DNA from: a virus
Lineage: Duplodnaviria > Caudoviricetes
IMG/VR virus record: IMGVR_UViG_3300043618_000036
Coordinates: 1 to 42,182 of that record
Length of the DNA stretch: 42,182 nucleotides
Direction: 5' to 3' (one strand)
The translations under genes were made by a program, and so were the position numbers. This document shows, in pieces, positions 1-42,182 of the stretch (position 1 is the stretch's first letter; each line of letters begins with the position of its first letter). Under the pieces are notes generated by a model that was not told where the DNA came from, ran no database searches, and was given only the letters and a program-made list of their open reading frames with translations.

Positions 1-1104
1 ATGGACACCGACCGGATAGCCCAGCGATTCCCGCTGGTCGCACGTCCGCGCCCCGCGTGTCCCACGCTCGCGGCACGAATCCGGGAAGTCAGCACACTGG
101 CTGAGGCCGCCCACCACGGTGGCGGCCTCAGCTCTGCCGTCACAGCCCTGAACCGGGCAGCTCTCATCGCAAGCGACTGTGGGCTGCCCGGCCTGGCACG
201 TGACCTGTGCTGGCGTCACGCCGAACTCCACCTGAACGTTGGCACCTTGAGTGAGCAGCGAGCGAGGTACGCCCTCGAACCGCTGATCAACCTCGCCCGC
301 CTGCGCCTACGCGCCGGAGACGGAAGCGGCGCCCACCGACTACTCACCGACCTGACCCATGCGGTCAGAAACAAGGCTGAAGCGAGCATCGACGGTCGGA
401 CTCTGGCATTCCAAGACCTGACCGCGACACCGGAAGACCACCAGGCTGTATGTCAGTGGCTCTGGACCGTCCTCCTGGGCGACGGCACGCGCGCTCTCAT
501 CGCAGCACACCAATGGGGCCAAGCCCGAGAGCACGTCATTCAACACAAGGGAGTCGGCCGACGACTCCTCGACGGCCGCCAAGTCGTAATCGTCAGCCAC
601 TGCCTCAACGACGACACCGCGGCCGCACAGCGGACGCTGGACGAGAGCACGCTCAACGAACCTTGGGAGGCACCGGTCGCCGCACTTCTGGCGACGCTGT
701 GCCTCAGGACGGCGGGAAAGCCCGCCAGGGACGCAGAAGACAGGATGGAGGGCCAGTACCTGGCCCTCGAAGGAGACCCGGACCTTGCCGTGTTCCGTGC
801 CCGCGTAGGGCTCGCCGCGCTCAACCTCTCCCGCCTCCACCGCGGCGAGGTCGCCCGACGCCTCGTGAACGACGCCATCCGCTCCCAGGACGGATACGTA
901 GCCAGAGACGTCCTCACCAACACCACATGCTGCCAAGAGATGACCACCCAGGAGCAGCAACAGTTAAACACCATGGTGAGCGCGGCGGGCCTCGACAAAC
1001 ACAGCATCCCCCCAGGGCTCGAAGCCACTCTCCTGAGTGCCTTCCACCACGGCGCGCTCGCCATGCTGGAACAGCATTCGACCGCAGTGCGGCCAGCCGA
1101 CTGA
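1..1104 (+). CDS. Hypothetical helical protein (367 aa), actinobacterial; contains an in-frame TTA codon at 964-966
   Basis: Long ORF with coding-like GC3 bias; converges on the holin; no recognisable catalytic motif. Confidence 0.75.
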   Translation: MDTDRIAQRFPLVARPRPACPTLAARIREVSTLAEAAHHGGGLSSAVTALNRAALIASDCGLPGLARDLCWRHAELHLNVGTLSEQRARYALEPLINLARLRLRAGDGSGAHRLLTDLTHAVRNKAEASIDGRTLAFQDLTATPEDHQAVCQWLWTVLLGDGTRALIAAHQWGQAREHVIQHKGVGRRLLDGRQVVIVSHCLNDDTAAAQRTLDESTLNEPWEAPVAALLATLCLRTAGKPARDAEDRMEGQYLALEGDPDLAVFRARVGLAALNLSRLHRGEVARRLVNDAIRSQDGYVARDVLTNTTCCQEMTTQEQQQLNTMVSAAGLDKHSIPPGLEATLLSAFHHGALAMLEQHSTAVRPAD

Positions 1105-1126
1105 TCTCGCTTCAATGGCGCTGGGG

Positions 1127-1175
1127 CACCGCCTCACGTGAGGCGGTGGGTGACACCGACTCACGTGAGGCGGTG
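1127..1175. repeat. Two tandem 22-bp palindromes CACCGMCTCACGTGAGGCGGTG (1127-1148 perfect; 1154-1175 one mismatch), parS-like
   Basis: Read directly; a third copy lies at 3030-3051. Confidence 0.85.
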
Positions 1176-1220
1176 GCACCCCGGCTACGTCGGAGCACCG
1201 GTACCTCAAGCCCGCCCAGA

Positions 1221-1286
1221 GAGCAGGCCGGCACGTTCCGGCCTGCTCCCCATCAAAGCGGGATCACCGGGGAACGTTCCCCGGTG
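1221..1286. terminator. Two hairpins between convergent genes (1221-1248, 11-bp stem; 1265-1286, perfect 22-bp palindrome), probable terminators
   Basis: gagcaggccgg-cacgtt-ccggcctgctc and caccggggaacgttccccggtg. Confidence 0.6.
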
Positions 1287-1289
1287 GGG

Positions 1290-1562
1290 TCACTCGCGGA
1301 GCGCGGTGGGCTCTGCCGGTGCGGCGTGATCAGCAAAGGGCGCGGACACAGGATCGCTGCGGTAGAGCCAGTCCGGGAGCAGCTGGTGCACAACAGGAAG
1401 TGCCATCACACGGGTGATGCCCGCCGCGACCGCGATAGCGACAGCCACACCGGCGGTGGACTGCGGAATCCCAGATGCGTCGATGATCAGCGGCAGACCG
1501 GCGGCGAGACCCAGGAAGGTCTGGAGGCCGGTGCGCAGGGTTCTCTGGTTGGCGTCGGACAT
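1290..1562 (-). CDS. Holin (90 aa, two hydrophobic segments)
   Basis: MSDANQRTLRTGLQTFLGLAAGLPLII...; GGAGG RBS; directly downstream of the endolysin. Confidence 0.8.
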   Translation of the reverse strand: MSDANQRTLRTGLQTFLGLAAGLPLIIDASGIPQSTAGVAVAIAVAAGITRVMALPVVHQLLPDWLYRSDPVSAPFADHAAPAEPTALRE

Positions 1563-1573
1563 GAAGGTGCCTC

Positions 1574-2332
1574 CTACTTCGCGGGGATCTTGAGGGTCTG
1601 GCCCGGGTGGATGGTGAACGGCTTGCTGATGTTGTTCTCGCGGGCGATCGCCTGCCAGTTCACGCCGAGGCGTATGCCGATCCCGGACAGAGTGTCGCCA
1701 CCGCGCACCGTGTACGTCGAGGAACCGGAAGCGCCCGGCTTGCCCTTGAGGCGGGCGGCGACGCGCTGCCGCAGGCCGCTCATCGTGAAGCCCCGCGGAT
1801 CGACCTTCCCCGGCTGCCACTCCAGGTGACCGATCACGCTCGCCGCACCCCAGCCGTGAGCACGGCACAGAGCAGCGGAAACACGCTCGATCGCATCCAG
1901 CTGAGCAGCGGTCCAGGGGTCCTGGCCGTCGCCGAGGTTCTCGCACTCCCACCCGTAGAAGTGCGGGTTGCCGTCCTTGTCGGCCTTCGCCGCACGCGGC
2001 AGCGCCTTCTCCGCGATGACCGCCTGGAGGACGGCACTGTCGCCCTTGCCCGCATGGTTCGCACGGCCGTGACCGATCAGGTAGACCGTGCCGTCCTTCG
2101 CGATCACCCCATGACACAGCGGTCCCGGCAGCCCCGAATAGCCGTTCTCGCAGATGCTGACCGTGCTGTTCGTTCCTGAAGTGACCGTGTGGTGGATCAT
2201 CACCCCGTGCGTCGGACCCCATGGGCCCTTCGTGTTGCGGTTGTGGGTTCGCCAGCCGGGCCGCTCGATCACGCGGACGCCTTCGGCCTGAAGTGCTGCG
2301 ACCAGACGGTCGGCAGACAGTGGGGTAGCCAC
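1574..2332 (-). CDS. Endolysin: N-acetylmuramoyl-L-alanine amidase with C-terminal LysM
   Basis: VMIHHT, ANHAG, GWECEN and VIGHLEW amidase motifs; YTVRGGDTLSGI...IHPGQTLKIP LysM. Confidence 0.93.
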   Translation of the reverse strand: MATPLSADRLVAALQAEGVRVIERPGWRTHNRNTKGPWGPTHGVMIHHTVTSGTNSTVSICENGYSGLPGPLCHGVIAKDGTVYLIGHGRANHAGKGDSAVLQAVIAEKALPRAAKADKDGNPHFYGWECENLGDGQDPWTAAQLDAIERVSAALCRAHGWGAASVIGHLEWQPGKVDPRGFTMSGLRQRVAARLKGKPGASGSSTYTVRGGDTLSGIGIRLGVNWQAIARENNISKPFTIHPGQTLKIPAK

Positions 2333-2390
2333 TGGTGGTACTCGAATCTCCCCGCGCCCAAGTCCCGGTACTGCGTCCTGCTGGTGCGAC

Positions 2391-2750
2391 CTACCGGGCG
2401 GTGCCCGCCGAGAGCAGCCACAGCTGCAATGCCATCAACAGGAGAGGCGCCACGAACGAGCTGATCACCAACCGGCGCGTAGCCGCCGCCGCGGCCTGAT
2501 CCTCGCGCCGCTGGCCCTCGCCGCGCTCGGTGATCTGGTCATGCTCGCTCCGCAGGCCGGCGAGACCAGCCTCGACCTGCCCGATGCGCTGCTCGGTGGC
2601 CCGCTGATCGGCTCGGTAGACGTCCTGCGTCACCACCTGGTCCAGGCGGGCGGCGAGCTGGGCGAGGTCGCCCCGCAGGTCCTCGCGGAGTTGCGAGACG
2701 GCGCGGTGCAGTTCCCACAGGGTGGGCTCGGCGCTCGGCGGCACAGACAC
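2391..2750 (-). CDS. Lysis-module membrane protein (coiled coil plus C-terminal TM helix, 119 aa)
   Basis: GTG start after GGAGG; EPTLWELHR...; hydrophobic C-terminus; upstream of the endolysin. Confidence 0.7.
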   Translation of the reverse strand: MSVPPSAEPTLWELHRAVSQLREDLRGDLAQLAARLDQVVTQDVYRADQRATEQRIGQVEAGLAGLRSEHDQITERGEGQRREDQAAAAATRRLVISSFVAPLLLMALQLWLLSAGTAR

Positions 2751-2765
2751 CGCGGTCCTCCAACA

Positions 2766-2803
2766 GGCCCCACGCCTACGCGTCAGCCTACGAGAGCCAA
2801 GAC
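2766..2803 (-). promoter_or_regulatory. Promoter-like motif TAGGCT-N8-GGCGTGGGGCC upstream of the lysis module
   Basis: Aligns over ~37 bp with 30565-30601. Confidence 0.6.
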
Positions 2804-3029
2804 CTACGGAAATCCGGAGGTGGCAGCTCGAAAGTGCGCGCGCATCCCGGACACCCAGGACGCTTCCCGGGTGGAACCGTTCCACCCGGCGAATCGATGG
2901 AGTGAACGCTCATCGACGAAGGCCGCACCCGAGGCCTGGATGGCTAAGCGAATCAGGGCAGGTGCCAACCCCTTCCAACAAGAAGAACAGAACCACCTTT
3001 AAACCGGGGGGAGAGAGCTAGGGTGTAGG

Positions 3030-3051
3030 CACCGACTCACGTGAGGCGGTG
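3030..3051. repeat. Third copy of the 22-bp parS-like palindrome
   Basis: Identical to 1154-1175; 3028-3053 matches 1125-1150 at 25/26. Confidence 0.85.
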
Positions 3052-3334
3052 GGGACGAGTCGCATGAGACGACGCGTATAACTTGCCGCTGAACGATCGA
3101 CATCTTTGGTCGTGAAAGAAGCGGCGATGATCGCGCTGAAAGTACGACTCGCGGATGCAGAGAGGCGGAGGTTGGAGTGTGAGCCTGCTGCCTCTGGATA
3201 CGTCGATACGATGCTCGAACGCATGACTGAAGTCGCTGAGGAAAGATAGCCGCAGGGCCACCCCCAACTACGTCCAGGTGAATGGCCCCGCCCAGCACGC
3301 GCTGAGCGAGGCCCCAAGGGGCGATCACCAGACC

Positions 3335-3373
3335 GCTGGCGACCACGGTGTTACCGTCACCGTGGTCGCCAGC
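3335..3373 (-). terminator. 16-bp stem hairpin immediately after the 38-aa peptide gene
   Basis: gctggcgaccacggtg-ttaccgt-caccgtggtcgccagc. Confidence 0.75.
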
Positions 3374-3489
3374 TACAGCAGGAGGTCCGCGATCTTGCTG
3401 GCCAGTGCGGAGGCGAATGCCGCCGCACCGATAAACGCCAGTTCGCGGAATCCCCGCTTCCGGAACAGCTCCCTGATGCGCTTGCCCAT
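3373..3489 (-). CDS. Small cationic/hydrophobic peptide (38 aa)
   Basis: MGKRIRELFRKRGFRELAFIGAAAFASALASKIADLLL; GAGAGGAG RBS; own terminator. Confidence 0.6.
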   Translation of the reverse strand: MGKRIRELFRKRGFRELAFIGAAAFASALASKIADLLL

Positions 3490-3711
3490 GATGCTCCTCT
3501 CGGCTCGGCGCCGACTGCGCCGAGGCACAACGGAGAGAGAGGGCATCCTGTGCAGACGCACACCTGAACCCTACGGGTAGCCAAGGGGGTAGAGAACAGC
3601 TTTCGGCATTCCTGGCGCACCAAATCTCGGGAAGGTGCGCACGCGGTGCAGGCCGGAATTGCTTAAGTGGTTTTAATCGTGCACTTCTGGAAGGGGGCGG
3701 CCTAGTGCCTT

Positions 3712-3841
3712 CTATCGCCCGTCGATCAGGTGCTCGGCAAGAAACGGCGAAAACGTCCCGGCGGGCACGTCCGGTGCGGTGCCGCACATGCCATCCGAGT
3801 CGCCCGGCACCTTGATCCACAGCAGGTACTCAGCGCCGCCC
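3712..3841 (-). pseudogene. Orphan 3' end of a second GH6 cellulase allele
   Basis: Encodes GGAEYLLWIKVPGDSDGMCGTAPDVPAGTFSPFLAEHLIDGR*, nearly identical to the C-terminus of 7096-8427; DNA differences mostly at third codon positions. Confidence 0.88.
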
Positions 3842-3853
3842 AGCAGAGGTGAC

Positions 3854-4153
3854 CTATCCGTGGTGTTCGCGGACCGCGTCGCGGATCCCGCGCAACTCTG
3901 CGGGGGTCATCGGGCCGCAGATCACGTTGATGCCCTCCGTGCGCATTTCCCGCAAGACTCCGAGGGCCTCCACCTCCTCCATCACCTGGTCGCAAGCTGC
4001 CTCCGAGGTGACGCCGGAGGTCGAAGCCCCCATGTAGGCGCCCAGCTCGGCACGGCCGTCGGGGTCGAGCAGCACCCGGGTATCCGCGCGCACAGCGGCG
4101 TCAGCGAAAAAGGCTTCCGCCTCAGGGCAGGTGTGCCCCGACGGCGCAGAAGC
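3854..4153 (-). pseudogene. Hypothetical ORF interrupted by the geosmin cassette; its 5' part probably lies at 7024-7090
   Basis: Removing 4154-7029 gives an open frame ...IIDKCSLYFAAAS-APSGHTCPEAEAFF...VREHHG*; no clear start codon found. Confidence 0.45.
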
Positions 4154-7023
<2,870 letters not shown>

Positions 7024-7095
7024 AGAAGCGGCGGCGAAGTACAGAGAGCATTTGTCGATAATGCCACGCAGCCGACAGTGCTTCCGTGGAGGTAG

Positions 7096-8427
7096 TCAGC
7101 CGCCGTCGATCAGCCGTTCCGCGAGGAACGGCGAGAACGTGCCCGCTGGCACGTCCGGGGCGGTGCCGCACATGCCATCCGAGTCCCCTGGCACCTTGAT
7201 CCACAGAAGGTACTCGGCGCCGCCCACCCCGATACTGCTGGGCACGCCGAGGCGCCTCCCGCCCGGGTTGCAGTAGTCGACGTGCTGCCCAGCCCCGTCC
7301 ATCGCGCCGTTCCCGTTGCGGGACGTGTCGATCACGAACCGCACCCCAGGAACGCCGATCCCGGCCAGGGCCTGGGAGACCTGCGTGCCGTACGTCGCGC
7401 TGATGTCGGTGGAGTCGAAGTTCGAGACCCCCACCGCGAAGCCCTTCGTCGCAGCGACTCCGGCAGCGGCCAGCCGGGTTGCCATCTCCTGCGGCTTGAT
7501 CCATGTGGCGTTGCCGCCGTCGAGGTAGGCCCGTACGTGCGGCAGCTTCCCGAGGGCCTGGGCGGCGTAGTCGATCAGACCCAGCCGTTCGGCTCGTGCA
7601 GCGTCGTCCCGCAGCCCTTGGATCTGCGCGAGCGCATCCGGTTCGACGATCACCAGGGCTGGGCGGTCTCCGATGCCGGCGGCCACCGCATCCACCCACG
7701 TTCGGTACAGCTCTGCGGACTTCGCGCCGCCGTGACTTTCTCCGCCGTTGTCGCGATTGAACACGTTGTAGACGGCGAGGATCGGCAGCAGCCCGGCCGC
7801 AGCAGCATCGGTCACGTACGTGTCGACGTCCGCGTTGACATCCTTGTTCCAGTCGCCGAACCACTTCGCCGTCGGCCGCCGCACCAGCCCCCGGGTGATC
7901 TTCCCTGCGCGAGGGTCTTTGGGGTTCTCGCGCACCCACTTCGCCGCGTTCGAGTCCCCGTCGACGAAGAAACCTTCCCTGGGGGTCGAGCACGTCAGGC
8001 GGACTTCGGTCAGGTACACGGTGACGCTGGTGCCCTGCCCAATCTGGAAACTCACCTGCCCCTTCTCGGCGTCGAGTTCGGAGGTGAACGAGTAGTAGAA
8101 GTGCTTGTCGACCGCCGACAGCGTCACCGTCTTGTCGAGGGTGACCGTCCACGGGTCCGCACCCAGCCCCACCTGTGCTCGCAGCAAGGTGCCCGGCTGG
8201 CTGGCCCGAGCGGTGAACGAGAACGTGTAGGTGCAGCCCTTCCGCAGCACGATGCCGTCCTGTCCGAAGGGGGCGTCCCACAGGTTCACCGCATCGGTGG
8301 TCGCGGTGGCCTCCGCCCCGGTTCCTGGGGCTGCGAGGGCGACCATGGCGGGATCACCCGCCCACCAACCGGTGGTTCCGTTGGTGAAGTTGGAGTTGGA
8401 AACGAGATCCGTGTACACGGTGGCCAT
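7096..8427 (-). CDS. CBM4/9-like domain plus GH6 cellulase, no signal peptide (443 aa)
   Basis: YNVFNRD, VEPDAL, YLDGGN..W, IDTSRNGNG, CNPGGR.LG and WIKVPGDSDG GH6 motifs; LVSNSNF..GTTGWW CBM start; begins 21 bp after the tail fibre stop. Confidence 0.9.
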   Translation of the reverse strand: MATVYTDLVSNSNFTNGTTGWWAGDPAMVALAAPGTGAEATATTDAVNLWDAPFGQDGIVLRKGCTYTFSFTARASQPGTLLRAQVGLGADPWTVTLDKTVTLSAVDKHFYYSFTSELDAEKGQVSFQIGQGTSVTVYLTEVRLTCSTPREGFFVDGDSNAAKWVRENPKDPRAGKITRGLVRRPTAKWFGDWNKDVNADVDTYVTDAAAAGLLPILAVYNVFNRDNGGESHGGAKSAELYRTWVDAVAAGIGDRPALVIVEPDALAQIQGLRDDAARAERLGLIDYAAQALGKLPHVRAYLDGGNATWIKPQEMATRLAAAGVAATKGFAVGVSNFDSTDISATYGTQVSQALAGIGVPGVRFVIDTSRNGNGAMDGAGQHVDYCNPGGRRLGVPSSIGVGGAEYLLWIKVPGDSDGMCGTAPDVPAGTFSPFLAERLIDGG

Positions 8428-8448
8428 CAGTTGCTCTGCTCTCTTGGG

Positions 8449-11400
8449 TTACTTGACGTAGGAGACGCGCAGCTGCGGCGGGTGAGCGGAGCCCACACCG
8501 TCGAACTTGCCGTAGAACGTCCGGTTGGTGGTGTTGGGGTCCAGGGAGATCCCCCGGAGCGTCTTCGGGTCGAAGATCGACGTGATGTCGACCCATTTCC
8601 CGCTGGATCGAGCCCAGTTGCCGACCGTCTTCGCCGCGCCCTGGGTGGCGAACTTCGTGGGACGGGAACCGTGCGTGTGGGTCTTGATGACAGCTGTGCC
8701 ACCGGATGCGAAGTACCAGTGGTTCGCGTACAGGTACACCTCCGCCTTGAGGATTTGCGCCCCAGCCAGGTCAGCGGCGATGCTCCCGGCGAACCCGGCC
8801 AGGGAGGCTTGCACGCCGTTGTTCGTGGAGTAGAAGCCGGCGGCCAGGGCGTTGCCGTGGTAGGCGTTGAACCCGGCCCGGTTCGCGTAACTCCCGGACC
8901 AGGCAGCCTTGTAGGTGCGGGTCATCTTCACCGGGGAGTCCGGCACGACTGCACCACCGGTGTTGTACGCCCCGGTCTCCGGAACCCGCTCGCCGACGTC
9001 TTCCACCGTCAGGTGCCCCAGACGCCCTGAGGCTCCGGACAGGGTGATCTGCTGACCGGCAGGGGCCCCGCTGTCGGACGTGAACGTGAGCAGCAGCCGG
9101 TTGCGGCCCGGCCTCACGTAGTCCGTCTGCCCGCAGTGGCTGATCAGCCGCAGCTCTGCCTGCCGCCGGGTCGTCTGCACCAGCGGGAAGCGGGCTTCCT
9201 GGATCTGCGGGGACGAGATCAGCGGGGCACCCTCGTACCCGGTCCGCAGACGCAGCACGAGCGAACCGCCCGGTGCCGAGCACTCGGCGGACCCGGTGAA
9301 CTCGATCCGGTACATGCGATCCGGGGAGGCGTCGAAGGCCAGCTCCACGTACCCCATCTCGGTGCCCGTGGTCGTCTTGATGGGGGTCGCCATCCAGTCG
9401 ACCGCAACCACCCCGCGGGGCCCGTTGAACAGGGACGTCAGGTCGTCCCCGCCGAGGCTGAGCGTCCCGGCAACGGCAAGGTTCTGGAACGACGCGTCCC
9501 CGGTCGAGCCGATCGCCGCCACCCGCGACTCCCCGTCGCGGAACGTCAGCGCGTTCGGCTGCCCGGACAGCAGCGATACGACCTCGTCGCCGTCGTCGTC
9601 GAACAGGCGCATGCCCCTGGGGCCGATCTCCGCCCGTGCCCCGCCGGTGGCGTCGCCGAAGATGGTGTGCGCCTCCGAGTTGTCGAAGACGCACCACCCA
9701 CGCGTGGCCGCCGACACCTCCAGGCACAGCACCACCCGGGCGGTGCCCTGCGGGGCCGCCACCTGCCCCGTGACGCGCCGCCACTCACCGGCCACGTACT
9801 CGGTGGTCTCCGCTACCCCGTAGCCCAGGATGTTGCCCGCACTATCCTCCCACCGGGCGAGGATCTTCACCGCCTGCGCCACCAGGTCCTGCGACGTGAG
9901 GACATCCACCCCCAGAAACAGCTGGGAGGCAGCCAGGATCGGCGCCGTCGCCAACGGCAGCGTGAAGTACGCCGGGGTATCGGCGGTCGCATCCACCCGC
10001 ACACCCACACCGGTCCGGTTCCCCGGAGCGAACGACCACGCGGCCCCAGCAGCGGCCAGGCTGTTCGCCGTGGCCGCCCCCTCGAACCCGGCGTCCGGGA
10101 TCAAGTTCGTGCCCTGCCCGACAGACAGCTGCTCCGGGGTGACCGACCCCACGGCCAGGTGCTCCGTCTGGATCGCCCCCGCCGCGATCTTCCCGGTCGT
10201 CACCGAGTTCGCCGCGAGCTTGTCCGTCGACACCGACAGGGCTTTCAGCTCCCGCCCGGTCACCGTGTCGGCGGCGATCTTCCCCGCCGACACCGAGTCG
10301 GCAGCCAGCGAACCCGCCTGCACAGCACCCGCCACCAGGTGCCCGGCCTGCACCGACCCGGCCGCGATCGCACCAGCGGTCACCGACCCTGCGGACAAGG
10401 CACTCGCGGTGATGCCCCCCACGGCGATCTGCGCGGCCGTGATCGTGTTCACGGTGATCTCCCGGGCCGACACCGCCCCCGCAGCGATTTTCCCCGCCGT
10501 CACCGCATCAGCGGCCAATGCCGCTGTGGTGACCGCGCCCGATACGAGGTTCGTTCCGTCGACAACCCCTGTCCGCAACGCTTCCACGGTCACCAGATCG
10601 ACCTGCATCACAGAGGGTGCGCCCGGTACATCGGCGGAGGCGAAGTTCAACCACAGGTAGGGGCTGATGAACTTGACGTCCTGGTGCACCATGCCGGGGG
10701 CGCGGGCGTCCGGGTTCGGCCCGGCGGACCCTTGCCCGCCGGCCGGGGCACGGTCCTTGAGGTAGCCGACGATCGTCACCCACCCGTCCGCCGCCGTAAT
10801 CGTGCGCCCCGACGCCCCCGCGTAGTAGTGGCCGGACTCCGAGTTCGCACCCTGCCGGTTCACCAGCGTCGTCTTGTCCGCCCCGACGCCGAGGACGCCC
10901 ACGTACACGTTGTCCGGGCCGGTCGGAAGCTGGGCTGTGGCACGGATACGGGCACTGACCCGGTACAGGGTTCCAGGGTCGTACGGGACCAAGGTGTTGC
11001 CTCGCACCCTTATGTGCCCGTTAGCCTGCCCCACCGTCTGCCCGGTCGGGGCATCCGTCACCCCAGCCAAGTGCTCCCATTTGGCGCCGGGCCCGGCCTG
11101 GACGGTCTGCCACGCAGCCGGGTCGCCCATCGCGTCCAGGTACCTCTGCACGGCACTGTCGGAGAGCGCACCACCCAGCGTGTTCAGGTCCACGGCACCG
11201 GCGGCGATCTTGCCCGCTTCGATGGCCTGCTGGCCGATCTTCTCCGCCGTGACCGCCCCAGCCGCGAGGGCGTTCTTGTTGATTGCGGCCACCGCCACCT
11301 TCGCGGCCGTCACCGCGCCCTCGGCGAGCTTCGTTTCGGTGACGATCCCATCCAGGACCTCCTGTGCCACCACCTTCGACGGTTCCACCGGGCCCGCCGT

Positions 11401-11871
11401 GTCGGACGGCGCTGAACCGGCCCCGGACGTGTTGCGCGCAACCAGGCGTACGGACAGCGGGGTTTCGGTGGGGATGAGGCAGGTACCGCCCCGCGGGGAC
11501 TCCCACGTCGTGACCAGCGTTCCCGGCCCCGGCTCGAACTGGCTGGTGGGAGAGGCGTGCACTTCGATGCGGGCGAAGTCCATCGGCAGCCTTGCCCCGC
11601 CCACGAACGTGCCGTCCCAGGTCGCACCCGCGCCGCCCAGCCTGGACACCACCAGGGGCGGGCTGGGCTGCGGCGGGGGCGGCCCGTTCACCGCGATCAC
11701 CCCGTTGGTGCCGTCCGGCTGCTGCCCGACCACCACGCGCAGCGACCCGTCGTCGTCGTACACCTGGAGGGTGCCGCCCTCCACGGAGGCGTTCGCGAGC
11801 TTCGGGGCGCGCACCGAGGCACGCAGCAGCTTCTCCAGGCGTACGAGCCGGGCGCCTATGTCTGTGGGCAA
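8449..11871 (-). CDS. Tail fibre / receptor-binding minor tail protein (1140 aa)
   Basis: Position in tail module; ~10-aa AGAVTAxKIA repeats; CBM-like NLIPDAGFEG domain. Confidence 0.85.
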   Translation of the reverse strand: MPTDIGARLVRLEKLLRASVRAPKLANASVEGGTLQVYDDDGSLRVVVGQQPDGTNGVIAVNGPPPPQPSPPLVVSRLGGAGATWDGTFVGGARLPMDFARIEVHASPTSQFEPGPGTLVTTWESPRGGTCLIPTETPLSVRLVARNTSGAGSAPSDTAGPVEPSKVVAQEVLDGIVTETKLAEGAVTAAKVAVAAINKNALAAGAVTAEKIGQQAIEAGKIAAGAVDLNTLGGALSDSAVQRYLDAMGDPAAWQTVQAGPGAKWEHLAGVTDAPTGQTVGQANGHIRVRGNTLVPYDPGTLYRVSARIRATAQLPTGPDNVYVGVLGVGADKTTLVNRQGANSESGHYYAGASGRTITAADGWVTIVGYLKDRAPAGGQGSAGPNPDARAPGMVHQDVKFISPYLWLNFASADVPGAPSVMQVDLVTVEALRTGVVDGTNLVSGAVTTAALAADAVTAGKIAAGAVSAREITVNTITAAQIAVGGITASALSAGSVTAGAIAAGSVQAGHLVAGAVQAGSLAADSVSAGKIAADTVTGRELKALSVSTDKLAANSVTTGKIAAGAIQTEHLAVGSVTPEQLSVGQGTNLIPDAGFEGAATANSLAAAGAAWSFAPGNRTGVGVRVDATADTPAYFTLPLATAPILAASQLFLGVDVLTSQDLVAQAVKILARWEDSAGNILGYGVAETTEYVAGEWRRVTGQVAAPQGTARVVLCLEVSAATRGWCVFDNSEAHTIFGDATGGARAEIGPRGMRLFDDDGDEVVSLLSGQPNALTFRDGESRVAAIGSTGDASFQNLAVAGTLSLGGDDLTSLFNGPRGVVAVDWMATPIKTTTGTEMGYVELAFDASPDRMYRIEFTGSAECSAPGGSLVLRLRTGYEGAPLISSPQIQEARFPLVQTTRRQAELRLISHCGQTDYVRPGRNRLLLTFTSDSGAPAGQQITLSGASGRLGHLTVEDVGERVPETGAYNTGGAVVPDSPVKMTRTYKAAWSGSYANRAGFNAYHGNALAAGFYSTNNGVQASLAGFAGSIAADLAGAQILKAEVYLYANHWYFASGGTAVIKTHTHGSRPTKFATQGAAKTVGNWARSSGKWVDITSIFDPKTLRGISLDPNTTNRTFYGKFDGVGSAHPPQLRVSYVK

Positions 11872-11892
11872 GAGAGGGGTTCCTTCAGGTGG

Positions 11893-12981
11893 TCAGGCGG
11901 AGCCGTAGTGGAAGCTGTCCGCACGTTCGAGTTGGAGGGTTGCGGTCTCGCCGGCGTCGGTGTCCGGGCGGATGGTCCAGCCGGTGATGCGGCACCAGCC
12001 CGTCCAGTCGGTGAACTCGTTGCGGACGGTGACCCGTACGTCGTCGCCGATCTGCCACGAACCGATCGGGGCGGACGGGTGGTCTCGGACGGTGATCTCC
12101 TCGACGTGGCCGAGCGACTGCCGCCACCCGCGTTCTGCCTTGGCGCGCTGGGCGAGGACGTCCTTGCCGCGTACTTCGGGGAGTTCGAGGTGGTGTTCCA
12201 GGCGGAGCCGGTTGTTGCGCACCGCGTCGACGGCCCGCTGCTGCGCCCGCCCTTCGCCGCTGCCGGTGGCGATGACGACCTGCGCGTACTCGTCGGCGCT
12301 GTACGTGACCGGCGGCGCGTTGACGATGTTGACCCCGGAGGAGAACGCGATGTCCGTACGCCGGGCCCCCAGACGGGGGTAGCCGAGCCGGATCCGCCGC
12401 ACCGGCTGGTGGTCGGCGTCCCACCACGTGTCACAGGTGTAGTCGGGGGAATCCGGACCCTTCACCAGGTCGTCGAGGTGGTCGCCGAGCTTCGGGGTCT
12501 CCCACCACAGGGAGCGCCACGGCTCCTTCGGAGTCCCCACCTTCGCCGTGGACACGGTGGTGTCCACGGTGATCCCGAGGTCCCCGTCGGGGATGGACTG
12601 GGCGTACGTGACGACGTCGCGGAGGATCTTGCACGGGTCGGTGTTCACGTAGGGGCCGCGCCCGCCGAGCTCACCGTCGAGGTCGTGCCGGTGCGGGAAG
12701 TACGACGTCCAACCGGCGGCCTCCACCTTCAGTTCCCCGTCCTCGGGCTCGGCCTGCCAGACCAGGCCGCCCCACCGCAGGAGCCCGTCCCGCTCCGCGT
12801 ACAGCAAGGTCGTCCCCGGGGCGGTCAGCTCCGGGAACCGGCCCAGCAGACGTGGTTCCAGCGACCCCTTGAACGAGCCGGGCCCGTTCAGGTCGGGGCC
12901 GAACTCCACACCGGTCAGGGGGAGGTGGTGGGACAGCCACTCTCCCGACAGGGCGTGCTGGGTGAGGTACCGGTAACTCAC
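11893..12981 (-). CDS. Minor tail protein (Gp37-like baseplate hub)
   Basis: Synteny; LRWGGLVW and IGDDVRV motifs. Confidence 0.75.
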   Translation of the reverse strand: MSYRYLTQHALSGEWLSHHLPLTGVEFGPDLNGPGSFKGSLEPRLLGRFPELTAPGTTLLYAERDGLLRWGGLVWQAEPEDGELKVEAAGWTSYFPHRHDLDGELGGRGPYVNTDPCKILRDVVTYAQSIPDGDLGITVDTTVSTAKVGTPKEPWRSLWWETPKLGDHLDDLVKGPDSPDYTCDTWWDADHQPVRRIRLGYPRLGARRTDIAFSSGVNIVNAPPVTYSADEYAQVVIATGSGEGRAQQRAVDAVRNNRLRLEHHLELPEVRGKDVLAQRAKAERGWRQSLGHVEEITVRDHPSAPIGSWQIGDDVRVTVRNEFTDWTGWCRITGWTIRPDTDAGETATLQLERADSFHYGSA

Positions 12982-13910
12982 ACCGGGCCCTCGGTGAACT
13001 CAACATCCGCGATCAGGGTGCTCGCGACGTCCACACTCAGATCACCGGTGGAGTTCTTGGCGAGCATGGCCCGCAGGAACAGCGGCTGCCGGGTGCCCCG
13101 GTAGGCGGCCGGAAGCGTGAGCGTCTCGGCGACGATGAATGTCTGGCGGCGTACTCCCTTGCCCTGGTCGTCGTCCACCACGACGTTTTGGCCCTGCTGG
13201 GTGCCGAGGACGGCGGCGATCGAACCGAAGACGTTCCCGAGGTCCAGGCGCAGCCCCGCCAGGGTGACGGTGCAGATCATCTTGGTTGCCCAGTCGGGGA
13301 CCGGGACCATCCACCGTGCTTCAGCCGGCCAGTCGTACCACTTCTCGTCGCTCTTCCATGCCTTGGACAGCTTCGTCGGATACGAGGTGTAGAGGGTGCG
13401 TTCGCGACGCGGGTTGGCCACCGCACGTACGTCGCGGATCATGCCCGCGGTGACCGTGTTCGTGTTCGCGGGGAGGTCGATGCGTGCCAGGGCAACACCG
13501 GTCACCCCTGCCGGTGCGGCCGTGGAGGTGGAGGCCACGTTCGCCACGACGTGGAAGATGTTCAGCTGGTCCCGGGCCGGGTCGAGGTTGCCCTCGTATT
13601 CGGGGTCGATGACCCGCAGCACGATCAGGTCCGAGCGCGGCGTGGCGCCGGTCGGGGCGATCGGTACGGACGCGGTACCGATGTTGTAGGCGGTGTACGA
13701 GCCCTGCCACGCACTGGACTTGCCCCGGATCACAGCGGACCCGTCAGCGACCTGCGCCCCCGCACCGGGGGTCGGCAGCGGGGTCACCTTCAGATCGGCG
13801 GCCTCGGTGATGCCTTCCGAGCCTCGGGACAGGTCCTTGATCATCGCCCTGAAGCTCTGGGCCGAGTGGGTCGCACCGTTCACGAGCAGCGGTGCCTGGG
13901 CGAGTGTCAT
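12978..13910 (-). CDS. Minor tail protein (310 aa)
   Basis: PRSDLIVLRV and LARIDLPA...MIRDVR actinophage tail motifs; overlapping start/stop codons. Confidence 0.75.
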   Translation of the reverse strand: MTLAQAPLLVNGATHSAQSFRAMIKDLSRGSEGITEAADLKVTPLPTPGAGAQVADGSAVIRGKSSAWQGSYTAYNIGTASVPIAPTGATPRSDLIVLRVIDPEYEGNLDPARDQLNIFHVVANVASTSTAAPAGVTGVALARIDLPANTNTVTAGMIRDVRAVANPRRERTLYTSYPTKLSKAWKSDEKWYDWPAEARWMVPVPDWATKMICTVTLAGLRLDLGNVFGSIAAVLGTQQGQNVVVDDDQGKGVRRQTFIVAETLTLPAAYRGTRQPLFLRAMLAKNSTGDLSVDVASTLIADVEFTEGPV

Positions 13911-14827
13911 CGGTCTGCAAGTTCCTTGTCGTAGAGGGCCACGTGGGCGTCACGCCAGCGCACGGTCAGTCGGGCGGAAGAGGTGGGGTCGGTGGCAGCC
14001 CACCGGATCTCGGAGCGGCCCGGCGGCAGCACGAACTCGTCCATTCGAGAAGCGGCCGACAGCGCGGCGGGGCCCCCGTTTTCGCGGAGCACGGTCATCC
14101 GGTCCGGCCGGGTGTCGAGTTCCACCCACTCCCCAGCCGCGAGGGCCAGGGTCGGCAGGCTCAGCACCTGTCCCGAACTCACGTGCCGGATGGACGGGCT
14201 CGTGCATGGGCCGTGCACGGTGAGGACCGGGTGGGCGTCGGTGTCCCCGCCGTTGAATACCCAGCCCGGCCGGTCGTCCGCGTCCACACCGTCCGAGACC
14301 CGGATCGGCGCCTGCACGGGGGCGGTGAACCCGCCCCCGGACAGCCACGCCAACCGCAAGTGCGCCTGCTGCTCGGCGTCGGCGTAGAAACGGGGGTCGG
14401 TCACCAGGAACTCGACGTCCAGCGGTATCCACCCGTGAGCGGCCTCCGCCCACACCGGGTCGAGCTTCCGCATCCGCCCGTACAGCACCCGCACCGGGGC
14501 ACCGGGCCACTTGATCCGCAGCGCCATCAGCGCCCCGCCGACCGTCCGTATCCGGGTGGTGTCCGCAGCCCGCTGCAGTGCGCCGAGGAGGCGCCCGCCC
14601 GCCGCCGGGTCCCCGGGGGTCTTGATGCCGCAGTCGATGCGCAGGGTGCGAGTGCCGTACCAGTCGGGCGCCGACCAGACCCCGTCCGCGCCCGGTCGCG
14701 GCACAGTGTCGCCGCGCATGTCCGCCAGCCCCAGGCCCTCGATCTCCGCCACGGGAATCCGGGTGTTGTGCCCGAGGAGGATGCCGCCGAACTCCAGCTG
14801 CCAGTCCTGTAGTTGCGGAGTGCTCAT
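13907..14827 (-). CDS. Distal tail protein (Dit, 306 aa)
   Basis: Follows tape measure with ATGA overlap; RPGADG, TDPRFY and NGGDTDAHP motifs. Confidence 0.8.
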   Translation of the reverse strand: MSTPQLQDWQLEFGGILLGHNTRIPVAEIEGLGLADMRGDTVPRPGADGVWSAPDWYGTRTLRIDCGIKTPGDPAAGGRLLGALQRAADTTRIRTVGGALMALRIKWPGAPVRVLYGRMRKLDPVWAEAAHGWIPLDVEFLVTDPRFYADAEQQAHLRLAWLSGGGFTAPVQAPIRVSDGVDADDRPGWVFNGGDTDAHPVLTVHGPCTSPSIRHVSSGQVLSLPTLALAAGEWVELDTRPDRMTVLRENGGPAALSAASRMDEFVLPPGRSEIRWAATDPTSSARLTVRWRDAHVALYDKELADR

Positions 14828-17800
14828 CGCAGGACACCCCCGCGCTTGGCCCGCCGCATCTGGTACGACACCGCGGATGCAATGTCGTTGGGGGTCGCGT
14901 TGCTCTGGGTGACGTGGATGGTCTGGGTGCCGATCGCGGGGGCCTGGTTCACGATGACGACGCGGGTCCGCCCATCGGAGGCGCCCACCAGGGTCTTCGG
15001 GGTCAGCCCGTACCCGAACTTGTCCGCTACCTGGGAGAGCACAGCGGTCGACCGGCCGCGCTTGGCCTGCCCCATAGGGAGGTATGCCTCGCCGCCTGTG
15101 GAGCGTTCGGCGAACTTGACCAGCCCGTTCGGCTGCGAGGCGTACACGCCGGGCTCCCACAGGCCGCCGTCCGCGTACGCCTTGCCCCCGTTCGCCTTCA
15201 CCAGGTCCGCCAGGAACCGGTCCGCCTTGGGGCCCGCCTTCTTCAGGTGCCCCTGCGACCGGTTCGCGACCTCGATCAGACGGTCCTCATCCAGCCCGGT
15301 CAGGTCGGCAACCTGGTGGATGCCGCGGCCTGCCGCCAACGAGCCGATGATCTTCAACAGGTCGGTGAGCTGATCGCCCTCCAGCACCCTGGACGCGGCC
15401 TTCGACGCGTCGTCGGCCTGCTGCGCCTTCTTGGGGTCCTTCACCGCCTGCGAAGCCAACGCTTCGGCGTCGCTGTCGCCCTGCTCGGCGAGCCGTGACG
15501 CCAGCGACCCGTACCCCTTCGCCGACAGGGTGGCCAGGTTGTTCTGGAAAGCGGTGGAGTCCTTCACGGCCTTCTGCAACTGGCCCGTGTAGTCACCCAA
15601 CGACGCCTTGGCCGTGCCGGCGAGCTTGGTGAGCTGCGCCGCCATGTCCTTCACGTACTTGTTGGAACCGTTGGCCATCTTCCGGGTGAGGGCGATGCCG
15701 TCCTCACCCATGTCCTCCAGCGCCTTCGACACGTCCGTACCGGCGCGACGGGCGACCGTCGCAAGGTCCTTGCGCCAACTCACCGCCACCGAAGCGGACG
15801 TGCGGAGGTTGCGTTCGAACATGCCCAGGTCGAAGTGCTCGTTGCCCTTCTTGTCCTTGCGCTGCGACTTCGACACGACGTCGGACACGGAGATCCCGGC
15901 CCCGCCGACGGGCTGGTACGACCAGTTGGAGAGGCCGCCGTTGGCGTTGTAGGTGACCTGTCCGCCGAACCGGGCGGCGACCTGGTCGAGGATCGTCTTG
16001 GAGCGGGCACGCTTCGACGATGCGAAGGGGATGTACGCCTCTCCGTGAGTCTCGTCCTCCGCCCACACCCGCCAGTCCCCACCGCGCGCGATCTGGGCGA
16101 CGTGGTTCTCGGTGCGGACACCGCCGTCGGCGTACGTGACGATCCCGCCGTCCGCCTTCGGGAAGACGTAGTCGTCCTTCCACGGGCCCGGAGAGCGGCC
16201 CTGGGTCAGGTACTCGTTCTTGAAGATCGAGATGCTGACGGACTTGCTGCGGATGTTGTCGATGGCGTTCTGGATCGAGTTGGCGTTGCTGACCGGTGTG
16301 CTGGTCGGCACGGTCACGGTGACGTTCTTGCTGCCCGGAATGTCGTTGATCTTGAAGCCGAGTTGGGTGAGCTGTTCCCGTGCTGCGTCGGTCGGCGCGC
16401 TGACCGTGACGGTCTTGCCGCCGGGCACGTTGGCGATCTTCTGCCGTACCGCTTCCAGGCTCGCGATGGTCGCCGCTGTCGAGGCGGTGACGGTGACGTG
16501 CTTCGCCCCGGGGGTCTGGCTGATCTTCGCGATCAGCGCATCCAGCTCGGTGCGGGCAAGGTCGGTGGGGGCGGTGATCTGTACGCGCCGGTCCTTGAGG
16601 TCCTGCACCTTGAAGCCGAGCTTGTCCAGGTCCTCGCGGGCCTCGTTGCTGAGGGTGGCGATGGTGACGGTCTTCTGGTCCGGTGTCGCCTTCAACGTCT
16701 GTTGTACTGCCATGAGTTCGGCTACGGACTCGTCCATGCCGGCGGTCTGGAGAAGGATGGACACCTGCTCGGGGATGAGCCCGGCCGCGTCCGCGAGCCG
16801 ACCGGCTGCCTCCGCGCCGACCCCGTAGCCCTGAGCCGTGGAGATGGCGGCATCGCGGGCCGTCTGCATCTGCTTCTGGGCGGCGCCCAGCGCCTCCGGG
16901 AGGGTTTTCCCGTTCGCCTCGGCGTACTGGTAGGCGGCCAAGGCGGCGTCCGCCGAGTTCGTCGACAGCCCCTGAAGGAGGTCGTACAGCTTCTGCCCGT
17001 TGCGGGTGACCGTGGACAGTGAACCGTCCATGTTCAGCAGGGACTTGCCGTATCCGTCGGCGTGCTGCACCCCGCCCTTCAACGACTCCGCAGCATCGGA
17101 CACCGAACGGTTCAACCTGGCTTCGGCAGCGGACAGGTTCACCGACCCACCGGCCAGAACCGTCAGCGCGTCGTGGAGTGCACGGGCCCGGGTGTCGGCG
17201 TCGGCAGTGCTGTCGGACAGGGTGCGCATCGCGTCGGAGAACTTCCCGAACGGGCCCACCGCGTCCGCCGCCGACCGGCCGCCGGAACCCGTGGCCTCCG
17301 CAAGGTCCTTGGCGTCCTTCACGGCCTGCGACATCTCGCCCGAGACCTCACCGAGCGCCTTCTTGGCGCGCAGCGCAGCGATACCCGGGTCCTTGTAGCC
17401 CTTGGCGGCGCCCGCTGCGCTGGTGATCCACTTTTCGTTCGCGGTGGCCGTCGCGTCCAGGCGCTGTTCCAGCGTCTTCAGTCCGCCGTCCTGCCCGAGG
17501 TAGGCGGTGGTGAGGTCCCGGACGGTGATGCCCGCCTTCGACATGACGTCGACGAGGCGTTCCTTGCCGTCTAGGACCTTGGTGTCCATGATCGACTGGG
17601 CGGCCACGGCGCGGACGCTCTCGTTGACGGCACCGTTGGAGTCCCTGAGCGCCTGGGACAGTGAGTTGATGCGGGACTGGTGTTCCGCTGCCGCCTGGGC
17701 TGCCTTCTGCTGGTGGGAGGCCAGCAGCGACAGCCCCACTCCGGCGGCGGCGATCGCGACACCCCACGGGCCGCCGAGCGCACCCATCAGCCCACGGGCA

Positions 17801-19878
17801 GCACCCCCGAGCCCGGTTCCCATCGCGCGGGCGAGCCCGGTGACGGGCCCGTTCGCAGCACGGAACGCCGCCGTCATCTGCCCCACGATGGGGATGCGGG
17901 TCTGGAGGACGGCCAACGCCTGCCCGACCCTGCCGACGGACTGCCCCGACGCGGCAGCCAGCTGGGCCTGCACCCGCATCTGCTCGCCAAAAGAGCGGTA
18001 CGCCCCAGTGAGCGGCCCGGCGACGGCGCGCGCCTGCTGGGTGAGGACGGGGGTGACTCGGCGGGCGAGGAGCATCGCCATGATCGCCGTCTGGACCGGC
18101 CCCGGCAAGGCGCTGAACCCGCGCACCAGCCAGGCGACGGTCTGCCCGACCGGCACCAGGACCCCGGACACGGTGGCCGCTGCTGAGGACACCAGATTCA
18201 GGGCGGTGACCACCATGTCGAGGGCGGTCGACCCGGCCTCGCCCTCGTCGCCCAGCGCCCCGAGCTCCTGGACCACAGGGGAGACGGCGGACCCGATGTT
18301 CCGCAGGATCTCCAGGGCGGCCCTACCTGCGTTGGCCAGGACGTTCACCCCGGCCGCGACGACATCGAACGCGATGTTCTTCGCGGAGCCGCCCAGCCCG
18401 TCGAAGGAGTCGGCGATGTCGTCGAACCCGGACGCCACCGCCTTCGACACCCCGGGGCTCGCCAGCGTCCACAGGTCCTGGACGTAGTCGAGCGCCTTCG
18501 CCAGAGGCGGCGTCGCCGCGCTCATGCCGGCGGTGAGAAGCCGGGTGACCTTCTCCATGGCGGGCGCGGCAGCCGTAAAGAGGACCTGGCCCGTGTTCTT
18601 CGCCGTCGTCTTCAGCTGGGTGACCGCACCCGCGAGACCCTTGGTCTGCGAGGCGGCGATCTCACCGGCCGCACCGGTGCGGGCGATCGCGGTGTGCATC
18701 TGGTCGTACGACTCGGCGCCCTGATGCGCCAGGGCTGCCGCACCGGCGAGTGCCGGTTTCCCGACGACCATCGCGAGGTTGCCGAGAAAATCCTTCTGGG
18801 ACATCCGGTGCTGGGCCTTCTCGAACCCGTCGATCACCGTGCGCAGGCCCTTGAAGTTGCCCTGCGCGTCCCACGCTTCGATGCCGAGCTCCGACAGCCC
18901 CCGCTTCATCAGCTTGGTGGGCTTCGCGAGGTTGGTGAGCATCCCGCGCAGTGACGTTCCTGCTTTGGAGCCGAGGATGCCGGAGCGGGCGAGCATCGCC
19001 ACCGCCGCGGCGGTGTCCTCCAGGGAGATGCCGAGCTGGGCGGCGACCGGCCCGGTGTACGACATCGCGTAGTAGATGTCCTGGAGCCCACCGGACGCGG
19101 CGTTCGCGCCCGCGGCGAGAACGTCGGCAGCGCGTCCGGCGTTGTTGGACGACAGACCGAACTGGTCCATCACGTCGCCCAGGTAGCGGGAGGCGTCGGC
19201 GGCCGAGAGGTTGTCGGCTGCCGCCAACTGCATGGCCGCCCGCGCGTTCGCGATCGACGACGTGGACGTCTGGCCCGCCTTGGCCAGCTCCAGCATCGCG
19301 TCCGCGGCCTTCGATGCCGACGTGCCGGGGATGTTCAGATCGGCGCCGAGCTGGCGGGCCTTCGCCGCCGCCTGCACCATCTCCTGGCCCGAAGCGCCAG
19401 TGACCGCGCCCCACTTGTTGATGGCGCGCTGGTACTCGTTGCCCTCCTTGGCGATCTCCGCCAAGCCGGCAACGATGCCGCCTCCGACGACCAGGCCCCG
19501 CAGGTGGTGCATCTCCTGCCGGGCAGAAAGCAGCCCGTGCCGGAGCTGCCGCATCGAGGCGTGGCCGTCCGCGCCGATCTGGCGCAGTCCCGCACGTGCA
19601 CTGTTGGAGTCCCGGCCCAAGCCGCGCAGCCCGGCACCAGCCGTACGTGCGCCGGTGCTGATCTGGCGCAGCCCTGCACGTGCACTGTTTGCGTCCCGGT
19701 TCAAGCCGCGCAGCCCGGCACCAGCAGTACGTGCGCCGGTGCCGATCTGGCCGAGCCTGCGGTTGAGGGCGGTGAGGTCCCGGCCGAGGTCGCGGAGAGC
19801 CCGGGAGGCCTGTCGTACGGACGACAGGAGGTGCGACGCGTCGGCGCGCATCTGCACGCTGAGCGTGTAGTTCGACAC
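14824..19878 (-). CDS. Tape measure protein (1684 aa)
   Basis: Very long Ala/Gly-rich helical ORF; TP901-like core (GILGSKAGTSLR); two ADGG...GEAY.P motifs. Confidence 0.95.
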   Translation of the reverse strand: MSNYTLSVQMRADASHLLSSVRQASRALRDLGRDLTALNRRLGQIGTGARTAGAGLRGLNRDANSARAGLRQISTGARTAGAGLRGLGRDSNSARAGLRQIGADGHASMRQLRHGLLSARQEMHHLRGLVVGGGIVAGLAEIAKEGNEYQRAINKWGAVTGASGQEMVQAAAKARQLGADLNIPGTSASKAADAMLELAKAGQTSTSSIANARAAMQLAAADNLSAADASRYLGDVMDQFGLSSNNAGRAADVLAAGANAASGGLQDIYYAMSYTGPVAAQLGISLEDTAAAVAMLARSGILGSKAGTSLRGMLTNLAKPTKLMKRGLSELGIEAWDAQGNFKGLRTVIDGFEKAQHRMSQKDFLGNLAMVVGKPALAGAAALAHQGAESYDQMHTAIARTGAAGEIAASQTKGLAGAVTQLKTTAKNTGQVLFTAAAPAMEKVTRLLTAGMSAATPPLAKALDYVQDLWTLASPGVSKAVASGFDDIADSFDGLGGSAKNIAFDVVAAGVNVLANAGRAALEILRNIGSAVSPVVQELGALGDEGEAGSTALDMVVTALNLVSSAAATVSGVLVPVGQTVAWLVRGFSALPGPVQTAIMAMLLARRVTPVLTQQARAVAGPLTGAYRSFGEQMRVQAQLAAASGQSVGRVGQALAVLQTRIPIVGQMTAAFRAANGPVTGLARAMGTGLGGAARGLMGALGGPWGVAIAAAGVGLSLLASHQQKAAQAAAEHQSRINSLSQALRDSNGAVNESVRAVAAQSIMDTKVLDGKERLVDVMSKAGITVRDLTTAYLGQDGGLKTLEQRLDATATANEKWITSAAGAAKGYKDPGIAALRAKKALGEVSGEMSQAVKDAKDLAEATGSGGRSAADAVGPFGKFSDAMRTLSDSTADADTRARALHDALTVLAGGSVNLSAAEARLNRSVSDAAESLKGGVQHADGYGKSLLNMDGSLSTVTRNGQKLYDLLQGLSTNSADAALAAYQYAEANGKTLPEALGAAQKQMQTARDAAISTAQGYGVGAEAAGRLADAAGLIPEQVSILLQTAGMDESVAELMAVQQTLKATPDQKTVTIATLSNEAREDLDKLGFKVQDLKDRRVQITAPTDLARTELDALIAKISQTPGAKHVTVTASTAATIASLEAVRQKIANVPGGKTVTVSAPTDAAREQLTQLGFKINDIPGSKNVTVTVPTSTPVSNANSIQNAIDNIRSKSVSISIFKNEYLTQGRSPGPWKDDYVFPKADGGIVTYADGGVRTENHVAQIARGGDWRVWAEDETHGEAYIPFASSKRARSKTILDQVAARFGGQVTYNANGGLSNWSYQPVGGAGISVSDVVSKSQRKDKKGNEHFDLGMFERNLRTSASVAVSWRKDLATVARRAGTDVSKALEDMGEDGIALTRKMANGSNKYVKDMAAQLTKLAGTAKASLGDYTGQLQKAVKDSTAFQNNLATLSAKGYGSLASRLAEQGDSDAEALASQAVKDPKKAQQADDASKAASRVLEGDQLTDLLKIIGSLAAGRGIHQVADLTGLDEDRLIEVANRSQGHLKKAGPKADRFLADLVKANGGKAYADGGLWEPGVYASQPNGLVKFAERSTGGEAYLPMGQAKRGRSTAVLSQVADKFGYGLTPKTLVGASDGRTRVVIVNQAPAIGTQTIHVTQSNATPNDIASAVSYQMRRAKRGGVLR
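19574..19751. repeat. 84-bp (28-aa) tandem duplication near the tape measure N-terminus
   Basis: gatctggc recurs at 19576, 19660 and 19744; QIxTGARTAGAGLRGLxRDxNSARAGLR twice. Confidence 0.85.
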
Positions 19879-19932
19879 CGGGCGGTGCCCTTACTCCCCG
19901 CGCCCCTGCCTGTGGCCGACCCCTCGGCAATG

Positions 19933-20298
19933 TCAGGTGGAACGTTTCTGCTGTTCCCACTGCGTGCGCGGCACCAGACCGATCCGCACGCCGTACCCGT
20001 CGGCCCCGTCGGGGACCTGGTCCTGCTCGGCGGTGATCAGCTCGCAGCCCACACACCGCACGGTGGTGGTGACGTACGCGTACCGGTCCCCACCGTGCTC
20101 CTCATCCCACTCCGCCGACCTCGTACCGCACTGGTCGCACACGCTGCGCCGGTACGCCTCGAACGCCAGCGCCTTCGCCCGGTCCGTCTCCGACCACCGG
20201 CCGTCGCCGGCTCCGAGGAAGAGGCTGTGCGGGATGTGGAAGCGGTCGCACAGCTCCAGCTCAGAGCGGAGCTGTGCGTCCGCAATCAGTCTTTTCCC
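19933..20298 (-). CDS. Tail assembly chaperone -1 frameshift extension (gpGT-like) with two CxxC motifs
   Basis: -1 frame GKRLIADAQ... opens at the slippery site. Confidence 0.8.
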   Translation of the reverse strand, partial: GKRLIADAQLRSELELCDRFHIPHSLFLGAGDGRWSETDRAKALAFEAYRRSVCDQCGTRSAEWDEEHGGDRYAYVTTTVRCVGCELITAEQDQVPDGADGYGVRIGLVPRTQWEQQKRST

Positions 20299-20876
20299 AG
20301 CTCCGCGGTGCTCGCTCGGGTGATCTGCTGGGCCTGCCAGGCGGCAGCGAACAGAGCGTTGGACTCCGACACCGACCACGAGTCCAGAAGGTCCTGGGCG
20401 TCAGCCTCGGACAAGCCCTCGACCGTCTGCCCGGACTCATCGCGCTCGATGTGCGCGGCGGCAGTCAGCGCGGCAGGAAACGTCTCCGGGTTCCACGTGT
20501 CGCCCTCCTCCGCCTGCTCCTCCGTCGGCGGGAACCGCTTGATCAGCCCGTCCAGGACGGGGCGCGGCAGGGCCTTGAACGTCAGCGTCAGCGATACCGC
20601 ATCGAACGCCTCCTGCGCGGCACGCAGCTCCACCTCCGCCGCCTCAGTCTCCTCGGCCAGCTCAGCGGCGTCCGCCTCGGCAGCTGCGATACGCAGGCGG
20701 GCGACGTTCAGCTTCGCCTGGTCTAGACGCTTCTTCGCAGCGAGGTCGTCGCACAGCTGGAGAACGTGCTCCGGGAGCTGCCGGGCGCGCAGCCGGGCCA
20801 GCTTCGCCGCCCAGTGGGAATCACGCGCGACGGCGGAGGCAGGCGGGGACGGGACAGGACGGGTGGTGCTGGGCAT
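20286..20876 (-). CDS. Tail assembly chaperone (gpG-like, 196 aa)
   Basis: Between major tail and tape measure genes; ends ELGKD*. Confidence 0.82.
   Translation of the reverse strand: MPSTTRPVPSPPASAVARDSHWAAKLARLRARQLPEHVLQLCDDLAAKKRLDQAKLNVARLRIAAAEADAAELAEETEAAEVELRAAQEAFDAVSLTLTFKALPRPVLDGLIKRFPPTEEQAEEGDTWNPETFPAALTAAAHIERDESGQTVEGLSEADAQDLLDSWSVSESNALFAAAWQAQQITRASTAELGKD
20292..20298 (-). other. -1 ribosomal slippery site G GGA AAA
   Basis: Heptamer one codon before the chaperone stop codon. Confidence 0.85.
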
Positions 20877-20992
20877 TCAGGGCTCCACACAGGCGAGATG
20901 AGAGGAAGTGGGGTCCGGCCGGGTGTGCGCTGCACGACATGTGGCGAGGGGGCGCTGTTCGCGTTCGCCCGGCCGGGCGGTTCGGGGCCGGG

Positions 20993-21493
20993 TTACTGCG
21001 ACGGCGACTTCGGCAGTGCGGGGATCTCCGCGTCCTGCGTCGGCTTCTCCGTGATCGAGAAGTTCACGGTGAACTTGGCCGCTTCGTTGTCGGTCGAGTA
21101 GTTCGGCGACCGGGAGCCGATCCGTACCGGGAAGATGTCCATCGACTTCGATGCCGCGACATCGCCCTTGCGGAGGAAGACGATCCAGCCGGTGTCGTCC
21201 TTCTTCAGCAGCTGCTCGATCTCGTCCGACACCTTGTCCTCGTAGAACCCGAGGGACGAGTCGTCCGCCTGGTCGGTGCCGGGGATCTTCGACTCGAAGG
21301 TGCTGCCCAGGTCCGGGGTCTCGATCGCCTGGTTCGACAGGGACCAGCCGTCGATCGCCGCGATCGCGTTCGTCAGATCCGTGCCGGCGGTCAGCTCCGG
21401 GCGGGTCGGCACGTGGCCTTCGTGGACTACCGTCTTGAGCCACAGGACGCGGGTGACACCGCGCCGAGAGTACTTCTTGACCTGCAAGGTCAT
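20993..21493 (-). CDS. Major tail (tube) protein (166 aa)
   Basis: PTRPELTAGTDLT...IETPDLGSTFESKIPG, typical of Streptomyces phage tail tubes; synteny. Confidence 0.85.
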   Translation of the reverse strand: MTLQVKKYSRRGVTRVLWLKTVVHEGHVPTRPELTAGTDLTNAIAAIDGWSLSNQAIETPDLGSTFESKIPGTDQADDSSLGFYEDKVSDEIEQLLKKDDTGWIVFLRKGDVAASKSMDIFPVRIGSRSPNYSTDNEAAKFTVNFSITEKPTQDAEIPALPKSPSQ

Positions 21494-21714
21494 CCGTCCG
21501 ATTCCGGGACGGCGGCTACACGGTCGAAGGTGGCCCCGTCCCTCGACGTCGTGTCGGGGAACCGGCCCACCTCAAGGGAGGAGGGCGTCCGCGCGGGGCC
21601 TCCGCGGTGAGGGTGCGAAACAGGCTGAGGAAGGACTTCGAACCTGAATCACTGCACGATGATCACCCTACTGTCGGCAACGGCGCACGACGTTCTGAGG
21701 AACGCAGCGGAGAG

Positions 21715-22068
21715 CTATCCGGCCTGCATGTCAGCTTCTACTGCGTTCCGGAGCGCCAGCATCGCGGGGCCTTTGCCGCTCTTGTGAGTCCAGTACTCGT
21801 GGGCATGCAGAGCGAGCCCCAGTTCGGTGATCTGAGCCCGAAGCTCCTTGACCCGTGCGCTCTGCTCCTCCGAGTAGCCAGGACTGGCCGGGAACTCCTT
21901 CTGGGCCAACGTCCCATCCGACTGAAGTACAGGGTGAGGGCTCGTCCACGCTTCAGCGGGCTCTGCGGACCAGGGCAGGAGGCGGTTCAGCTCCTCAAGG
22001 TCCTTCCACGCCTGAACCAGCCGCCGCTGTAGATCGACCAGGTCTTCGGGGTATCCAGTGACTGCCAC
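21715..22068 (-). CDS. Hypothetical accessory protein (117 aa), probably leaderless
   Basis: YPEDLVDLQRRL...LPWSAEP...SPGY...HEYW; TATTCT 6 nt before GTG. Confidence 0.65.
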   Translation of the reverse strand: MAVTGYPEDLVDLQRRLVQAWKDLEELNRLLPWSAEPAEAWTSPHPVLQSDGTLAQKEFPASPGYSEEQSARVKELRAQITELGLALHAHEYWTHKSGKGPAMLALRNAVEADMQAG

Positions 22069-22128
22069 AGCCGAAGAATACGACCGTGCTCGGACAAGAC
22101 CCAAGGGAGGCACAACCTAGGCCGACGA

Positions 22129-22464
22129 TCACCTGCCGAGCAGGCTTCTGATGTCGTTGGGGAAGACCTGGAAGTTGCGCACAACGACCGTCTCCTGATC
22201 GACAGCCTTTATCCCCGGATAGCGAGAGTCTGCTTTGGCGAGCAGGTTCGCCACCACCTGCCTCAGCAGGTCAAACGTCGTAGCGGAGTGACTGCCGTCA
22301 GAGGCTGCACCCCCATCTCCTACAGGTGCGACGACGTACTTCGACAGCCCCTTGGTAGACATCTCGATGTATTCGGATCCGTAGGGCACAGAGATGGTCA
22401 CGAGGTACAGGAGGGTGCTGTCGGCAACATTGGAGGCGTGCATGAGCACTATTCGGTCGTCCAT
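22129..22464 (-). CDS. Hypothetical accessory protein (111 aa), lower GC, probably leaderless
   Basis: ORF with TAGCGT 6 nt before ATG. Confidence 0.6.
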   Translation of the reverse strand: MDDRIVLMHASNVADSTLLYLVTISVPYGSEYIEMSTKGLSKYVVAPVGDGGAASDGSHSATTFDLLRQVVANLLAKADSRYPGIKAVDQETVVVRNFQVFPNDIRSLLGR

Positions 22465-22809
22465 GTGGCGACGCTAGTCGATCAACCCCTCGTGTGGCAG
22501 GGGCTATTGGACAGCCCCCGCCACTTGTCCGGATGCTGTTGGCGAATTCGGAGTGTGATCGCGAAACGCGTCATCGGGCAGGGGCGACCTTGAAGCTCCG
22601 AGTACCTGCTCCTCAAATTGGCATGACGTTGGACTACGTGTAGGAACACGCCGGTGAAGGGGTGGAAATGTCTAGTCGGTCACTTGAAGTGCGGTACTTC
22701 TGGGCAAGGCTGATGCGGCATCCGGGCCGTTCTGCCCATCGGACTACACACGGTCGCCGCCGAGAGCTGCGGGGCCACCCGTTCTTGTAGCGAAGGAAAC
22801 GTGCTTCTC

Positions 22810-23088
22810 ATGCGTCTTACTCAGCGTCTCGTCACCGCACTCGGTGGCCTCGCCCTCGTTGTCTGCCTGGCACCGACCGCTGTCGCGGTCACTCAGCAGT
22901 CGGCGGTTTCGTCGGCGTCGCCGTGCCAGAAGGCCCTGGACGACGCCGCGATCACGCAACGGAATGCCGACACCGTCAACGACGACCCGAAGGCGACGCC
23001 GGAGGATAAGGCGGCTGCCCAGAACGAAGCCGACATGGCGGCGACCACGGCCCAGAGGGTCTGTGACAGCACCGAGCTGGCGAGCTGA
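22810..23088 (+). CDS. Small secreted protein (signal peptide, two Cys in the mature part); cassette passenger
   Basis: MRLTQRLVTALGGLALVVCLAPTAVA signal; alternative GTG start at 22801. Confidence 0.75.
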   Translation: MRLTQRLVTALGGLALVVCLAPTAVAVTQQSAVSSASPCQKALDDAAITQRNADTVNDDPKATPEDKAAAQNEADMAATTAQRVCDSTELAS

Positions 23089-23179
23089 GTCCGCGCCACT
23101 GTCACGCTGCTTGCGCTGCCCCCTTCACCGCGACCCGGGCTAACATGTCTGCGTCTTGATCACTTCGTCCCGTCGGAGT

Positions 23180-23272
23180 TCATCCGGCGGGACGAAGTGC
23201 TGCCAGGTGGGAGGTCCGGGTGTGAGCCCGAGGCATGTCCGCAATCCAGGCATCGAGGCGGGCGAGGTTGAT
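23180..23272 (-). pseudogene. C-terminal remnant of an IS1182-like transposase
   Basis: INLARLDAWIADMPRAHTRTSHLAALRPAG*, matching my recollection of actinobacterial IS1182 C-termini. Confidence 0.65.
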
Positions 23273-23349
23273 CACGGGTCTTGAAGACCGACGTCACGCC
23301 AGCCCTTGCATTCGCCAACAGCATCCTTGTCCGCTGCGGGGGCTGTTCG

Positions 23350-23450
23350 TGCCCGCCCCCGGGGTTGAACCGGGAACTCTGCGGGATGTGTACGGATCTC
23401 CCCGTTGGGGGGCCGGTACCGCGCACCTCTACCAGTTGGGTCAGGCGGGC
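23350..23450 (-). ncRNA. tRNA-like RNA (101 nt) with a 34-nt structured segment replacing the anticodon loop
   Basis: Acceptor GCCCGCC/GGCGGGC+A; D arm ACCC-AACTGGTA-GAGGT; T arm CCCGG-TTCAACC-CCGGG; anticodon stem GCGG/CCGC. Confidence 0.8.
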
Positions 23451-23484
23451 TGGAGCGTTGCTCTCGTCTTCGATACTACGGTCG

Positions 23485-23931
23485 TCAAGGCGGCGCCTCT
23501 GGGCTGCTGGTGGCGGACAGCCCGTACCGCTGGCTGCTGGTCACCACCCCGTCCGAGGTTCCTGTGTCGTCCGTACCAGCGTCGGCGTCCAGGTCCCGCG
23601 CCCACACATCCACTCCAGGGATGCCAAGTGCATTGACCCAACCACCGGTTGGGGTCCGTTCGAGGAGCGCCCGGCGCACCTTGTCGGCAAGCCATTCCGC
23701 CTGATCGGTGCGCGCGCCGACCGCCGTCACCTGGTAGAGGAGGACCGCGTCCTCCGCCTGGTCGGCAAGGGGAGCGCCGCCGATCGTCCCGCCGAGCGGG
23801 TAGAGGACCGTGTACGGCACTGGGGTGGGTTTCCCGCCGACCAGAGGGAGGGTGCCGAGTCCGCACGGCTTGCCGGTCGCCCCGGCCAGCATCTCCTGGA
23901 GCGCCCGGTTTACGGGCGAGCGGTCGATCAC
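23485..23931 (-). CDS. Tail terminator/completion protein (148 aa)
   Basis: PYTVLYP and YQVTAVG...QAEWLADKVR motifs; synteny. Confidence 0.75.
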   Translation of the reverse strand: MIDRSPVNRALQEMLAGATGKPCGLGTLPLVGGKPTPVPYTVLYPLGGTIGGAPLADQAEDAVLLYQVTAVGARTDQAEWLADKVRRALLERTPTGGWVNALGIPGVDVWARDLDADAGTDDTGTSDGVVTSSQRYGLSATSSPEAPP

Positions 23932-24164
23932 TCGTCGTCCTCGGTGAACTGGGCTGCGGCGGGCCCTTCGATGGACAGCACCCCGTATCGGCACATCCCG
24001 AGCGCGTCCCATTCCGGTACCCCCGGGGTGGCCAGCACGGTCAGCGATCGGTCCCCTTCACCATCGAGGAGTTCCGCGACCACCACGGCGCGGGCGAGCA
24101 TTCCGCGTTCGTGCCCGGCCAGCACTTCGGCCAGGGCTTCTTCCATGTCGCCGGTCAGGCTCAC
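23928..24164 (-). CDS. Hypothetical protein (78 aa) in the head-tail module
   Basis: GTGA overlaps on both sides. Confidence 0.65.
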   Translation of the reverse strand: MSLTGDMEEALAEVLAGHERGMLARAVVVAELLDGEGDRSLTVLATPGVPEWDALGMCRYGVLSIEGPAAAQFTEDDE

Positions 24165-24562
24165 AGCACCGCCTCCACGGCTTGCCCCAGGGTGCGCACC
24201 AGCGTGGGCCCGGTCTGCTCGACCGCCGGCCCCAGGTGCGGGAACGGCCGCTGCGCGTAGTGCCGGCCGAGGGAGTCGACGCCGACGAACCCGAACTCCA
24301 GCCTGCGCGCCTGCGGTGCGGCAGAGCCGACCTCGGCCACCACGACCGCTCCCGCACGGTGGACCTCGGAGCGCCAGGACGCCCGGTACCGGCCAGTGAT
24401 CACACGGGGGCCGGGACGCCCGGAAGCGTTCTGCTGGACCTGCTGTACAAGGGACTGCGCACTGTGCCGCATGACGGCTTCGGCCGCGACCACCGACCGC
24501 TGCGCGCCGCGTTCCAGAGCCGCCGCAAGGGCTCCGGGAGAAGTGAACGATCCGCCGCTCAT
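24161..24562 (-). CDS. HK97 gp10-like neck protein (133 aa)
   Basis: ITGRYRASW, ARRLEFG and PFPHLGPA motifs. Confidence 0.8.
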   Translation of the reverse strand: MSGGSFTSPGALAAALERGAQRSVVAAEAVMRHSAQSLVQQVQQNASGRPGPRVITGRYRASWRSEVHRAGAVVVAEVGSAAPQARRLEFGFVGVDSLGRHYAQRPFPHLGPAVEQTGPTLVRTLGQAVEAVL

Positions 24563-24978
24563 GCTGCGGCCTCCCGGTTGTGTTCCTCCAGCCACACTGT
24601 CCGCAGCACAGGGAACGACGACACCTCGGGAAGCGCCGTCACCCGGTAGATACGGCCGACCGCCTGCACGTCTCGCGCCTGGACCACCCGCACCTCGTCC
24701 CCTTCGCAGAGTTCGGGGGCCGACAGGGGAAGCAACATCCGGTACCCCGGACGTACCTCCTGCACCCAGGCACCCTCAGCCCCGCCACGGCTGCGGATAC
24801 GTTCCTGGTGCCCGTACAGACCCGCCTGCCCGGAGTGCACCACCAACCTGTCGATGGGGACGAGGACGCCCGTCGACGGGTCCAGAACCTCGCCGTCCGC
24901 CTCCCGCGTGATCCGCACGGTGTCCGGCATCAGGTGCCGCTGCGCGAACCGGGCAATGCCCTGCTGATCAAGCAACAC
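24559..24978 (-). CDS. Head-closure-like protein (DUF6093-like)
   Basis: LMPDTVRITR...DPSTG motif; synteny. Confidence 0.7.
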   Translation of the reverse strand: MLLDQQGIARFAQRHLMPDTVRITREADGEVLDPSTGVLVPIDRLVVHSGQAGLYGHQERIRSRGGAEGAWVQEVRPGYRMLLPLSAPELCEGDEVRVVQARDVQAVGRIYRVTALPEVSSFPVLRTVWLEEHNREAAA

Positions 24979-25342
24979 CTTCGGCCGCCCACTCCCGCAG
25001 TTGTGCCAGCAGGCCGCGCGTCAGCTCACCAGGAGCGCCGTCGAGGTCATCGCGGTCAAGGACCGCCGCATCGAGCTTCGCGGCGTCCACCGAGTCCAGG
25101 AACCCGATCACGACATGCCGAACGTCCGCAGGCTCGACGACCACGTCCGCGAGGCCATCGAACTCCAAGCCCTTCCAACCCGCTTGGACGTAGAGGGTCA
25201 GCTCGGGGCCCTCGTCCACTGTCTGTGTGATCCGGTACGCCGCGACTGCTGAGGCGATGTTGTGGCCGTCGATCTCAATCACCGCACCATTGCGCGAGCT
25301 TGCGGCGACCCGTACGCGGCGGGGGTCCTGATCTGTGCTCAT
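24968..25342 (-). CDS. Hypothetical phage protein (124 aa), probably leaderless
   Basis: IEIDGHNIASAVAAYRI; TACGCT 7 nt before ATG. Confidence 0.65.
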   Translation of the reverse strand: MSTDQDPRRVRVAASSRNGAVIEIDGHNIASAVAAYRITQTVDEGPELTLYVQAGWKGLEFDGLADVVVEPADVRHVVIGFLDSVDAAKLDAAVLDRDDLDGAPGELTRGLLAQLREWAAEGVA

Positions 25343-25725
25343 GATCATGAGCGTAGGTGTGCGAAGCACGCAGAATCCGCTGTCAGGCAAGGAGTCGTCT
25401 TGGCTGACGTAGCGTGTGAAGCATCCAATCAACCGAGCTGCTGGCTGCTTCTTGGTGCTGCTGGATGTGCCCCACCCTCACAGCCATCTGTGGGGGCGGG
25501 GCATGGTGCTGTGTGGCCCCCGTCCGCTGCGCACGGCGGTCGCGGCGGCATCGGCCGCTAAGGCTATGCGGGAGCGAGTCGGGGCTCGTCGAGCGGAGGC
25601 GCCTGGACAGGTTGCTCTCCGGTTCGAACGCGGTGAACGCCCGTTAGGAACAAGTGTGTTGAAGAGGGCTGGAAGCGATTCGATCGAATCGTTTGGTAAT
25701 CCCGTTCGCCGTTCGTGGTCCCGGT

Positions 25726-25759
25726 CCGGGAAGCAGGTTCGGCCGAACCTGCTTCCCGG
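25726..25759. terminator. Perfect 34-bp palindrome downstream of the Gly-rich gene
   Basis: ccgggaagcaggttcgg-ccgaacctgcttcccgg. Confidence 0.65.
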
Positions 25760-25846
25760 GGCATTTGTGCGGTTCCGTGCGCTGCTTCATGAGACGCGGA
25801 ACCCCGTCCCGGCCGCGCGGGCGCGCGGTTGAGCCGGTGGGTGGTA

Positions 25847-26665
25847 TCAGGAGGTGCCGGTTTTCGCGGTGTAGGTCAGGACCACGCATCCGTTGTAGCC
25901 CGGCTTGCCGGGGTTGGAGTCCTCCTGGACGGGGGCGCCTCCGCCGGAGCTCCCGGCACCCTGTCCGCCATAGCCGCCGGCACCGGCCATCGTGCAGGTC
26001 TTGAGGTTCAGCGGGCTCGCGCCCGGAAAGGCGCCGGCGGTCGGGTTGTTCTTGCTTGCTTCCTTGCTGGCGCTCCCGTCAGTGCCAGAGGTCTTCTTGC
26101 CGTCGCGGCCCTCGCACACGCCCTTCCCGCCGTTGCCGCCCTTGCCTCCGGAAACGCCGTATCCGCTGCGGAATTTCCCGGAGGCGTCGCCGCCTCGGCC
26201 ACCCTTCCCGCCCTCGGCGGATACGCGCTTGCTGCCGTAGGCAAGGGTGGTGCGGTTGCCATCTCCGCCGGAGAAGCCGTCTTTATCGCGGCCGTTACCG
26301 GCTGTGCCGCCCTGGCCGCCCTTGGCGACCCAGAGGATCATCGCGCGTCCGCCCTGAACAGGCAGGACGCACGACACACCGGCGGCGCTTCCGCCTCCGC
26401 CACCCCCACTACCCGTCAGGTCGTCCTTGTCGTTGCCGCCACCCCCGCCGCCTCCGCCGCCGCTGCCCACGACATTGACCTCGACCTGGCTGACCCCCTT
26501 GGGCACCTTGAAATAGATCTGGCCGGGCGAGTGGAAAGTCTTCACCGTGGGCGCGGGGGCTGGTGCGGGTGCGGCGACCACGGAGGTGGGCAGCAGCAAG
26601 GACGCGGCTGCCGTCACGGACAGCAGAACCGCGGACTGCGGCACGGCGGATGCGAGGAACTTCAT
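25847..26665 (-). CDS. Secreted glycine-rich domain protein (272 aa)
   Basis: Signal peptide; FKVPKGVSQVEVNVVGSGGGGG...GYNGCVVLTY; GxGG repeats; GGGAG RBS. Confidence 0.8.
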   Translation of the reverse strand: MKFLASAVPQSAVLLSVTAAASLLLPTSVVAAPAPAPAPTVKTFHSPGQIYFKVPKGVSQVEVNVVGSGGGGGGGGGNDKDDLTGSGGGGGGSAAGVSCVLPVQGGRAMILWVAKGGQGGTAGNGRDKDGFSGGDGNRTTLAYGSKRVSAEGGKGGRGGDASGKFRSGYGVSGGKGGNGGKGVCEGRDGKKTSGTDGSASKEASKNNPTAGAFPGASPLNLKTCTMAGAGGYGGQGAGSSGGGAPVQEDSNPGKPGYNGCVVLTYTAKTGTS

Positions 26666-26787
26666 GAATGACTCCCTACAAGATGATTGGGGCATAACCC
26701 ACCCTCCACCCAGGCATCGCCACGAAACTCAAGACACGACGACGATCACCCCAACGAGGTGGAACGACGGGGAGCGTCACGCTCCCC

Positions 26788-26856
26788 GTCTCTCATCCGT
26801 ACGTCACTGACACTTCTCACGGCAGAACAACTGAAGTTCTCGCGTGGCAGACGACA
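26788..26856 (-). mobile_element. Single transposon end (TGT-terminated, ~23-bp repeated sites), Tn7/Mu-like
   Basis: Minus strand reads TGTCGTCTGCCACGCGAGAACTTCAGTTGTTCTGCCGTGAGAAGTGTCAGTG; coincides with truncation of the adjacent ORF. Confidence 0.5.
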
Positions 26857-27057
26857 ACTGTGCCCGGTCGGCGCGCTGTTCCAGCCATCCCAGCCACCTG
26901 TCGTAACCGGGCCAGCCTTTTCAATCGCCCATAGGTTGCCCCACACCGCCCCAGGCGGGAGCCAGCTTCCCTGCCCGGGAGTGTTCATCCAGCCCAGGAG
27001 CCCGGCGGCCATCGCCCCACCGGCGGGCGGGCTGGAAGGGGTGTTCAGGTACAGCAC
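26857..27057 (-). pseudogene. Frameshifted, truncated DpdA/TGT-like gene
   Basis: MLYLNTPS...AMAAGLLGWMNTPGQG..LPPGAVW, then in another frame KGWPGYDRWLGWLE; next to VUT; family from memory. Confidence 0.5.
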
Positions 27058-27070
27058 CGGGTGCCTGCGC

Positions 27071-27685
27071 TCATGAAGGCGACACCCAGTCCCGGGCCAG
27101 GCGACGTACGCGGGCCGTACGAGGTCCCGCACTGCGCCAGAGCACAACCAGCAGCACAGGCACGGCGATAGCCCACGCCTTGCCGACCATCTGCCCCGGG
27201 ACAGCTGCCCAGAGCGGGAACCCGGCGATCGTGAGGAACACGATCGTGTCGAGGAGCGCGCCGAGGAGGGTGGCGGGGACGACGGCTCTCACCCAGCCGC
27301 GTCGGCGCAGCGGGGTGTACAGGCACATGTCCGCGCTCTCGGCGACGAGGACGGACGCCGCACTCGCGAACGCCAGGGCAGGCGGGGCGACGAGCGCGGA
27401 CAGCAGAGAGCCGATGAGGACCGCCGTCATGACGCCGCGACGCCCCAAAAGGTCCTGAAGGGAGTTACGGACCATGAGGGCGCCCCCGGCGAGGACCGTT
27501 CCGGCGGTGGCCGTCTGCCCGAACCCGACGGGGATCATCCCGTACGAAGCAGTCAGGGCATTCGCGCCGAGGAGTGCCCCCGCATACGCGGCCAGCCACC
27601 CCAGTGTCGGGCCGAGAGGGAAGACCGGCGGCGGTGTCGGGTAGGTGTTCTGCCAGCTGTGCGAGTGATGGGCGGGCACGGTCAT
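27071..27685 (-). CDS. VUT-family (YhhQ-like) queuosine-precursor transporter (204 aa)
   Basis: IPVGFGQTATAG, RNSLQDLLGRR, AESADMCLYTPLR, DTIVFL and GQMVGK motifs; multi-TM. Confidence 0.82.
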   Translation of the reverse strand: MTVPAHHSHSWQNTYPTPPPVFPLGPTLGWLAAYAGALLGANALTASYGMIPVGFGQTATAGTVLAGGALMVRNSLQDLLGRRGVMTAVLIGSLLSALVAPPALAFASAASVLVAESADMCLYTPLRRRGWVRAVVPATLLGALLDTIVFLTIAGFPLWAAVPGQMVGKAWAIAVPVLLVVLWRSAGPRTARVRRLARDWVSPS

Positions 27686-28002
27686 CGGCGGGGCCTCGCG
27701 CGCAGGTGGATGGCGGCCACCAGGTCGTGGCCGCCGGATGGTGCGTCGTCGGGTGCGGGTTCGGTGAGGAGCTGTCCGGCACGTCGTTCGAGGGCGGTCA
27801 CGTTGGCGGAGTTGTCGATCGTGACGACCCCGTTGACGGTGACCTTCAGCGGTTCGGCGAGAAGGGCTGCGATCCGCTCGTGCAGCACCTCCAGGGCGAC
27901 GGCGCGGGCGGAGTGCAGGCGGTCGTACCGACTGGCAAGGTCGGTGAGGTCGGTGTCGGGGCCGAGCTGGGAGACAAGCCAGCTCTGTATGTCGCTGTTC
28001 AC
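27682..28002 (-). CDS. Putative head-tail adaptor (106 aa)
   Basis: Downstream of capsid; ARAVALEVLHERIA. Confidence 0.6.
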   Translation of the reverse strand: MNSDIQSWLVSQLGPDTDLTDLASRYDRLHSARAVALEVLHERIAALLAEPLKVTVNGVVTIDNSANVTALERRAGQLLTEPAPDDAPSGGHDLVAAIHLRARPRR

Positions 28003-28083
28003 AAGGGGTTCCAGAAGAGGGTGGGAAGGGTGACGGCGGGGAGCATCCGGTTGCCGGTTGCTCCCCGCCGTACGGGGTCGGCC

Positions 28084-28299
28084 CTAGACGGTCTTCGTCT
28101 TCCGGGCGGACGTACTCGGGGCTGCCTTCGGGCCGGGCGGTGCACCCTCCTGCCAGCAGCGCGGGTTGGTGATCTGCTCGGCGATCGCCGGGTTCGCCAC
28201 CTCGGTACCGGGCAGGAGCACCACAGGGATGCGCTCGACCGGGTCCAGGACGTGAACGGCGCAGCTCAGGGTGCCGAGTGCATGGACGGCGGCGCTCAC
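28084..28299 (-). CDS. Small capsid-adjacent protein (71 aa)
   Basis: GTGA overlap with capsid stop; AEQITNPRCW. Confidence 0.65.
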   Translation of the reverse strand: MSAAVHALGTLSCAVHVLDPVERIPVVLLPGTEVANPAIAEQITNPRCWQEGAPPGPKAAPSTSARKTKTV

Positions 28300-29345
28300 A
28301 GGACGGTGGCCGTGATGTGGCAGTCCGGGGAGTAGAGGACCGGCATCGCTGCCGCGGCGCCCTTCGTCCACACCTGAACCGGGTCGTCCTGGACGTCGCG
28401 GGTGATGACGATGCCGGGGGCTTCCTGCCGCTCGATCTGCGGGTTCGTGCTCCGGGAGAGGGCCAGGGATTCGGCGGTCGTGCCGTACTGGGTCTGACCC
28501 CACTTCGCCCGGTCCGGGGGCAGCATGATCCACCGGTCCTCGGGCAGCACCCGCTTGGACACGTCGTCCTGCCACACCTGCGCCTTGTACAGGGTGACCG
28601 GCGGCAGACCATAGGTGCCGCGTACCGAGTTGACCTGCTGCGGGTTCAGGACCGCCGTCGGCGTCTGTCCGCCTGCCGGGGTGCCGTAGTACGCCGCCCG
28701 GTACGCGCCGTTGGACGCCAGGTGTGAGTACGCCTTGCGGCTAGTGAGGACATGCTCGGGGGCCGGGGCGCCGATCGATTCGAGGTAGGCGATCCACCGC
28801 TGCTCGTCCGCGATCGGATCGGCGTCCGGGGACGACCACGGCTTGGGGGCCGTCGGCATGTTCGCGGCCGGGACCCCGTAGTCGACCTCGACGGTGAGGC
28901 CGTTCTCGCCCTGGAGGGAGAACTTGCCGTCCACCAGGACGTCGCCCGCGGCGAGTTCGAGGCGGGAGCGGATGGCTTCGACGTGCCGTTCGGTGTCGTC
29001 GTAGAGGAGTTCCACCAGCCGGTCGTCATCCGCACCACGGGATGCGTCGAGGAGCAGCTGCTCCATCTCGCCGATCAGGAGCTTCTGGCCCAGAGCCGGA
29101 AGGGTGCCCTCGGTCTGGGTAGTCTCCGCCTGCCGCTTCGCGAACGGCACGCTCGTGTCGTAGGCACGGTAGGACGCCGCGTTCACGCGCCGCTTCGACT
29201 GCCGCACCCGCCACTTCACATCGTTGACCCGCGTCTCCGCGAACACCGACTTCGTGAGGAGGAAGTCCTCCGGGGTGGGGATGGTGCGCGCGTACGTGGT
29301 CAGGTCCGCCACGGACACGTTCTTGAGGAGGTCGGCGATGCTCAC
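28296..29345 (-). CDS. Major capsid protein (349 aa)
   Basis: ASYRAYD, LPALGQK, VDYGVP and DDPVQVWTK motifs typical of lambda-E-like actinophage capsids. Confidence 0.9.
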   Translation of the reverse strand: MSIADLLKNVSVADLTTYARTIPTPEDFLLTKSVFAETRVNDVKWRVRQSKRRVNAASYRAYDTSVPFAKRQAETTQTEGTLPALGQKLLIGEMEQLLLDASRGADDDRLVELLYDDTERHVEAIRSRLELAAGDVLVDGKFSLQGENGLTVEVDYGVPAANMPTAPKPWSSPDADPIADEQRWIAYLESIGAPAPEHVLTSRKAYSHLASNGAYRAAYYGTPAGGQTPTAVLNPQQVNSVRGTYGLPPVTLYKAQVWQDDVSKRVLPEDRWIMLPPDRAKWGQTQYGTTAESLALSRSTNPQIERQEAPGIVITRDVQDDPVQVWTKGAAAAMPVLYSPDCHITATVL

Positions 29346-29770
29346 GCGCCCACCGCCGGCAGGAAGCGGATCTGCGCACCGGCCGGACTCGGAACGATCT
29401 TCGACGTGTCGATGCCGCCGGGGATCTTCTGGACCTTGGCTGTGCCGTGCCAGAACAGGGCGGCCGGAACCTTCGTGGTGCCCGGCGTGTACGCGGCCTC
29501 CGCGTACACCAGACCGGCGAGTACAGCCCGTCCGTCGGTGGCTGCCGGGTCGTAGACCCCGTACAGGCCCGACGTGGTGATGCGGCCGACCGGGACGCCG
29601 GAGCGGACGAAGCCGTGGATGTTGCCCGGCGACGGCTCGACGTAGTGCGTGTTCTTGGTGAACTTCGTCAGATCGAGAGTGATGGTCTCCGTGCTGTCGG
29701 TGCCGTGCCGGGAGGCGAGCCAGTCCCGGTCAGCGGTCACCGTCACGGAGGTCGTGTACGGCTGAATCAC
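29342..29770 (-). CDS. Head decoration protein (142 aa)
   Basis: SGVPVGRITTSGLYGVYDPAATDGR; immediately upstream of capsid. Confidence 0.82.
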   Translation of the reverse strand: MIQPYTTSVTVTADRDWLASRHGTDSTETITLDLTKFTKNTHYVEPSPGNIHGFVRSGVPVGRITTSGLYGVYDPAATDGRAVLAGLVYAEAAYTPGTTKVPAALFWHGTAKVQKIPGGIDTSKIVPSPAGAQIRFLPAVGA

Positions 29771-29868
29771 GCCGCGTCTCCTGGTGGTGCTTGAAGCTGC
29801 ACACACTCACCGGACGGTGGCGTCGTCCACGAGACAGCGGGGCGTGGTCCCCAACAGCGATTGGTACG

Positions 29869-30540
29869 TCAGTCGTTGGCCGGGAGCAGGCCCCGGCGGC
29901 GCGCCATCTCCACACCGGCCGCACCCGGCTTGCGGTCCACCGCACCCGGGCGGGCAGGCGGCACCGAAGCAGGGGCACCACCCGGGGCTGCCGGGAGAGC
30001 AGGGGTGCTCGCCGGAGTCGGGCTGAACAGCTCCGGGCGACGGGACTTGAGGTCGTGCACCGCCTCACCCACAGCCGTTTCGTCGGCGTCGTCCGCGACC
30101 CGCAGGAGCGCCACCGCGTCATCGAGGTCACGGCCCAGCGCACCGACGCCGGCGAGCAGAGCACGGCGGGCCGCGTCCCTCTCCCGCGACAGGGCTTGCG
30201 CCTCCCGGGCGACGGCAGTCTTCTCCCGCTCCACGAGTAGCTGTTCACGCCGCTGGGCCTCGGTCAGCTGCTCCTGCTCGGCCTGCCGCTGCCCAGACAC
30301 GTACTCGGACAGATCGGTGGTGCTGGCAAAGCCGAGCTTGTCGGCCAGGGTGCGCAGTGCGGCACGGCCGCCCTGGTCCTTCTCCCGGGCGAGAAGCGTG
30401 TTCAGCTTCGTCTGAGTGAGCGTGACCGTGTGGTCGTCATTCGACGGGTCCTCGGAGGACGCTCCGACGATCGGGAAGATGGGGCGCCCGTCACGGCGGT
30501 AGCCGAGCACAGAGTGCGGTGCGGGCAGGCTGCGGGTCAT
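29869..30540 (-). CDS. Capsid scaffolding protein
   Basis: GYRRDGRPIFPIVGAS N-terminus, coiled coil, RPELF; alternative starts up to 30561. Confidence 0.78.
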   Translation of the reverse strand: MTRSLPAPHSVLGYRRDGRPIFPIVGASSEDPSNDDHTVTLTQTKLNTLLAREKDQGGRAALRTLADKLGFASTTDLSEYVSGQRQAEQEQLTEAQRREQLLVEREKTAVAREAQALSRERDAARRALLAGVGALGRDLDDAVALLRVADDADETAVGEAVHDLKSRRPELFSPTPASTPALPAAPGGAPASVPPARPGAVDRKPGAAGVEMARRRGLLPAND

Positions 30541-30564
30541 CAAGGTGTGTGCTGCTCCCACGAT

Positions 30565-30601
30565 GGCCCCGCGCCACGACTGAGTCTACGGACGCCAAGA
30601 C
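30565..30601 (-). promoter_or_regulatory. Promoter-like motif TAGACT-N7-GGCGCGGGGCC
   Basis: Aligns with 2766-2803. Confidence 0.6.
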
Positions 30602-30648
30602 GGCACCCTGGCGTGCAGGCCCGTGGCCGTCTCCGGCATGATCATTTC

Positions 30649-31149
30649 ATGGTGAACGGGGAAGTTTTGGGATTCCAGGGCGAGCGGCAGAAGAGGCGGC
30701 GACGGGGCGGGCTAGCCGATGCGATCATCGCGGCGACCGCAGTCGTGATTGCGGGAGCTGCACTGGCGGTATGGGAGCCCTGGGCCGACGGTGCTCCGTT
30801 CACCGCGCTCAACCTGACACTGCAAGACGGGAAGTACACCAACCCGGGCGCTGCCCCCAACTCCTGCACCCGGACCGCTGCCTCCGAGGAGGAGACCGTT
30901 CTCCTCAGCACGGACGGCGAGCGGTTGGCCGCCGGACGGGAGGCCAAGGAAGGCACTCTGCTGGGGCCCGAGTACGGCGATTGGGCCGGGTACTGCGCCT
31001 TCAGCATCAGCATCGACAACGCGCCGGGCGGCCAAGGCACTTACCTGTGGGGGAGCACGGACCGGTTCGAGGTGTCGGAAGACGACCTGCGGAGGCCCCT
31101 GAAGGAGCAGATGGAGCGCCTCAAGACGACGAAGCGCCCGCAGGGCTGA
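30649..31149 (+). CDS. Membrane-anchored exported accessory protein (166 aa), opposite strand
   Basis: Basic stretch plus TM helix then WEPW; two Cys; CATGAT 6 nt before ATG; overlaps the portal 3' end. Confidence 0.7.
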   Translation: MVNGEVLGFQGERQKRRRRGGLADAIIAATAVVIAGAALAVWEPWADGAPFTALNLTLQDGKYTNPGAAPNSCTRTAASEEETVLLSTDGERLAAGREAKEGTLLGPEYGDWAGYCAFSISIDNAPGGQGTYLWGSTDRFEVSEDDLRRPLKEQMERLKTTKRPQG

Positions 31150-32947
31150 CCGCCGCCTTCGCGTCGCCCGATCCGGTCTCGGACGGGATCTCGGTGCGGC
31201 TGCCGGATGCCGTCGGGTCCTTGCCGACCGGCTCGCGGCGGGCGGCGGGCTCACGACGGCTCAGGATGCGCTGGACCTCTTCGCGGGCGTCCTCGATGGG
31301 GTAGCCCGCGTCTTGCAACATGCGGATGCCGGTCTCCAGGGACAACACACCCGCGGAGACACCCTTCACGACCTCGTCCAGGATGGCGGTGCGATCCGTG
31401 GGGGTGTGCGGCCCGAACACCATGCGGGCCGGGAAGTACTCGCCAACAGGCCAGCCCAGAGCCTGACCCGCCTGGTGGATGCGCTGCACCATCTTCAGCA
31501 GCAAGCTGTACTTGTGGGCGCGCGCCAGCCGCAGCGTGTCCACGAGGGAGTCCAGTGGTCCGAGAGACAACTGAAGCGCGTACCCACTGGGGACCTTCGA
31601 CGGGTCCACCGTCCCCAGACTCACCGCAGGCAGACGGGCGTTGACCGCAGCCCTGTCCCGGATCTCCTCGACGCGCGCCCGTAGTTCGGCGAGCTGCCCC
31701 GAGGTGTCGAGCACGTCCATCCGGCCCCCGTCGGCGAGCTGGAATACGGTGCCGGGCTCGACGGACAGCGGCTTCGGGCGGCCGGTGACCCGGTCGACCT
31801 CGGCGCGTGCTCCGGCCAGGCCGATGATCGGGGCACCCGTGGTCGCGGAGGCGCGCGCCGAGTCGGTGTCCGTCTCCGCCAGCTCGTCGAGGGCTTGCAT
31901 GACCTTCGCCAGCGACGACTGCCCGAAGTGCTCCCCGTCTGCGACGGTGTTGCTGATGTGGACGACGGGGATGAAGTCCAGACGCAGATCCAGACGGTGG
32001 AGAACTTCACCATCGACGCGGGTTCGGAACCTGGCCTTCTCCAGCGGCAGATCATCAAGGGACTGCCCGTGCCGCAGATCGTCCACATCCCACTCGGCGT
32101 CGGTGAGGTAGCAGGTGGTCGCCGACACCTGATCCGGCGCCCACGGGTAGCTGCGCTCGATCCGGTTGCTCTCCGGCCGGTAGACGTCACCGGGGGAGAG
32201 CATGATGCCCTCGCTGGTCTCCACCGCCTCCCGCCGACTGCGACCGTCCTTGTCCTGCACGGCCCGAAGAGCAACGTCGATCGGACCCAGCTCGTACGTG
32301 ATCCGCCGGACCCTGGCCTTCACTCCTTGCCTGGGATCCTCGGGGATCTCCCAGGCCAGGTGCACCCGGGTCGGGTAGTCGCCCGGGTCGGCATCGTCAT
32401 CGAGGACGGGGAAGTAGAACCCGGGGTCGTACGTCTTCAGCCGCACCCGCCCCTTCACCGGGTCCCACGCCAGCAGGTACACCCCGTCACCGAGCAGCAC
32501 GGCCTTCCGCTCCGCGGACTGCATCCGCAACGCCAGCAACTCCAGCTCGGCCCAACTCCGCAGCCGATCCTGAGCGTCCGCCGCCGCCACGGCCTCCGGC
32601 GGTGCGCCTTCGTCGCCGGCGTGCTCAGCGCCGGGCACCGTGATCTGCTGCGACTTCCCCAGCAGATGCGCCAGCGCCGTATCCACGAAGGTCGCCGGAT
32701 CACCGAACTCACGCCTCTCGGACGCCGCCTCGTTGCCGGTGAGCGTCGCGAGTTCGCCCGCCTGGTTTGAGTCGTAGGCCGCGAGCAGCTTGTACGCGGC
32801 GAGACGCCGGACCGCATCGTCGGGAACCCAGGAAGCGTAGGCCTCCGGAGACAGCACCCGGTGGGGCCGCCGGTTGAGGGAAGAGGCCATGGACGGCTTG
32901 TAGTTCAGCCAAGACCAGGCATCGGTAAGGAAGGCGTGCAGACCCAC
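31121..32947 (-). CDS. Portal protein (~608 aa)
   Basis: Between terminase and scaffold; LGDGVY, FIPVVHISN, FGQSSL and PSGYALQL motifs. Confidence 0.85.
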   Translation of the reverse strand: MGLHAFLTDAWSWLNYKPSMASSLNRRPHRVLSPEAYASWVPDDAVRRLAAYKLLAAYDSNQAGELATLTGNEAASERREFGDPATFVDTALAHLLGKSQQITVPGAEHAGDEGAPPEAVAAADAQDRLRSWAELELLALRMQSAERKAVLLGDGVYLLAWDPVKGRVRLKTYDPGFYFPVLDDDADPGDYPTRVHLAWEIPEDPRQGVKARVRRITYELGPIDVALRAVQDKDGRSRREAVETSEGIMLSPGDVYRPESNRIERSYPWAPDQVSATTCYLTDAEWDVDDLRHGQSLDDLPLEKARFRTRVDGEVLHRLDLRLDFIPVVHISNTVADGEHFGQSSLAKVMQALDELAETDTDSARASATTGAPIIGLAGARAEVDRVTGRPKPLSVEPGTVFQLADGGRMDVLDTSGQLAELRARVEEIRDRAAVNARLPAVSLGTVDPSKVPSGYALQLSLGPLDSLVDTLRLARAHKYSLLLKMVQRIHQAGQALGWPVGEYFPARMVFGPHTPTDRTAILDEVVKGVSAGVLSLETGIRMLQDAGYPIEDAREEVQRILSRREPAARREPVGKDPTASGSRTEIPSETGSGDAKAAVSPAGASSS

Positions 32948-32966
32948 GAGGAACGGTCCCGTCGAC

Positions 32967-33008
32967 AGCCCCGCGCCACACACCAGGTTAGGTGTGCGGA
33001 ACTACGCG
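32967..33008 (-). promoter_or_regulatory. Promoter-like motif CGCACACC-TAACCT-N7-GGCGCGGGGC
   Basis: Downstream part matches the 2766/30565 motif; upstream part matches 25350-25371. Confidence 0.55.
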
Positions 33009-33258
33009 TTCCCATGCGGTTCGGCATCCACTGACGTTTCGGGCAGTAACGCCGCTCCTGGCAGCGCGGCGGCTCGCCGTTCCTGCGGCCTCTACCGCCA
33101 TGACGGCGCCGCGGTATCTGTTCAACCGCTGTCGAACAGGACGGAGCGGAACGATGCCGGGGCCGTGCCCCCGCCTTTGGCCAGAAAGATCAAGGTGGCG
33201 ATGGCTGAATCCTGCCATCTATTGATAGACGCATTATCGGCGACTACGCTGACTACTC

Positions 33259-33453
33259 GTGACTGAACTAGAAGAGATCCTTAAGCAGCAAGAGGCCGCA
33301 CTTACTGGAATCGTGAATAACCTTATTGCAAACCCGGTGACTATAGTGGCGGTAGTTACTGATCAGGTATCGCCTAACGGCCTTTTGGGGCAAATACGGA
33401 GCGTCATCGACGAAACCACAATGGCCATCACGGAAGCCACAACTCAGAAATAG
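33259..33453 (+). CDS. Low-GC accessory protein (64 aa)
   Basis: AT-rich ORF; TACGCT 8 nt upstream; hairpin at about 33479-33513 downstream. Confidence 0.6.
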   Translation: MTELEEILKQQEAALTGIVNNLIANPVTIVAVVTDQVSPNGLLGQIRSVIDETTMAITEATTQK

Positions 33454-33568
33454 CGCGGCAGCACGACCAAGCCCGGCGGCTTCTGCCCCGATCTGAGAGT
33501 TCGGGGCAGAGGCGTCTCCAGACGCGATTGTTCGCCTCACTGTTTCCGCCCTCGGCCGCGAAGCCGTC

Positions 33569-33760
33569 TTATGGCATCTGAGCCTGGGCCTGCTTCTCAA
33601 TACCGGCAAAGAGCGGCCCTTGCTCGCCAGGCCGCTCTTCCCACTGGTCCGCAAGCGTCTCGTCGTCTCGGCACCCGCTGACGCGTTCCAGATCTTCCCC
33701 TCCGTCGAGGAAGTGACCGGCGAAACCTGGCACTGGCCGAGCCAGGTAGGAGCAGCACAC
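33569..33760 (-). CDS. Small acidic hypothetical protein (63 aa)
   Basis: GGAG RBS just after the terminase stop. Confidence 0.45.
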   Translation of the reverse strand: MCCSYLARPVPGFAGHFLDGGEDLERVSGCRDDETLADQWEERPGEQGPLFAGIEKQAQAQMP

Positions 33761-33769
33761 ACGCCGCTC

Positions 33770-35308
33770 CTACCGTCGTCCCGAGAGCCGTCCGTCACGG
33801 TAGGCCGATGAGGTGACGCCGCTGTGTTGTGGGTCGGCCAGCTGCGTAAGCGCGTGTACGGCCGCGTCCATCCTGTCCGGGCTGTTCATACCGGCAACCC
33901 ACGTCACCATCTGCTGTTCGAGCACGGGCCATTCCCCGACATGGTGAACGCGCCCCTGCTCGTAAAGCTGGGCAATCGGCTCCGCCCTCAGCCTTTTGCC
34001 GTGCTTTGCTGTGACGGACAGGACGGCGGGCATCAGCATGTTCTCCGTGCGCTTCTCACGGTGAAGCTCCTGCCACGCCTGGTTGAGGATCTGCTTCGAC
34101 ATGTCGCCGCCGTAGTTCGACTCCACGACGATCGCGTCCGCCCGCAGCTCGATCGCGAGCAAGCAGGCTTCACGCCCCCACGCATCGGCCCCCCGGTTAC
34201 CCGAGCGGTCGTCGAGGACGTACAGGTGCCCGCCACGGTCGGTGGCAGCGGCGACGATGCCCGTCTCGTCGCCCACAGCGGATTCCCCGCCCGCCGGGTC
34301 GACGGCGACCACGATCCGGGTGAGGTCGATGCCCCGGAACTGGGCTGCGCTGATGCGGTTGTTGGTGATCCATGCCCACTCCCACACGCCGCCGTCCTGC
34401 GGGCGGGGCTGCTGCATGTACAGCGACCACCAGACGCGTTCGCCGACCGAGCGGCGGATCTCGGTGAGGGCGTCGTGGTCGTACCGTTCCGGCCATAGGG
34501 GCGCGCCGATCGGGCGGCCGAGCGCGTCGTCCTCGGACAGGGCCAGGGCGGGCAGGTCGATGACCGTCCACCGGTCGCCCTCGTCCGCCAAGACGCGGCC
34601 GGCGAGGTCGTCCTCGTCCCACCGGGTCTGGATGAGGATGACCGACCCACCCGGCTCGATTCGGGTGAGAAGGACGGCCTGCCACCACTCCCACAGGCGC
34701 TTACGCATGGTGGGGGACGACGCTTCGGCGGCGTCCTTGATCGGGTCGTCCACCACCGCCAGGTGGGCTCCCTTGCCGGTGAGGCCGCCGCCGACACCGG
34801 CCATGACGGCCCCGCCCTCGGTCCCGGCGAGGTCGAAGCGGTTCGCGGCCGAGGAGCCTGGGCGCAGGCTGATGCCGAGCTGGGGGCTGTAGTTGAGGAT
34901 CGCGTCCCGGATCCACCGGCCGTGGTCGTCGGCGAGGTCGGAGGAGTAGGAGGCGATCATCACCCGGTGCTCCGGACGCCGCCGCAGGTACCAGAGCGGC
35001 GCCCACCGGGCGGCCCTGCGGCTTTTGCCGTGCCGCGGGGGCATCGTCAGCAGAAGCTTCGTCGGCTTCCCGGCGGCGACCCGCTCGAACGCGGCGTCGA
35101 TCTTCGCCAGGTGCGGGGCCTGCATCTCCCGGCCCTCGGTGAGAACGGACGCCATAGCCCCGGGGGAGCGGTCCATCGCCAGCTCGCGTTCGATGCGGAC
35201 GAGCTGGGCGCGGAGCTGTGGGGTGGAGGCTGCGGCTATCTCACGCCGTTGGTGCGCGGGAAGCGACCGGTACAGGGCGAGGACCGCAGCCTCGTCAGCC
35301 TTCGGCAC
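33770..35308 (-). CDS. terL: Terminase large subunit (512 aa)
   Basis: Walker A PPRHGKS, Walker B AVVDDP, QTRW, nuclease VAVDPA and SPDRMDA. Confidence 0.95.
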   Translation of the reverse strand: MPKADEAAVLALYRSLPAHQRREIAAASTPQLRAQLVRIERELAMDRSPGAMASVLTEGREMQAPHLAKIDAAFERVAAGKPTKLLLTMPPRHGKSRRAARWAPLWYLRRRPEHRVMIASYSSDLADDHGRWIRDAILNYSPQLGISLRPGSSAANRFDLAGTEGGAVMAGVGGGLTGKGAHLAVVDDPIKDAAEASSPTMRKRLWEWWQAVLLTRIEPGGSVILIQTRWDEDDLAGRVLADEGDRWTVIDLPALALSEDDALGRPIGAPLWPERYDHDALTEIRRSVGERVWWSLYMQQPRPQDGGVWEWAWITNNRISAAQFRGIDLTRIVVAVDPAGGESAVGDETGIVAAATDRGGHLYVLDDRSGNRGADAWGREACLLAIELRADAIVVESNYGGDMSKQILNQAWQELHREKRTENMLMPAVLSVTAKHGKRLRAEPIAQLYEQGRVHHVGEWPVLEQQMVTWVAGMNSPDRMDAAVHALTQLADPQHSGVTSSAYRDGRLSGRR

Positions 35309-35846
35309 CCTCGCCCTCGGAGGTTCCGGCGAGCGCGATCAGGCGTTCCAGCTCGGCCAGACCTGCCGTCTCGACCTGCACTGCCCCGCCGTCCGGCCCG
35401 GACAGTTCCGTGCGGACGGGCCGGTCGAGCCCGAGGAGGCGGCTGCTGCGCTCGATGATCCGCACTGCACGGTCCACGGCCTGGTAGTCGCCGGAGCGGA
35501 TCGCCGCACGGTAGACCGTGAAGAACAGTCGCTCCAGTCGCTCCACCATGAGCTGGCGCAGCTCGTCGCTGTTGCCGTCGAGGACGGTGGTGCGTTCCAG
35601 GAGGGCCTTGGAGACGTCCTTGCACGCCAGCTCGATCAGGCGTTTGTCGGTGGGAGGTTCCTGGCCGCGCTTGTACTTGTCGATGCCGTACCCCTGCGGG
35701 TACGCCACCCCGTCGGTGTTCACTGACGGGTCGGCGGCGAGCTTGCGGGCGATCGTCAGCCAGTCGACGCCGGCGAGCTTGAGGTCGATCGCATCCGCGC
35801 GGCGCTGGGTGATCGCGGCCCGAATCGCCCGGTTGGGGCGGCCCAT
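35295..35846 (-). CDS. terS: Terminase small subunit (183 aa)
   Basis: HTH-like N-terminus; RLLGLD and ELSGPDGGAVQ; overlaps terL. Confidence 0.75.
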   Translation of the reverse strand: MGRPNRAIRAAITQRRADAIDLKLAGVDWLTIARKLAADPSVNTDGVAYPQGYGIDKYKRGQEPPTDKRLIELACKDVSKALLERTTVLDGNSDELRQLMVERLERLFFTVYRAAIRSGDYQAVDRAVRIIERSSRLLGLDRPVRTELSGPDGGAVQVETAGLAELERLIALAGTSEGEGAEG

Positions 35847-35926
35847 GAACAACTCCCGGACCCCACGCCGCCCTTCCATGATCCTGTAGCGAAGGCAGGC
35901 AGAGGGGCCCGTCGGTAGAGGGCATT

Positions 35927-35952
35927 GCCCCGCGCCGGTCGAGGCGCGGGGC
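35927..35952 (-). terminator. Hairpin gccccgcgcc-ggtcga-ggcgcggggc
   Basis: 10-bp stem after the 72-aa gene. Confidence 0.6.
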
Positions 35953-35965
35953 GGGAGCAGCGGGC

Positions 35966-36184
35966 TTAGATGTGCTTGCCCAGCGTCCAGTGCGTGAGGC
36001 GGTCCACGAGGTCGAGGATGTGGCGGCGCGGACCGGCGGCCACGAAGGGGAACACGACGAATGCGGGGATGAAGGCGATCACGGCGAACAGGGCCGGAAT
36101 GAGGCGGACGACGATCGTCAGGAAGTCGACGAGGGCGCGGAGGGTACGTCCCTGGGACAGGATGTCGAGAAGGCGGTCGAACAA
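35966..36184 (-). CDS. Small membrane protein (72 aa)
   Basis: AGGAG RBS, TTG start, long hydrophobic segment. Confidence 0.65.
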   Translation of the reverse strand: MFDRLLDILSQGRTLRALVDFLTIVVRLIPALFAVIAFIPAFVVFPFVAAGPRRHILDLVDRLTHWTLGKHI

Positions 36185-36488
36185 GGCGGGCTCCTAAGGG
36201 CTCGGTGAAACGACCTGGCTAACCGCCTGAAGGCGTACCTCTCCCTCAGATGGTGCCGTCGCATCTGGCGACAGCAGCCGGGTCATCGAACCGCTCCCCC
36301 TGGCCCGCTTGTTGCGAGTCAGGGGCGGGTTCTACGCCGCTCCCTCATGTGTGCCTCCTGGAGCCCGAATGGGGTCCTCGTCAGTGGGGCCGTCGTATCA
36401 CGTTCGACGGCCCGGAGAGATTACCGGGCCGTCGACAGTGTTCACAAGAGGATTGTCCGCGCCGTCAGGTTGTCCCCATGTGGCGCGG

Positions 36489-37022
36489 TCAGAAGGTCAG
36501 TTGCTCACCTTGACTGTCCGGCTCGGTCTTCGGTGGTCGCGGTTCAGCGTCGGGTACGTTCCGGTGCGTCTTGAGCCACCATCCGAGCTGCCAGTTCCGG
36601 CAAGTCCGGTAGCGGCGCCCGGATCGCAGGGGCGCACCCAGCGGGATGCTGTGCTCGCCCCACCCGGTGATGGGGCGGGCGTTGGTCAGCTTGACCTTCA
36701 GCCCGGGGACGGTGGCGTCTCCCTCCCAGGTTTCGCCGGGTGCGTGCTCGAAGGCGAGGTGTGCGTTGCGGCCCCAGTCCCAGGGGATGGGCAGGGCGCA
36801 CAGGTACCAGGCGACGGGCGGGTTGTCTGCCGGCAGCAGGAGAGTCTGGGTGCGTCGGCGGTGGCTGACGTCGTGACGGTCGCACTCGGCGAACGTCTTC
36901 AGGCAGTGCTCCGTGAGGTCGACCTCACGGACTCCTGCCAGCCACATGATGCGATAGGTGTCCCTCGCCTCTATCTCGATGCGAACCTGTTCAGGGTTCG
37001 CCCCCGAATTCATTTCCTTCAC
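36489..37022 (-). CDS. Hypothetical protein (177 aa) coupled to the ParB-methyltransferase
   Basis: GTGA overlap; HC...WYLC...NAH residues. Confidence 0.7.
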   Translation of the reverse strand: MKEMNSGANPEQVRIEIEARDTYRIMWLAGVREVDLTEHCLKTFAECDRHDVSHRRRTQTLLLPADNPPVAWYLCALPIPWDWGRNAHLAFEHAPGETWEGDATVPGLKVKLTNARPITGWGEHSIPLGAPLRSGRRYRTCRNWQLGWWLKTHRNVPDAEPRPPKTEPDSQGEQLTF

Positions 37023-38461
37023 CCCTCCAATTTGCTATTCCTATCCTTGATCAATTCTATCAGAATTGCGGCAATTCCTTCATGTTTGTTATGTCGGAAG
37101 TCGTTGGGGTACGGCATATTGAATTCATTGCGGAAAGCCTCTTCGTATTCCTCGATGGGGAATACGCGGGGCTTGCGGCAGATCGCCTTGACGGTGGCGC
37201 GGGACGTGTCGCTGAGCTGCACGTCCTCGAAATATCGGAGCAGTAGGCCGCGCAGGGATTCGGGGGTGTGGTAGCGGATGCGCTGCCACTTCCCCTTCAC
37301 GAACCGCATGTCGACGTTCTCACTGTCGAGGAAGTTCAGGCGGGTCGAGTCGCGGCTGATGGAGTGGCTGGAGTTCTCGTACGCCAGCTCACGTTCCAGG
37401 TTGCGGGTGCCGATGCATACCTGGCCGTCCGCCGCGCACAGGGCGTTCACGGTGAGGAGTACCCAGTGCTGGTAGTCCAGCGACGTGGTGGCGTTGATGA
37501 CGGAGTCCAGCACCACCACCTCGTAAAGGCCCCGCTCCCGCAGCTCCCGCTCGATGCTGCGGATCTGGCCGACGATCGTGCGGATGTCGAGGGAGTACTT
37601 GCCCTTCAGGGTGCGGTACGGCTCGTAGTCCTGAACCTTGTACCCCTTGCCGCGCAGGTGCCGGGCGTAGTCCCCGTGGCCGGCGCCGAAGTCCACCACC
37701 CGCGTGGACGTGGTGATCTGCGGCAGGACGAGGCGCTCCCACACCTCGGACTTGTAGCGGACCTGGTCGGCCTTCGCCTTCGAGGAATGCTCACGGAGCC
37801 GATTGGGCTGCACGATGTGCTGGTTCCACACCGGGGCCTGTTCCTCCAGGCCGCTCCAGTCGTACACGCCGTACTCGCCGGTGAGGTCCTGCACCAGCTC
37901 GGCGGCATCGGAGGACGCGCAGGTCCAGGCGAGGATGTCGAACCGCTGGGTCTTGGCGACGGCCGCGTACTCGGCGTTGAGGACGATGCGTCCCTGGTCG
38001 TCGATGACGACGGACCCCCAGGCTCCGTGGGCTGCGGTCATGAATGCGATCGCCTGCTGGAAGGGCAGGTTCTTCGACTCCTCGACCTGGATGGTCTGCC
38101 ACGGAATCCAGCACCACTGGCCGATCGGCCCCGGTTCCGCGTAGACGAGCGACGACTCGGTCTCGACCCGGTTGTGCAGGAGGTTGAACTTGATCTCGTC
38201 CTGGAGGCGGACCTTCTGCGGCAGGATCATCGCCGGAGTCGTCTCCTGCCCGATCGCCTTCAGCCCCTTGGTTCTCTGGTGACCGGCGACCAGGGTGCCG
38301 TCCGCATTCAGGATGACGGGCTTGACGACACCGTGGCGGCCCAGCGACCCCTGGAGACGGACGAACGACTCGGGGGAAAGACGACGCGGGTTGTACTCCG
38401 CGGGGCGCAGCTTCGCCAACGGGTAGGCGGGATCGAAGCGGACATCGAGACTGCGGCTCAT
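37019..38461 (-). CDS. ParB/Srx domain fused to a SAM-dependent methyltransferase (480 aa)
   Basis: LRPAEYNPR...LVAGHQR ParB motif; VVDFGAGHG SAM motif; VVLDSVINA. Confidence 0.82.
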   Translation of the reverse strand: MSRSLDVRFDPAYPLAKLRPAEYNPRRLSPESFVRLQGSLGRHGVVKPVILNADGTLVAGHQRTKGLKAIGQETTPAMILPQKVRLQDEIKFNLLHNRVETESSLVYAEPGPIGQWCWIPWQTIQVEESKNLPFQQAIAFMTAAHGAWGSVVIDDQGRIVLNAEYAAVAKTQRFDILAWTCASSDAAELVQDLTGEYGVYDWSGLEEQAPVWNQHIVQPNRLREHSSKAKADQVRYKSEVWERLVLPQITTSTRVVDFGAGHGDYARHLRGKGYKVQDYEPYRTLKGKYSLDIRTIVGQIRSIERELRERGLYEVVVLDSVINATTSLDYQHWVLLTVNALCAADGQVCIGTRNLERELAYENSSHSISRDSTRLNFLDSENVDMRFVKGKWQRIRYHTPESLRGLLLRYFEDVQLSDTSRATVKAICRKPRVFPIEEYEEAFRNEFNMPYPNDFRHNKHEGIAAILIELIKDRNSKLEG

Positions 38462-39120
38462 GCCACACCCCCCTCAGAGGCCTGGTGCTCCTCGTTCAGG
38501 ACGTGCCACCCGAACCCGAGATCGGTGTCCTGATCGGCCACGAACCGCTGATACAGGGCGTCGAACAGCTCGACCTCGGCCTGAGTGATCCGCACACGAG
38601 TGGAAGACCACTGCATGTACCCCCACTGGAGATAGTCGACCGACGCCGCCGCCCCCGTGCCGGCGCCGTCGGTGGGCAGCTCGATCGGGGCGGGGAGAAC
38701 GGTGGAGTCGAGGAGGTCGTCCACCTGCCCCTGGTCGTACCCGGTGCCCTCCAGGTCCGGCAGCTCGGAGAGGACTTCCGCGAGGAGGACGCTGTCGTAC
38801 CCGGCGAGGTCGTTGGTGCGGTTGTCGACGATGACGATCTTCGCTGCCGCATCGTCGTCGACGTCGAGCCAGGTGACGGCGATCTGCTCCCAGCCCAGAT
38901 GCCGGGCGGCCTTGAGGGTGTGGTTGCCCGCCAGAACCTCGTTTGCCCGGCCGGTCAGGGTGCCCTTGTTGACGACGATTGGCCGGTACTGCCCGTTCGC
39001 AGTAAGGCTTTCGGCGATCGCTCCGAGGTCACCGGTGCGCGGGTTGCGGTGGTAGTGCACCAGGTCGGCCACAGGGACCGCGAGGTCTGCCAGCGAGGCC
39101 GGGATACGGACTTGAGACAC
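38458..39120 (-). CDS. ParB/Srx N-terminal domain protein (220 aa)
   Basis: YHRNPR, GQYRPIVV, LAGNHT and DNRT motifs. Confidence 0.82.
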   Translation of the reverse strand: MSQVRIPASLADLAVPVADLVHYHRNPRTGDLGAIAESLTANGQYRPIVVNKGTLTGRANEVLAGNHTLKAARHLGWEQIAVTWLDVDDDAAAKIVIVDNRTNDLAGYDSVLLAEVLSELPDLEGTGYDQGQVDDLLDSTVLPAPIELPTDGAGTGAAASVDYLQWGYMQWSSTRVRITQAEVELFDALYQRFVADQDTDLGFGWHVLNEEHQASEGGVA

Positions 39121-39226
39121 GACAGTGCTCCAGCCCCGCACCCACCCACGACTCTAGGTGAGCAGGCGAGCCAGGCCGTGCGGTTGCCGGGATGCGGATC
39201 ACCGTGCACGGGGGCACGGTGGACGC

Positions 39227-39472
39227 ATGGCTGCACAAATCGTCGTGCACAGACCGCTCGGTGCGGGCGGGCGCCGTGTCACGTTGGGCGAGCGCATCAT
39301 GGGCGTGGTTTACAGCGATGTCGATTTGGCGGAGCTGTTGCGCCGAGCGGGTCTCGATGAGGCTCAGGCGCTGGTCGACGGCGACTCGACCATGATCGAG
39401 TGGCGTGGAGGCGATCCTCATGACTTCGGGTGGGGGCCTGGTGTGGCTGGCTCTCCGCCGCCCCCTCGCTGA
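39227..39472 (+). CDS. Small Streptomyces-type hypothetical protein (81 aa), probably leaderless
   Basis: IVVHRP..GGRRV...LLRRAGL...IEWRGG; CACGGT 6 nt before ATG. Confidence 0.7.
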   Translation: MAAQIVVHRPLGAGGRRVTLGERIMGVVYSDVDLAELLRRAGLDEAQALVDGDSTMIEWRGGDPHDFGWGPGVAGSPPPPR

Positions 39473-39879
39473 TAGTGCCCTTCGTCCTCGCTGGTGCCGG
39501 TTGTGGTGGGGGCGATGATGTATTCGCACCCGGCGGACTTCCAGTCGATGGGCAGTCCTGCGGCCTTCCTTGCGCGCCGGTACGTCAGCGCCCAGCCCAT
39601 GGAGTGGTGGGTCTTCTCTTCCGGCCCTATCTGCACCTGCCACCACAGCCAGCCGAACGGGTGGGTACGGCCGATCGCTCCGGGTGGCACGAAGGCGTGC
39701 GTCGTGCTCTTACTGAACTTCGCCGCTACCTCGGCGGCCTGCCGTGCGCCGGTGAATACCCTCAGGTCGTTTCGGGTTCCCTCGCGTGCGGCTTGCACGA
39801 TTCCGCGGACGAGACTTGCGCCGAACACGGCGACTGCCAGGGAGGCGATGACGCCGAGGAGTGTCCAACTGTCGTTCAC
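39418..39879 (-). CDS. Hypothetical membrane protein (153 aa)
   Basis: N-terminal TM helix; GTGA overlap with upstream ORF. Confidence 0.55.
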   Translation of the reverse strand: MNDSWTLLGVIASLAVAVFGASLVRGIVQAAREGTRNDLRVFTGARQAAEVAAKFSKSTTHAFVPPGAIGRTHPFGWLWWQVQIGPEEKTHHSMGWALTYRRARKAAGLPIDWKSAGCEYIIAPTTTGTSEDEGHYQRGGGGEPATPGPHPKS

Positions 39880-40037
39880 TGGCTCTTCCCCGCCGCTCGG
39901 GAGAGGGCTGTGCGGCACGAGGCGATCGTCTCCGCCAGTGTTGCCTGCACGGGCACATCGGGGCGGGCGTGGGCGAGTTGGGCGTGCCAGGCGACATTCT
40001 GTTCCATGCGCGTCCTGCTGGTGATCCTCTTCGGCAT
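39876..40037 (-). CDS. Small hypothetical protein (53 aa)
   Basis: MPKRITSRTRMEQNVAWH...; AAGGA RBS; stop overlaps next start. Confidence 0.4.
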   Translation of the reverse strand: MPKRITSRTRMEQNVAWHAQLAHARPDVPVQATLAETIASCRTALSRAAGKSQ

Positions 40038-40429
40038 CGACTGCGTCCTTCCCCGCGGATCGCGTGTGCGGCGTCCGTCTGTCTACCTGACCTCTGGGGC
40101 CGATCACAATGCTTGCCGGGATGAGGCCAGAGCCGCTGCAGGCGGCTGGGGCAGCACGAAGCCCTGCGAACGGGGGTTTCGCAGGGCTTCCTACCAGAAG
40201 GCCACCCCCGCGCCCACCGTCGGCGCCGCGAAAGCAACACACGGGTGGTGGCGTCGCGGGTGGCGGCGCTGTGGAGGTGGTCTTGCGGCAGGACGGGGGC
40301 GTGAACGGTGTGGGTGTAGCCGTGCCACAGTCCGCACCCCTTGCACTCGGGTGCGGGGAACGCTCCGGCATCGCACAGGTAGACGACCCCTATCCACTCG
40401 CCCCCGCCCTGGTAGGCGGCGTACCCCTG

Positions 40430-40932
40430 TGATGTTGTGGGCGAAACCGGGACTGTGCTCTGTTCCACTGGCCACGCGTGGAACAGAGCACAGGCGGGAC
40501 GAAGAGAGGGTTACACGGGGCGGACCATTTCCGCTTGCGGACCCTTCGGCCCCTGAGTGACCTCGAACTCCACCCGCTGGTTCTCTTCCAAGCTTCTGTA
40601 TCCGTTGGTCTGGATGGCTGAGAAGTGCACGTACACGTCTGCCCCGCCATCGTCCTGGCTGATGAAGCCAAACCCCTTTTCGGTGTTAAACCACTTCACA
40701 GTGCCTGTTGCCATCGGTCCCACTCCTCTATCCGGTACCACGGTGCGATCTTGACGCCCCGGCCGCAGCCCAATCGAGCAGACTCCAGCACCTGATCATT
40801 TCCTCCCGTCGCGCCGAAATCCGCCATCCTCCCTGCACCTCACCCATGGGGATGAACCTCGCCATGCCATGGCCTTCCCCGGGGAGAGACGCCCGGTCGG
40901 AACAGCGGGTAGGCAATTCGCCAACAGCATCC
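40430..40932. mobile_element. 503-bp non-autonomous cassette of the same IR family, carrying a cold-shock gene
   Basis: 40916-40932 is an exact inverted copy of GGATGCTGTTGGCGAAT; 40430-40446 matches 13/17; CCCTG at 40425-40429 and 40933-40937. Confidence 0.72.
40511..40714 (-). CDS. cspA: Cold-shock protein (67 aa)
   Basis: GTVKWFN, KGFGFI (RNP1) and VYVHF (RNP2); GAGGAG RBS. Confidence 0.95.
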
Positions 40933-40965
40933 CCCTGGTGCGGCGCCGGTAGGAGAAGAAGTCCG

Positions 40966-41250
40966 TCACGCAGCCGGGACGGCCGTCTCTTCGCTGGAGC
41001 CGGTGTAGCGGGCCCAGACCTCGGCGGTTCCCTCGCGGGTGCTGTGCGCCTTCGCCTCGAAGCTGCCCGCCGGCCGGAACGCGGTGAGCTTGCCGGTACG
41101 GATGCGGTGGGACTGGTTGGCGGCCCGGTTGATGGTTTCGTGGGTGTCGATGTGCGCCCAGGCGCCGGGGCGTTCGCGCAGGGCTTCGGCGGTGTTGAAC
41201 GCCTCCTGGCTGCGGTGCGGGGCGGGCAGGGTGTCGAACCGTACGTGCAT
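40966..41250 (-). CDS. Hypothetical phage protein (94 aa)
   Basis: AEALRERPGAWA...FRPAGSFEA...VWARY; coupled stop/start. Confidence 0.7.
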   Translation of the reverse strand: MHVRFDTLPAPHRSQEAFNTAEALRERPGAWAHIDTHETINRAANQSHRIRTGKLTAFRPAGSFEAKAHSTREGTAEVWARYTGSSEETAVPAA

Positions 41251-41465
41251 CAGGAGGCTCCGTTCGAGGTGCTGTTCGTGCGGGCGGTCTCGGCGAGGGT
41301 GCGGATGTAGTCGGCGGTGGCCCATTGGTAGTCGGCGAGGTGGTCGCACAGGGAGTTTGCGAGGTCCGCGATCACGGCCAGCGTCTCGTCGGTGTCGAGA
41401 TGCTGGCCGTGTCGGGTGCGCGCGATCCGGTCCGTGCCGGTGGCGGATGTCGTGAGAGTGGGCAT
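41250..41465 (-). CDS. Hypothetical phage protein (71 aa)
   Basis: Tightly packed operon; TGATG overlap. Confidence 0.55.
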   Translation of the reverse strand: MPTLTTSATGTDRIARTRHGQHLDTDETLAVIADLANSLCDHLADYQWATADYIRTLAETARTNSTSNGAS

Positions 41466-41470
41466 GGCCG

Positions 41471-41587
41471 TCAACGGTTGTTGCAGCGGCAGGTGTTGGT
41501 GACGATGTTGAACCAGCTGTCGCAGCTGGAGCACCACACGGAACCCGGGTGCGGGGGCGTGCCGTGGGTGTGGTCGTTGCCGGTCAT
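41471..41587 (-). CDS. Small Cys-rich peptide (38 aa, CxxC...CxC)
   Basis: MTGNDHTHG...WCSSCDSW...TCRCNNR. Confidence 0.55.
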   Translation of the reverse strand: MTGNDHTHGTPPHPGSVWCSSCDSWFNIVTNTCRCNNR

Positions 41588-41601
41588 GATGCTCTTTCGG
41601 G

Positions 41602-41934
41602 TCAGAGGTTGTCGGGGAGCTGGGCGCGCGGCCCGGCGGGGGCAAGGGTGTTGACGATCAGGCCGAGGTCGCGGGGCCGCCACAGGGCGACCTCGAACCC
41701 GCAGCCAGCGAGGTGCTTGAGCCATTCGCGCTGGGCGGGGCGTAGGCGGCCGGTGTTGGTCTTGAGTTCCACGAACAGGGTTCGCGCTGCTTTGGGGTGG
41801 CCGTAGACCTCGTCGGGCCAACCTGCGTCGCTGCGCTGCGAGTTGTGCGTGTGGTAGGCGAGGGTCCAGCCGCGCATGGCGGCGAGCTGGCGGACATGCC
41901 GGCGGAAGCGTTCCTCGGTCATGTCGGTGTTCAT
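41602..41934 (-). CDS. VRR-NUC domain nuclease (110 aa)
   Basis: GWPD...FVELKT PD-(D/E)xK; AQREWL; WRP. Confidence 0.85.
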   Translation of the reverse strand: MNTDMTEERFRRHVRQLAAMRGWTLAYHTHNSQRSDAGWPDEVYGHPKAARTLFVELKTNTGRLRPAQREWLKHLAGCGFEVALWRPRDLGLIVNTLAPAGPRAQLPDNL

Positions 41935-42182
41935 GCGGTTCTCCGGCTCCGGGGTGCGGTCGCGGCGTAGGCGATGGCGCAGTGCTCGGCGGCATGTGGG
42001 TCCGGGCTGGGGATGTGAGTGGCGGGCCTGGGCTTCGGCGCGGGGCGGCGGCGTTGTTCCTTGAGGAGTTCCTGCACGGGGCGGGGTGCTGCCTCTTGGA
42101 GGATGTCGGCCAGTGGGCGGCCGTACCGCTCGGCGATGAGCGCGGCGTAGAGGTCGGTGTCGTGGTGGCTGCTGGTAGGCAT
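41931..42182 (-). CDS. Hypothetical phage protein (83 aa)
   Basis: ATGA overlap with VRR-NUC; starts at the window edge. Confidence 0.55.
   Translation of the reverse strand: MPTSSHHDTDLYAALIAERYGRPLADILQEAAPRPVQELLKEQRRRPAPKPRPATHIPSPDPHAAEHCAIAYAATAPRSRRTA

Follow-up and report, generated by a model that had tools for sequence, protein, structure and literature searches.

What does an RNA with the body of a tRNA and no anticodon do in the late operon of a phage? The question is raised by a stretch of viral DNA of 42,182 nucleotides (IMG/VR record IMGVR_UViG_3300043618_000036; hereafter the window), whose minus strand carries, according to a profile search of its open reading frames, a siphoviral late operon with terminase, portal, scaffold, capsid, connector, major tail, tape measure and minor tail genes. 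Relatives retrieved with the connector gene of the window are Streptomyces prophages. The RNA lies between that gene and the major tail gene, in a region with the following features.

23485..23931, minus strand: head-tail connector gene, upstream of the RNA; a tail terminator by position only
23473..23478, minus strand: possible -10-like TAGNNT, present in 3/3 copies having this leader
23453..23463, minus strand: leader hairpin of 4 bp with an AAY loop, abutting the predicted RNase P site on its 5′ side
23350..23450, minus strand: predicted non-decoding, tRNA-Leu-derived RNA gene, long type A, 7/5 form (ARAGORN with introns, family covariance model)
23444..23450, minus strand: 5′ strand of the acceptor stem, paired with 23351-23357; perfect 7 bp
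23425..23441, minus strand: Leu-type D arm with A14 A15 and G18 G19, matching host type I tRNA-Leu(CAA) and a phage tRNA-Leu(CAG) (L153)
23381..23422, minus strand: extended anticodon arm (unguided RNAalifold on in-register copies; pair counts)
23385..23418, minus strand: 34-nt segment in place of the 7-nt anticodon loop (from the sequence)
23358..23374, minus strand: T arm, perfect 5-bp stem and TTCAACC loop
21494..23349, no strand assigned: variable cargo slot from the RNA to the major tail gene (comparison with relatives)

Anatomy and detection of the RNA

The RNA is 101 nt long, or 104 nt with CCA. A preliminary description of this DNA had proposed a tRNA body on the minus strand with a 34-nt segment substituted for its anticodon loop, and the stems, the discriminator and the T loop all bear this out. 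The discriminator is an A at 23350, and CCA is not encoded, which is ordinary: most of the 50 distinct tRNA sequences of a host genome (G001) are likewise without it. The D arm, described as canonical-looking with GG, does contain G18 and G19, but its pairs (A10-U25, C11-G24, C12-G23 and C13.A22) are those of a Leu D arm rather than of the common GCUC/GAGC type. The variable loop has 5 nt and is preceded by a C27.A43 mismatch.

The anticodon arm is built, in order, from a 4-bp stem (GCGG/CCGC), a 3 × 8 internal loop, a CGG/CCG helix, a 4-nt 3′ bulge and a C-rich/G-rich capping hairpin. From the TAC.CGG/CCGTAC helix originally drawn here, the CGG/CCG part is retained, but the 3′-side GTAC occurs in only 7/17 long-type copies and falls away. 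The absence of U33 and of an obvious anticodon had been read correctly, as position 33 is an A and no anticodon is conserved in the family.

Default ARAGORN finds no tRNA and no tmRNA in the window. With introns allowed, a check suggested at the outset, the RNA is the sole gene called, as Gly(ACC); this call alone is weak, because the same search also calls a gene in 9 of 100 shuffled windows. A strict descriptor (perfect 7 + 5 bp, TTCRA, U8) matches once in the window and never in 100 shuffles, and the copy scores 112 bits on the family covariance model, which was trained with the window copy included. Rfam returns no match to the RNA at E ≤ 1, RF00005 included. Folded as a single sequence, the RNA is of unremarkable stability (z = -0.75), with the cloverleaf at -37.9 against -43.8 kcal/mol for the minimum free energy structure and a pairing probability of 2–4% in the D and anticodon stems. 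A reading of the element as a DNA operator was rejected; at three mismatches the invariant core has five matches in the window against a mean of 2.2, which is not beyond chance.

Position in the tail operon

The RNA starts 34 nt after the stop codon of the connector gene. It had been said to follow the tail-terminator gene; the position is right, but the identity of that gene comes from gene order only, its protein having no PHROG or Pfam match. Similarity between the window and its relatives stops a few bases past the RNA, which opens the cargo slot, 1.0–3.9 kb in size among the closer relatives. The content of the slot varies between relatives; in the window it has three small ORFs, none of them matched by PHROG, Pfam or PADLOC, of which one on the plus strand (22801-23088) has a signal-peptide-like N terminus. 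Among 43 loci with the same connector gene, one (L018) has the RNA, identical to that of the window at 98/101 positions, and 42 are without it.

The 4-bp leader hairpin is retained in the window, L018 and L159. Near the TAGNNT, which we take to be -10-like, no -35 is seen, and a promoter search found no sigma-70 promoter. The RNA had also been credited with its own terminator, which does not hold up: a terminator search after the RNA found no terminator-like site, the hairpin has z = -1.35 and the putative terminator sequence is not conserved in relatives.

Elsewhere in the window, a region after the capsid gene (27071-27560, minus strand) resembles transporters of the Vut_1/YhhQ family, which is associated with preQ0 transport. 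Two ParB-domain genes upstream of the terminase gene (37019-39141, minus strand), one of them fused to a methyltransferase domain, are a probable DNA-modification pair. After the tail genes, a two-domain terpene synthase (4315-6594, minus strand) and a CBM4-GH6 cellulase (7096-8427, minus strand) probably belong to host DNA flanking the prophage.

A mobile family in Streptomyces prophages

The RNA is one of 41 full-length copies, all in Streptomyces prophages. In a BLAST search with the RNA, 16 of 401 genus-level genomes (the centre genome counted) had full-length copies, and a family-level sample of 401 genomes yielded 11 further genomes and one degraded copy; the unpublished genomes G131 and G442 enter only into the denominators. 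Carriage is in prophages of ~3–4% of the sampled Streptomyces genomes. All 11 matches of an IMG/VR pattern scan are members, some being duplicates of genome copies. Members made up 2 of 30 matches in one search; in another, 9 of 24 were known members and the other 15 included one new, contig-cut member. Matches to a D-arm pattern in viral contigs (5/5) and metagenomes (9/9) were rejected as chance. Mean pairwise identity is 83% among 37 parsed copies (36 distinct), a set from which L090, L095 and L157 were left out as unparsed. On a covariance model with 27 members in its training set, members score 85–113 bits, degraded copies ~60 bits and ordinary tRNA-Leu at most 59 bits; degraded or truncated copies are those of L090, L094, L092, L096, L100 and L101. 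The 50,697 deposited phage records and the deposited plasmids searched yielded no member, and none lay outside Streptomycetaceae in class-wide samples, where a pattern search of 400 genomes gave one match, by chance, and a covariance-model search of 150 genomes gave only matches of 72–92 nt below 50 bits. The two best of the latter were inspected and rejected as ordinary tRNAs.

The copies occupy three kinds of genomic site, namely integrase-terminase slots, tail-operon slots and a tRNA cluster, the last with one copy inside it. Most copies are flanked by a large serine recombinase on one side and HNH/terminase or capsid genes on the other. Six copies directly follow the connector gene (window, L018, L159, L115, L119 and L124), with two different leaders. 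The RNA is always in sense with the upstream gene. Several copies adjoin an intact tRNA-Leu or tRNA-Trp, and an intact tRNA adjoins the copy in L161 (13 nt away), L164, L110, L137 and L160. The L160 copy (1500-1595, plus strand), which is of the short type and downstream of tRNA-Trp, has its own encoded CCA.

No partner gene is common to all contexts, the scanned neighbours being ordinary phage genes or cargo. PADLOC on 25 neighbours found no defence or partner gene beyond a methyltransferase, a subtilase and an HTH domain, and no transferase, Ro60 or other conserved partner is among the neighbours scanned. An attachment-site reading was rejected on the truncated copies, which have no common breakpoint. 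In the literature searched, mostly open access, no description of this family was found, and it is apparently undescribed.

Related loci contain other elements. A structured RNA of ~230 nt (L082:1250-1473, plus strand; L097:1601-1828, minus strand; L088:1243-1461, plus strand; and ~25 other distinct loci) has an AGUA/GAA loop-E-like motif and both-side changes at 20/64 predicted pairs (14 sequences), and in integrase-slot prophages it often ends 20–40 nt upstream of a family member or an ordinary tRNA-Leu. It has no Rfam match and is absent from the window. Between it and the recombinase, at L082:980-1073, L085:1959-2053 and related loci, an A/T-rich core within an inverted repeat is followed by one to four direct repeats of ~30 bp; the region may serve in packaging, as an origin or as an operator. 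Other viral tRNA-like genes, not related to this family, carry 32–41 nt of extra sequence 3′ of the anticodon; they are found at L058:1490-1593 and L060:1490-1605 (both plus strand) and in L077.

Fold and covariation of the extended arm

The segment replacing the anticodon loop is either long (31–37 nt; 18/37 copies) or short (22–28 nt; 19/37), and TACCGG opens it in 34 of the 37 parsed copies, so that the arm base is near-invariant. Both types fold as a single arm with a 4-bp anticodon stem, an internal loop or bulge, a 3–4-bp helix, a 3–4-nt 3′ bulge and a capping hairpin. The 3–4-nt bulge is retained in both types; the length and loop of the capping hairpin are free to vary. Over the family the anticodon loop feature measures 22–37 nt (8 nt in L098) and has A at 33, the canonical 7-nt loop, U33 and a Leu anticodon being absent.

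Unguided RNAalifold recovers the full cloverleaf and the extended arm from in-register sets; when 7/5 and 6/6 copies were aligned together, it found neither the acceptor stem nor the D stem. Both-side changes occur at 6/26 and 6/24 pairs in two in-register alignments, mostly in the acceptor and T stems (4/7 acceptor pairs among eight 7/5 type A copies, and 3/5 T-stem pairs among 17 type A copies). The anticodon stem has one, G30-C40 to C30-G40, and the capping hairpin has one, at its top. Most pairs of the extension never vary, and are conserved rather than covarying. The named pairs are intact at 95% and 98%, above shuffled and slid controls in percent paired.

The preliminary description had considered that homologues might have a normal 7-nt loop, which would make the RNA a pseudo-tRNA. 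The homologues instead keep the extension. The sole short-loop copy, L098, has lost it and has an intact body with an 8-nt loop; in the tree it groups inside the family with L088 (UFBoot 95), which marks it as derived by deletion and led us to reject it as an ancestor or spliced form.

Selection and tRNA-Leu ancestry

The RNA of L018 agrees with that of the window at 97% of positions, compared with 80% for the adjacent gene and 53% for the four-fold sites of that gene (98/101 for the RNA against 45/85 for the four-fold sites; Fisher p = 2e-13). Four other pairs tested go in the same direction (p ≤ 0.003), and the 100 nt downstream of the RNA are unrelated between the window and L018. These comparisons support purifying selection on the RNA. 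The original argument against random decay gains from this selection, from the 41-copy family and from the compensatory pairs, and the RNA is a conserved, selected and mobile gene family, not a one-off pseudogene.

The same loci carry ordinary short-arm tRNA-Leu(UAG/CAG) genes whose acceptor and T arm are the same. The nearest relative is the phage tRNA-Leu(CAG) of L153, which also has U8-G9-A10 in common with the family. All 41 copies form one clade in a tree built without the insert (UFBoot 92, 71 columns), and FastTree with the insert likewise gives the family as one clade. Among the 50 distinct tRNA sequences of the host G001, only type I tRNA-Leu(CAA) has the same D arm. Sequence comparison therefore indicates that the RNA family is descended from a phage short-variable-arm tRNA-Leu.

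A second, sister family has the same acceptor and T arms (L169:1450-1525, plus strand; L171:1501-1576, minus strand; L181:1450-1525, plus strand; L154:1501-1572, minus strand). In this family the anticodon stem is extended to ~7 bp (to 5 bp in L154), and no normal anticodon is present in its 6-nt loop; decoding was apparently lost here independently.

Two forms of the acceptor/T helix

The acceptor and T stems are partitioned as 7/5 in 19 copies and as 6/6 in another 19, with 3 discordant (n = 41). In the 6/6 copies one acceptor base is lost and one T-stem base gained, which keeps the total at 12 bp, and the 12-bp helix is fully paired in 30/37 parsed copies. The 6/6 copies can alternatively be drawn as 7/5 with U7.G66, but RNAalifold chose 6/6. 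The 6/6 set is probably one clade and therefore reflects one or few events. The length of the acceptor/T helix is also read by RNase P and the CCA enzyme. EF-Tu recognizes the 12-bp length (PMC5389517), and the forms listed in the relevant sections of PMC5389517 and PMC7609411 are 7/5, 8/4, 9/3, 8/5 and 9/4, with no 6/6 among them. The family offers a natural 6/6 helix.

Relation to known tRNA-like RNAs

The direct ancestor, type I tRNA-Leu of Streptomyces and its prophages (PMC6614811; RF00005), has the same acceptor, D arm, 5-nt variable loop and T arm, and it also has A14-A15/U48, mostly A73 and the genomic slot in common with the mimic. The canonical tRNA-Leu cloverleaf with a 12-bp acceptor/T helix and D/T elbow motifs is present. 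The mimic differs in having no 7-nt loop, U33 or anticodon, in its extended arm and C27.A43 mismatch, in the 6/6 form of about half its copies and in having no RF00005 match. Allo-tRNAs and irregular tRNA polycistrons (Mukai et al., PMC5389517) likewise have a repartitioned 12-bp acceptor branch, and some of them are thought, in that paper, to be non-translational and linked to toxin-antitoxin loci. Allo-tRNAs as described there come from other phyla, are 8/4 or 9/3 and Sec/Ser-like, and have both an anticodon loop and a long variable arm, whereas the mimic is 7/5 or 6/6, Leu-derived and anticodon-less with a short variable loop.

The YrlA Y RNA (PMC4201824) has, like the mimic, a tRNA-like D/T/acceptor module without decoding, and a YrlA-type RNA of M. 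smegmatis is described in the same source as cut by RNase P and receiving CCA. However, YrlA adjoins Ro60 and its acceptor stem is internal, whereas the termini of the mimic are those of its acceptor stem; Rfam gives no match to YrlA, and there is no TROVE match among the neighbour ORFs scanned. A tmRNA has G3.U70, a tag ORF and no D stem, in contrast to the mimic, which has C3-G70 and a D arm and is not called as tmRNA by ARAGORN. The species 1 RNA of phage T4 is a stable tRNA-like RNA that does not decode. Bacillus cereus tRNA-Other (cited in PMC5389517) is also stable, tRNA-like and non-decoding, as is predicted for the mimic; these two likenesses are leads only. Phage tRNAs that evade tRNA-targeting defences (PMC11555353; PMC11245113) are a further case of phage-borne tRNA genes facing host defence, but as described they replace the destroyed tRNA in translation, which the mimic cannot do. 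The mimic falls outside tRNA-Leu proper, intron-containing tRNA, allo-tRNA, YrlA and tmRNA.

Proposed function

The RNA is probably a non-decoding tRNA-Leu mimic that would be processed by RNase P, receive CCA and be leucylated, all of these together. Processing and leucylation are likely because the family keeps the features that determine recognition by LeuRS. According to PMC6614811, type I tRNA-Leu is charged by the S. coelicolor LeuRS, for which U8:A14, a variable loop no shorter than 5 nt and C74 are required and A73 is dispensable. By sequence, the mimic has the first two: U8 is invariant in 27 aligned copies, A14-A15 is present in 37/37 and the variable loop has 5–6 nt in 37/37, and C74 would come with CCA. 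The A. aeolicus LeuRS charges tRNA-Leu after deletion of the whole anticodon arm (PMC2377443), a result echoed in PMC9976931. A non-decoding tRNA mimic was among the functions first suggested, and the 41-copy family, purifying selection, compensatory pairs and absence of a conserved anticodon all favour it.

We propose that an RNase P cut and 3′ trimming would release the RNA from its transcript, that CCA would be added and leucine attached by host LeuRS, and that an arm about twice the normal length with no anticodon loop would misfit the decoding site, so that the RNA would be excluded from decoding. Its most likely task, tentatively, would then be that of a trans-acting decoy, drawing off defence or toxin enzymes of the host that hold tRNAs by the acceptor end or elbow. 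Acceptor-reading toxins, such as toxSAS and GNAT, are described in anti-phage defence (PMC11245113). The near-invariant arm base could be a site for a protein or a feature stabilizing the RNA.

A charged, non-decoding RNA acting as a decoy in trans is our best overall explanation, one that we put forward tentatively. It was chosen because selection preserves the top half, the gene moves between slots as cargo does and it is retained beside working tRNAs; action in trans is suggested because beside an intact tRNA a processing tag would be redundant. The decoy role is the weakest step. A decoy for acceptor-reading toxins needs no conserved new arm, and an ordinary tRNA-Leu would serve. In a decoy recognized by its acceptor sequence, moreover, the acceptor should vary less than the arm base, and it varies more. 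The decoy for anticodon nucleases that was also suggested at first is unlikely because the RNA has lost its anticodon loop.

Alternative explanations

The main rival to the decoy role, in our judgement somewhat unlikely, is that the element works in cis, a processing signal having been among the first suggestions. The late transcript would be cut at the tRNA-like structure by RNase P and on the 3′ side, so as to mature or stabilize the upstream RNA, which is the connector mRNA here and the 230-nt structured RNA in most relatives, and the anticodon would be free to be lost. The constant sense orientation to the upstream gene fits such a tag, as do the hairpin directly 5′ of the predicted cut in both tail-operon lineages, the structured RNA of integrase slots that often ends 20–40 nt before the mimic or an ordinary tRNA-Leu, and the retention of the 12-bp helix. 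However, a tag leaves the near-invariant arm base (34/37) unexplained, and the element is absent from 42/43 related tail operons and retained both in tandem with intact tRNAs and within a tRNA cluster. The arm base is better explained if the Leu-charged body serves as an adaptor or aminoacyl donor. The new arm would bind one particular protein of phage or host, and the RNA would deliver leucine off the ribosome or tether that protein to LeuRS/EF-Tu, much as in a Y RNA, where a stem that binds protein is joined to a tRNA-like module. The sequence of the arm base is invariant while the acceptor and T stems covary, the 3–4-nt bulge is kept in both arm types and the LeuRS determinants are retained; but no conserved transferase, Ro60 or other partner appears among the scanned neighbours, and L098 has an intact body without the extension, and we regard an adaptor as unlikely. 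The RNA might also titrate LeuRS/EF-Tu, slowing host translation or biasing leucine supply in lysogeny or lysis. This would suit an RNA with a 12-bp helix that is predicted to be chargeable and non-decoding, yet it is decidedly improbable, as very high abundance would be required, late phage translation would also be harmed and a working tRNA-Leu is often adjacent.

It is very improbable that a tRNA-Leu was inactivated once by a hairpin insertion and then hitch-hiked with prophage modules. Degraded and truncated copies do exist, all copies come from integrated prophages or viral contigs, many of the prophages may be cryptic, and the family is narrow, with no member in class-wide samples. Nevertheless, identity far above that of neighbouring silent sites largely refutes a pseudogene, and the compensatory pairs, the coupled 6/6 shift and the two arm types, each re-forming a hairpin, also speak against it. 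Hardly credible is a small intron, whose excision would leave a working tRNA, the Gly(ACC) or Asp(ATC) of ARAGORN. ARAGORN with introns calls several copies, one excision that would leave U33 and a purine at 37 is possible in 13/19 copies of the short type, and the 8-nt loop of L098 resembles joined ends. However, such a product is permitted by 0/18 long-type copies, the window included, and the intron-like insertion suggested originally is unlikely because no excision in the long type yields a normal anticodon loop. In the short type, excision would place an Asp or Gly anticodon and G38 on a Leu body. The covariation of G30-C40 to C30-G40 breaks the ARAGORN register, and the folds, on inspection, do not have their bulges on the sides that a bulge-helix-bulge site requires. 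Rfam gives no match that would indicate a self-splicing core, L098 nests inside the family (UFBoot 95 with L088), and a segment on the scale of 34 nt is too short to self-splice.

Implications

It is possible, if rather doubtful, that temperate Streptomyces phages have turned a tRNA-Leu into a ribosome-excluded, leucine-charged effector RNA with a protein-binding arm and a 6/6 form, and have repeated this in the sister family. Such an effector could be either an anti-defence sponge or a non-ribosomal aminoacyl adaptor. Genes of this kind are missed by default tRNA scanners and Rfam or mislabelled as intron-containing Gly/Asp tRNAs. The host genus is genetically tractable and its LeuRS is characterized. 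The usual accounts of phage tRNAs, codon supply and the replacement of tRNAs that defences destroy, both need an anticodon; with a selected, mobile family that has a traceable tRNA-Leu ancestor and no anticodon, roles of phage tRNA-like RNAs besides decoding become testable.
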